Translations under genes and position numbers: made by a program
Shown: positions 1-44,505 of the stretch, piece by piece
How positions within the stretch are numbered: position 1 is the first letter of the stretch
Layout: the number at the start of each line of letters is the position of its first letter
The notes under the pieces: generated by a model
What the model saw: the letters and a program-made list of their open reading frames with translations, nothing else
Database searches by the model: none
Told to the model about the DNA's origin: nothing
Assembly (NCBI GenBank): GCA_012727915.1
Contig: JAAYGD010000037.1
Span: forward strand, 1-44,505
Direction of reading: 5' to 3'
DNA length: 44,505 nt
Source of the DNA: Mycoplasmatota bacterium
Lineage (GTDB): Bacteria; Bacillota_I; Bacilli_A; RF39; UBA660

Positions 1-1041
1 AACCGTCACCGTTCCGTTTGTTACAGCTGTCAACAATCCTGTCGTGCTGATTGTTGCTATGGTGTTGTTTGTTACTGACCATGTTACTGCCTTGTTGCTA
101 GCGTTACTAGGACCTACAAGAGCGCTCATCTGCAGTGTTCCAGCATTAGTTTCTATTGTTGTTGCACTACCATCTCCTGTAACGGTAATAGCACTAACAA
201 TAATAACTTTTACCGTAAATTTAATTGTGTAAGTTGTTTTTGTTCGATTTTCTGCTGTTACTACTATTTTTGTTGTTCCTGGTAAAGTAGTTGCATTTGT
301 TACTAACGTTGTAGCTTTTATATCTGTTAGTTCTACTTCGATTGTTGGAACGACAATAGTTCCCGCTTCTAACTCTACATCATAAGTTAATGTAGACATA
401 GAAAAACCAAGTAATTCTATACCGTTTATTTTTATTTTATTTAATGTTGAATCTGAACTTTTTACGTATGGTGATATCGTTACTTCTTTTGAAGTTCCTG
501 CATTAAAACCGGTTTTCGCTGCATATCTCACTTGATAAGTTCCAGTTGACAAACCAGTTATTTCAGATCCTAATATTTTTTTCCATTCAGTTGATGTTTT
601 CAATTTATATTCCATTTGAACAGTTGTTCCTGTAATTTTGCCATCATTATTAGCAGTTGATGTTGGCGCAACCCCTACTAATGCTTCTATAGGAGCATCT
701 TGTGCTTTATTTAATGAAACTGTATTTGTATATTGTATATTAAATGTAGTTGGTAACTCACTTGGTGATAATATCTTTTTTGTAATGGTATTAATCCATT
801 CACCTTCTACATTTTTATAAAGGATAATCATATCCTTTTCTGAATCACCTTCAATAGTCTTTGCCGCCAACATTATTCTCTCTGTTGTCATTGGCATATC
901 TATTGTAAACTCATGAGTTCCAATAATATATGTTATATTATCAAAATCACTAGGTTTTCTATCTAATGCATTTATATTTAATATTCCAAAAATAATAAAT
1001 AGGAATAAAAAGGAAGTTAATGTAATCGTTATTTTTTTCAT
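1..1041 (-). CDS. Secreted/surface protein with Ig-like domains (cadherin-like beta-sandwich and Big_2); runs off the left window edge
   Basis: Not in the ORF track because it has no stop inside the window. Read manually: RBS AGAGGAGA, ATG at 1041, then MKKITITLTSFLFLFIIFGILNINA (signal peptide-like), SSDSTLNKIKING...IVVTAENRTKTTYTI (cadherin-like) and VGPSNASNKAVTWSVTNNTIATISTTGLLTAV (Big_2-like). Confidence 0.8.
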   Translation of the reverse strand, partial: MKKITITLTSFLFLFIIFGILNINALDRKPSDFDNITYIIGTHEFTIDMPMTTERIMLAAKTIEGDSEKDMIILYKNVEGEWINTITKKILSPSELPTTFNIQYTNTVSLNKAQDAPIEALVGVAPTSTANNDGKITGTTVQMEYKLKTSTEWKKILGSEITGLSTGTYQVRYAAKTGFNAGTSKEVTISPYVKSSDSTLNKIKINGIELLGFSMSTLTYDVELEAGTIVVPTIEVELTDIKATTLVTNATTLPGTTKIVVTAENRTKTTYTIKFTVKVIIVSAITVTGDGSATTIETNAGTLQMSALVGPSNASNKAVTWSVTNNTIATISTTGLLTAVTNGTVTV

Positions 1042-1051
1042 AATTTCTCCT

Positions 1052-2029
1052 CTACTTACTTATACTAACTATAGTTCCATCATTTAATTTAACTTTTGAT
1101 ATTTTAGAATAATCCGTTTCATCCGCTAATATAGTGTCATGTTCTTCATGATATATTCCTATTAATCTTTCATCACTAGTCAGTACTGATTTAGCACCAA
1201 CTACTATATTATTCTTCTTAACAGTTACTTTTACTTGTGGTGAGTGTTCTTGGAAGAACGATTTTTCTATTGTATATAAATCTTCTTCCCATTTAGCAGT
1301 TAATGTAATGTTATTATTTATATAAGTATTAAAGTTAAATTCTTTATTATTTAAAAACCAACCTTTAAATACATATCCTTTTCTTGATGGATCTTTAGGT
1401 TTAGAAACTCTATAACCACTTGTTAGAGTTACATTATTTACTAAACTTCCTCCATTACTATTAAATTTAACTATTAATTTGTTATTCGTATTAAGTGTTT
1501 CTTCTTTCTTTTTCCAGTTTGCTATTAAAGTAATGTCTTCTTTTATTAAAGTATTAAAATCATATTCTTTACCATTTAATTGCCATGATATAAATTCATA
1601 TCCTTCTTTTTTAGGATTAGTAGGTTTCAATAGTTTTTTTCCTTCTTCTACTTTCATAGATGAAACTATACTACCAGAATCAGTATCAAAATTAACAGTA
1701 TATTTCACAACTGTATCTTCATCAATCTTTTTCCATTTCGCTACAAGAGTTAATTTATCTGTAACTGGAGTATCAAAATCAAATAGTTCATCGTTTACAT
1801 ACCATCCATCAAACTCATATCCTTCTTTAACCGGTTCTTTTTTAGGTTTAACTATTTTACCGTCTTTTACTACAAATTGAGTATTAAACTTAGATCCCCC
1901 ATCTGTGTCAAATTGTACTTTTACATTGTTATTGTTTCTAAATAACAAAAATAAAACTACAAGAACACCAACTAGTAATAATCCCCATAATATCTTTTTA
2001 TTGAATGTTTCTTCTTTTTTCTTTTTCAT
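1052..2029 (-). CDS. Membrane-anchored protein with three InlB B-repeat / Listeria-Bacteroides (Flg_new) repeats
   Basis: N-terminal TM (ILWGLLLVGVLVVLFLLF) and three repeats of V.FdtdGGS...KP..P.keGY.F.gW.ln...fdFnT.i....TL.AkW. Start moved from the track's TTG at 2080 to ATG 2029, which follows the RBS AAGAAAGGA. Confidence 0.85.
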   Translation of the reverse strand: MKKKKEETFNKKILWGLLLVGVLVVLFLLFRNNNNVKVQFDTDGGSKFNTQFVVKDGKIVKPKKEPVKEGYEFDGWYVNDELFDFDTPVTDKLTLVAKWKKIDEDTVVKYTVNFDTDSGSIVSSMKVEEGKKLLKPTNPKKEGYEFISWQLNGKEYDFNTLIKEDITLIANWKKKEETLNTNNKLIVKFNSNGGSLVNNVTLTSGYRVSKPKDPSRKGYVFKGWFLNNKEFNFNTYINNNITLTAKWEEDLYTIEKSFFQEHSPQVKVTVKKNNIVVGAKSVLTSDERLIGIYHEEHDTILADETDYSKISKVKLNDGTIVSISK

Positions 2030-2080
2030 ATTATTTCCTTTCTTATAATTAAATGGCAAGAAGTTCTTCTCACTATTCAA

Positions 2081-2108
2081 ATTATAACAAAAATATCTTT
2101 ATTTACAA
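2081..2108 (-). promoter_or_regulatory. Putative sigma-A promoter for the surface-protein genes
   Basis: Minus strand TTGTAA (2108-2103), 16 nt, TATAAT (2086-2081), with an extended TG. Confidence 0.45.
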
Positions 2109-2133
2109 TACATTCTTTATTTTTAATATAAAA

Positions 2134-2155
2134 AATAAAGCTTAAAAGCTTTATT
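2134..2155 (-). terminator. Putative intrinsic terminator after tRNA-Arg
   Basis: Inverted repeat aataaagct-taaa-agctttatt, followed on the minus strand by a T run. Confidence 0.5.
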
Positions 2156-2171
2156 CTTATTAATAAATTAA

Positions 2172-2248
2172 TGGCGTCCTTGATTGGAATCGAACCAACG
2201 ACCTACCCCTTAGGAGGGGGTTGCTCTATCCTACTGAGCTACAAGGAC
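2172..2248 (-). tRNA. tRNA-Arg (anticodon CCT)
   Basis: Reverse complement GTCCTTGTAGCTCAGTAGGATAGAGCAACCCCCTCCTAAGGGGTAGGTCGTTGGTTCGATTCCAATCAAGGACGCCA: paired acceptor stem, loop CT-CCT-AA, GTTCGA T-loop, encoded CCA. Confidence 0.95.
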
Positions 2249-2282
2249 ACAAAGACATTATATAAAAAAACACATTAAAAGT

Positions 2283-2804
2283 CTATTTTAATGTGCTAAA
2301 TAATATAATAAATGAAGGTATTACTTTAGATAAAACTTTATAATTGAATAGTGATTTTGCTTTTAAAATAAATTCAAATACTCCTATAACTTTATCTATA
2401 AAGGATACTAAGAAAGATTCTTTATATTTAGGAATTGTAAATACTACTGGAAACATATGTTTATAAATAATATCTTTTTCTAAATCATTTAATTTAAAAT
2501 ATTTATTTGAATTATTTAAAGCTATATTATGATGATTTAACGCTAAATTATAAGACTCTTTACTAAAACTCTTTCCATTAGTATCAGCATAAAAAAAATC
2601 ATGTAAAATTCCACCTCTAGCAACACTAACATAATCTAAATTATATTTCTTTGCTATTAAATAAGAATAATAAGAAACCTTAATCGAATGATCAAGTTTC
2701 TTTAATCCATGATGTAATGTATTTTGTGTTTTAATAAAATTTTTGTTTTTTATAATTGAATCTATTATATTTATAAAATCAATGTCATTATATATATGTT
2801 CCAT
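2283..2804 (-). CDS. HD-domain phosphohydrolase family protein
   Basis: HH...HSIKVS...RGGILHDFF...HH...HMFP...DK motif set typical of small Firmicutes HD proteins. Confidence 0.85.
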   Translation of the reverse strand: MEHIYNDIDFINIIDSIIKNKNFIKTQNTLHHGLKKLDHSIKVSYYSYLIAKKYNLDYVSVARGGILHDFFYADTNGKSFSKESYNLALNHHNIALNNSNKYFKLNDLEKDIIYKHMFPVVFTIPKYKESFLVSFIDKVIGVFEFILKAKSLFNYKVLSKVIPSFIILFSTLK

Positions 2805-2857
2805 TATTTCACTCTCTCTAATTTAAAAAAATCTAAATTCAATATTAACACTTTAGA

Positions 2858-4132
2858 CTACTTTTGTCTATCATTTTTTATAACTAATGATGAGCTATTG
2901 TCAAATTGTAAAGTATTATAAAATTCTACAAATTCTTCATAATCTAATTCATTATATATATCTATAATATCTTCACATGGATAACCATAATCTATTATTG
3001 AACCCAAAATATAATCATTAACATCATTATGGTCTTCAAAATAATATATTATATTACTTATTAATTTTTTCTTAAATCTATTAAAATATTCTTTACTTAG
3101 TTTTAAACTATTAAATTTATCTTTAATATCAGTTAACAATACTTCGGGAACAGTAGTTTCAGCCATTATATATGCCAAATAATAATCATCAAAATCAGTA
3201 AACATTAAACCAAAGGGTGATAAAACTTTTTTGTTTTTTAAACAAGCATAGTAAAAATCTGATATCATATCAAAGTTTTCTAAAAATATTAATTGAAAAT
3301 AAATTGATTGTTTAATCTTATTTAAATTAGTTTTTAACCTAGATTTAATTCCATAAGAAATCATTGGAGTACTAACATTCATATTAATAGTTTCATATTC
3401 TTTGAACACTTTTTCATCTTCAATATATTTTTTTAATTCATACTCTTTATTTTCAAATTTCTTATTATTTTGATTATCTTTTATTATTTTTATAGTATCT
3501 TCAACATCAATATTACCTGTAATTAACAAGTACATATTATTAGGTGAATAAAAAGTATAATAACAATCTTCTAACATTTCTTTAGTAATCTTTTTTATAT
3601 CCTCTACAGTACCTGCGATATCATATTTAATTGGATGATTATTTACTAAATTAAATCTATTTACTTCATGCAATCTATAATAAGGATCATCTAAATACAT
3701 ATATATTTCTTGTTCTATTATTCCTTTTTCTTTTTCAACGTTTTCATAAGTTAAATGTGGTTTTTGAACAAAATCAATCAAATAATTTAAATTATCATTA
3801 TACTCTTCTTGACCTTCAATTAAGTAATTAGTTACATTATAAGAAGTAAAAGCATTAGATTTTGTACCGCTTTTAGAAAAATATTCCATTGCTGATTCTT
3901 TTTCGGATTCAAATAATTTGTGTTCTAAAAAATGTGCTATACCTAAAGGATAATTCTTATATTTCAATTCATATTTATATTTAAAATCATTATAAATACT
4001 TCCATATTTAGTAAAAAAAGAAACATGATAAGTATTGGTTTTAGAAGTAGGATATAAATATACATTTAATCCATTGTCTAGTTTTTCATGATATATAAAT
4101 TCATTTAATTTTTTAAATTCAATTTTTTTCAT
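2858..4132 (-). CDS. M16 family zinc peptidase (YmfH-like, active subunit)
   Basis: GIAHFLEHKLF (HxxEH), NAFTS, KEKGIIEQEI. Start set at MKKIEF, after GGAG. Confidence 0.9.
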   Translation of the reverse strand: MKKIEFKKLNEFIYHEKLDNGLNVYLYPTSKTNTYHVSFFTKYGSIYNDFKYKYELKYKNYPLGIAHFLEHKLFESEKESAMEYFSKSGTKSNAFTSYNVTNYLIEGQEEYNDNLNYLIDFVQKPHLTYENVEKEKGIIEQEIYMYLDDPYYRLHEVNRFNLVNNHPIKYDIAGTVEDIKKITKEMLEDCYYTFYSPNNMYLLITGNIDVEDTIKIIKDNQNNKKFENKEYELKKYIEDEKVFKEYETINMNVSTPMISYGIKSRLKTNLNKIKQSIYFQLIFLENFDMISDFYYACLKNKKVLSPFGLMFTDFDDYYLAYIMAETTVPEVLLTDIKDKFNSLKLSKEYFNRFKKKLISNIIYYFEDHNDVNDYILGSIIDYGYPCEDIIDIYNELDYEEFVEFYNTLQFDNSSSLVIKNDRQK

Positions 4133-5363
4133 TATTAACTCCATATAAAAGTACAGTATCTATAAAAACTCTATTAGATAATAACTCAATGTCCTCTTTT
4201 TTTATAATATTTAACTCATTTAAAATATTTTCTATATCCCTGGGATAATTTAACAATTCATTAGGATAAATATAGTTGATAATATCTGTAGGATTATAAT
4301 AAGTATTTTTTAATAATGAAATATATAATTTCTTTGAAGCATTAAACTCTTCATCAGTTATAACTTTCATATTATTAATTTGTTCTTTTATGATTGATAA
4401 TACTTGTTTATATTTATTACCATCTATTCCAGATTCTATTATAAAAATTGAATCAGTCTCTCTTTTAGCGTTTGAATAATACGCAAGTGAATTCTTTTCC
4501 CTAACCTCTCTAAATAGTTTAGAACTAGAACCAACTCCTAATATTAATCTATATAAAGTAAATAAAACAGATTCTTGTTTTTCATCATAATTTAATATTT
4601 TTAATCCAATCTCTAATTTAGATTGAGATATACTCTTATCTTCAATAAATATTTCCTTTGTTTCATTTCTTTTTGAATAATTAGGAATATATAATTTTGA
4701 ATATCTATTATTATTTATAAATAAACCTTTTAACTCTTTTTCATAAAAATTATTATCTATATTTCCTACAACTACAATATCTATTTGATCCTTTTCTATT
4801 ATATCTTTATATAAACTTTTAATATTACTTAAATTAATACTATTAAAGTCTTCTAAATATCCCAAAAAATTATAAGATAAAATATTACCTGACTCCATAT
4901 TATTTAATAACTCTTGTTTTGCAAACTTCTTTTTATTATTATAAAAAGATAAAAGATCGGATTCTACTATTGATTTTACTTCGTTCAAATACTCTTCATT
5001 ATCAAAATTAGGATTAAACAATATTTCTTTAATAAACTCTATACCATCTTTTTCCATATTTATATCCGAATATTTAGGATCTAAAAATTTAATATTTATT
5101 ATATCTTGCCTATATAAAGAAGGTTCAGGTCCAAATGAATAATTCATATGTAAATTATATAAATCTTCTTTCTTTTCTATTAATGATTTATAATCATATT
5201 TCTTTGTACTATATAGCATTAATTCAAATAATATACGAATAATAGTAATTTCTTCTCTTTTAAATTCTCTTCTAAAATTAATACTTATATTTATAGTTTT
5301 AAATATATCTGTATTAATAGTATGTAATACTAATTTATCTATTTCAATTCTTTTATAATTCAT
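4119..5363 (-). CDS. M16 family peptidase-like inactive partner subunit (YmfF-like)
   Basis: SKLFREVREKNSLAYY motif, no HxxEH, overlaps its active partner gene. Confidence 0.85.
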   Translation of the reverse strand: MNYKRIEIDKLVLHTINTDIFKTINISINFRREFKREEITIIRILFELMLYSTKKYDYKSLIEKKEDLYNLHMNYSFGPEPSLYRQDIINIKFLDPKYSDINMEKDGIEFIKEILFNPNFDNEEYLNEVKSIVESDLLSFYNNKKKFAKQELLNNMESGNILSYNFLGYLEDFNSINLSNIKSLYKDIIEKDQIDIVVVGNIDNNFYEKELKGLFINNNRYSKLYIPNYSKRNETKEIFIEDKSISQSKLEIGLKILNYDEKQESVLFTLYRLILGVGSSSKLFREVREKNSLAYYSNAKRETDSIFIIESGIDGNKYKQVLSIIKEQINNMKVITDEEFNASKKLYISLLKNTYYNPTDIINYIYPNELLNYPRDIENILNELNIIKKEDIELLSNRVFIDTVLLYGVNNEKN

Positions 5364-6071
5364 TTATTCTCCTATGTTTAAAATTGATTCTAAGGCCAAA
5401 ATAATCATCATATTAAGAGATTTCTCTCTTTCTTCTTGTGATAATACTAAATCATGATTAATTGAATCTGATACCGTTATAATGGCTGAAGCATTCTTAT
5501 TTAATAATCTAGCATTAGAAAATAATGCAAACGTTTCCATTTCTACTCCAAGACAATTATATTTATCAATCAATTCAGTATTATTTGTTTCTTTATAAAA
5601 AACATCACTACAATGAATATTTCCTCTTAATATATTAATATCCTTTTCTTTGGCTTTTTCCTCTATTAATTTATTTAAATAATCAGATGATTTAACAATA
5701 TCTAAATTATAATCATCCAATACTTTAGCGTAAGTAGATTCACTACAACTATTATCTACCAATATTACATCCATAAGTTTTAAATCTTTATAAGCACCAC
5801 AGGTCCCTATTCTAATAATATAATCAACATCATAAAACTTATATAATTCATATGAATAAATTCCCATACTAGGATTACCCATTCCAGAACCTATTACTGT
5901 TATCTTTTTACCTTTATAATATCCAGTATATCCAAGCATATTTCTAACATCATTTATTTCTATTGAATTTTCCAAATAATTATCAGAAATATATTTTGCT
6001 CTCAATGGGTCTCCTGGCATTAATACTATATTTGAAATGTCCTCTTTTTTAAATTCTAAATGTGGGGTCAT
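5364..6071 (-). CDS. deoD: Purine-nucleoside phosphorylase (DeoD type)
   Basis: MTPH, VLMPGDPLRAKYI, RNMLGYTG, GMG.PSMGIYSYEL, RIGTCG, VEME. Confidence 0.95.
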   Translation of the reverse strand: MTPHLEFKKEDISNIVLMPGDPLRAKYISDNYLENSIEINDVRNMLGYTGYYKGKKITVIGSGMGNPSMGIYSYELYKFYDVDYIIRIGTCGAYKDLKLMDVILVDNSCSESTYAKVLDDYNLDIVKSSDYLNKLIEEKAKEKDINILRGNIHCSDVFYKETNNTELIDKYNCLGVEMETFALFSNARLLNKNASAIITVSDSINHDLVLSQEEREKSLNMMIILALESILNIGE

Positions 6072-6155
6072 ATTACCTCCTTATTAATTAAATACATCTA
6101 TAAATATGTTATCATTTATAACATAAATAAAAAAGAATATAAAGTTTGTTTTACA

Positions 6156-8456
6156 TTATTTTCCAAACATGATTTTGTAAACATCTTTATAATCTTTAAC
6201 TAAATGATATTTAATTTTCTCTTTTAAATAATCAGGTAATTCATTTAAATCTCTTTCATTATTATAAGGAATAATAATTTCTTTTATACCACTCCTATTA
6301 GCACCCAAACTCTTTTCTTTTAATCCACCAATTGGTAGAACATTACCTCTTAAAGTAATTTCTCCAGTCATAGCTATTTCTTTATTTATAGGTTTATTTG
6401 TAAATGCACTAATTAAAGCTGTTGTAAGAGTTATACCTGCACTTGGTCCTTCTTTAGGAATAGCTCCTTCAGGTATATGAATGTGAATATCACTATTTTG
6501 TAATAATTCATAATCTATCTTAAAATCTTTATGATGACTCTTTATATAACTAAGCGCAATTTGAGCTGATTCCTTCATTATTTCACCTAAAGAACCCGTT
6601 AATAACAAATTTCCTTTACCTTGATAATAAGTAATTTCTATAGGTAATATATCACCACCAAAGTCAGTATACGCTAAACCTACAGCAACTCCAACTTCTC
6701 TCTTAGAATCTTTTTCTCCAAAAAAATACTTCTTTTTTCCTAAATAATGTTCAACTTTAGAACTAATAATATTAGTATTAATTTCTTTTTTCTCTAATAT
6801 TTCAGTTGCTATCTTTCTTAAAATAGTAGCAATATTCCTTTCTAATTCTCTAACTCCCGCTTCCCTAGTATAATTTCTTATAATAGTTAGTATAGAATTA
6901 TTATCAAAAGTAATCTTGCTTTTTAATCCATGTTCTTCTAATTCTCTTGGTATTAAATGTTTTTTAGCAATATCTAATTTTTCAAATTCAGTATAACCTG
7001 ATAAATATATTATTTCTAATCTATCCCTTAAAGGCTCAGGTATTCTTGATAATTCATTAGCAGTTAATATAAATAGTGAATTAGATAAATCATATTCTTC
7101 ATCCAAATAATTATCATAGAAATATTTATTTTGTTCTTTATCTAATACTTCTAACAAAGCACTTGCAGGATCCCCTCTATAATCTCTTGTCATCTTATCT
7201 ATTTCATCTATTAAAAATACTGGGTTTGATGATTTAGCTTTTTTCATAGCTCCAATTATTCTTCCAGGATTAGCCCCAATATAAGTCCTTCTATGACCAA
7301 TAATATCAGCTTCATCATTAATTCCTCCAACTGATATTTTTACAAACTTTCTATTAATAGCTTTCGCTATACTTTTTGCTAAAGTTGTCTTACCAACACC
7401 AGGAGGGCCTACTAAACATATAATTGGAGTCTTTAAATCCTTACTCATTTGTCTAACTGCTAAAAATTCTATTATTCTAGTTTTTACTTTTTCCAACCCA
7501 GCATGAGTTTTATCTAAAGATTTTCTTACCTTTTTTAAATCAATTTCTTCTTTTGTAAAAACATTCCAAGGTAAAGATAACATCCAATCTATATAATCTC
7601 TAGTCATACCCATTTCCGGAGAATTAATATTCATCATATCATATCTATTTAATTCATTTAATAACCTTGTTTTAATCTTTTCATTAGCACTTAATTTATT
7701 TATTTCTTCTCTTAATTTTTCTATTTCATCATCTTTAACGTTTTTATCACCAAGTTCTTCTTTAATAATTCTAATCTTTTCCCTTAAAATAAATTCTTTT
7801 TGTGATTTATCTAATGTTTCACTTAATTTAACTTCTATTTTTTGTTCTATATCTAATATTTCTTCTTCTTTTCTTATATCTTCTATAATCATTATAGTTC
7901 TAGTATAAGGATTAGGAGTAATTAAATATTCTATTTTTCTTTCAATAGATAAAGGTAAAAAATTAGATACTAAATCCGCTATTTTAGATATACTATGTTC
8001 ATTATTTATTATACCTAATATACTATTACTTAAATAAGGTGCTCTAGACAAATACTTATCTAAATCAACTTCTATTTTTCTTATTAAAGCTTTTTCATCT
8101 TTTGGAGAAAGCGCAAATTGAGTTGTAGGTCTAATATTTGCTATTAAAAATTCTTTCTCTTTATAATACTTTTCAATATTTACTCTTTTAATACCTTCAA
8201 TAACAATTCTAGTTATATTTTCATTTATAGCTACATTTAATTTAATTTTACCTACAGTTGCAACATTAGGTAAATTTTTAAAATCTATAGTTTCTTCTAG
8301 TTGATCTATAGGAGTAATAATCAGTACTTCACTATTAAAATCATCTTCAGAATACTTTATAACTTTTTTATCTATATCATTTTTTATATCTATTCTAACT
8401 TCACAATGAGGAAGTAATACTTCACCTTTAAATATAATTATAGGAAGTGAATTCAT
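6156..8456 (-). CDS. lon: ATP-dependent Lon protease
   Basis: Walker A GPPGVGKT, GHRRTYIGANPG, Walker B FLIDEIDK, catalytic GPSAG and GGLKEK. Confidence 0.97.
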   Translation of the reverse strand: MNSLPIIIFKGEVLLPHCEVRIDIKNDIDKKVIKYSEDDFNSEVLIITPIDQLEETIDFKNLPNVATVGKIKLNVAINENITRIVIEGIKRVNIEKYYKEKEFLIANIRPTTQFALSPKDEKALIRKIEVDLDKYLSRAPYLSNSILGIINNEHSISKIADLVSNFLPLSIERKIEYLITPNPYTRTIMIIEDIRKEEEILDIEQKIEVKLSETLDKSQKEFILREKIRIIKEELGDKNVKDDEIEKLREEINKLSANEKIKTRLLNELNRYDMMNINSPEMGMTRDYIDWMLSLPWNVFTKEEIDLKKVRKSLDKTHAGLEKVKTRIIEFLAVRQMSKDLKTPIICLVGPPGVGKTTLAKSIAKAINRKFVKISVGGINDEADIIGHRRTYIGANPGRIIGAMKKAKSSNPVFLIDEIDKMTRDYRGDPASALLEVLDKEQNKYFYDNYLDEEYDLSNSLFILTANELSRIPEPLRDRLEIIYLSGYTEFEKLDIAKKHLIPRELEEHGLKSKITFDNNSILTIIRNYTREAGVRELERNIATILRKIATEILEKKEINTNIISSKVEHYLGKKKYFFGEKDSKREVGVAVGLAYTDFGGDILPIEITYYQGKGNLLLTGSLGEIMKESAQIALSYIKSHHKDFKIDYELLQNSDIHIHIPEGAIPKEGPSAGITLTTALISAFTNKPINKEIAMTGEITLRGNVLPIGGLKEKSLGANRSGIKEIIIPYNNERDLNELPDYLKEKIKYHLVKDYKDVYKIMFGK

Positions 8457-8557
8457 ATGTCCTCCTTTAAAAAGATTTAAGACTTATTATAAAAGAAAAA
8501 GTATCATTTGTCCATTAAAAATAACACTTTAATTAAAATATTTTTATAAAAAGAAAA

Positions 8558-8575
8558 AAGACATATTATTGTCTT
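8558..8575 (-). terminator. Putative weak intrinsic terminator after tig
   Basis: aagaca-tattat-tgtctt hairpin followed by a minus-strand T run. Confidence 0.35.
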
Positions 8576-9824
8576 ATTCCTTATTATTTTCTTTTAAGAA
8601 ATCTATTACTTTTTTAACTAATAAATCATGTTTCAAATAATCTTTACCACCCATAGCTTTTTCTACTTCTTCAGTAGACATTTGATATATTTTTGACATT
8701 TCTTCTAATTCTTTATCAACTTCTTTATCAGTTACTTTAATGTCTTCTAATTTAATTATTTCTTCTATTACTAATCTATATTTAACACTCTTTTCTGCTT
8801 CTTTTCCTAATTGCTTTCTTAAATCTTCCTCATTCATTTTAGTAAATTCTAAATATTGTTGTAAAGTAATACCTTGCATTTTTAATCTTTCTTCATAATT
8901 AGCAATCATTCTATCTATTTCTTGATTGATTAATTCTTCTGGAATATCTACTGTAACATTCTTATTAATTTCATCTAAAATTGAATCCACTAATTTATTA
9001 TCAGCATCCATTTCTTTCTTTTCAGTTAGATTTTCTTTTACCTTTTTATTTAAATCTTCTTCTGTTTTAACATTTTCCATTGCTAAATCTAAAATAAAAT
9101 CTTCATTTAATTCAGGTATTTGTTTGTTCTTAACTTCATGAATATTAACTTTAAATACAACTTCTTTGCCCTTTAAATTTTCAGCAGGATAATCTTCTGG
9201 AAATGTTACTTTAATATCTTTTTTATCATCAGTTTTTAAACCCACTAATTGTTCTTCAAATCCAGGAATAAAAGTTTTACTTCCTATTTCAAGAGGGAAA
9301 TTTTCTCCTTTTCCTCCTTCAAATGGTTTATCATCTTTAAAACCTTCAAAATCAATTACAACAGTATCTCCTAATTCAATTGTGCCTTCTTTAATTACTA
9401 TTTCTGCATATTGTTTTCTTAAATTTTCGATTTCTTCTTTCACTTCTTCTTTTGAAACTGATACTTTATCTTTTTTAACCTTTAACCCTTTATATTTTTT
9501 AATATTAATTTCTGGTGATTCAGTTACTGTAAAAGTTAACTCTAATCCTTTTTCATCTATTTTTTTAATATCTACTTTAGGTTGAACAATTGGCTTTAAA
9601 CCACTCTTTTCAACTTCTTCATAAGCATTTGGGATAGCGTCATTAACTGCATCCATATATAAAGATTCTATTCCATACTTTTTAATATAAATATCTCTAG
9701 GAATTTTTCCTTCTCTAAAACCATCTACTTTTTTTCCTTTAACATTTTTTTCAAAAGATTTAGTTAATAAATCTTCCCATTTTTTTCCTTCTATTTTAAC
9801 CGCTATTTCATGTACGTTTTTCAT
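8574..9824 (-). CDS. tig: Trigger factor
   Basis: DGFREGKIP ribosome-binding signature; FKBP domain IDFEG...FIPGFEEQLVG...VTFPEDY. Confidence 0.96.
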   Translation of the reverse strand: MKNVHEIAVKIEGKKWEDLLTKSFEKNVKGKKVDGFREGKIPRDIYIKKYGIESLYMDAVNDAIPNAYEEVEKSGLKPIVQPKVDIKKIDEKGLELTFTVTESPEINIKKYKGLKVKKDKVSVSKEEVKEEIENLRKQYAEIVIKEGTIELGDTVVIDFEGFKDDKPFEGGKGENFPLEIGSKTFIPGFEEQLVGLKTDDKKDIKVTFPEDYPAENLKGKEVVFKVNIHEVKNKQIPELNEDFILDLAMENVKTEEDLNKKVKENLTEKKEMDADNKLVDSILDEINKNVTVDIPEELINQEIDRMIANYEERLKMQGITLQQYLEFTKMNEEDLRKQLGKEAEKSVKYRLVIEEIIKLEDIKVTDKEVDKELEEMSKIYQMSTEEVEKAMGGKDYLKHDLLVKKVIDFLKENNKE

Positions 9825-9866
9825 TTTTCCTCCTCTATAATGAAAAGACTATTATAAATATAATAG

Positions 9867-10337
9867 TTACTTAACTTCCAATATTTCTATATCATATTTT
9901 CCATTAGGACTTTCTACTGTTGCTACCATTCCAGCTTTCTTTCCTAATATAGCTTTTGCAATAGGTGATTCATTTGATATTTTGTTTTCAAAAGGATCCG
10001 CTTCTATAGAACCCACTATTTTATAAGTATCCACATCTTCATCTTCTATATATCTAATTTCAACTGTAGAACCTATTCTAACCTTATCTGTAGACTTTTC
10101 TTCAATTATAGTAGCATTACCCACCATAAATTCTAATTCTTTTATTCTAGACTCTAAAAAGCCTTGTTCCTCTCTTGCAGCATGATACTCAGCATTTTCA
10201 GATAAGTCACCTAATTCTTTAGCTTCTTTAATTGATTTAATTACTTCAGGTCTTTTATCTAATTTTAAAACATTAAGTTCTTCCTTAAGTTCTTCCAATC
10301 CTTCTTTTGTTAAATAAATTTCTCTTTTTCCTGCCAT
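9867..10337 (-). CDS. greA: Transcription elongation factor GreA
   Basis: GDLSENAEYHAAREEQ and ISNESPIAKAILG. Confidence 0.97.
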   Translation of the reverse strand: MAGKREIYLTKEGLEELKEELNVLKLDKRPEVIKSIKEAKELGDLSENAEYHAAREEQGFLESRIKELEFMVGNATIIEEKSTDKVRIGSTVEIRYIEDEDVDTYKIVGSIEADPFENKISNESPIAKAILGKKAGMVATVESPNGKYDIEILEVK

Positions 10338-10401
10338 TTTTAATGCACTCTCCGTTCCTAATTCTTATACATATTACTATTAATTATTATTATTGTCAAT
10401 A

Positions 10402-11595
10402 TCAAAACTTAACTCTCATTATATCATTTTTATATACTTTTTTATCACATTTTATTTTTATTACTTGCAATGGATGATTTGCCATATCTATAAAGGTTTC
10501 ATCTTCTTTTATATATTCTATTTTTAAATCAAATCTTTTAGTTTTTGGCCCAAAAATAGTTACTATATCTCCAACCTTAAAATAGTTTCTTTGTTCAAGT
10601 TTAATCTCAATACCATCATAGTCTAATACTATCGCAAGAAAATCTTTATTTGATTGCTCATTTCTTCCTAAATAATATTGTCCTTCTACTCCTGGTTTTG
10701 ATTTAAAATATTGTGGAATAGCTTCTCTATTAGCACACCTATATAATTCATATTCCTCTTCATCAATATTTTCATCACTTTTTCCTTCAAAATAATCATC
10801 TATAATTTTTCTATATATATTTAATACAGTTGCTATATAATATACAGATCTCATTCTTCCTTCTATTTTAAAAGATGAAACTCCTATATCTATTAATTCT
10901 TTAATGTGCTTTACCATAGATAAATCTTTTACTGCCATTGAAAATTCTTCTTTAAATTCTAATTTATTTTTAAATTTATCAAATAACTCAAAATTCCATC
11001 TACAGATTTGACTACAACCACCTCTATTTGAATCTCTATTTGTCAAATAATTAGATAATACACATCTACCACTATAAGCTACACACATCGCTCCATGAAT
11101 AAACGTTTCTAATTCTATGCTACTCTCTTTTTTTATTCTTATCATATCTTCTTTTGAAGTTTCACGAGCAAGTACTATTCTACTAATACCCTCACTTTCC
11201 CAAAACTTAAAAGCTTCATGATTAAGAGTGTTTTGTTGAGTACTAAGGTGTATTTCAATATCTAATTTTAATTCTTTTATTATATCAATAATTATTGGAT
11301 CAGATATTATTACAGCATCAACTTTAGCATTATTTAATTCAATTAAATATTCTTTTAAATTAATTAAATCTTCATTATGAAATATAATATTTACTGTAAC
11401 ATATATCTTTTTATTATATGAATGAACATATTCTGATGCTTCTTTTATTTCTTCTATAGATAAGTTTTTAGCATTTGCTCTTAAACTATATTCTCTTCCT
11501 CCTAAATAAACTGCATCAGCACCATATAATATTGCCCACTTAACTTTTTCCAAATCACCTGCAGGCGCAAGTAATTCCGGCTTTTTCTTATTCAT
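10402..11595 (-). CDS. U32 family protein (YrrO/TrhP1-like tRNA hydroxylation protein)
   Basis: PELLAPAG, HGAMCVAYSGRC...NRGGCSQICR Cys motif, KIEGRMRS. Confidence 0.9.
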   Translation of the reverse strand: MNKKKPELLAPAGDLEKVKWAILYGADAVYLGGREYSLRANAKNLSIEEIKEASEYVHSYNKKIYVTVNIIFHNEDLINLKEYLIELNNAKVDAVIISDPIIIDIIKELKLDIEIHLSTQQNTLNHEAFKFWESEGISRIVLARETSKEDMIRIKKESSIELETFIHGAMCVAYSGRCVLSNYLTNRDSNRGGCSQICRWNFELFDKFKNKLEFKEEFSMAVKDLSMVKHIKELIDIGVSSFKIEGRMRSVYYIATVLNIYRKIIDDYFEGKSDENIDEEEYELYRCANREAIPQYFKSKPGVEGQYYLGRNEQSNKDFLAIVLDYDGIEIKLEQRNYFKVGDIVTIFGPKTKRFDLKIEYIKEDETFIDMANHPLQVIKIKCDKKVYKNDIMRVKF

Positions 11596-12424
11596 TTTTC
11601 ACCTTATAAATAGTTTCCTTATATAGAAAACCTTTATTATTACTTTTTCTTATAATATTTCCATTTAAAGCTTCTATATAACTATCTACAACAATATTAA
11701 ATTTATCCTCCAAATGATTTAAACCATTTAGAATTAAATAATCTATATTATTTTCTTTTAATACTTTTACTTCTTCTATACCATCAATTAAATCTTCTAA
11801 TATATAAGTATTATCATTATTTTCATAAATAGTATAATACTTATCTCTTTCTTTTTCATATAAATAATATACATCATCTTTCTTATTTGAATTCATATAT
11901 TTAAAATAATTAGTAAGTAATTCTCTTGAAGATTCAAACATAGGTAAATATCCATATATATATACAAAAATAGGTAAAGAAGTATTTCTTTTAATATTTA
12001 TATAATCATCCAACATTAACTCAGTACTTAATATTGAACCTTTTACTCCTTTTTTGTACCAATAATTACATGTTTCATAATTAGTTCCTAAATGAAGTTG
12101 ATTCCATATTAAATTTATATTATATTCTTTAACAATATTTAATAAACCTATATCATCATAAATAATACCTTTAATATTTAATTTACTTAAATTTTCTATT
12201 ATTGGTTTTAATTTATCTATATCTTCAACAAACAAGGGTTTATTAATCGATATATATATTTCCTTATCTGTTAATTTAATTATTTCCTTTATTTCATCAA
12301 TATTTATATCATAACTAGTAAAAACACTATAACCTTTTAAACCTATTATAAAACCATCAATATTTCTTTTATTTAAATTAATAAAATTATCTTTATTAAT
12401 TGGTATTACTAGTAATTTACTCAT
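11588..12424 (-). CDS. U32 family protein, second subunit (YrrN/TrhP2-like)
   Basis: Lies between the O-methyltransferase and U32 genes as in the Bacillus yrrM-yrrN-yrrO order. Motifs TNYETCNYW, LSTEL, PMFESSRELL, GFLYKETIY. Start set at MSKLL. Confidence 0.75.
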   Translation of the reverse strand: MSKLLVIPINKDNFINLNKRNIDGFIIGLKGYSVFTSYDINIDEIKEIIKLTDKEIYISINKPLFVEDIDKLKPIIENLSKLNIKGIIYDDIGLLNIVKEYNINLIWNQLHLGTNYETCNYWYKKGVKGSILSTELMLDDYINIKRNTSLPIFVYIYGYLPMFESSRELLTNYFKYMNSNKKDDVYYLYEKERDKYYTIYENNDNTYILEDLIDGIEEVKVLKENNIDYLILNGLNHLEDKFNIVVDSYIEALNGNIIRKSNNKGFLYKETIYKVKNE

Positions 12425-13004
12425 TTTTTCTAGTGGATACTGACAATCCATCTCCAACTTTATAAAACTTAGTAATAAAACCATCATGACCTTTAATAAA
12501 TTCAATATAATCTTTAATTTTATCCACCAATTTTCTTAAGTTCTTCTTTTCTATTTTTTCTTTAGATTCTACTAACCCATGAAATGAAATATTATCAGAA
12601 ATGATAGTTCCATTCCTATTTAATTTATTACAATATTTTTCAAAATAATTCTTATATTGACCTTTTGCTGCATCTATAAATATTAAATCAAATTTACCAT
12701 CTATATCAATATTTAAAGCATCCGCAAGTAATAAAGTAATTCTATCTTCTAAATGAAATGTCTTAATATTTTTTAAAGCTTCTAAATATCTATAATCATC
12801 TTTTTCAATAGTAGTAATACTAATACCCTCATCAACAAGTGCCATATTTATAGCAGAATAACCTATAGCAGATCCAATTTCTAAAATAGTTTTAACATTA
12901 TTTTCTTTTATATATTTTTGAATAAACCTTAAACTTGATTTTTCAATTATTGGTATATTATATTCTTCAGCATACTTTTCTAATGCTTTCATCTCTTCAA
13001 TCAT
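12417..13004 (-). CDS. SAM-dependent O-methyltransferase (YrrM/TrmR-like)
   Basis: ILEIGSAIGYSA, FDLIFIDAAKGQY, DN, VGDG. Confidence 0.9.
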   Translation of the reverse strand: MIEEMKALEKYAEEYNIPIIEKSSLRFIQKYIKENNVKTILEIGSAIGYSAINMALVDEGISITTIEKDDYRYLEALKNIKTFHLEDRITLLLADALNIDIDGKFDLIFIDAAKGQYKNYFEKYCNKLNRNGTIISDNISFHGLVESKEKIEKKNLRKLVDKIKDYIEFIKGHDGFITKFYKVGDGLSVSTRKNE

Positions 13005-13034
13005 ATATCTCCCTTTGATTTATTAAGACGAGTA

Positions 13035-13289
13035 TTACTCGTCTTCTTTATTAAACTTATTAATTAGTTCTTCTAAAGTTTTCCATTCCCTTTCATCTTT
13101 AATTTGCATTAATTTACCACTTTTATCATATATAGCACCATATGCTTTTATATTTTTATCAGAATCTCTTATATAATCCGTATATACAATATACTCTTTA
13201 TTAGTCTCATCAGAATTCATTGTAAATAATACATCATACTCATTTATTTCTTTTTTTTTATTTTCAATCTTAATAGTAGTTTGATCCAT
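13035..13289 (-). CDS. DUF1292 family protein (YrzB-like)
   Basis: YDVLFT...KEYIVYT...I.DEREW pattern; sits directly after ruvX. Confidence 0.75.
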   Translation of the reverse strand: MDQTTIKIENKKKEINEYDVLFTMNSDETNKEYIVYTDYIRDSDKNIKAYGAIYDKSGKLMQIKDEREWKTLEELINKFNKEDE

Positions 13290-13701
13290 TTTTTCTCCTA
13301 TCTAAATAACTTTGTAATATAAAAGAAGCTGCTACTTTATCTACTATTTTTTTTCTTTTTTTTCTACTCATATCTGCTTCTATTAAAATCTTAGTAGCTT
13401 CCCTAGTAGTTAATCTTTCATCTTCTAATACAATATTTAAATTCAAAAAATTTTCCAAATCTTGTTTAAAAAGCAATGTAGATTCAGCTCTTTCACCAAT
13501 TGTATCATTCATATTTATTGGATATCCTAATACAATTTCATCTACATTATTTTTTTCTATTATTTCTTTTACTTCATTAAATAAATCTTTATAGTCTTTT
13601 TCATATCTCAATGTTTTTAAAGATGTAGCAATAGTTTTGGTATTATCACTTATAGCAAGACCCAAAGTCTTAGTTCCAAAATCTAAACCTAATACTCTCA
13701 T
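13270..13701 (-). CDS. ruvX: Holliday junction resolvase-like / pre-16S rRNA nuclease RuvX (YqgF/YrrK)
   Basis: MRVLGLDFGTKTLGLAISD, VLGYP.NM, DERLTT, DKVAASFILQSYLD. Confidence 0.95.
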   Translation of the reverse strand: MRVLGLDFGTKTLGLAISDNTKTIATSLKTLRYEKDYKDLFNEVKEIIEKNNVDEIVLGYPINMNDTIGERAESTLLFKQDLENFLNLNIVLEDERLTTREATKILIEADMSRKKRKKIVDKVAASFILQSYLDRRKNGSNYY

Positions 13702-13943
13702 TTATTTAAAAATTCTCTTAATATTAGTTCTACGATTCTATTTCTATCTAGTTTCATAATCTTTTTTCTTGAATTATTATGACTAGATATATATCCAGGA
13801 TCTCCGCTCATAAGATAACCAACTATTTGATTTATTGGATTATATCCAACTTCTTTTAAACTAGTTTCTACTTCCTTTAAAGTGTTTTCTATGATTGTAT
13901 CATCTAAACTATCTACATCAAATAATTTAGTATTTGAACTCAT
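13698..13943 (-). CDS. IreB/ReoM family regulatory phosphoprotein (DUF965)
   Basis: GYNPINQIVGYLMSGDP.YI motif. Start set at MSSNT after GGTGGTG. Confidence 0.9.
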   Translation of the reverse strand: MSSNTKLFDVDSLDDTIIENTLKEVETSLKEVGYNPINQIVGYLMSGDPGYISSHNNSRKKIMKLDRNRIVELILREFLNK

Positions 13944-14013
13944 ATAATCACCACCAAATACATAATAGCATTTTTTTAATTTTTTTTCAATATTCAAAAA
14001 AGATTCAATAAAT

Positions 14014-14352
14014 TTAATCATTGAATCTTCTACAAATTCTTCTATTACAATTTCTTCCCATTTCCATAGAAGTACATAAATTGTAATTCCCACCTTCAAT
14101 TTTTAATGTTTTTCCATTTACTATAGAATCGCTTATCTTTTTTCTTGCAGATTCATATATTCCTTGAACCGTAGTTCTCGCAACATCCATAAATTTTGAT
14201 GCTTCTTCTTGCGATAAATTGTTATAATCTATTAATCTTATTACTTCATATTCCTCATATGTCATAATTACAACATCAATATTATTATTATTTCCAAAAA
14301 CATTAAATTTAGGACTAGAACATACTATTCTAGGTTTCACAGGTCTAGCCAT
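14014..14352 (-). CDS. DUF134 domain protein (predicted HTH DNA-binding protein)
   Basis: MARPVKPRIV...EEYEVIRLID...SQEEAS..M.VARTTVQ.IY.SARKKI...IEGG. Confidence 0.9.
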   Translation of the reverse strand: MARPVKPRIVCSSPKFNVFGNNNNIDVVIMTYEEYEVIRLIDYNNLSQEEASKFMDVARTTVQGIYESARKKISDSIVNGKTLKIEGGNYNLCTSMEMGRNCNRRICRRFND

Positions 14353-14357
14353 AATTA

Positions 14358-14549
14358 TTATCTACCTCTTCTGTTTTTTCTTCCTAGTCCGATTCTCAAA
14401 CCTAAACCAGGTCTTTTTAAAGGTGTTTCTTTTTTATTTTCAACAGTAGGATTATCAATGTTTTTTTCTACAGTTAGATTACAATTTCCTAAACCTCTTC
14501 CAGTTTTCGGACCTAATCCTTCGGGTCCCATTCCATCTCTTCTTGGCAT
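14358..14549 (-). CDS. DUF5320-like small Gly/Arg-rich protein
   Basis: MPRRDGMGPEGLGPKTGRGLGNC N-terminus. Start after the RBS AAAGGAGTG. Confidence 0.8.
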   Translation of the reverse strand: MPRRDGMGPEGLGPKTGRGLGNCNLTVEKNIDNPTVENKKETPLKRPGLGLRIGLGRKNRRGR

Positions 14550-14565
14550 TTTGATCACTCCTTTC

Positions 14566-14835
14566 TTATAAATCTTTATATTTAGTAATAAGCTCAATCA
14601 ATTTATTTTTTGAATATTCACCGCTTATTCTAATTATCTCTTCTCCATTTTTGTTTAAAAATATAAATACTGGTAATATGTTGCTAACATTCCATTTATG
14701 TGCAATATCATTATTTTCATCATAATCAAAATATTCGTTTTTTAACCAAGGATTTTCTTCTTCTATCTCTTTCCATCTCGGTTTCATTATTAAACATCCT
14801 GGACACCATACTGCTCCAAATTTTAATACTTTCAT
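14566..14835 (-). CDS. Thioredoxin family protein
   Basis: KFGAVWCPGC active site, LPVFIFL cis-Pro loop, RBS GAGGAGG. Confidence 0.9.
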   Translation of the reverse strand: MKVLKFGAVWCPGCLIMKPRWKEIEEENPWLKNEYFDYDENNDIAHKWNVSNILPVFIFLNKNGEEIIRISGEYSKNKLIELITKYKDL

Positions 14836-14857
14836 AATACCTCCTCAATACATATAA

Positions 14858-14890
14858 AACATAACATAATTATTGACATATGTCAATAAT
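14858..14890 (-). promoter_or_regulatory. Sigma-A promoter overlapped by a perfect 22-bp palindromic operator candidate
   Basis: ATTATTGACATATGTCAATAAT (14869-14890) is its own reverse complement. Minus-strand TTGACA (14886-14881), 17 nt, TATGTT (14863-14858) with an extended TG. Confidence 0.65.
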
Positions 14891-14894
14891 AAAA

Positions 14895-14919
14895 ATAAAA
14901 GCACAAATTATGCTTTTAT
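14895..14919 (-). terminator. Putative intrinsic terminator overlapping the alaS stop
   Basis: ataaaagca-caaatta-tgcttttat hairpin followed by a minus-strand T run. Confidence 0.5.
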
Positions 14920-17583
14920 CTTATTTTCAATTTCTAATAATATTTCATCTAAATTATCAATTGAAGTTCCGCCACCTTGTCCAAATGTTTTAGAACCTCC
15001 ACCATTACCATTACTCTTTGATGATGCTTCTTTAATTAATACTCCAGCATCAATATCTATATTTGATTTACAAATATAATTAACATTATTTCCTTTTACA
15101 TTAGCAATAAATATAATTCCTTCATTAAGATGCTCAATTAATCTATCTACTAATACTTTTAACACATTCATATCATAATCATATACTTTAGTAACAACAT
15201 ATTTATATCTAGATTCTTTAACCTCATTTAAAAACTTATCAATATTGTTTAAAACTTCTTGTTCTTTTTCAATTTGATATATTTTTTCTAAATTTTTTAT
15301 TCTATCTTTAACATATTCTAATTCTTTTCTATTATAAACAACATCTTTATAAGAATATGGTTGTTTATTATCTACATTAACATAGAATTCCAAACTTATT
15401 CCTTCTTTATTAGCTTCTTCTAATATGTTTTTACCTTTTTCCAACAATTTAATAATTTCATCATTATAAGGTTTAATAGCTTCATACATTTCATTTTCTA
15501 TGTTTTTGTCAGTAGCAGCAAAAATTCTATATGTATTAGCACCAATTGTTTCGTAAGATTTAATAGCGAATCTATTAATATGTGAAGTATTATTAACATG
15601 AGTCCCACCACATAATTCTTTTGATGTATCCATAGTAATTACTCTTACAATATCATTATATTTATCTTTAAATAACGCAACTGCACCTTCAGAAATAGCA
15701 ACATCTAAACCCTTTTCTTCTACAATTGTATCCTTATTATTAGAAATCATACTATTAACTAAATCTTCTACTTTTATTATTTCATCATCTGTTAATTTTT
15801 TTTCATATAAAAAATCAAATCTTATTTCATATTCATCAATTCTAGAACCAGCTTGATCAATAGATGAATTTAATACATCTTTTAATGCTTTATGTAATAA
15901 ATGGGTAGCGCTATGATTCTTCTCAATAGAATCTCTTCTTTTAGAATTGATTTTAGCGGTTATTTTATCTCCTATATTTATTGAACCTTCAATAACATTA
16001 ATCATGTGTAAATGTTGATGATTTGGAGCTTCAAAGGTATCTACAACCGCAATACTAGTATCTTTATTAAATAGCAATCCCGTATCTCCAACTTGTCCAC
16101 CTTTTTCTGCATAAAATGGAGTTTCTTTTAAAACAACATAACCAACATCATTTAATGAATTTACTTTTTTATTATCTTTAAATAATCCAATTACAGTTGT
16201 ATTTATTTCGTGTTTTTCATAACCCACAAAAGAAGATTCTTCTTTGAATTCAAGCAATTCTTGACTTTGAATATTCATACTATCTATAACCCTTCTAGAA
16301 GTTCTAGCAAGTTCTTTTTGTCTTTCCATACATTTTTCAAATTCTTCTTTATTAGTATTAAAGCCTCTTTCTATTAAACACTCAACAGTTAATTCAAATG
16401 GGAAACCATAAGTATCGTATAATTTAAAAGCAATATCACCTGATATTTGATTTGTTTTTGAACAATCCATAATATCACATAATTTTCTTTCACCAGACTC
16501 TAAAGTTTTATCAAATAATATCTCTTCTCTATGAACTAAATCCTCAATATGTTTCTTTTTATCAATTAAATTAGAATATTGAACACCCATAATGTTTACT
16601 ACTTCTTCAACTAATTTATATAGAAAAGAACCACTTATATTTATTTTCTTACCACACCTATAAGCTCTTCTTAATAACCTTCTTAAAACATATCCTCTTC
16701 CTTCATTAGAAAAAGTAGCACCATCAGAAATTGCAAATACTATTGTTCTAATATGATCCGCAATAATTCTAAAGTTTCTATCATTTCCATATACTTTATT
16801 TGATAATTTTTCAATTTTTTCTATTATTGGCACAAACAAATCTGTATCATAACTAGAATCTTTTCCTTGAATAATGCAAGTCATTCTTTCTAATCCCATA
16901 CCAGTATCTATATTTTTACTTGGTAATTCTTCATAATCTTTTCTCGCAACTCCATCTTTAGCATTATATGTACTAAATACATTATTCCATATTTCAACAT
17001 ATCTACTATTTGGAATATCCTCTTTTAATAATTTAATACCAAGTTTATTAGGATCATATTTTTCTCCTCTATCATAAAATATTTCAGAATCCGGCCCACA
17101 AGGACCTTCACCAATATACCAAAAATTACCATCAAGTTCTATTATATGGCTTTCTTCAACTCCTAGATTCATCCATATTTGTTTTGATTCTAAATCTCCA
17201 GTATAAATAGTAAAGTATAAAAGATTTTTATCAAAATTAAAATAATTAGAAGAAGTTAATAACTCGTATGCCATCCTTAATGCTTCATCCTTAAAATAAT
17301 CTCCAATAGAAAAATTCCCAAGCATTTCGAAAAAAGTATGATGTGTTTCATCACCTACAGATTCAATATCATTTGTTCTAATACATTTTTGAGAACTAGC
17401 CATTCTTTTATTTTTAGGAACCAATGAACCATCAAAATATTTTTTTAATGGAGTTACTCCAGCATTATTCCACAATATAGTTGGATCATTATCAGGTATT
17501 AAAGGTGCAGAAGGGATAATATCATGATCATGTTCTTTGAAATAATTTAAAAATGTATCCCTAATTTCTTTACTCGTTTTCAT
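14908..17583 (-). CDS. alaS: Alanine--tRNA ligase
   Basis: QKCIRTND, HHTFFEMLGNFS.GDYFK, IDTGMGLER, YDTYGFP, editing motifs HSATH and ELCGGTH, GGG..GQGGG. Start MKTSKE after GAGGT. Confidence 0.97.
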   Translation of the reverse strand: MKTSKEIRDTFLNYFKEHDHDIIPSAPLIPDNDPTILWNNAGVTPLKKYFDGSLVPKNKRMASSQKCIRTNDIESVGDETHHTFFEMLGNFSIGDYFKDEALRMAYELLTSSNYFNFDKNLLYFTIYTGDLESKQIWMNLGVEESHIIELDGNFWYIGEGPCGPDSEIFYDRGEKYDPNKLGIKLLKEDIPNSRYVEIWNNVFSTYNAKDGVARKDYEELPSKNIDTGMGLERMTCIIQGKDSSYDTDLFVPIIEKIEKLSNKVYGNDRNFRIIADHIRTIVFAISDGATFSNEGRGYVLRRLLRRAYRCGKKINISGSFLYKLVEEVVNIMGVQYSNLIDKKKHIEDLVHREEILFDKTLESGERKLCDIMDCSKTNQISGDIAFKLYDTYGFPFELTVECLIERGFNTNKEEFEKCMERQKELARTSRRVIDSMNIQSQELLEFKEESSFVGYEKHEINTTVIGLFKDNKKVNSLNDVGYVVLKETPFYAEKGGQVGDTGLLFNKDTSIAVVDTFEAPNHQHLHMINVIEGSINIGDKITAKINSKRRDSIEKNHSATHLLHKALKDVLNSSIDQAGSRIDEYEIRFDFLYEKKLTDDEIIKVEDLVNSMISNNKDTIVEEKGLDVAISEGAVALFKDKYNDIVRVITMDTSKELCGGTHVNNTSHINRFAIKSYETIGANTYRIFAATDKNIENEMYEAIKPYNDEIIKLLEKGKNILEEANKEGISLEFYVNVDNKQPYSYKDVVYNRKELEYVKDRIKNLEKIYQIEKEQEVLNNIDKFLNEVKESRYKYVVTKVYDYDMNVLKVLVDRLIEHLNEGIIFIANVKGNNVNYICKSNIDIDAGVLIKEASSKSNGNGGGSKTFGQGGGTSIDNLDEILLEIENKIKA

Positions 17584-17797
17584 TTGTAACCTCGAAGTTT
17601 TCAAATGTTCCATTTTCTTTTAATATCTTAGTTACTGTTTCTTCTGCTTTATTCAATTTATCACTACATTCTTTTGCAATCTTCATAGCTTTTCCATACT
17701 TATCAATAGCAGCATCTAATTTAACTTCTCCACTTTCTAATTCTTCAACTATTTTTTCTAATTCTTCTAATTTTTCTTCAAATGTTATTTCTTTCAT
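17570..17797 (-). CDS. xseB: Exodeoxyribonuclease VII small subunit
   Basis: FEEKLEELEKIVEELESGEVKLD.AI..Y...C...L..AE. Confidence 0.95.
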   Translation of the reverse strand: MKEITFEEKLEELEKIVEELESGEVKLDAAIDKYGKAMKIAKECSDKLNKAEETVTKILKENGTFENFEVTNENE

Positions 17798-19065
17798 ATT
17801 TCCTCCAATTCTAATATATTAGCTTTAATATTACCATCTACTAAACTTATATTTATTTTATCATCTTTATTTACTAACTTAATACTATCAATACATGTAT
17901 CATCTTTTTTTAATATTGAATATCCTCTTTTTAAAGCATTTAATGGATCTAATAGTATTAATTTATCTATCATATTATCTAAACTATTTTTATAATTAGA
18001 ATATAACTTTATTGGATTTTTTAATATATAATTATTTTTTAAAACATTCAGTTCAGTATTTTTATCTTTTAATTTTATATCTATTAATAGATTAATTCTC
18101 TTAATAGAATTAATTATTATACTTTTTTTAACTTCATAAATATTTAAAGGATTTTTTAATATGTAGCTTGAACTTAATTGTTTTAATTTCTTTCTATAAT
18201 CAATAATAAAGTTTTCCATTATATTACTTGCTTTATCTATTTGAGCATCTATATATATATTTAAATCTTCTATATTGGGAGTACAAAGTTCTGCTGCTGC
18301 TGTTGGGGTTGCCGCTCTAAGGTCTGCGACAAAATCAGATATTGTAAAGTCAATTTCGTGACCTACAGCACTTATTATTGGAATATTAGAGTTATATATT
18401 GCATATGCAACTTCTTTCTCATTAAATGCCCATAAATCTTCTATAGAACCTCCTCCTCTACCTACTATAAGTACATCTAGAGGATGAGTATTTGCTATTT
18501 CTATTTTTTTAGTTATATCAAATTTAGCTTCATTACCTTGAACTAAAGAAGGAAATATATATATTTCAGCGATAGGATATCTTCTTTTAATTGTTATAAT
18601 GATATCTCTAATTGCTGCTCCTGTACTTGCAGTTACTACTCCAATTTTTTTAGGGAACTTTGGAATTATTTTTTTATGATTAGAATCAAACAAACCTTCT
18701 TTTTCTAATTCTTTTTTTAATTCTAAAAACTTCTTAAATAAATCTCCAGCTCCATCTAAATCCATTGAATCAACATATAATTGATAATTACCATTTGCTT
18801 CATATACACTTACTTTTCCAATTATTAATACAGAATCACCATCTTTAGGTTCAAATTTCAACCTTGAAGCTTTTGCATTAAACATAACTCCGCTAATTCT
18901 ACTATTTTCATCTTTAATAGTAAAATAACAATGGCCAGAAGGAAATTGTTTTTTAAAATTTGATATTTCTCCCTTTACATAAACTCTATTAAAAAAAGGA
19001 TCACTATCAAACATATTTTTAACTATTTTATTTAATTCAAAAACGGTTAAGTATTCTTTTTCCAT
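17794..19065 (-). CDS. xseA: Exodeoxyribonuclease VII large subunit
   Basis: GEISNF, SGHCYFTIKD, RGGGSIEDLWAFN, SAVGHEIDFTISDFVADLRAATPTAAAE. Start MEKEY after AGGTG. Confidence 0.97.
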   Translation of the reverse strand: MEKEYLTVFELNKIVKNMFDSDPFFNRVYVKGEISNFKKQFPSGHCYFTIKDENSRISGVMFNAKASRLKFEPKDGDSVLIIGKVSVYEANGNYQLYVDSMDLDGAGDLFKKFLELKKELEKEGLFDSNHKKIIPKFPKKIGVVTASTGAAIRDIIITIKRRYPIAEIYIFPSLVQGNEAKFDITKKIEIANTHPLDVLIVGRGGGSIEDLWAFNEKEVAYAIYNSNIPIISAVGHEIDFTISDFVADLRAATPTAAAELCTPNIEDLNIYIDAQIDKASNIMENFIIDYRKKLKQLSSSYILKNPLNIYEVKKSIIINSIKRINLLIDIKLKDKNTELNVLKNNYILKNPIKLYSNYKNSLDNMIDKLILLDPLNALKRGYSILKKDDTCIDSIKLVNKDDKINISLVDGNIKANILELEEI

Positions 19066-19104
19066 AATAAACACCTAACATAATTATAACATAATCAATA
19101 ATAA

Positions 19105-19950
19105 TTACATAGTTCTTGCTAGTTCTTTTATTGCTTTAGTTTCAGAATCATATGTTGATGTATCTTCATATAAATCATGTATTAAAAAGTTCCCCGTTTT
19201 AATATTATCATCCAAAAAATAAATAAAACTATTTTTTTCTTTTATTAAAACATCCTTTGATTCGCTTTTTTCCACTTTATTAGAAAAAAATGAAACCAAA
19301 GTTCTTTGTATTACTGGTAATTTTTCATTAATATATTTACCTGAAAAAGCATCTTTAAGTTTGTTTATATCTTTAAATAATTTTTTAGATTCATCTTTAT
19401 TTATTCCAAGCCATGATAATTTATCTATCATAGGAGTTATACCTTTATTATTAAAAAAAGCATCCTTCATAATATCAATTCCAACAATTTCAGTTAGCAT
19501 ACCAGCAATTGAATAATAAATTTTACTAAATTTTATATTTTCTGTTGCATCTGATTTCAATAATAAAGACATAAAACCTCTATCTAAACCAGTATGTAAA
19601 TCATCACCCATTTCATTATTAAAATTGATAGTTGAAAATCCAGAATATACTATATTATTTTCTTTATCAAACTTTGTTGATGCAACATTTAATAATAAAT
19701 ATCTTATAGAATAATTTAAATAATTAAAATAATCATAATTATTGCTATAAGACTCATTACTCATTCCTTTTAAACTTAAGTTTATATAATTTCCTATTTG
19801 ACTATATTCTCCAGTACATCCTTCTTTGTTTTCATAAAGATATATTTTTAAAGTTTTAATATTTTTATCAATGTTGCCTCCGCAATTTTCTGGAATTAAT
19901 TCCTTTACATATAAAATAGCATCATTAATAATTTTACTTTTAATAAGCAT
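19105..19950 (-). CDS. Hypothetical protein, possibly a degenerate zincin-like fold
   Basis: 281-aa ORF with RBS AAAGGAG and an upstream TG-extended -10-like element. No intact catalytic motif. Confidence 0.65.
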   Translation of the reverse strand: MLIKSKIINDAILYVKELIPENCGGNIDKNIKTLKIYLYENKEGCTGEYSQIGNYINLSLKGMSNESYSNNYDYFNYLNYSIRYLLLNVASTKFDKENNIVYSGFSTINFNNEMGDDLHTGLDRGFMSLLLKSDATENIKFSKIYYSIAGMLTEIVGIDIMKDAFFNNKGITPMIDKLSWLGINKDESKKLFKDINKLKDAFSGKYINEKLPVIQRTLVSFFSNKVEKSESKDVLIKEKNSFIYFLDDNIKTGNFLIHDLYEDTSTYDSETKAIKELARTM

Positions 19951-20001
19951 AACATTTAACTCCTTTCAATTACGATTTATAATACTATATGATAATAAAA
20001 A

Positions 20002-20033
20002 AATAAAGCAATTTTGTTATTTACTGCTTTATT
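20002..20033 (-). terminator. Putative intrinsic terminator after the 20054 ORF
   Basis: aataaagca-N14-tgctttatt followed by a minus-strand T run. Confidence 0.45.
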
Positions 20034-20053
20034 ATTAAATATTTATATTATTT

Positions 20054-20758
20054 CTATGGAATTGTAACACTACAAGATACTGAATTGCCCGCATTATCAC
20101 TTACAATATATGTTTTGTTAGTAATACTTTGTCTGTAAATTGCATAGTTTAAACCATCAAAAATATCTCCACTTGCTTTTATTCCACTTCCACCCAAATC
20201 ACTTCTACTTAAATACACGATTTTTCCATATATATCAAAATTAGTATCATTAACTATTGCATCAGTAATTGCAGATATATCAGCTTCATCAATCAAATTG
20301 TTTCCGTTTGCCACATCACACTGGCTAGATATTAAACCACGATTTGTATTAGTTGTTCCTACAATATCAATACACGCTACTGAATCCATTATATCAATTT
20401 CTCCATCATTTGTTGGATCTCCATATTTATATTTTGTTGTAGAACAAGTAGGAGATGTTTTATCAATTCTTACAGTAACTGTTTTTGATGAACTTATAAG
20501 ACCTTTTTCATTTATTGCTCTTACATTAATTGTAGTAACTCCTTCATTACTGACTAAAAAGTTATTACCACTAGTCCAATCCTTAGAGGTATCACCAGTC
20601 ATACTATATTCATATTTTTTAATTCCTGATTCTTCATCTTTTGATCTACTAATTGTTCCACTTACTTGAACCATATTTGTCCACGATTCATAAACTTGAA
20701 TTGTTGGAACACTTGGATTAGTTATATCTTTTGTTGAGACAACAGTATTTGTTATAGT
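20054..20758 (-). pseudogene. 5'-truncated Ig-repeat surface-protein fragment with a dockerin-like insert; paralogous to the C-terminal domains of the 24465-28169 pilin-like protein
   Basis: The frame stays open 28 codons upstream of ATG 20674 (TITNTVVSTKDITNPSVPTIQVYESWTN) up to a TAA at 20761-20759. No signal peptide, only a weak GGA before the ATG. Motifs RIDKTSPTCST, SDLGGSG and YIVSDNAGNS...C.VT match the giant pilin. Confidence 0.6.
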
Positions 20759-20785
20759 TTATGTAAACAAAAATGTAAAACGAAG

Positions 20786-21190
20786 TTAATTTTTAACTTC
20801 GTTTTTTAATATATTATCCAAAACGGCATTTATTATATTTTTTACTTTATCATCAGAATATTGTTTTGATAATTCAATTGCTTCATCTATTACAACAACT
20901 CCCGGAGTATCAGTATAAAGAATCTCATATGTTGCTAATCTTAATATTGCTTGATCTGTTTTTCCTAATCTATCTATAGTCCAATTATTTAAATACTTAT
21001 TAATCAACTCATCAATAATATTAGTTTTTTCTATAATATTATGAACACTATCACTTACAAATTCATTTGGTTCTTCTATTAATGATTTTATTATATTATC
21101 AATATCATAAGGAATCTTGTTAGAATCACATATGTATTTTTGATATAACGCTATCATTATTATTTCTCTTGATTCTCTTCTTGTTTTCAT
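20786..21190 (-). CDS. nusB: Transcription antitermination factor NusB
   Basis: MKTRRESRE..M.ALYQ, NWTIDRL...D.AILRLA.YEI, IDEAIELSK.Y, INAVLD. Start set at MKTRR. Confidence 0.93.
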   Translation of the reverse strand: MKTRRESREIIMIALYQKYICDSNKIPYDIDNIIKSLIEEPNEFVSDSVHNIIEKTNIIDELINKYLNNWTIDRLGKTDQAILRLATYEILYTDTPGVVVIDEAIELSKQYSDDKVKNIINAVLDNILKNEVKN

Positions 21191-21191
21191 A

Positions 21192-21782
21192 TCATCTACC
21201 CTTAGGTATCCCAAAAAAATCTCTAATAGTACGCGGTTCAAGTTCACCAAACTCATCATCTATTTTTTTTACATTCTTTTCACTTTGCATTTTTAAATAT
21301 AATGCATCAAATAATATTTTAGGAATTTCTTCTTTGTTTGTTTTTATAAAATCATAAATACTATTATTGTTTTGGATAGAATATTCTGTAGCTAACATTA
21401 TTAAATCTTCATTAGTAATATTATGAATCGCATCTTTATATAAAAATAAACTCTGCATTGTTTTTTGAGGAATTTTTTCAAAAAATCTAAGATCTTTAAT
21501 TTCTTTCTTATCTTCAAAATCGTAAGTCAACAATAATTGAGCAATATCATCTTTACTAAAAGATTCAAAAAGACTTGTTTGAACTGGATCTCCATATGCT
21601 TTTTTATAAGCCGATTTTTTTGCCCATTCTAATCTTTCTTTTAAATCTATTTTCATCATTCTTTCTTTCAATTCGGGATAATTAGGCGCTCTATGATTAG
21701 GCCTTAAAAAATATTCTTCATTTTTTTCAAAATAATCATTCATATATTTATTAATATCTTCATTTTCTTTAATATTTTCCAT
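21192..21782 (-). CDS. Hypothetical protein
   Basis: 196-aa ORF with RBS AAGGAAGTG and upstream TGATATAAT; abuts nusB. No recognisable motif. Confidence 0.65.
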   Translation of the reverse strand: MENIKENEDINKYMNDYFEKNEEYFLRPNHRAPNYPELKERMMKIDLKERLEWAKKSAYKKAYGDPVQTSLFESFSKDDIAQLLLTYDFEDKKEIKDLRFFEKIPQKTMQSLFLYKDAIHNITNEDLIMLATEYSIQNNNSIYDFIKTNKEEIPKILFDALYLKMQSEKNVKKIDDEFGELEPRTIRDFFGIPKGR

Positions 21783-21811
21783 AAAATCACTTCCTTAATG
21801 ATTATATCATA

Positions 21812-24343
21812 TTATTTATCTATTTCGTTTTTTAACTCATCTAATATATTTAAAGCTTGTAGTGGATTTAATTCCAATATATTAATATCTTTTAATTTAT
21901 CTATTACTTTATTATTAGTTTTAGGTTCTTCTAATTTGAGATTTTCTTGAATATAGACATTACCTTTTTCTTTCTTTTCATATGATTTTAAAATGTTGTT
22001 TGCTCTATTAATTAAAGAATCTGGTAAATTAGCAAGTTTTGCAACATGTATACCATAACTTTTATCTATAGCACCCTCTTTTATTTTATGTAAAAAGATT
22101 ATCTTTCCATTTTCTTCAAGTGCGCTAACATGTATATTTTTTATATTAGTATAATTTTTTTCTAATTCAGTTAATTCATGATAATGAGTAGAAAACAATG
22201 TTTTACACTCAATATTATCATGAATATATTCAATTATAGACTGTGCTAGAGCCATACCATCATATGTAGCTGTACCTCTTCCTAATTCATCAAAAATAAT
22301 AATGCTGTTATTTGAAGCGTTTTTTATTGCATTATTTGCCTCAGTCATTTCAACCATAAAAGTAGATTCTCCACCTACTAAATCATCTGAAGCTCCTATT
22401 CTAGTAAACACTTTATCAAATATTGGAAGTGATGCTTCACTGCAAGGTACAAAACAACCGATTTGATTCATTATTATAGTTATAACTAAAGATCTCATAT
22501 AAGTAGATTTTCCGGACATATTTGGACCTGTAATTAATAAGATATTAGTTTTTTCATCCATAAATATATCATTTGGTACAAATTCTCCTTCTATTACTTT
22601 TTCAACTACAGGATGTCTGCAATTCTTTATATCAATTATTCTTTCATCTATAATATTTGGTCTTACATAATTATTCTCTTCAGATACTATTGCAAAAGAT
22701 TGCAAAACATCAATTTCAGATAATACTTTAGCATTATTTTGAATTATTGATATATAGTCTTTAACATTATTTCTTATTTCAATAAATAATTCATATTCTA
22801 AGTTAATTATTTTTTCTTCAGCTCCCAATATTAATTCTTCTTTTTCTTTTAATAAAGGGGTTATATATCTCTCTGCATTTGCTAAAGTTTGTTTTCTTTC
22901 ATAATTTGCAGTTTCAGGAATATCTTTTATACTTCCTTTACTTATTTCAATATAATATCCAAATACTTTGTTAAATCCCACTTTTAAGTTTTTAATACCA
23001 GTTCTAGACCTTTCCTCTTGCTCAAGTTTTATTAAAAAATCTTTATCTCCTTTTCGAGAATCTTTTATTTCATCTAATAATTTGTTATATCCTTTTTTAA
23101 TTAAAGAACCTTCTTTTATAGTAATAGGAGCATCTTCATTTATAGATTTTTCTAATAAATCATATAAATTCTCTAAATTATCAACAGAATCATAATAATT
23201 TAAATCTTTTAATATATTTTTAATATTAGGCAATACTTTTAAAGAATTTTTTAATTGAATTAAATCTCTAGCATTTGCATTTCCATAGGATATTCTTCCA
23301 CATAATCTTTCCAAATCATATACTTCATATAATAAAGCTCTTAATTCTTCTTTTAAAATAAATTCTTCTAATAATTTCTCAACAATTTGATGTCTTTCTA
23401 ATATCTTTTTTTTGCTAACAATTGGATTTTCTATCCAGTTTTTTAATAATCTACTCCCCATAGCAGTTCTTGTTTTATCTAATAACCATAATAAAGAATG
23501 ATTTCTATTTTTTAATTTTAAACTTTCAGTAAGTTCTAGATTTCTTCTAGTATTTATATCCATTTTTAATATATCAGAATTTTCAATTATTATAGCGTTT
23601 TTTAAATGAGATAAGTTTCTTTTTTGAGTATTTTCAATATAAGAAATTAAATAGTTTATTGATTTAATATATCTTTCATCATCTATATTTAAATATAGAT
23701 TTTCATATTGTTTCTCATAAATATTATCATAAATATTTATATTTATTTTATATTTATTTTTTAATATATTTAATACATTTATATTAAAATTATTATTAAC
23801 AATTAATTCTTTAATTTCTAATGATAAAACTTCCGCGATTAAAGAACTATCTTCATGTTCTATTAAAGATACATATAAATCTCCAGTAGATATATCAGTA
23901 TAACTTAATACATAGCAATGACTAAAATCTAATATACTTCCTATATAATTATTAGTTTTTTCATCTAAAGAATCTCCATTCATAATAGTTCCTTTAGATA
24001 CAACTTGCAAAACTTCCCTTTTTACAACACCTTTAGCATCTTTAGGATCTTCTACTTGCTCACAAATCGCAACTTTATATCCTAAGTTTATTAATTTATC
24101 TAAATATACATTTACAGCATGATGAGGGACCCCACACATAGGAATTCTTTCATCTAAACCCGCACTTTTACCAGTTAGAGTTAATTCAAGTTCATGTGAA
24201 ACATTAATAGCGTCTTCAAAGAACATTTCATAGAAATCTCCTAGTCTAAAAAACAAGATAACCTCTTCATAATTATCTTTTATTTCCATATATTGCAACA
24301 TCATAGGAGACAATCTTTTTCTATCCACTTCATTTCTTTTCAT
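21812..24343 (-). CDS. mutS: DNA mismatch repair protein MutS (MutS1)
   Basis: SPMMLQY, FFRLGDFYEMF, PMCGVP, Walker A TGPNMSGKST, STFMVEM, DELGRGT, FSTHYHEL, SYGIHVA. Confidence 0.97.
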   Translation of the reverse strand: MKRNEVDRKRLSPMMLQYMEIKDNYEEVILFFRLGDFYEMFFEDAINVSHELELTLTGKSAGLDERIPMCGVPHHAVNVYLDKLINLGYKVAICEQVEDPKDAKGVVKREVLQVVSKGTIMNGDSLDEKTNNYIGSILDFSHCYVLSYTDISTGDLYVSLIEHEDSSLIAEVLSLEIKELIVNNNFNINVLNILKNKYKININIYDNIYEKQYENLYLNIDDERYIKSINYLISYIENTQKRNLSHLKNAIIIENSDILKMDINTRRNLELTESLKLKNRNHSLLWLLDKTRTAMGSRLLKNWIENPIVSKKKILERHQIVEKLLEEFILKEELRALLYEVYDLERLCGRISYGNANARDLIQLKNSLKVLPNIKNILKDLNYYDSVDNLENLYDLLEKSINEDAPITIKEGSLIKKGYNKLLDEIKDSRKGDKDFLIKLEQEERSRTGIKNLKVGFNKVFGYYIEISKGSIKDIPETANYERKQTLANAERYITPLLKEKEELILGAEEKIINLEYELFIEIRNNVKDYISIIQNNAKVLSEIDVLQSFAIVSEENNYVRPNIIDERIIDIKNCRHPVVEKVIEGEFVPNDIFMDEKTNILLITGPNMSGKSTYMRSLVITIIMNQIGCFVPCSEASLPIFDKVFTRIGASDDLVGGESTFMVEMTEANNAIKNASNNSIIIFDELGRGTATYDGMALAQSIIEYIHDNIECKTLFSTHYHELTELEKNYTNIKNIHVSALEENGKIIFLHKIKEGAIDKSYGIHVAKLANLPDSLINRANNILKSYEKKEKGNVYIQENLKLEEPKTNNKVIDKLKDINILELNPLQALNILDELKNEIDK

Positions 24344-24349
24344 ATAAAA

Positions 24350-24378
24350 ATTATATCATAAAAAATATTAATAAGCAT
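24350..24378 (-). promoter_or_regulatory. Extended -10 promoter ending 6 nt before the mutS ATG (leaderless candidate)
   Basis: Minus strand ATGCTT, 17 nt, TATAAT (preceded by TG-A), then TTTTAT-ATG. No Shine-Dalgarno. Confidence 0.5.
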
Positions 24379-24384
24379 AAATAA

Positions 24385-24408
24385 AAAAGATAGAATAATC
24401 TATCTTTT
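24385..24408 (-). terminator. Intrinsic terminator after the giant pilin-like gene
   Basis: Perfect 10-bp stem aaaagataga-ataa-tctatctttt followed by a minus-strand T run. Confidence 0.65.
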
Positions 24409-24464
24409 AAAATATTATTAATAATAAATGTATCTTGTGTTACATTGTTTTTATTAAATTAAAG

Positions 24465-27400
24465 TTATTGATAACAAGTGTAATAACAAGTATCATAACA
24501 TGTGTCATAACATGTATTATAACATGTACCATAACATGTATTATAACATGTGTCATAACATGTACCATAACATGTGTCATAACATGTACCATAACATGTG
24601 TCATAACATGTATCACATTCATAAGATCTATAACAAGAGCCGCTAGCATAATGAGAAGAACCAAATGTTTTTACACAGAATGCACTGCATCCGCCCGCAC
24701 TAGTTATAGAGTAATTACAACCATAGTTTGATTTTACCGGATCATAGCAATAACATGTGCCAATATAATCCCAATAACAATTACAATCATGTGCATTACA
24801 ACTATATGGATTGCAACTATATGGATTACAACTATATGGATTACAACTATATGGGTTACAACTATACGGATTACAACTATATGGGTTACAACTGTATGGA
24901 TTACAATTATGTGGATTGCAGTTATGCGGATTACAATTATATCCATTACAATTATAAGAAGATACTGTTACCTGACAAGCTCCACTATTTCCCGCAACAT
25001 CATATACTATATAAGATCTTGTAGATGTAACATTATAAAATGTTCCCGCTCCACTTGAATATCCACTTCCTCCAGTGTCAGATGCAGTTACCGTTACTGT
25101 TACACCTGATGTTGAACCAATATTTGTCTTTGCTGTTGAACAAGTTGGTGCTGTTTTATCAATTCTTAATGTATACATATCTGAAGATACACTATAATTT
25201 CCTGCTGCATCTAATGCTCTTACATAGAAGTTCCAATTCCCTCCCCATGTTATTCCCCAATTCGTAGGCATTGCTGAAAAGTTTACATTATCATGAGAGT
25301 ATTGATAACTTGTTACTCCTACTACATCTGATGATGATTGTATTTGATATATATTTCTATTTGTCCATGTTCCACTTGGATATATTGCTCCAGATGTAGA
25401 ATCATATCTTAATGTTACAGTTGGTTTTGTTGGTCTATCTGTATCCGGATTTGCTGCACATGCTGATGTTGCTCCTGCCCATACTCCTCCTGATGCTCTA
25501 CTACTTGCGTCGTATGCTGCGACATGTATCCATGAATAGTATGTTGTTCCAGTATAACTTCCATTTGCTTTTAAATATAATGGATTCATATTTGATGAGA
25601 ATGATGTTCCATCTCCACTCCATCTAAATGGATCTGTTGAGCCACTCCATGCTGATATTTGAGCTGCTGTTGGATATACTCTTGCTGTATCACTATTCCA
25701 ACTTGATACATTTCCTAAATCTCTTGATCTATATGCCGTTCCATCAAATATCCATATTCTATATCCTGCTGCTCCTGTTACAGCATTCCAACTTAAACTT
25801 ACTGTCATACGTCCACTATTTACTGTACCAGTTCTTGATATTGCTGTAAATGTTGGTGATCCTAATGTATTTCCACTTACTGATGATGTTTGAGCTGATT
25901 CTACTAATGTTGCACTCCTTGCTTTTACTTTATAATACATTGTAGTAGACGTTGCTAAACTTCCTTGTACATAACTTGTTGATGTTGTTGTTCCAAGTTC
26001 ACTAAATGTTACATTATCTGTACTTGAATATACTACATATGTTGTTCCTGCTGGATTTGAATTTGCATTCCAACTTACCGTTATTTGTTGTCCTTGTGCT
26101 GTAGTCCCTCTTGTTGCTGCTAATGATGTTGGTACATTTACTGTTGTTGCTACACTTCTACTTCCTGTACCTATATTTCCTACTGCATCAATTATTTCAA
26201 ATGATACTGTATATGTTGTTCCTCCTGCTAATCCTGTATATGTATATGATGAACTTGCACTTGTTGTTACTAAACTTCCATTTAAATAATATTTATATGA
26301 TGATATTCCTGAACCAACTTCATTTACTCCTGCTATTGATAATGCTATTGTTGTTGGTGTTGGTGTTGTTGCAAAACTTGTATATGTTGGTATTGTCTTA
26401 TCTATCTTATATGCGTTTGCTACACTGCATGTTGTTGGTGTGCTTAAATTATTTACATTATCTACTGCTCTTGAACATAATGTATATTGTCCTGTTGCTG
26501 TAAATGTTGCTGTTCCTCCAGACGTTGATGGTGTACATGTTGCTCCCGTTGTTGTACTACAATATTGATAATATCCAAATCCGGATTGAGCATCTGCTCC
26601 TCCTCCTATTGTTATAGGTATATCTGCATTTACCCAATCTCTTGATGTTGGTGTATGTGTTGTTACTGCTGGTGGTGTTGTATCTACTCTATTTATTGGT
26701 GATGTACATACTAATGTATTTAATGATCTATCACTTATTGTTACTGTACATGTATTTCCATGTGCTGATCCCGTTGTACATGGCCCACCCGCTACATTTA
26801 TTCCTGATAATACATCTGTACTACTTGCCAATGTAAATGTTTGTGTTCCACTTGCTTTCCATGGACTTGGATTTGGTGTCCATGTTCCACATACTGGTGC
26901 TGTTCTATCGTATACTACTGTTCCTCCACTTAGTCTTATATCATTTGATATTCCAATATTTCCTGCTCTATCCATATATTCTGTTATTAATCCTACTACA
27001 TCCCCTTGTACTAATGTTGATTCTGCTATTGGTATTGTATATGTCTTTGTTACTGTTGATGTATTTATTCCATTTGTTGTTGTTGGTGTTCTTCCATGTA
27101 TTGTTGATGTTAAACTTCTTACTGGTTCTGTAAAGTTTGTTGTCATTGTTATAATATGCCCATTCTTTGCATACTTATTAAATGTATTATTTGATATTAT
27201 TGTTGTACTTGTTATAAGTGGTTTTATATTGTCATATACTACTAATCCCCCACTTGTTACATTTGTTGCTTCTATTCCTTCATTTTCATATATATCTTCA
27301 TAATCTTTTACCAATACTGATAATGCTTGGCTTACTAATAAACTCTCAAATTCTGGTATTTCATATGTTGCTACCCTTGTATTTCCGCTTCCTGTTACTG

Positions 27401-28169
27401 TTGCTGTTCTTCCTCCTATCAATACTGTTGGATCTGTTACTATCTTACTAAATGTTAAATTTAATGTTACTGTCTCTGAATTCCTTACAAATTTATTGTG
27501 ATATATATTATTACTCTCTGCTATCGCTACTGTTACTGCTGGATATGTACTATCTACTACATTTACTACTCTTGTTACTGGATCTCCTACATTTCCTTCA
27601 TTATCTGTTAAAGAATATGTTAATGTATATGTTCCTATTACATCCTTATTTACTGTTCCTGTTACTACTACTAAATCTGTTATTGTATTTCCATGTCTAT
27701 CAAACGCTACATATCCTGGATCCACATATACTTTTCCTTGCAACAAATAATATGGATCTTCTCCCAATAATATTATTGTTGGTTTTATATCTTCTGTTAA
27801 CAAGCTATCATATACTATCTCAAATTTTACATACAAATCTTCTTCTAATGTTACTTTTACTCTTGCATCTACACCTAGTTTTGTTATATCTTCTTCTTCT
27901 ATTAACCCTATATTTTTTAATGTTTCTAAACTTATTATTGTATAATTTCCTACTATCTTTAAATCTTTTGTTACTTCTTTATTATTTATTGTTGCATAAT
28001 CTCTTGCTGCATCTAATACTAATTCTTCTGTATAACTCTTTGATAATTCATCTGAATTTGTTACCATTCTTCTTATACTTGGAGTTGCTATTAAAACTAC
28101 TACTAAAAGTACTAGTATTGTTGCTAACATCTCTATCATTGTAAATCCAGATTTTTTTGCTTTTTTCAT
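24465..28169 (-). CDS. Giant type IV pilin-like adhesin: prepilin N-terminus, DUF5011-like, several Ig-like/FN3 domains and a Cys-repeat tail
   Basis: Class III signal [15 protein letters not shown] plus hydrophobic helix. ILLGEDPY...YVDPG...[11 protein letters not shown] (DUF5011-like). Repeated D.T.P domain junctions and D.AGN motifs. FN3-like VSW...Y.V...Y.VKA. 32 Cys in the last ~160 aa. Confidence 0.9.
24474..24617 (-). repeat. 12-bp coding tandem repeat (C-Y-[DGNY]-T); 13 Cys including the offset C-D-T unit
   Basis: Plus strand (ataacatgtNNN)n. In-frame Cys codons every 12 nt from 24474 to 24606, plus one at 24615. Confidence 0.95.
24777..24950 (-). repeat. 15-bp coding tandem repeat (C-N-P-Y-S consensus); 13 Cys including the offset C-N-C
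   Basis: Plus strand (ttacaactatatgga)n with synonymous variants. In-frame Cys codons every 15 nt from 24783 to 24948, plus one at 24777. Confidence 0.95.
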
Positions 28170-28190
28170 AAATATACTCCTTAAGAAAAG

Positions 28191-28592
28191 TTATACTTCG
28201 TTTATATCACATAAAACGTTATCGGTTTGATAAGTACCACAAAAAATACACGGAGTGTAAGTATAATTTTCAGTATGAGTTTTAGTAACATATACATATC
28301 CTACACAAAGTGAATTATCAGTTAAATCATAAATTTTAGATAAATAATTGTTATTAGTTAAATCTAATAATCCAATCTTTATTCTTTCATTTAGTATTTG
28401 AGGTAAAGCAATATTATTTTCTAAAACATAATTATTTGATGCTTTTATTATTTCATTTTCTTTTACAGCGTAAGTCTTTAACTTAGTATCATCAATGGAA
28501 ACAAAAACATTTGGAACAATTATTGCCATTATAATTCCTAATACAATTAAAGTTGCTAATACTTCAACTAAGGTAAATGCTTTATAATTCAT
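28191..28592 (-). CDS. Small type IV pilin/pseudopilin-like protein (prepilin-type N-terminal cleavage/methylation domain)
   Basis: MNYKA|FTLVEVLATLIVLGIIMAIIVP, four C-terminal Cys, RBS AGAGGT, upstream TGATATAAT. Confidence 0.88.
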   Translation of the reverse strand: MNYKAFTLVEVLATLIVLGIIMAIIVPNVFVSIDDTKLKTYAVKENEIIKASNNYVLENNIALPQILNERIKIGLLDLTNNNYLSKIYDLTDNSLCVGYVYVTKTHTENYTYTPCIFCGTYQTDNVLCDINEV

Positions 28593-28643
28593 ATGATTAC
28601 CTCTATTTTCATTCTATTTTTATTATATCATTAAAATAAAAAA

Positions 28644-28662
28644 AAACAAGAAAATCTTGTTT
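28644..28662 (-). terminator. Intrinsic terminator after the tRNA pair
   Basis: aaacaaga-aaa-tcttgttt hairpin followed by a long minus-strand T run. Confidence 0.6.
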
Positions 28663-28670
28663 ATTTTATA

Positions 28671-28747
28671 TGGTAGCGAGAGAGGGGATCGAACCCCCGA
28701 CCTATCGGGTATGAACCGATCGCTCTAGCCAGCTGAGCTATCTCGCC
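28671..28747 (-). tRNA. tRNA-Met (anticodon CAT, elongator-like)
   Basis: Reverse complement GGCGAGATAGCTCAGCTGGCTAGAGCGATCGGTTCATACCCGATAGGTCGGGGGTTCGATCCCCTCTCTCGCTACCA: loop TT-CAT-AC, no initiator GGG/CCC anticodon stem. Confidence 0.92.
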
Positions 28748-28754
28748 TTATATA

Positions 28755-28841
28755 TGGTGCTCGTATTCGGACTTGAACCGAAACTCTCTTTCAAGAAATA
28801 GATTTTGAGTCTATCGCGTCTACCAATTCCGCCATACGAGC
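28755..28841 (-). tRNA. tRNA-Leu (anticodon CAA)
   Basis: Reverse complement GCTCGTATGGCGGAATTGGTAGACGCGATAGACTCAAAATCTAT...GGTTCAAGTCCGAATACGAGCACCA: long variable arm, loop CT-CAA-AA. Confidence 0.93.
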
Positions 28842-28851
28842 AGACAAAAAG

Positions 28852-28879
28852 ATTATATCATATCTTTTATCTTTGTAAA
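28852..28879 (-). promoter_or_regulatory. Putative sigma-A promoter of the tRNA-Leu/tRNA-Met pair
   Basis: Minus strand TTTACA (28879-28874), 16 nt, TATAAT (28857-28852) with an extended TG, about 10 nt before the tRNA. Confidence 0.55.
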
Positions 28880-28886
28880 CCTTTTT

Positions 28887-29435
28887 TCACTCTTCTTTAT
28901 ACTTATGTGAAAACAAATCAGTTTCTTCATTTATCTCATTTTCTTTTTCTATTTTAGGCAAATCTTCAATAGATTTTAATCCAAAATAATCAAGAAATTC
29001 ATTTGTTGTTTTATATAATATTGGATTTCCTATTGAATCTTTTCTACCACTTTCTTTTAGGAACCCTTTTAATACTAATTTCTTAATTAAACTAACACTG
29101 TTAATACCTCTAATTGTTTCTACTTCCATTCTAGTTATAGGTTGATTATATGCGACAATTGCTAATACTTCTATAGCTTGTTCAGATAGAATATTCTCAC
29201 TTTCTTCAATTAATTTTTTATAATAATCTTTATGCTCCATTTTTGTGGTTAATTTTATAGAATTACCTAAATAATCAATTCTTAATCCTCTATTATCTTT
29301 TTGATACTCTTCTTTTAAATCCAATATTAATCTTTTTGTTTCATCTTCACTTATATTTAAAACACTAGATATTAGGTCTATCGTAATACCATCATCTCCA
29401 ACTACAAACAATAATCCTTCTAAAATTGCAATCAT
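28887..29435 (-). CDS. scpB: SMC-Scp complex subunit ScpB
   Basis: LEGLLFVVG, LS..A.EVLAIVAY.QPITR..VE.IRG, G.PILY.TT..FLDYFGL.S..DLP. Confidence 0.95.
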   Translation of the reverse strand: MIAILEGLLFVVGDDGITIDLISSVLNISEDETKRLILDLKEEYQKDNRGLRIDYLGNSIKLTTKMEHKDYYKKLIEESENILSEQAIEVLAIVAYNQPITRMEVETIRGINSVSLIKKLVLKGFLKESGRKDSIGNPILYKTTNEFLDYFGLKSIEDLPKIEKENEINEETDLFSHKYKEE

Positions 29436-29436
29436 A

Positions 29437-30156
29437 TTATACTCCCTTTAAAGAAATGATTATATTATCAAAATTTTTATCTTGTATCATTTCTATTTCA
29501 TCATTTTTTGCCATTTCTAATATTGATAAAAAAGTTACTACTATAAATGATTTTTCTTTAATTTCAAATAAATCAATGAAATTAATTTTAATTTTTTCTT
29601 TTAATAATTTTTTTATACTAATAATTCTCTCTTTAACAGAAAACTCTCTATTTGTAACTGTTGTTTTAAGTGGTTTTTCAAATTCTTTTCTATCTAAAAA
29701 ATTACTCATTGCTAATAACAAATCAGATAATGACAAATTAGTATTCTTTATTTTTAATCCTTCTATATAATCATCATAATTAGATGGAGATTTTGTATAT
29801 ATTTCTTTTCTTCTTTCTTCTAAGTTTCTAAAAGAATCCGTTACCTCTTTATATTTTTTATATTCAATCAATCTATTAATTAAATTATCTTTTGGATCTT
29901 CTTCATATTCATCCTCAATCACTTCTTGAGAAGGAAGAAGAGCTCTTGATTTTAATTCTATTAATTCAGCAGCCATAACTAAATAAGTAGATGCTACATC
30001 TAAATTTAAATCTTCCATTGCTTTAATATATTCTAAATATTGATTTGTAATATCTACTAAGTTAATTTCATAAATGTCAATATTACTCTTTTTTATTAAA
30101 TGCAACAATAAATCTAATGGACCTTCAAAATCATTGATTTTTACTTCATAATTCAT
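29437..30156 (-). CDS. scpA: Segregation and condensation protein ScpA
   Basis: FEGPLDLLLHLI, YLVMAAELI.LKS..LLP, VVTFLSILEM. Confidence 0.95.
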   Translation of the reverse strand: MNYEVKINDFEGPLDLLLHLIKKSNIDIYEINLVDITNQYLEYIKAMEDLNLDVASTYLVMAAELIELKSRALLPSQEVIEDEYEEDPKDNLINRLIEYKKYKEVTDSFRNLEERRKEIYTKSPSNYDDYIEGLKIKNTNLSLSDLLLAMSNFLDRKEFEKPLKTTVTNREFSVKERIISIKKLLKEKIKINFIDLFEIKEKSFIVVTFLSILEMAKNDEIEMIQDKNFDNIIISLKGV

Positions 30157-30157
30157 A

Positions 30158-31792
30158 CTATACTCTCTTTTTTAATTTTGACTTAATCTTATCAAAAATA
30201 GTGTTTCCAAATATTTCATAAAATGATTTGTTCTTTATCATTATTAACATATATATAATAGTTCCAATTATGGCATAAACACCTGCGATAACAAATGATA
30301 TCAATCTACTTTGAGTTTCCATTGGAATAATAAATTGCATTAACATCATAACTATTACCATAATAGTAGTACCAAATAGAATTTGTCCAATTTTTTTAAA
30401 AGAACTTTTATAATTTATATCAATTTTATTTTTTATATAATAAAAATTAATTAAAGCTGATACTCCAAATGCAATAATAGAAGATACTGTTAATCCATGA
30501 GCTGGATGCATTCCAATATATTCCATTAAATTCATCATAGGAATATTAAATATTAGTTTCAATATTAAACCAATAATTCCTGTTACTATTACTATTTTAG
30601 ACATTGAAATACAATTTAAAACAGAACAAGTAAGATTATAAACTACTACAAATATTGTTCTAATTATAAAAACTTGAAATATTAGTGTTCCCAATTCACT
30701 ATAACCATAAAATACAGTCCAAATAGGCTCTGATAAAATCGACATCATAAATACTAAAGGGACAACCACAAACAATAATGCTTGAATACTAGTATTAACT
30801 TTTTTTCTAATGTCTTCTTTATCTCCTTTTGCATAACTACTATTAATATTTGGGATCATACTTACTATTATTCCTACAGAAATAGAATATACAACTGCAT
30901 CTAATTTTGTACCCCAAGTAGATATTATGCTAGTTACAGCTTCTGCATCAGTTATTAAATAACCCAAATTAACCATAGTTTTATTTAAATTTGCTAAATC
31001 AACAAACTTATAACCAGATCTAACTACATCTATTAATATAAAAGGAACTGCATAAATAATAATCGTTTTAATTATATGTAATGCTTTAATTTTCTTTTCT
31101 TCTTCTTTTATTTCACCTATCTCTTTTATATTTTTTTGTTTTTTTATTTTCAAAAATAAATATAAATACGCAAATAAAGCACCAACAGTTGCACCAAATA
31201 CAGCAACTCCAACTGAATAAGTTAATCCAATTTTAAATACATACAAGGATAAATAAATACCAACTAACAAAAATGTAACTCTTGAAATTTGTTCAATTAC
31301 TTGACTCAATGAACTAGCAGTAATATATTTATGTCCTTGAAGATAACCTCTTGAAACACTAAGTATAGGAACAACCAATAATGCTGTTGCAATTACTCTT
31401 ATTACAAAAGATACTTCTTCTATTGTATTTCCACCTTTAATGTCTCCAATAAACATATAACCAATTTGTTCTGAAAAAACAAACATAAGTATAAAGCCTA
31501 TTAATCCCAAAGTAGTAATAAATATTTTACCAATTTTATATGCTTTTTCTTTTGCATAATGATACTCTAAAGCTTCATATTCACTAGTAATTTTACTAAT
31601 AGCAAAAGGAACTCCCGCAATAGAAATTCCTAAAAATAGAGAATATATAGAGTAAGCATATCCATATAATGCTCCTCCTTTTTCTCCAATCATTGGATAT
31701 AATATAATAGCATATAAAACTCCAATTATTCTACTAATTACAATTGAAGATGTTGCTACAACTGCTCCAGACATAAAAGAATTTTTTTTCAT
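30158..31792 (-). CDS. MOP-family polysaccharide/lipid II flippase (YtgP/MurJ-like)
   Basis: Multi-TM protein with SRIIG, GVPFAISK, SRGYLQG, SQVIEQISRV. Start MKKNS after AAGGTG. Confidence 0.85.
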   Translation of the reverse strand: MKKNSFMSGAVVATSSIVISRIIGVLYAIILYPMIGEKGGALYGYAYSIYSLFLGISIAGVPFAISKITSEYEALEYHYAKEKAYKIGKIFITTLGLIGFILMFVFSEQIGYMFIGDIKGGNTIEEVSFVIRVIATALLVVPILSVSRGYLQGHKYITASSLSQVIEQISRVTFLLVGIYLSLYVFKIGLTYSVGVAVFGATVGALFAYLYLFLKIKKQKNIKEIGEIKEEEKKIKALHIIKTIIIYAVPFILIDVVRSGYKFVDLANLNKTMVNLGYLITDAEAVTSIISTWGTKLDAVVYSISVGIIVSMIPNINSSYAKGDKEDIRKKVNTSIQALLFVVVPLVFMMSILSEPIWTVFYGYSELGTLIFQVFIIRTIFVVVYNLTCSVLNCISMSKIVIVTGIIGLILKLIFNIPMMNLMEYIGMHPAHGLTVSSIIAFGVSALINFYYIKNKIDINYKSSFKKIGQILFGTTIMVIVMMLMQFIIPMETQSRLISFVIAGVYAIIGTIIYMLIMIKNKSFYEIFGNTIFDKIKSKLKKRV

Positions 31793-31797
31793 TATAA

Positions 31798-32133
31798 TCA
31801 CCTTCTAGATTTGTAATAATGCCCCAAAAACATATACAATAAATATATTAATATAATTGTTACAAGCATTACAATAATAATCTTAAATAACAAAATATCA
31901 ATAAAGTTTATTATAGCATATCCAACAACTAATATAAAAGAATTTACAATTGAAATACTTGTATATAAACCTCTATATTCTTCTTTTTTAAAGTTTAATT
32001 TATATTTAGATTCCAAATATATTATTTCCATTATTTTTTTACCAGGTCTATATTTATTTTTAAAATAAAAATAAATTCTATAAAAAATAAAAACAAATAT
32101 AAAAATTATACTGTAGATAACAAAATAATCCAT
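31798..32133 (-). CDS. Small hypothetical membrane protein
   Basis: Three hydrophobic stretches, RBS AAGGAGG, packed tightly between its neighbours. Confidence 0.7.
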   Translation of the reverse strand: MDYFVIYSIIFIFVFIFYRIYFYFKNKYRPGKKIMEIIYLESKYKLNFKKEEYRGLYTSISIVNSFILVVGYAIINFIDILLFKIIIVMLVTIILIYLLYMFLGHYYKSRR

Positions 32134-32143
32134 ATATCCTCCT

Positions 32144-34531
32144 TTATATTTGTTCTATATATTCCAATAATTTAATGAACATTCTAATAAATTTTTCTTC
32201 CAAACCTTTTTTCTTCAATTTTCTAATAGATATTCTCTTCTTTTTAATTGTATTATTAGAAAATAAAATACTACTTATTTCATCTTTTAAACTAGTTTCT
32301 ATTGATAAATCACTAATGATTTCATCAATATCTTCATTTATTAACCTTACTGCATCTATCTCTATTGCTTTACCTTTACATATTACTGTCAATTGACCAA
32401 TTGTATTTACATCTTTAACTTCAATAATGAAATCTCTTTCATCTTCATATGAAGTAAATGGCATAATAGTGCCATCAAAATTAATAGATATATCACTAGT
32501 TTTTCTAGTATTTCTAAACTTAATTCTATAATTTCTTTTATCAGGAATAATTCCAGCTTTTCCTTCAACTGCTCTAATTATTACAGTATAATTATTTTCT
32601 TGATAATTATAATCTATTGCTGTTTTTAAATAATCTCCCTTTTTATAAAGATTACTCGTTCCATCATCTTCATACAATTCATAAACATTACTTCTTCCTT
32701 GAAAAATATTTATATCTAAAAATGTTGGTGATACTGGATTATTACTTATACTCCTTGCCATAGGAATAACTGCACCACTTCTTACAAATACTGGATAATC
32801 TTCATCTTTAAAAAATGATACATGGCTTCTTTCACCCGGGAATTTTTTTCCGGTTTTAAAATCATACCAAGTTCCTTTTGGTAAATAAAACTTATGCACT
32901 ACTCTATTCATTATTTGATCTTTCTTTGAAGTAATTGGACAAATTAAAAACTCTTTTCCAAAATAATATTGATTCTTAAATAATGCATCATCATATATTT
33001 CTATATTTTTATAATATAAAGGTTGAATAATAGGAAGACCATCTTTATGGTATCTATATGCTTCAGAGTAAATATAAGGAATTAACTTATTTCTAAGTTG
33101 CATATATTCCTTTACAATTTCAAAAGTTTGAACATTCCATCTCCATGGTTCTCTTTTATAATATCTACCTTTGTCTACATGTATTCTAAATATTGGACTA
33201 AAACATCCTAATTGAATATATCTAGTATATAATTCTCCATCTTCTATTCCCCCACTAAAGCCACCTATATCGTGACTCCACCAAGAAATACCAATATTAG
33301 ATGCACTAGAATAAGTTTCTGGTAATAATTTTAAAGTATTCCATCCCACCTTAGTTTTACCGGAATATAAAATTCCATATCTATGAGAAGAAATCATTGG
33401 ATTTCTTGCAATATACATACCTCTTTTTATATCGGCTCTTCCTGAATCTAAATATCCATAATGACTATTAGCAAAATAAATATTTGTGTTAGTATCATCA
33501 TGAAAATCATTCCAAAAGAAATCTATTCCTATACTTTCTAAAGGATGAATTAAAAGCTTAAAATATACATCCAAAAATACTGGAGAGTATGGTGCATACT
33601 TAATAGGTACCCCTTCCAATACATTTATATATTTTCTCGCTTCATTATAATTAACTTCATTAGGTAATATTCCTTCTTTTGGATTAACATTTAAACCTAT
33701 TCTTATACCTCTATTATGAATGTTTTTTATAAATACTGTTGGATCTTTAATCAATTCTTTATTAAATGAATATCCAGTTTCCAATTCTTTTCTTCCATTA
33801 TACTCTCTACTATGCCAATCCTTATCTAATAACAATACCGATATAGGAATCTCTTCTTTAGTAAACCTTATAAATAATCTATTAATCATATCATCATTAT
33901 ATTTAAAATCTTTACTCCACCATATTCCAAAAGCATATCTTGGTAACATTGGAGGTATACCAGTTAATAAAAAATAATCTTTTAAAATACTAGTAAAATC
34001 ATTTCTATACATAAATACATATATATCTATTACTTCTTCTTTTCTACTTGCTAAAGATCCATCATCATTTACAACAAATGTATTAGAATCATTAATAGAC
34101 GCAAAACCATCAGTAGAAAACAATCCCTTTTGAAATAATATTTTTTTACCATCTAAATTTAACATATTAGCATTAAAATTTCTAACTTCCGGATTTGTAT
34201 AATACCAAACTTTATCAGTACCTTCTAAAGTTATTCTTAAGTTAGAAGTTGATTTAATATCACTATCTTTTACATAAGTCAAATTAAAATAATTAGTACT
34301 AATATCTAAATATCTTTCATCTTGTTTAATATTAAAATAAGGTACATCAAAATTTCTAAAGAGCGCAAATTGAGTAGGTCTATCATTAAATATACCTTTT
34401 TCACTATACTCTATTCTTAATAACTTATCAGTTAATACAGTAATTCTATATTTTTTTCCCTTAAAAACAGCCTTTTCTTTAGAAATGGCTTTTTCTTTAT
34501 CAAAAACAAATTGTGCTCCCAAATCATACAT
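32144..34531 (-). CDS. Glycoside hydrolase family 31-like protein (acid/base residue apparently substituted)
   Basis: LTG.PPMLPRYAFG.WWS, WWSHDIGGF, ELYTRY.Q.G.FSPI.R.H, LR.KLIPYIY, YEDDG. Confidence 0.85.
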   Translation of the reverse strand: MYDLGAQFVFDKEKAISKEKAVFKGKKYRITVLTDKLLRIEYSEKGIFNDRPTQFALFRNFDVPYFNIKQDERYLDISTNYFNLTYVKDSDIKSTSNLRITLEGTDKVWYYTNPEVRNFNANMLNLDGKKILFQKGLFSTDGFASINDSNTFVVNDDGSLASRKEEVIDIYVFMYRNDFTSILKDYFLLTGIPPMLPRYAFGIWWSKDFKYNDDMINRLFIRFTKEEIPISVLLLDKDWHSREYNGRKELETGYSFNKELIKDPTVFIKNIHNRGIRIGLNVNPKEGILPNEVNYNEARKYINVLEGVPIKYAPYSPVFLDVYFKLLIHPLESIGIDFFWNDFHDDTNTNIYFANSHYGYLDSGRADIKRGMYIARNPMISSHRYGILYSGKTKVGWNTLKLLPETYSSASNIGISWWSHDIGGFSGGIEDGELYTRYIQLGCFSPIFRIHVDKGRYYKREPWRWNVQTFEIVKEYMQLRNKLIPYIYSEAYRYHKDGLPIIQPLYYKNIEIYDDALFKNQYYFGKEFLICPITSKKDQIMNRVVHKFYLPKGTWYDFKTGKKFPGERSHVSFFKDEDYPVFVRSGAVIPMARSISNNPVSPTFLDINIFQGRSNVYELYEDDGTSNLYKKGDYLKTAIDYNYQENNYTVIIRAVEGKAGIIPDKRNYRIKFRNTRKTSDISINFDGTIMPFTSYEDERDFIIEVKDVNTIGQLTVICKGKAIEIDAVRLINEDIDEIISDLSIETSLKDEISSILFSNNTIKKKRISIRKLKKKGLEEKFIRMFIKLLEYIEQI

Positions 34532-34599
34532 TGAATCACCCCAGTTATTCTATGATATAAATATATCACATTTAAATACTTAAAACAATAAAAAAGGGA

Positions 34600-35988
34600 T
34601 TAACCCTCAATTATTTTGACCACTTCCTCTTTATCACTAAAGTGATGTTTAGTATCTCCTATTATTTGATAAGGCTCATGGCCTTTACCTAAAATCAACA
34701 AAACATCATTTTCTTTTAATAGACTTACTCCTTTTTTAATAGCGCTAACTCTATCAAATATAATTTCAAAGTTATCTTTATTTAAATCTCTAACAATATC
34801 ATCCATAATTTGTTTTTCATCCTCAAATCTTGGGTTATCATTTGTAAAGATTACATAATCAGATTTGTCAGTAGAAATTTTTCCCATAATAGGTCTTTTT
34901 GCTCTATCTCTATTACCACCACAACCTACAATTGTATATACTTTTCCCTTTTTATATTCATTAATACTATTTAATATGTTTTCTATAGCATCAGGGCTAT
35001 GCGCAAAATCAATAATTATATAAGAATCTTTATAATTGATTAAATCATATCTTCCATCAGGCGCTATTAATTCTTTAGTTTTTTCTAATATTAAATTAGA
35101 ATCAAATCCAAACTTTAATGCACTAATAAATGCATTCATATAATTATAAATATTATATTTTCCAGGAAGCAACAATTCAACATCATATATTTTACTTTTA
35201 TTTTCTATTTTAAAATTTGCTTCAATTTTAAATTCAGAACCATTCATATGTAAATGTATATCATATATTTTAAAATCACTTGAGGATTCTCCATAATAAA
35301 TATTATTATTTGTTTCTAATGCAAAGTTTTTATGATGAGGATCATCTTCATTAATAATTGCTAATCTATCTCCTCTTAACATTTTAAATAATTCTAACTT
35401 ACAATTCATATAATTTTCCATAGTTAAATGATAATCTAAATGATCTTGAGTTAAATTAGTAAAACAAGCAAGATCAAATTCTAATCCTGTTACTCTTCCA
35501 TATGATATAGCTTGACTACTTACTTCCATTACAATAGTCTTTATATTTTTTTCTTTACACTTTAAAAACATTTCATATAAATCAGTAATTTCTGGAGTAG
35601 TATTGTCTAACGAAACACATTCATCTTCTAAGATAAAACCAATAGTACCTATATATGCTGTCTTATGCCCCAATTTATTAAACAATTGATATACTAAATA
35701 ACTACTAGTAGTTTTACCATTAGTACCCGTTATTCCAATAAATTTAATATCTTTCAATTCATTATAATAAGTATCTTTTAAATATTTAGATAAAAAATCT
35801 TTTGTATTATCTACAATAACAGTTTCAACACTATAATTTCCATGCTCTGCGATAATCTTTGAAGCACCATTACTTATTGCTTGTTCTATATAATCATGAC
35901 CATCTCTACTTATTCCTTTTATTGCAATAAAAGTATCACCTTTAACTATTTTTCTAGAATCTAATTTTATATCCACTTTACACCTCAT
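34600..35988 (-). CDS. murE: UDP-MurNAc-L-Ala-D-Glu--diamino acid ligase
   Basis: DSR, GITGTNGKTT, NTTP, MEVSS, FTNLTQDHLDYH, DFAHSPD, GCGGNRD..KRP.MG, DNPR, GKGHE. Alternative GTG start at 35976. Confidence 0.95.
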   Translation of the reverse strand: MRCKVDIKLDSRKIVKGDTFIAIKGISRDGHDYIEQAISNGASKIIAEHGNYSVETVIVDNTKDFLSKYLKDTYYNELKDIKFIGITGTNGKTTSSYLVYQLFNKLGHKTAYIGTIGFILEDECVSLDNTTPEITDLYEMFLKCKEKNIKTIVMEVSSQAISYGRVTGLEFDLACFTNLTQDHLDYHLTMENYMNCKLELFKMLRGDRLAIINEDDPHHKNFALETNNNIYYGESSSDFKIYDIHLHMNGSEFKIEANFKIENKSKIYDVELLLPGKYNIYNYMNAFISALKFGFDSNLILEKTKELIAPDGRYDLINYKDSYIIIDFAHSPDAIENILNSINEYKKGKVYTIVGCGGNRDRAKRPIMGKISTDKSDYVIFTNDNPRFEDEKQIMDDIVRDLNKDNFEIIFDRVSAIKKGVSLLKENDVLLILGKGHEPYQIIGDTKHHFSDKEEVVKIIEG

Positions 35989-37561
35989 TAAATGTATCTA
36001 ACAAATCATTTTCAAATAAAGCATAAGTACTCTTACCCTTTAATTCATTTAACAATAGATAAGCCTCTTTAACATTATTAATTATATGTATCTTTTCTTC
36101 ATTATATTCCATAGATAACAATCCATCCAATATTGGTTCAGTTTGCTTTTTTCCAACCAATATAACTTCATCTGCAACCTTAGCAATTTCCATTCCAAAT
36201 TCCATATTTAATTTATATTCTTTTTCTCCTAATTCAATCATTCCAGGAGTTACTACTATTTTTTTACCTGGCATCATATCCAATACTTCAAGAGCAGACT
36301 TAGCTCCTACTGGATTAGAATTATAAGCATCATCTATTATATAAATACCATTTTGTTCTTTTAATTCCAATCTATGTTCTATTGGTTTTAATTTTTTAAC
36401 AGCTCTTTGTAAATTCTCTATATCAATTCCAAATTCCAATCCTAAAGCAACAGCTCCTAATATATTATATACATTATGTTTACCTAATAAAGTTGTTTCA
36501 AATTTATACTTCTTCTTTTTTATTATTATATTAAATACCAATCCATTATTAGACATCTTAATATCAGATGCATATATATCAGCTTCCTTATTGTCTATTC
36601 CAATCCAAATAATCTTACATTTATTTTTCAATTTATAACTAACTTGATTAGCATCATCTTTATTTAAAACTGCAATTCCATCACTTGGTAAACTTTCTAT
36701 CAATTCAAACTTACCTTTTTGAATATTTTCTTCACTCTTAAAGGTTTCCAAATGCGCTAAACCGATAGAAGTAATTATTCCATATTTAGGATGAACTATA
36801 TCACATAATTCCTTAATATCTCCTAACTTACATGCTCCCATTTCAACTACAAACATTTCTGTAAACTTATCCAAATCATTATTGATAGTTTTCATAATTC
36901 CATTAGGAGTATTAAAGCTCTTTGGTGTAGTAAAAGATATATATTTTGAATTTAATATATCATTTAATATATTCTTACTACTTGTCTTTCCATAACTACC
37001 AGTAACTCCAATTACCTTTAAATTAGGTCTATCTTTTAATTTTTCTTTTGCACTCTTTAAATAATAATTAAATACCATTAATTCAATTGGTTTATTTATT
37101 AAATTCGCAATATAAGTAATTACATAAGATAAAAAAGAAAACATAAAAAATATAGAAGAAATAGTTGCTAATCCCATTTTATCATAATTAATATATACAA
37201 AATAAATCATCACTCCAAACAATATAAATATAGTAAGCATTAATCTTTTAATTCTACTAGTAATTACAAATTTCTTCTTCTTTTGTTCTACCTTAGCGTG
37301 TTTTAATTCTATTACAAATGCAGTTGTATACACTAATAAATTAATTGCGAAATATTTATCAACCAATACTATTGTAATTATTAATACCGAAAATATAAAT
37401 ATTTCATAAGAACTAAATGTCTTACTAGTATTTTTAAATATCCATTTTAAATATCTATTGCTCTCATTATAGGAATTTTGTTGAAGCATATACATAGATT
37501 TCCTATACTTAAATAAAGTATAAAAGAAATATGGCATCAAGGAAAATAAGAACTCATTCAT
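35978..37561 (-). CDS. murF: MurF-type ligase with N-terminal transmembrane extension
   Basis: GVTGSYGKTS.K, SFNT..G, VEMGA, AHLETF, HRL, IDDAYNSNP.G, TPGMIELG. First ~170 aa hydrophobic. Start MNEFL after AGGAG. Confidence 0.8.
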   Translation of the reverse strand: MNEFLFSLMPYFFYTLFKYRKSMYMLQQNSYNESNRYLKWIFKNTSKTFSSYEIFIFSVLIITIVLVDKYFAINLLVYTTAFVIELKHAKVEQKKKKFVITSRIKRLMLTIFILFGVMIYFVYINYDKMGLATISSIFFMFSFLSYVITYIANLINKPIELMVFNYYLKSAKEKLKDRPNLKVIGVTGSYGKTSSKNILNDILNSKYISFTTPKSFNTPNGIMKTINNDLDKFTEMFVVEMGACKLGDIKELCDIVHPKYGIITSIGLAHLETFKSEENIQKGKFELIESLPSDGIAVLNKDDANQVSYKLKNKCKIIWIGIDNKEADIYASDIKMSNNGLVFNIIIKKKKYKFETTLLGKHNVYNILGAVALGLEFGIDIENLQRAVKKLKPIEHRLELKEQNGIYIIDDAYNSNPVGAKSALEVLDMMPGKKIVVTPGMIELGEKEYKLNMEFGMEIAKVADEVILVGKKQTEPILDGLLSMEYNEEKIHIINNVKEAYLLLNELKGKSTYALFENDLLDTFNEV

Positions 37562-37644
37562 ATTATCAACTCCTATTATCATTTTATCATAAAAAGTAAT
37601 ATATTATATAAACATTTTTTGATATAATTAAATTGGGTGAAATT

Positions 37645-38958
37645 ATGAAATATATTTCTATTCTATTTGGAAAATTAGCAATTATACTTACCAAATTATT
37701 AAATAAAAAAGGTACTAACCTTCCAGGAGTAGTATCAAAAAAGATTAATAAAAATATATTAAGTAAATTTAATATAAAAGGAACTGTAATCGCAGTAACA
37801 GGTAGTTCTGGAAAAGGAAGTATAACTTCTTTAATATCTAATACATTAATAAAATTAAATGAAGATGTTATTCATAATACATATGGTTCTAATTTAGATA
37901 CTGGTATTATTTCTTTATTTCTAAAACATTGTGATTTAAAAGGAAATATTAATTCTAAATACATTGTGCTTGAAGTAGATGAAAGATATACCAAATATAT
38001 ATTTAAAGATACAAAACCTAAATATGTATTAATAAATAATTTATCTAGAGATCAACCTCCAAGAAATATGCATTTTGATTTTGTATTTGATGCAATAAAT
38101 AAAAATATAACTAAAGATATGCATTTAATAATAAACAAAGATGATCCATATTTAAGAAAATTTATTACAAATAATAAAGTTACATACTATGGAATAGAAG
38201 ATACTAAATATTCATATAAAGAATCATTATTTAAAAATTTAAATATTACTAGATGCCCATTATGTAATTCAAAATTAAACTATAAACATTATTTTTTTGA
38301 AACACTTGGAAATTACTCTTGTACTAAATGTAATTTTAAAAGAGGAGATGTAGAATACAAATTAACTGATTTAAATTTTGATAATCTTACTATGATTATT
38401 AATAATAAATATAAAGTTAATTTTGGATTTGATATGTTATTCTCAGTTTATAATGTACTTGGAGCTTATACATTATTATCACAATTAAATATAAAGAAAA
38501 GTGAAATTGCTAATACTATTTCATCATTAGAAACTAATAAGAAAATATTTAATAAATATAAATTTAATAATAGAAGTGTATTTGTATTAAACAATAAGAA
38601 TGAAAATGCTACTACATTTAATCAATCAATGCTTTATATAAATAGAGATAATAATTTAAAAACAATAGTAATTGGATGGAAAGAAATAAGTAGAAGATAT
38701 AAATATGATGATATTTCTTGGTTATATGATATAGATTTTAATTTAATGAATAATATAGATAAAGTAATATGTGTTGGAGTTCATAAATATACAATTGCTA
38801 ATAGAATTAAATATGCAGGAATAGATGAAGATAAAATACTTGTATTTGATACTTTAAACGATAGTTATAGCGCCATTAAAGATAGTAATGGCAATATATA
38901 TGCTGTAGTTAATTTTGATTACGTAGAGCCATTTAATGCCCTTATAGGAGGTAACTAA
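37645..38958 (+). CDS. murT: Lipid II isoglutaminyl synthase subunit MurT (divergent)
   Basis: GTNLPG, P-loop-like TGSSGK, GSNL..G, LEVDE, NLSRDQ, zinc ribbon CPLC...CTKC, DUF1727-like DISWLYD. Overlaps the gatD-like gene. Confidence 0.82.
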   Translation: MKYISILFGKLAIILTKLLNKKGTNLPGVVSKKINKNILSKFNIKGTVIAVTGSSGKGSITSLISNTLIKLNEDVIHNTYGSNLDTGIISLFLKHCDLKGNINSKYIVLEVDERYTKYIFKDTKPKYVLINNLSRDQPPRNMHFDFVFDAINKNITKDMHLIINKDDPYLRKFITNNKVTYYGIEDTKYSYKESLFKNLNITRCPLCNSKLNYKHYFFETLGNYSCTKCNFKRGDVEYKLTDLNFDNLTMIINNKYKVNFGFDMLFSVYNVLGAYTLLSQLNIKKSEIANTISSLETNKKIFNKYKFNNRSVFVLNNKNENATTFNQSMLYINRDNNLKTIVIGWKEISRRYKYDDISWLYDIDFNLMNNIDKVICVGVHKYTIANRIKYAGIDEDKILVFDTLNDSYSAIKDSNGNIYAVVNFDYVEPFNALIGGN

Positions 38959-39575
38959 TGAATATAGTAATTGCGCACCTTTATTATGATATTCTAAACC
39001 TGTATGGTGAATCAGGTAATATAGATGTATTAGAATACCATTTAAAAGATAACAATATAAAATACACTATTAAAAAATTAACATTAGAAGATAAATTAAA
39101 CTTTGATGAATATGATTTAGTATATATGGGTTCAGGTACAGAAAACAATCAAGCATATGCTTTAAATCATTTAAAACAATATAAAGAAGATATAAAAAAA
39201 AATATAGATAACAATAAATTATTTCTAATTACAGGTAATTCAATTGAACTTTTTGGAAAAGATGCATTAAATATATTTGAATTCACTTCTGAAAAACAAG
39301 ATAAAAGAACAGTATTAGAAATAAATACAAAAATAGATCAATTTGATTCAAACATACTAGGATTTATTAATCAACAAACTAAACTAAATAAAGATACAGA
39401 ATTTATTATAAACAAAAACTTTATAGGAACGCATCTTCTTGGGCCAATACTTGCAAGAAATCCCGAAGTATTAAAATATTTATTTAATAAATTAACTATA
39501 ATAAAAAAATTAAATCTATCTTTAGATGAAAAAGCTTATAAAGAATATATTAACTTCAAAGAGAATGTAAAATAA
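38958..39575 (+). CDS. gatD: GatD/CobQ-like glutamine amidotransferase subunit (catalytic residues degenerate)
   Basis: HLY.D.LNLYGE.GN, DL.YMGSG.E..Q, GP.LARNP. TAATG stop/start overlap with murT. Confidence 0.8.
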   Translation: MNIVIAHLYYDILNLYGESGNIDVLEYHLKDNNIKYTIKKLTLEDKLNFDEYDLVYMGSGTENNQAYALNHLKQYKEDIKKNIDNNKLFLITGNSIELFGKDALNIFEFTSEKQDKRTVLEINTKIDQFDSNILGFINQQTKLNKDTEFIINKNFIGTHLLGPILARNPEVLKYLFNKLTIIKKLNLSLDEKAYKEYINFKENVK

Positions 39576-39600
39576 AAGTTATTATATTCTTTTATTTTTT
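39571..39600 (+). terminator. Putative weak intrinsic terminator after gatD
   Basis: aataaaag-N10-cttttatt followed by a T run. Confidence 0.35.
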
Positions 39601-39632
39601 ATAGAGTGCTATAATTATTATAAGGAGAATAT

Positions 39633-40742
39633 ATGAGAAAAAGAAAAAAAAGAAAATTTAAAACTTTTTTGATTCTAATATTTTTATTAGGATTAGCTTT
39701 TATATTTTACTATATAGATAAAAACGATAATGATTATACAGATAAAGAAATAAATAAAAAATTAAAAGAACTAGGATATAAAGAAGATTCTATTAATAAA
39801 ATAAAAGAATTAAACTTAATAGATAAAATAAATGTTTATTCAAATAACTTAGAAGAAGCTTTAAATAAAAATATATTTAATGAAAACTGTATAGAAAGTT
39901 ATATTAATTTAAATAAAGATTTTAATACAATATATAAACTATGTAATTTAAATTATAATGATTCTGAAATAAAAGAAATTACTAATAATTTAGATTCAGA
40001 TACTATTAATAAAATTAATACTTATTTAGATAAATTAAGTCTTTATTCAACACATAATAATTTCATATTAGATAATTATGATAGATATAACAATTATGAA
40101 GAAACAGATATAAAGAAAAAAATATCATATGTAAATGTAAATTTAGATTATGAATTTTATGAAAATATAAAAGATTCAATAAATACAAATAATAACTTAG
40201 TATTAGTTAATAAATATTATAAATTAAGTGAAGATTATATTAATATTATGGATAACATAAGTATAGAATGCGCAGTAAGATATGATATTAAATTAGAAAC
40301 AAAAGCAAAAGAAGCATTTGAAAAACTATGTTTAGATGCTAAAGAATTAGGATATAAAATAGTAGGAGTATCAGGTTATAGATCATATAATACCCAAAAA
40401 ATAATATATAATAATTACTTAAAATCAGATTCTATTAAAAATGTTGATACCTACTCCGCTAGAGCAGGTCACTCAGAACATCAAACAGGATATGCTATAG
40501 ATGTATCAAATAACAATCTACCTTATAATAAATTTGGTTCTACTACAGAATATCAATGGGCAAAAGATAATATTCATAAATATGGATTTATTATTAGATA
40601 TACTACTGATAATCAATATATTACTGGATACAAAAATGAACCATGGCACTTTAGATATGTTGGAATTGAAGCAGCTACATACATTTATAACAACTCAATA
40701 ACATTAGAAGAATATTTATTAAACAATAAAGAAAAAATTTAA
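39633..40742 (+). CDS. M15B family D,D-/L,D-carboxypeptidase (VanY/LdcB-like), membrane anchored
   Basis: N-terminal TM, LVNK, SGYRSY..Q, SARAGHSEHQTGYAID, YGFIIRY, EPWHFRYVG. Confidence 0.9.
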   Translation: MRKRKKRKFKTFLILIFLLGLAFIFYYIDKNDNDYTDKEINKKLKELGYKEDSINKIKELNLIDKINVYSNNLEEALNKNIFNENCIESYINLNKDFNTIYKLCNLNYNDSEIKEITNNLDSDTINKINTYLDKLSLYSTHNNFILDNYDRYNNYEETDIKKKISYVNVNLDYEFYENIKDSINTNNNLVLVNKYYKLSEDYINIMDNISIECAVRYDIKLETKAKEAFEKLCLDAKELGYKIVGVSGYRSYNTQKIIYNNYLKSDSIKNVDTYSARAGHSEHQTGYAIDVSNNNLPYNKFGSTTEYQWAKDNIHKYGFIIRYTTDNQYITGYKNEPWHFRYVGIEAATYIYNNSITLEEYLLNNKEKI

Positions 40743-40763
40743 AAGAAGCATATGCTTCTTTTA
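40740..40763. terminator. Bidirectional intrinsic terminator between convergent genes
   Basis: Perfect 24-bp palindrome TAAAAGAAGCATATGCTTCTTTTA spanning both stop codons. Confidence 0.75.
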
Positions 40764-42035
40764 TTGTATAACTCCTAATACTATATATTCTTTATTTACT
40801 AAATTATCTTCTATTTTAAACGATTCAATAACATCATTCAAATCAATAGTTTTATTTTCATAATATACTCTTGCTATTACATCTCCTACCTTAACATTAT
40901 CTCCAACATTCTTAACAAGTTCTATACCTACTCCATGATTAATACCTTGTTCTTTAGATAATCTTCCAGCTCCTAAATTCATTACTAACTTACCAATACT
41001 TAAAGCATTAATTCCATTAATATAACCATTTTTATTACTTTTTACTTCAATTATATTATTAGATATCTTAATATTATCAATATTACCACCTTGTTTTAAT
41101 ATCATATCTTTAAACTTATTTAAAGCCTTACCATTGATTAAATTATTTACTACCATATCTCTAGCTTCCTTATAATCAATATTCTTAGATAAACTAACCA
41201 TATATGCCGCTAAAACCAAACATAATTCCTTTAATTCCTTATTACCTCTATAACTCAATATATCAATTGCTTCCTTTACTTCCAAACCATTACCAATCAT
41301 ATTTCCTAATGGATTATCCATATTAGATAATATAGCTATAGTCTTTTTATTATACCTATTACCTATCTTAACCATTATCTTTGCTAACTCAATAGCAGCT
41401 TCCTTATCTTTAACTAAAGCCCCTATTCCATACTTTACATCAAGTACTATTTTATCAGCACCAGACGCTATCTTTTTGCTCATTATAGAAGACGCTATTA
41501 AAGGTATTGAATTAGTAGTACCAGTTACATCTCTTAAAGCATATATTTTCTTATCAGCTGGAGCAATATTCTCCGTTTGAGATATTATAGACAAATTTAT
41601 TTCATTAATTTGTCTTACAAATTCTTCTTCACTAAGATTAGTTCTAAATCCACTAATAGCTTCCAATTTATCAATTGTACCTCCAGTATATCCTAGTCCC
41701 CTTCCACTCATCTTAACAAAAGGAACACCACAACTAGCTACCAAAGGCCCAACTATCAATGTAGTCTTATCCCCTATTCCTCCAGTAGAATGTTTATCTA
41801 CCTTAATACCATTTATACTAGATAAATTAATTACATTCCCACTCTTAACCATAGCATCAACTAAAAAATATATCTCTTCCATATTCATTCCATTAAAACA
41901 TATAGTCATTAATAAAGATGACATTTGATAATCTTTTATTTCACCATTCATAAAACCATTAATAACATAATTAATCTCTTCATTACTTAATACTTCATTA
42001 TTCTTTTTCTTATTAATTATTTCAACTATATTCAT
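40761..42035 (-). CDS. pdp: Pyrimidine-nucleoside/thymidine phosphorylase
   Basis: DYQMSS, DKHSTGGIGDK, KMSGRGLG.TGGTIDKLE, YALRDVT, IASSIMSKK. Confidence 0.95.
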   Translation of the reverse strand: MNIVEIINKKKNNEVLSNEEINYVINGFMNGEIKDYQMSSLLMTICFNGMNMEEIYFLVDAMVKSGNVINLSSINGIKVDKHSTGGIGDKTTLIVGPLVASCGVPFVKMSGRGLGYTGGTIDKLEAISGFRTNLSEEEFVRQINEINLSIISQTENIAPADKKIYALRDVTGTTNSIPLIASSIMSKKIASGADKIVLDVKYGIGALVKDKEAAIELAKIMVKIGNRYNKKTIAILSNMDNPLGNMIGNGLEVKEAIDILSYRGNKELKELCLVLAAYMVSLSKNIDYKEARDMVVNNLINGKALNKFKDMILKQGGNIDNIKISNNIIEVKSNKNGYINGINALSIGKLVMNLGAGRLSKEQGINHGVGIELVKNVGDNVKVGDVIARVYYENKTIDLNDVIESFKIEDNLVNKEYIVLGVIQ

Positions 42036-42068
42036 AATATCACCAATTCCATTTTAACATAAAAAAAA

Positions 42069-42091
42069 AGATTAGGAAACAATCCTAACCT
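42069..42091 (-). terminator. Putative intrinsic terminator overlapping the stop of the 73-aa ORF
   Basis: ttagga-aacaa-tcctaa stem followed by a minus-strand T run. Confidence 0.5.
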
Positions 42092-42306
42092 TCATAATGC
42101 ATAATCATTTTTGCTAAGTGTTTAACATCACTAAGAGCTTCATTATTATCATATATTGGTTCTTCTACTTGAGGTAACGTAATTCCAAGATGTTCAGCAA
42201 CTTCTTGATCATAACCAGAATAACCATTATAAAGACTTTTCTCTAAACGATATTCAGCAGCCACCAATTCCCCTCTTAGTTTTTGTAATATTTCACTTTT
42301 TTTCAT
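42085..42306 (-). CDS. Small hypothetical protein
   Basis: 73 aa, strong RBS AGGGAGGG, upstream TG-TATAAT, own terminator. Confidence 0.65.
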   Translation of the reverse strand: MKKSEILQKLRGELVAAEYRLEKSLYNGYSGYDQEVAEHLGITLPQVEEPIYDNNEALSDVKHLAKMIMHYEG

Positions 42307-42351
42307 TCAAATACCCTCCCTTTGATTTTGTATTATACACCATATTTTAAA

Positions 42352-43842
42352 TTATTTCAAAAATTTTGCATAATATTTAGAATTTTTTATTAATTCACCA
42401 TTAAACTCTTCAAACCCCATCTCTTCACCAATAGTTTTTTCATTAGAAAAAAGGTTTGTTCCAAGTCCCAATCTATTACCTTCTATTTCAACACCTAAAC
42501 TCGCTAAAGTAGTAGGAAAGAGATCTAATACAGTTGCAATTCTATTCTTAGTATTATTAGTTTTAATAGGAGAATTTATAATTGCATTATATATCTTTCT
42601 ATCACTATTATCATTCAAAAAATTATTATTCATAGTTAAATGATCTCCCACCAATATAATAGTAGTATTTTCATAAAAAGGTTGTAATTTAATCCAATCA
42701 ATAAATTCCTTAATCTTTTTATCAGAGCATAATATTGCATTTGCGTATGATACATCATATTTAAGTTCACACTCACTATCTACATATCCATCAAAAAAAT
42801 GAGTATCTACAGTAAGCAATGTCAAATTAAATGGTTCATTCATCTCATACAATTCATTCAACTTATCCTTAGCAAATTCAAATAACTTCTTATCTTCATA
42901 TCCCCAAAATACAAAATAATCTTTATCTATTCTTTTTAACTCCTTAGCTTTTAAATAATCCCATATTTCATAATTACCTTTTTGAGTATAATATTGTCTT
43001 CTACTTCCAAAATCAGCATTAGAACCAATCATAAAAACTTGATTATAATTTTCCTCTTCAAGTATCTCTCCAAGACTTATAATACCCGGTAAAAACTCTT
43101 GATACTTTCCATAAGCATTATCATCAATTGGTATATTAAATGGTATACCAGTTGTTTGACCAACTAAACTAGCCATAGTCCAATCAGTTAAATTAGCTTG
43201 ATACAAACCTCCAAAAGATTCATTATTAGAAAAAGAAATATTCTCACTAGAAATTACTTCCAAATTAGAAATCAAATTATCATTTAAATAATTACTATAA
43301 GATGATTCCATAGACTCTAAATTAATATATATTAAATTTCTCTTTACTTTAGGAAACACAATAGATATTGAATCAGGAGATACATATCTTTCTTCATATA
43401 TCATAGATATAGATGTTTTATGTTTAATAAAATCAATTACTTTAAAACTATAACCAAAATATACAATAGTAATCAATATTAATACTATCTTAACTATTAC
43501 TTTATTTAATACATTATTTACCTTACCAAAAGATATTGGATATATAACTAATCTCTTACTTCTTTTAAAACAATTAATATTTAATACCAATTGTTTATTC
43601 AATTTTATAGATATCCAATTAATAAATAATAATACTAATATTAACGCAATAAAAATAATAAATGCCACAATAAAATCATACACAACAGCATCATTATTTC
43701 CACCTTCTCTATGTGTAATTATATATAATATACCTTCAAACTTTATATTATAAAAAGTACTCTTCAACCAATAAGAAACATATACTATAAATATTAATAT
43801 AAATAAAAATATACTATTTACTACGCTTAGTTTTCTTTTCAT
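42352..43842 (-). CDS. LTA synthase family / phosphoglycerol transferase (MdoB/OpgB-like)
   Basis: N-terminal TMs, RNLIYI.LESME, WTMASL (catalytic Thr), WGYED, LTVDTH, LVGDH, D.FPTTLA.LG, LGLGTNLF. Confidence 0.88.
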   Translation of the reverse strand: MKRKLSVVNSIFLFILIFIVYVSYWLKSTFYNIKFEGILYIITHREGGNNDAVVYDFIVAFIIFIALILVLLFINWISIKLNKQLVLNINCFKRSKRLVIYPISFGKVNNVLNKVIVKIVLILITIVYFGYSFKVIDFIKHKTSISMIYEERYVSPDSISIVFPKVKRNLIYINLESMESSYSNYLNDNLISNLEVISSENISFSNNESFGGLYQANLTDWTMASLVGQTTGIPFNIPIDDNAYGKYQEFLPGIISLGEILEEENYNQVFMIGSNADFGSRRQYYTQKGNYEIWDYLKAKELKRIDKDYFVFWGYEDKKLFEFAKDKLNELYEMNEPFNLTLLTVDTHFFDGYVDSECELKYDVSYANAILCSDKKIKEFIDWIKLQPFYENTTIILVGDHLTMNNNFLNDNSDRKIYNAIINSPIKTNNTKNRIATVLDLFPTTLASLGVEIEGNRLGLGTNLFSNEKTIGEEMGFEEFNGELIKNSKYYAKFLK

Positions 43843-44179
43843 TTTTGTTTACCTCTTTTTCAGATATCTTTTCAATAACAAAATCTAATTTAATTACACT
43901 CTTCAAATAATAAGTAATTATAGGTAATACTAAACATAATACAAAAGATATTAACATATACTTAAAAGTAAACTCATTAGTAAATAATTCAATATTCATA
44001 ATATCAGAACTCTTATAAAAGAAACTATTCATTATAAATAATATTATAAAATTAATAAAAACTAAATAATATATATATTCAAACAAATAATATATATATT
44101 TCTTATCTTTCTTTTCAATACTATTAATAAAATAAACCGCAAGAATAGGCATTAGATAGATACTAATAAACATCATCAT
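43814..44179 (-). CDS. Hypothetical membrane protein upstream of the LTA synthase family gene
   Basis: Three hydrophobic segments, RBS GAGGTG, overlaps the downstream gene. Confidence 0.65.
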   Translation of the reverse strand: MMMFISIYLMPILAVYFINSIEKKDKKYIYYLFEYIYYLVFINFIILFIMNSFFYKSSDIMNIELFTNEFTFKYMLISFVLCLVLPIITYYLKSVIKLDFVIEKISEKEVNKNEKKTKRSK

Positions 44180-44246
44180 TATTACACCTCTTAATAACTA
44201 TTTAGTATATATTTATTACAATATAAAGTCAATTAAAAAACAATAA

Positions 44247-44505
44247 CTAAATTATTGTTTTAATAATAGGTATTTTACTTAATATAAAAGAAATAAACAT
44301 ACTAATTACAAATACAAATAAAGATATAAGTGGTACAGAAAATATTGGATTAAACCAACTAGAACTAATATCTCTCTCAACTAAATACCTTAGTATAGCA
44401 GGATGAGTCAAATATACCCCAAAAGATAACAAAGATATATTCTTTATAAAAATCCCTTTTTTAAAATTAATATTCTTAATAAATAAAAATATAGCACTTG
44501 CAGAT
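44247..44505 (-). CDS. Acyltransferase family 3 membrane protein, C-terminal part (runs off the right window edge)
   Basis: Frame open to the window end: ...SAIFLFIK...SLLSFGVYLTHP...ILSKIPII. The S(F/Y)GVYL.H motif is typical of Acyl_transf_3. Confidence 0.75.
   Translation of the reverse strand, partial: SASAIFLFIKNINFKKGIFIKNISLLSFGVYLTHPAILRYLVERDISSSWFNPIFSVPLISLFVFVISMFISFILSKIPIIKTII

Follow-up and report, generated by a model that had tools for sequence, protein, structure and literature searches.

Can two unrelated tandem repeats within a single protein be held to the same number of copies, and what kind of structure would link them? This question is raised by a gene in the window, i.e., the 44,505-nucleotide stretch analyzed here (contig JAAYGD010000037.1 of the Mycoplasmatota assembly GCA_012727915.1, hereafter G000), the product of which ends in two cysteine-rich arrays that differ in unit length and carry equal numbers of cysteines. 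A first-pass annotation had read this product as a giant pilin and its C-terminus as an antiparallel hairpin cross-linked by nested disulfides. Here we compare this tail with related proteins and weigh the structures that could account for its count-matched arms.

A Modular Type IV Pilin With Two Cysteine Arrays

The gene and its parts, together with a second pilin gene located directly upstream on the same strand, are as follows:

24465..28169, (-) strand: modular type IV pilin-like gene, 1234 aa, stop codon included (open reading frame list and translation)
28080..28169, (-) strand: prepilin N-terminus with G at -1, F at +1 and E at +5, followed by a hydrophobic helix (motif read from the translation)
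27558..27770, (-) strand: bacterial surface Ig-like domain, aa 134-204 (Pfam PF16403, 56.1 bits, E 4e-15)
24960..25172, (-) strand: final Ig-like beta-sandwich domain ahead of the tail, aa 1000-1070 (AF2 model), flanked by Cys1010 and Cys1065
24777..24950, (-) strand: arm 1, aa 1074-1131, 13 Cys, 15-bp units (CNGYN, two CNPHN, seven CNPYS and further units)
24618..24776, (-) strand: knob, aa 1132-1184, 53 aa, 6 Cys (translation)
24468..24617, (-) strand: arm 2, aa 1185-1234, 13 Cys, 12-bp units (CDT, eleven CYxT of the form CY(D/G/N/Y)T, CYQ)
28191..28592, (-) strand: 133-aa pilin gene upstream of the giant pilin (Pfam N_methyl 24.7 bits; TIGR02532 21.1 bits against a cut-off of 16.3; GspG-like N-terminus)

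The N-terminus of the 1234-aa protein has the features of a class III signal, and the protein passes TIGR02532 (IV_pilin_GFxxxE) with 20.8 bits against the cut-off of 16.3, while its Pfam N_methyl score of 21.1 bits falls marginally below the cut-off of 21.2. The source genome encodes a prepilin peptidase (Peptidase_A24, 68.5 bits, G000:C59) and assembly ATPases (T2SSE, 418.4 and 95 bits), and the 133-aa upstream protein is probably the partner pilin. The description as a giant pilin, or more precisely as a modular type IV pilin, is thus borne out. Modular type IV pilins that carry C-terminally grafted modules have been described, with a probable location at the filament tip, in the excerpted text of PMC8179133.

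Translation of the gene reproduces exactly the tail that had been read in the first-pass annotation, including its 13 versus 13 cysteines. The protein contains 43 cysteines, 32 of which lie within the last 161 residues; the 11 in the body outside the tail are an odd number. Arm 1 is built of 11 five-residue CNPxx-type units plus CNC, so that 12 cysteines are spaced by five and one is offset; arm 2 likewise has one offset cysteine and 12 spaced by four, and the protein ends two residues past the last cysteine (stop codon at 24465-24467). The periodic count is therefore 12/12 and the total 13/13, with eight inner cysteines between the periodic arms. Tandem Repeats Finder reports a period of 12 with 12.1 copies at 24471-24615 and a period of 15 with 11.8 copies at 24780-24956 (84% matches each), and recent duplications mark both tandem arrays. 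Synonymous variation had been noted among the CNPYS units, and indeed the seven units occur in five DNA versions, all differences being synonymous. An origin of the equal counts from a DNA palindrome is ruled out, since an inverted repeat between the two arrays was looked for and none was found.

How firmly are these repeat numbers known? In arm 1 the longest internal exact repeat does not exceed 26 bp, and a 371-base contig from another study (run X7) covers 24582-24952 gaplessly, so the arm-1 count has been seen independently. Arm 2 holds an exact repeat of 46 bp, the copies of which are offset by 24 bp, and public (Logan) contigs tile it but break inside, none bridging the whole array; its count comes from one assembly, and a two-unit error is possible if the assembler word length was below 47.

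The Two-Arm Module Is Widespread

The first-pass annotation knew of no described pilin or adhesin with this architecture. To take it for a singular oddity of one pilin proved too narrow. When a two-arm module is taken as CNPxx and CYxT units in one open reading frame with the arms at most 150 aa apart, a description that includes the window tail, it is found in 53 proteins and 19 unrelated contexts, among them pilins, T9SS cargo, membrane-anchored proteins and archaeal proteins. Across the 53 modules the arm-1 consensus is C-N(88%)-P(82%)-Y/H(62/24%)-x (289 units) and that of arm 2 is C-Y(84%)-x-T(88%) (300 units). By record title the carriers include members of Chitinophagales, Cytophagales and Polyangia, which are largely aerobic groups. 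Where targeting is visible, the carriers look extracytoplasmic: they bear prepilin signals, signal peptides or T9SS C-terminal domains, or a membrane helix precedes the module (signal peptides and helices were identified by eye). In the P0018 family no targeting signal was recognized.

Simple cysteine repeats as such are common. A search of protein representatives gave 398 matches, and most of the 150 listed were unrelated single-array repeats (CVPYN, CNAMQ, CMEWQ, etc.), with at least six true modules among them (P0045, P0059, P0086, P0092, P0109 and P0120), P0109 being left out of the 53 modules counted here. Long arrays with a cysteine spacing of four also exist without arm 1 (P0034 with 24 cysteines, P0072 with 35). 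No Pfam family and no solved structure was found for the two-arm module, and the ESM Atlas returned no usable match for the tail. The literature matches listed for motif, cysteine-ladder, zipper-type and Cys-rich/radical-SAM repeat themes included no paper on it. PHROGs, searched with eight relatives, gave only two weak matches, both to P0028, and a phage origin of the P0028 family is not established.

Arm Counts Co-vary

If the two arms are structurally linked, their repeat numbers are expected to co-vary among homologs, as the first-pass annotation had suggested checking, and this is what we observe. Strict periodic cysteine counts are equal between the arms in 41 of the 53 modules (arm-1-selected loci and homology matches pooled). 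The loci selected by two arm-1 units only (80 of 85 stretches taken in) contain 32 open reading frames of at least 100 aa with a spacing-5 chain; a spacing-4 chain lies within 150 aa in 28 of these, and the two counts are exactly equal in 21 of the 28. When distinct combinations of family, arm-1 count and arm-2 count are considered, 27 of 39 are equal against a shuffle mean of 4.6, and none of 100,000 shuffles reaches 27 (Spearman 0.78). Within-family shuffles yield on average 6.8 equal pairs against 19 observed (0/100,000 reaching the observed value). Inside families the counts co-vary over a range from 3/3 to 13/13; for example, P0018, P0019 and P0021 of one family have 13/13, 9/9 and 10/10, and the pilin carriers have 12/12, 9/9, 9/9, 6/6, 5/5 and 3/3. 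Strict counts are unequal in the other 12 modules (e.g., 3/7, 3/6 and 12/4), only some of which could be resolved by hand as interruptions.

Cysteine spacing points in the same direction as the counts. Where it is irregular, the irregularities are mirrored, arm-1 spacings of 5,9,5,9,5,14,9 facing arm-2 spacings of 4,8,4,8,4,12,8 when the latter are read in reverse. Similarly, the cysteines of P0024 are spaced 5,9,5,9,5,9,5,2 | 4,10,4 | 3,4,8,4,8,4,8,4 and those of L044 are spaced 5,7,5,2 ... 3,4,6,4. In P0049, the spacing of which is not palindromic, an antiparallel register fits 6 of 7 positions and a parallel one 3 of 7. In 12 of the 53 modules the inter-arm loop measures only 5-9 aa and contains no cysteine; such loops are too short for a parallel return of the chain, which is disfavored on this geometric ground. 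Of the 41 modules with equal arms, 40 have an even number of cysteines between the arms (for distinct modules, 31 of 32; binomial p 1.5e-8), with values such as 2, 6 and 10 that are not multiples of 4. Odd counts per arm (13, 7 and 5) argue against pairing within each arm. Finally, in one family rungs have been swapped pairwise for non-Cys residues and the neighboring rungs are undisturbed.

Taken together, equal counts, within-family co-variation, mirrored spacings, short loops and even inner cysteine numbers support, at the level of comparative sequence analysis, an antiparallel hairpin with nested one-to-one cysteine pairing, most simply by disulfides. The hairpin originally proposed thus gains its antiparallel nested register; from this we infer the pairing topology of the arms, while their disulfide chemistry and the rigidity and any twist of a resulting rod are further inferences.

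A Stapled Hairpin Rod as the Proposed Fold

The reading that we favor, and hold to be probable on balance, is that the tail forms a two-arm cysteine ladder, a covalently stapled hairpin rod with a variable knob kept at a distance from the pilin body. Arm 1 would exit the last Ig-like domain, the 53-residue knob with its six cysteines would form the tip, and arm 2 would return antiparallel to arm 1, the k-th cysteine from the outside of arm 1 pairing with the k-th from the outside of arm 2 and CNC forming the innermost pair with CDT-C. Such a fold would contain 13 nested cross-arm links and three links within the knob, most simply 16 disulfides. Repeat number would set the length of the rod, which by standard geometry would be about 7 nm with a helical arm 2 (6 Å per unit) and at most about 15 nm with an extended one. 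The pilin would be processed by the prepilin peptidase of the genome and would then serve, probably as an adhesin, on a type IV filament; its incorporation there, at the tip, would follow from the analogy with PilB in the excerpted text of PMC8179133.

Structure prediction is confident only ahead of the tail. The aa 1000-1070 domain, which is kept in relatives, is modeled with six strands at pLDDT 84-94 (AF2, 11-row alignment), and Foldseek against the PDB with this model gave no match at E <= 0.001, its weak FN3, PKD and Ig-like rows concerning this pre-tail domain only. From the single sequence, AF2 gave a mean pLDDT of 42.4, with arm 1 at about 30 and arm 2 drawn as a helix at about 70; with the alignment, both arms scored 25-36 (arm 2 about 30). 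Neither run gave a confident ladder. The knob is drawn as four short strands at pLDDT 45-58, which is not reliable. Predicted as a complex, aa 1070-1133 (arm 1) and aa 1181-1234 (arm 2) yielded no verdict (score 0.00, without controls), which speaks neither for nor against pairing.

Redox Context and Alternative Explanations

A ladder of disulfides raises the question of how it would be oxidized. A profile search found no DsbA, DsbB, VKOR or Thioredoxin_4 homologs in G000 (93.8% complete); Thioredoxin_4 and VKOR were found in none of the seven genomes of the genus, and only one of five other module-bearing genomes has either. Among four of the 20 public runs that contain part of the stretch, near-identical DNA came from anaerobic digester, landfill and bioreactor sources, which are reducing habitats. 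With no recognizable Dsb or VKOR oxidase, this anaerobe would either use a disulfide route of another kind or have rungs that are not disulfides.

The latter would be the case if the arms pair as proposed and the rungs are metal-bridged thiolates (e.g., of Fe, Zn, Ni or Cu), held per rung or shared between neighbors to give a metal-thiolate ribbon. The absence of known disulfide-forming enzymes from genome and genus and the anaerobic sources of near-identical DNA favor this, two-coordinate rungs would equally produce count matching and parity, and His alternates with Tyr at arm-1 position 4. However, Tyr freely substitutes for His there, the module also occurs in the largely aerobic lineages named above, neither total nor inner cysteine numbers follow multiples of four, odd rung numbers (3, 5, 7 and 13) are common, unlike in Cys4 sites, and the pairwise loss of rungs in one family leaves their neighbors intact. 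We therefore regard metal-thiolate rungs as unlikely, if worth keeping in mind. Cross-links of yet another kind are conceivable if arm 2 is a substrate of a 'Cxxx repeat' radical-SAM maturase and receives thioether or other links in the cytoplasm. Arm 2 does resemble such targets (TIGR04114, 14.2 bits with the tail and 16.1 with the whole protein; TIGR04117, 17.9 bits), the relative P0007 passes TIGR04114 with 24.5 against the cut-off of 20, and two relatives are labeled 'modification target Cys-rich repeat protein' by JGI. Yet the window protein scores under both cut-offs (20 and 50, respectively), the maturase TIGR04115 (rSAM_Cxxx_rpt) has no match in the 93.8% complete G000 at E <= 0.001 and exceeds its cut-off in none of the five other module-bearing genomes, and thioethers to non-Cys residues would need no equal cysteine counts across two different arrays, all of which makes this explanation very improbable.

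Alternatively, arm 1 could zip to arm 2 of another subunit and thereby cross-link pilins or pili as dimers, as bundles or as a mesh; swapped arms would satisfy count matching, mirrored spacing and parity equally well, a knob of 53 aa leaves enough chain for a swap, and the tail lies at the free C-terminal end of a protein of a surface filament. The Cys-free loops of 5-9 aa in 12 of the 53 modules, on the other hand, strongly favor an intramolecular hairpin, and modules also lie inside single-copy T9SS enzymes and membrane proteins, so that we give intermolecular pairing only a small chance. Least probable of all, to the point of being nearly negligible, is that there is no structure, the arms being independent slippage-prone low-complexity tracts and 13/13 a coincidence or an assembly artifact. 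The arrays are recently duplicated, with the 46-bp exact repeat in arm 2, both structure predictions are of low confidence, and the databases hold many unrelated simple cysteine repeats of five or four residues. Against this stands the recurrence of equal counts, in 41 of 53 modules and again inside families, at a level that no shuffle reached, as do the purely synonymous differences among CNPYS units, the mirrored irregular spacings and the even inner cysteines; given these comparative counts, the no-structure explanation is already disfavored.

Comparison With Known Cysteine Ladders and Hairpins

The stapled hairpin would share its principle with several known folds. In the cystine ladder of theta-defensins and the ladder-like motif of algal HAP2, nested disulfides that run parallel to one another tie two antiparallel segments together, as described in the excerpted text of PMC6327110. 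The two-arm module would have the same two antiparallel segments and nested pairing, its disulfides being predicted, but those ladders are short and of fixed length, with three rungs and the geometry of beta-strands, whereas the module has 2 to about 15 rungs, variable length, a pair of distinct tandem repeats (units of 5 aa and 4 aa) with Pro in every arm-1 unit, and no sequence similarity to them. The window tail accordingly differs from the theta-defensin type, having spacings of 5 and 4, a linear protein and a free C-terminus.

Nested disulfides also staple helical hairpins, as in glycocins (two or three such bonds according to an excerpted source). Twin CX3C/CX9C proteins and plant alpha-hairpinins are further nested-disulfide helical hairpins. 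They resemble the module in the regular spacing of cysteines on nested limbs, and the arm-2 spacing of four corresponds to CX3C; AF2 draws this arm as a helix, at low confidence. They differ in having 2-3 rungs and the same spacing in both limbs, as opposed to 5 versus 4 and a large, variable rung number; moreover, arm 1 cannot adopt a regular helix, as it has a Pro every five residues. The Cxxx-repeat targets of TIGR04114 and TIGR04117 share with arm 2 a cysteine at every fourth residue, and NCBIfam tags arm 2 weakly, under cut-off, as 'Cxxx repeat'; the arm-1 partner lies outside their definition.

The tail as a whole recalls the bovine ultralong CDR-H3, in which a long two-stranded stalk presents a small, disulfide-rich, hypervariable knob. 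There the stalk is a beta-ribbon that is not known to carry ladder disulfides; it has no homology to the window tail and is not coded by repeats. At the level of the entire protein, the closest parallel is with PilB and PilC of Streptococcus sanguinis, which likewise combine an N-terminal pilin module with C-terminal grafts and a proposed role in adhesion at the tip; among the architectures in the excerpted text of PMC8179133 these are vWA, lectin and similar modules, with no Cys-ladder tail.

Evolution and Significance of the Module

If the pairing is real, the module would be a natural rod that changes length in discrete steps with repeat number, its halves covalently stapled at each step. 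Such a rod would amount to a new way of building surface proteins and would offer protein engineers a ready-made scaffold. Our general interpretation, the chances of which we judge to be about even, is that the CNPxx/CYxT ladder is an undescribed extracellular module of Bacteria and Archaea, a rod encoded by repeats and made of 2 to about 15 nested Cys-Cys rungs, insertable in either polarity and able to nest within itself, in which structural selection couples the counts of two unrelated arrays. In the present case, that of a small-genome anaerobe, it would be the stalk part of a stalk-and-knob adhesin, hypervariable and carried at a pilin's end, its rungs made by an unrecognized disulfide route or by other chemistry. 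How dozens of extracellular cysteine pairs could be formed and kept in anaerobes that have no known oxidase is a biochemical question in its own right.

The tail is likely the business end of a giant pilus-borne adhesin, and it differs sharply between sister species. The syntenic pilin of G002 carries a miniature 3/3 ladder in place of the 13/13 of its window ortholog, and that of G001 a differently built 12/12 two-arm tail, each with a knob of unrelated sequence; the stalk-and-knob picture of the first-pass annotation fits this pattern. The arm-1 DNA pattern gave two matches in five genomes of the genus, neither of them within a ladder open reading frame. For evolution, the puzzle lies in two separate, microsatellite-like arrays that must change in step. 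Modules that are off by one (6/5 and 6/7) were also seen, and these may be evolutionary intermediates.

Anatomy of the Pilin Gene and its Tail

The window carries one large reverse-strand ORF whose cysteine-rich tail consists of two arms built from different repeat units and separated by a stretch referred to here as the knob.

24465..28169 (-), single ORF of 1234 aa (ORF list and translation)
28191..28592 (-), 133-aa pilin gene, directly upstream (Pfam and NCBIfam profiles)
N-terminus of the 1234-aa ORF (-), prepilin signal [11 protein letters not shown], then hydrophobic helix (TIGR02532, 20.8 bits)
aa 134-204 (-), Bact_surface_Ig-like domain (56.1 bits)
aa 1074-1131, 24777-24950 (-), arm 1: CNGYN, 2x CNPHN, 7x [13 protein letters not shown]; 13 Cys (translation)
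aa 1132-1184, 24618-24776 (-), knob: 53 aa, 6 Cys (translation)
aa 1185-1234, 24468-24617 (-), arm 2: CDT, 11x CYxT, CYQ-stop; 13 Cys (translation)

The TIGR02532 score lies above the cut-off of 16.3, and that of Pfam N_methyl slightly below its own (21.1 vs 21.2). The gene is followed by mutS, and more Ig-like repeats are present in the protein. In the genome (G000; 872,930 bases in 76 contigs, 25.2% G+C, completeness 93.8%), profile searches detected genes for a prepilin peptidase (68.5 bits) and for ATPases of the T2SSE type (418.4 and 95 bits). Because of its prepilin signal, its Ig-like domains, the adjacent pilin and these peptidase and ATPase genes, the protein is, judged by sequence, a type IV pilin of the modular class described in PMC8179133. 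The pilin body (aa 1-1073; window 24468..28169, reverse strand) holds an odd number of cysteines, 11, with Cys904 isolated and distant from the rest. Elsewhere in the window, a 206-aa ORF lacking a recognisable signal (20054..20674, reverse strand) has an OmpL47-type domain below the cut-off (35.8 bits vs 40), a C-terminal piece of the same Ig-like kind as in the pilin, and a D-x-N-x-D-G-x-I-D stretch, read by eye, that resembles dockerin or EF-hand repeats; Pfam at E <= 0.01 gave no match for this stretch.

Translation reproduced exactly the two arrays, the knob and the 13 vs 13 cysteines reported in the first-pass annotation, and its synonymous variation among the CNPYS units was likewise recovered, the seven units occurring in five DNA versions that differ only synonymously. 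Tandem Repeats Finder detected a 15-bp and a 12-bp array (84% matched each); no inverted DNA repeat linking them was found, nor any other ORF in G000 with such arrays. A spacing-4 cysteine run (CVGA x4, then CVGNCVVS) occurs in a 69-aa plus-strand ORF of G000 contig C63. The longest internal exact repeat of arm 1 is no more than 26 bp, and a 371-base contig of public sequencing run X7, from a different study, spans 24582-24952 gap-free with 12 substitutions. Arm 2 contains a 46-bp exact repeat at an offset of 24 bp and is tiled by public contigs, none of which bridges it, so that its count in the window could be wrong by two units. In one X7 contig the beginning of arm 1 lacks 45 nt (three units), and contigs of two other runs (X2, X4) depart from the window sequence beyond roughly 7 arm-2 units; both observations point, if weakly, to length variation among relatives.

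Distribution of the Ladder Module

The ladder module, i.e., both arms in one ORF, is spread far beyond what a first reading of this sequence alone could have revealed. Homology searches returned 16 proteins with aa 1000-1234 as query and 19 with the tail alone, restricted to longer proteins; a DNA scan of one genome per species with a pattern of just two arm-1 units returned 85 stretches, of which 80 were analysed, and a metagenome scan 53 loci. Judged from record titles and domain hits, true modules occur in pilins of Bacilli and Clostridium MAGs, in T9SS cargo of Chitinophagales, Cytophagales and Bacteroidia, in other bacteria (Polyangia, Patescibacteria, Gammaproteobacteria, Hydrogenedentota) and in archaea (Woesearchaeota, Hadarchaeota, Methanosarcinales). 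Across 53 modules the unit consensus is C-N(88%)-P(82%)-Y/H-x in arm 1 and C-Y(84%)-x-T(88%) in arm 2.

A locus from a third genome of the genus (L162; G003:C19:9800-11027, minus strand), not adjacent to mutS, ends in CST, 7x CYxT and CYN-stop with 9 cysteines; its arm 1 is unseen because the contig end truncates the ORF. Four proteins (P0034, P0072, P0032, P0125) carry spacing-4 arrays of 24, 35, 30 and 12 cysteines without an arm-1 array, in units such as CYDS, CYDP and CWDT; they may be self-folded, radical-SAM targets or spurious ORFs.

Searches of the literature with motif strings and ladder or zipper terms found nothing on the module. Cystine ladders as such are known: those of theta-defensins and HAP2 have three rungs (PMC6327110), whereas 13 are proposed here. 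Glycocins are described as having 2-3 nested disulfides, and the fucoidan lyase "cysteine ladder" is a free-Cys stack in a beta-helix (PMC9410043). The module is apparently an undescribed, extended and repeat-encoded variant of the nested-disulfide hairpin.

Matching and Orientation of the Arms

For each arm, the count was the cysteine number of its longest chain, strictly at spacing 5 for arm 1 and at spacing 4, no farther than 150 aa away, for arm 2. Among the 80 arm-1-selected loci, 32 were usable, one had no in-frame match, 30 lay in ORFs under 100 aa (mostly chance matches) and 17 had no chain of at least 3, five of these being true modules with irregular spacing. Arm 2 was present in 28 of the usable loci and absent in 4, and the counts were exactly equal in 21 of the 28. 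The co-variation of arm counts that the first-pass annotation had proposed to look for was found: with homology hits pooled, 41/53 modules are equal, and grouping by non-module sequence into 19 families leaves 39 distinct family/count combinations, 27 of them equal and 31 within one (Spearman 0.78). Shuffling arm-2 counts gave a mean of 4.6 equal combinations, 27 being reached in 0/100000 shuffles, and within-family shuffles, which address co-variation, gave 6.8 expected vs 19 observed, likewise reached in 0/100000; as kin are not independent, these figures are not probabilities.

Examples include a single family at 13/13, 9/9 and 10/10 (P0018, P0019, P0021), pilins at 12/12, 9/9, 9/9, 6/6, 5/5 and 3/3, and a Woesearchaeota protein at 13/13. 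Some strict counts are off by one because CNC-S-x-C creates a chance spacing of 5; by hand, 11/10 becomes 10/10 (L109), 10/9 becomes 9/9 (L110), 5/4 becomes 4/4 (L112) and 4/3 becomes 3/3 (P0009). In P0023, P0025 and L019 a unit one residue short breaks the chain, causing a miscount. Genuinely unequal arms persist in L035 (3/7), L090 (3/6) and P0086 (12/4).

The direction of pairing can be read from irregular modules. A membrane-anchored family has non-Cys residues at every second rung, in both arms alike: the cysteine gaps are 5,9,5,9,5,9,5,2 / 4,10,4 / 3,4,8,4,8,4,8,4 in P0024 and 5,7,5,2 ... 3,4,6,4 in L044. The non-palindromic member P0049 (5,9,5,9,5,14,9 vs 4,8,4,8,4,12,8 reversed) fits an antiparallel arrangement at 6/7 gaps and a parallel one at 3/7. 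In 12/53 modules the inter-arm loop is Cys-free and 5-9 aa long, too short to span a parallel return. Odd spacings face the knob, C-x-C closing arm 1 and C-x-x-C opening arm 2, both being present in 14/45 forward modules. The order is reversed in 8/53 modules, and reverse-order P0023 and forward P0018 belong to the same family. Equal counts, mirrored gaps and short loops strongly support the antiparallel partnership put forward in the first-pass annotation, i.e., that the two arms pair with each other.

The membrane-anchored proteins (L022, L023, L044, P0024, P0030, P0049) have one membrane helix each, a zinc-ribbon-like N-terminal part (Pfam, below cut-off) and from 1 to 3 or more double units (gaps 5,9 vs 4,8). 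Reverse-order modules (P0023, in contrast to its forward-order kin P0018/P0019/P0021; L025, L033, L055, L060, L081 (one Polyangia MAG); P0092; P0109) place C-x-C and C-x-x-C at the base and not the tip, as in a circular permutation. Chitinophagales GDSL-lipase/T9SS proteins contain a nested double ladder, identical in all eleven (L015, L043, L074, L082, P0006, P0011, P0013, P0014, P0016, P0017, P0029), in which an outer 7/7 ladder surrounds a 4-Cys knob together with a short inner pair of reversed order.

Nature of the Proposed Rungs

The number of cysteines between equal arms is even in 40/41 modules (31/32 distinct, binomial p 1.5e-8), which matches the prediction of complete disulfide pairing. 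Were the cysteines instead to form Cys4 metal sites, inter-arm numbers should be multiples of four, but the values seen (0, 2, 4, 6, 8, 10, 26) are not always so; pairing within a single arm is opposed by the frequent odd per-arm counts. Several findings count against disulfides: profile searches of G000 gave no match for DSBA, DsbB, VKOR or Thioredoxin_4, Thioredoxin_4 or VKOR was found in 0/7 genomes of the genus and, among 5 other carrier genomes, in that of Woesearchaeota only, and DNA near-identical to the window occurs in digester, landfill and bioreactor runs. The rungs would most simply be disulfides, and the ladder would have the mechanics of a rod.

Structure prediction was of low confidence in both arms. 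For the 176-aa tail alone, AF2 gave a mean pLDDT of 42.4, with a helical arm 2 (about 70) and one turn per five residues in arm 1 (about 30); for aa 1000-1234 with an 11-row alignment, the Ig-like domain reached 84-94, the knob 45-58 and both arms 25-36. The tail had no relative in a PDB sequence search (best E 0.42) and no Pfam family even at E <= 10. Arm 2 scored 14.2-16.1 bits with TIGR04114 ("Cys-rich repeat", model tSAM_targ_Cxxx; cut-off 20) and 17.9 with TIGR04117 (cut-off 50), and the relative P0007 exceeds the TIGR04114 cut-off. The partner maturase TIGR04115 had no match in G000 and none above cut-off in the 5 other carrier genomes. The tail is not assigned to that family here.

Tails of the Sister Species

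The syntenic pilins of the two sister species end differently. The 13-rung ladder and 53-aa knob of the window correspond in G002 to a ladder of 3 rungs (3 cysteines per arm) whose knob is unrelated, and in G001 to two direct-repeat arms of 12 cysteines each, with near-identical gap lists and a 66-aa knob. A distal pilin piece that changes this quickly would fit a role as a binding tip.

The last ~250 aa of the G001 protein (L002; G001:C15, minus strand, 918 aa) have arm units like C-x-TGSNT-C-x-GGYNT-C with gaps 6,5,5,7,7,5,5,7,7,5,3 vs 6,5,5,7,7,5,5,7,7,5,2, and a small W-rich domain closes the protein; this tail may be another type of count-matched ladder. In several pilins (L038, L110, L111, L112, L121), as well as in the G001 and G005 tails (L002, L005), the ladder precedes a conserved terminal segment of about 40 aa (...E-x-W-x-x-W-S-x-W ... 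C ... C-x-T-x-Y-Y-stop). In these proteins the ladder is thus not C-terminal but inserted as an excursion from one domain to the next.

Follow-up and report, generated by a model that had tools for sequence, protein, structure and literature searches.

A six-cysteine knob on a matched cysteine-repeat stalk in a giant type IV pilin-like protein, with a possible reading as a circularly permuted defensin-like domain

The host protein and its genome

The window analysed here is a 44,505-nucleotide stretch of DNA from a Mycoplasmatota bacterium (contig JAAYGD010000037.1). On its minus strand, an open reading frame and its profile matches define P0002 (24465..28169), a giant modular type IV pilin-like protein of 1234 aa. 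A class III signal peptide and the pilin N-terminal helix lie at its start (28080..28169, minus strand; G|FTMIE, of the form G|F...E5). This N-terminus matches TIGR02532 at 20.8 bits, over the NCBIfam cut-off of 16.3, and PF07963 at 21.1 bits, 0.1 bit under the Pfam cut-off of 21.2. A bacterial surface Ig-like domain (PF16403, Pfam E 4e-15) was found at aa 134-204 (27558..27770, minus strand). It is likely the first in a chain of beta-sandwich spacers of about 900-1,000 residues, the further spacers being suggested by composition and by weak NCBIfam matches. Directly upstream of P0002 is the gene of a small pilin of 133 aa (28191..28592, minus strand), identified as an ORF with Pfam and NCBIfam matches, which is likely its partner in the same operon.

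The genome that encodes P0002 is 873 kb long, in 76 contigs, with 25% G+C and 93.8% completeness. It contains 13 ORFs with a pilin motif and two matches to PF00437 over cut-off, the best of which is a PilB/GspE-like ATPase. Also encoded is an exported protein of 388 aa (L087:1173-2336; G000:C23:4172-5335) with a signal-like start and a CPHC glutaredoxin/thioredoxin-type domain fused to a multi-pass membrane part that holds two cysteines. Its matches are weak, and it could be a candidate extracytoplasmic thiol-disulfide catalyst. Near-identical DNA is found in runs from digesters, landfill, bioreactors, wastewater and manure, which account for 20 of the 24 matches listed and come from 12 studies. 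None of the matches listed is an RNA dataset.

Modular pilins such as PilB of Streptococcus sanguinis bear modules for binding and are proposed to be located at the pilus tip (bioRxiv 10.1101/2021.01.27.428410). P0002 resembles them in its pilin N-terminus with class III signal peptide, in the extra modules other than T4P ones grafted at its C-terminal side (PF16403, stalk and knob) and in the presence of a T4P ATPase in the genome. It differs in its long spacer, in its cysteine-ladder stalk and in having a 53-aa knob where a vWA or lectin domain would stand. This architecture suggests that P0002 is likely incorporated at the pilus tip.

Matched stalk arms and exchange of the tip

The knob of P0002 stands between two cysteine-repeat arms. 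The outgoing arm (24777..24950, minus strand) consists of 11 five-residue CNPYS-type repeats and a final CNC, with a 15-bp period in 11.8 copies. The returning arm (24468..24617, minus strand), made of CDT and four-residue CYxT repeats with a 12-bp period in 12.1 copies, runs to the end of the protein. Each arm holds 13 cysteines.

Searches seeded with the stalk retained 7 of 208 and 32 of 1622 candidates, and the loci comprised 4 viral, 11 genome and 23 metagenome entries; 384 representatives were obtained in a stalk-seeded search, with 150 of them listed. Matched CNP[YH]x/CYxT stalks were observed in L018-L051, L005-L008 and P0003-P0041; either arm may come first, and some stalks, such as those of L019 and P0004, are nested. 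Their hosts are archaeal, Bacteroidota T9SS, Planctomycetia, Nitrospirae, Paceibacterota, Bacilli and phage proteins, and stalk-bearing taxa include Woesearchaeota, Hadarchaeota, Methanosarcinales and Chitinophagaceae. The hosts that can be annotated are exported proteins, namely pilins and T9SS cargo. No Pfam or NCBIfam model reached its cut-off on the stalk in the proteins scanned. Judged from sequence, the stalk is a mobile module. Within the family of the organism the repeat pattern is rare, being present in 3 of 401 genomes with its own genome counted. Two matches from G016 (L003 and L004, on contigs C55 and C54) were rejected as stalk relatives, as their repeats are unrelated. These two are contig ends in a bacterial bin where a 12-bp repeat lies beside a large frame, which we take to be RNA-polymerase-large-subunit-like with a giant-virus-like look, and the contigs are possible contamination.

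A regular-expression census gave 50 distinct stalk modules, with equal arms in 33 and an even cysteine total in 41; their knobs span 5-102 aa and hold 0-24 cysteines. Fourteen modules without clear borders on both sides were left out, and the remaining 36 fell into 25 clusters, which retain some kinship and are not fully independent. Arms were equal in 22 of the 25 clusters, against a mean of 4.1 and a maximum of 12 in 20,000 permutations, and the knob cysteine count was even in every one (25/25). Among the 22 equal-arm clusters the number of rungs was odd in 13 and even in 9. Such parity would be hard to explain except by disulfide pairs, arm-to-arm and inside each knob. Given equal arms and an even number of knob cysteines, the knob is likely a closed disulfide unit. 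Moreover, the arms occur in reverse order in P0024 and P0030, as is expected for an out-and-back stalk.

Comparison with relatives revealed that the tip is replaced between species. An orthologue in the same gene place in the congener G002 is 82% identical before the stalk, and it has three rungs and an unrelated four-cysteine knob; the gene downstream of it, presumably MutS-like, marks the shared synteny. In G001, a homologue keeps 89.5% DNA identity down to position 25145 and then continues into a different cysteine-rich tip. P0012 is 85% identical up to the stalk and carries another knob. Homologues diverge into different tips at a conserved joint, IDKTAPTC (25140..25172, minus strand), which is present in three copies at the G002 locus (L071). 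Loose contig ends crowd positions 25129-25180 in all four of four runs. On the end of the G001 identity, the joint copies and these contig ends, the joint is likely a recombination point at which tips are swapped; paralogues from other organisms could alternatively explain the pattern.

Within the species, eight runs from seven studies, chosen by near identity, were compared, and a contig spans the knob in five of them. The strain differences in the knob among those listed are K36A, T37K and two synonymous changes, and no cysteine is changed. Arm length varies among strains. An earlier note on this DNA had suggested that the variability of the family may lie in the knob, to be recognised by hypervariability relative to the stalk. 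The first part of this holds across species and paralogues, while hypervariability among strains was not found in the two amino acid changes listed. Since relatives carry other knobs and the knob is stable within the species, block exchange between species and paralogues is indicated.

Two further loci share parts of this arrangement. Elsewhere in the window (20054-20674, minus strand) is a short ORF that lacks a pilin N-terminus and shares an IDKT.PTC joint, with 74% DNA identity to positions 25120-25225 over 107 bases. The segment after its joint is, we assume, dockerin-like, and the ORF may be an orphan tip cassette or a remnant. In L086 (G005:C69), a pilin Ig-like spacer runs directly into the returning half of a cysteine tip alone; this is an internal deletion or a misassembly.

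The six-cysteine knob and related tips

The knob (24618..24776, minus strand; in-frame translation) comprises 53 residues, aa 1132-1184 of P0002. The earlier note had described six cysteines and the elements of the cysteine-stabilised (CS) alpha-beta motif with CxC moved to the front, and the translation reproduces this description exactly. The cysteines stand at knob positions 8, 10, 20, 30, 34 and 48, giving CxC-x9-C-x9-CxxxC-x11-GxC. In a permuted defensin, C8-Y-C10 (24747..24755, minus strand) would be C5xC6, and Y18-G19-C20 (24717..24725, minus strand) would be the aromatic-Gly-C1 start of GXGC-type defensins (PMC12284004, PMC6989792). Similarly, C30-SAF-C34 (24675..24689, minus strand) would be the helix C2xxxC3, which is a strand in the AlphaFold model, and G46-S-C48 (24633..24641, minus strand) would be GxC4. 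The invariant CS-alpha-beta motifs CX3C (C30-C34) and CX1C (C8-C10) are thus both present, as is the GXC at the C4 equivalent (G46-S47-C48). The linear order C1...C2X3C3...C4...C5XC6 is absent and the permuted order is found in its place. The gamma-core hairpin would be opened by such a permutation. The C34-C48 interval is 13 residues, and the typical defensin C3-C4 interval is about 9-10. The knob is neutral, with 3 K/R and 3 D/E, and 12 of its 53 residues are aromatic.

Shuffling was used to gauge how unusual this pattern is. When the knob was shuffled 500,000 times, the rate was 2.4e-4 for this cysteine order within generous spacing windows, 8.3e-4 for any of the four circular CS-alpha-beta orders and 0.12 for no more than CxC together with CxxxC. 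The true surprise is smaller than these figures, because the pattern was chosen after viewing the sequence. With the cysteines held fixed in 400,000 shuffles, an aromatic-Gly before C20 recurred in 3.3%; when GxC and a Gly following the would-be helix were required as well, the share fell to 0.065%. These features were picked post hoc. The cysteine pattern is unusual and not proof.

The GXG-Cys start has been described for 52 peptides (PMC12284004), and actifensin starts with Gly-Phe-Gly-X-Asn, with probable cysteines at 4 and 14 and a Ser after the second (PMC6989792). The knob is like actifensin in having nine residues between C20 and C30 (the C1-C2 equivalents), N21 after C20 and S31 after C30. 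It is like the GXGC cis-defensins in its six cysteines with CxxxC, CxC and GxC and in the aromatic-Gly before the C1 equivalent. In contrast to them, CxC comes first, the hairpin would be opened into a stalk, the C3-C4 gap is longer, the charge is neutral and the CS-alpha-beta fold is no more than a proposed one. Antimicrobial defensins and actifensins are small free peptides cut from a leader and are usually cationic, whereas the knob is internal and has no leader-mature split. As both the order and the free-peptide features fail, the knob falls outside the defensin family as defined.

The other bacterial defensins, classes I-V and two-disulfide CSH peptides such as AdDLP, are described as small free peptides with CSH or CS-alpha-beta motifs from Proteobacteria, Acidobacteria and Actinobacteria (PMC11561630, PMC5116183). 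Altered cysteine frameworks can change the fold, as shown in PMC5234102, which also sets out the CX3C/CX1C framework. The word stem 'permut' does not occur in the available text of PMC11561630 or PMC5116183, nor does 'pilin' in that of the former, and 'defensin' is absent from the available text of the modular pilin study (bioRxiv 10.1101/2021.01.27.428410). Within the part of the literature covered, no work was found that joins disulfide ladders with pilins, none that links circular permutation to cysteine-stabilised defensins of bacteria, and none that describes a permuted-defensin knob; related motifs may be present in the sequence tables of PMC11561630.

Searches for homologues of the knob found none, and among longer proteins no candidate shared three 5-mers with it. 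A search of 301 genomes of the family gave eight weak matches (E 0.007-0.05), none holding a similar knob. Of the other knobs collected, the most similar was that of P0019, with a score of 67 reached by 1.3% of 300 shuffles and a BLAST E value of 0.046; this likeness was not taken as homology. The knob and its parts matched no Pfam or NCBIfam family, and there was no match to PF01097 at the knob, a linear profile that a permuted sequence can match in part at most. Against PDB sequences no defensin was found, and the lone match was a complement-control module at E about 1. The ESM Atlas gave no usable match.

Among 35 knobs of at least 30 aa, the canonical motif order was seen in five and the permuted order in three, where L019, counted in both groups, is an artefact of nested repeats and P0007, L031 and L034 are related to one another. 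One of the canonical-order tips is that of L052 (538-660; G264:C25), which belongs to the same family, uses the same stalk and reads CxxxC-x14-CxC in a frame cut by the start of its contig. Against PDB sequences at E<=10, five of its six matches were named defensins, the best at E=0.0032. These matches indicate that the defensin motif class is truly used on the stalk. By sequence, the L052 knob would be a cleaner candidate than the P0002 knob for a tethered bacterial defensin-like domain, and it resembles the AdDLP type in having the CSH pair without a C1-C4 bond. A search of 401 genomes with it returned itself and three weak matches, two with stops and one unrelated. The canonical-order knob of L031 had two PDB matches, neither a defensin.

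Tips with CxC first, then Cx3-4C and then GC were observed in L067 (G000:C59:34118-34762), L068 (G000:C49:22-504) and L072. These are cysteine-rich tips of the same genome or genus, built on a different nested repeat, and are possibly a second permuted-type knob. Alignments of the P0002 knob with CxC-first tips of the genus were rejected, being anchored on the wrong cysteines.

Candidate folds and function of the knob

The pilin N-terminus, the matched arms, the even cysteine count of the knob and its replacement between species are all observed directly. That the knob is a swappable binding domain on a matched stalk is, in our judgement, likely. That it both serves in this way and adopts a circularly permuted CS-alpha-beta fold is a tentative proposal, the favoured one among the folds considered, to which we would give slightly less than an even chance. 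In this proposal, P0002 would be processed as a prepilin, exported and displayed at the pilus tip, and its cysteines would be oxidised outside the cell. Arm-to-arm disulfide rungs would then form a stalk that projects the knob. Within the knob, the disulfides would be C8-C30, C10-C34 and C20-C48 (that is, C5-C2, C6-C3 and C1-C4), the nine-residue C10-C20 linker would close the normal defensin termini, and the opened hairpin would continue into the stalk. The termini of the CS-alpha-beta fold lie side by side, so a nine-residue link from C6 to C1 would be geometrically reasonable. The likely job of the knob would be to recognise a ligand exposed on the surface of a partner cell, of a particle or of a polymer, and tip swaps would retune it. 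A broader reading, in which the knobs are a library of swappable disulfide-rich mini-domains that uncultured small-genome bacteria display at pilin tips on cystine-ladder stalks of adjustable length, with the CS-alpha-beta fold in canonical (L052) and permuted (the knob) form serving as tethered receptor-binding modules, is a distinct possibility that falls well short of an even chance.

Structure prediction was carried out from single sequence and with no positive control. The best AlphaFold2 model of the knob with its bordering cysteines (C-knob-C, 55 aa) had a pLDDT of 62.4 and a pTM of 0.38, and the other four reached 42-45. It has strands at residues 19-24, 29-35 and 41-48 and no helix at CSAFC. 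Chou-Fasman values also favour strand over helix for C30-F38 (1.15 vs 0.99). The strain changes K36A and T37K are helix-compatible, a weak point for the permuted fold. A model of stalk plus knob (171 aa) was unusable, its pLDDT being 42 with residues 1-124 under 50, and for the two knob halves folded together the score was 0.02, where the mark is 0.34. With the weak 55-aa model, Foldseek gave no match at E<=0.001 (best 0.85), and among 48,161 chains VIA-align found none with Z>=5, the highest value being 3.8. No CS-alpha-beta defensin was seen in the fold-search matches listed, which, with a weak model, excludes nothing. The earlier note had proposed the permuted CS-alpha-beta fold and named a missing helix at CSAFC as grounds for refuting it. 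The cysteine pattern and other sequence features fit the proposal, while the weak model is a three-stranded meander and its fold searches returned noise. As there is one weak model, built with no alignment and no control, the missing helix was counted mildly against the fold.

The same stalk and binding role may instead be combined with a disulfide-rich beta-meander or another fold, the defensin pattern being coincidental, and we regard this as a real but minority possibility. It would account for the all-beta character of the sole model over pLDDT 60, and it accords with the diversity of the stalk knobs in the census, with the chance rate of CxC plus CxxxC in shuffles and with the complement-control module as the sole PDB sequence match. 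However, the model is unsupported by the other four and its fold matches are noise, and the joint fit of GxC, aromatic-Gly-C and the spacings would be left unexplained.

In an unlikely alternative, the knob is an unpermuted helix-hairpin derived from the canonical-order knobs of its relatives, with C48 as the first cysteine of an eroded CxC (CYC to CYR). C48 would pair with C30 and C34 with C8 on a neighbouring strand, and C10-C20 would close a side loop. The C34-C48 gap of 13 is indeed nearer to the CxxxC-to-CxC gap of 14 in L052 and L031 than to the defensin C3-C4 interval, an alignment sets C48 on the first cysteine of the L052 and L031 CxC, and both AlphaFold models have a strand near C20. 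This derivation requires one cysteine lost and several gained, and leaves the perfect CxC at 8-10 unexplained; moreover, the alignment is 23-38% identical with gaps, and the profile built from its four rows matches nothing in PDB.

An antimicrobial role, which the earlier note had also raised, is unlikely for an internal domain of a 1234-aa protein with net charge zero. In its specific form, a warhead that is antimicrobial or binds lipid II and is delivered by the pilus or freed by proteolysis, we consider it highly improbable. The bacterial CS-alpha-beta peptide actifensin does bind lipid II (PMC12284004), the aromatics before Gly-C1 and after C6 are retained in the knob, and an organism with so small a genome may live at the expense of other cells. 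Nevertheless, the knob is joined at either end to a cross-linked stalk and shows no evident site for cleavage, and most other stalk knobs are not defensin-like. Further, the plectasin His, Lys and Tyr positions (PMC12284004) are mostly not kept at the same spacing when aligned by the plectasin cysteine numbering, and even the free bacterial defensin xanthusin-1 is reported as inactive (PMC11561630).

Least probable of all, and hardly to be expected, is that the cysteines form no disulfides and serve instead as zinc or iron ligands or, as in the Cys-Xaa-Xaa-Xaa repeat peptides, as radical-SAM targets, a view that suits the anaerobic digesters, landfill and bioreactors in which the organism is found, the CxxxC repeats of the returning arm and the weak arm matches to TIGR04114 and TIGR04117, but meets scores under cut-off (18.5 bits vs 20 for TIGR04114; 21.4 vs 50 for TIGR04117), a likeness in one arm alone of a large exported protein, hosts that are exported wherever annotatable, and rungs odd in 13 of the 22 equal-arm modules, which fits pairs and not four-cysteine sites.

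To return to the swappable binding knob, a parallel in design is the bovine ultralong CDR-H3, in which an antiparallel stalk holds out a knob of 3-6 kDa that has 2-5 disulfides in varied cysteine patterns (PMC7498065). The likeness is an analogy of design with no homology: the P0002 stalk is built of repeats with matched cysteines and can be adjusted in length, and variation lies between species and paralogues and is not somatic.

The origin of cis-defensins in bacteria is described as an open question in PMC11561630. If the permuted fold is true, the defensin scaffold would withstand having its hairpin opened and being grafted to a stalk, and bacteria would employ it as a tethered recognition module. 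If the reading of the tips as a library is true, the knob would be a natural permutant of a fold found described in one order alone. It would also represent a non-immune, adhesive use of the defensin fold with a bearing on the origin of that fold, and the library of tips would be the prokaryotic equivalent of the stalk-and-knob loop in cattle antibodies. Irrespective of how the knob folds, the CNPY/CYxT stalk and its exchangeable even-cysteine knobs form a compact display device of bacteria, archaea and phages. Knobs of this size can be synthesised, which opens the ligands of these uncultured organisms to testing, and nature supplies in them scaffolds for disulfide-rich binders.
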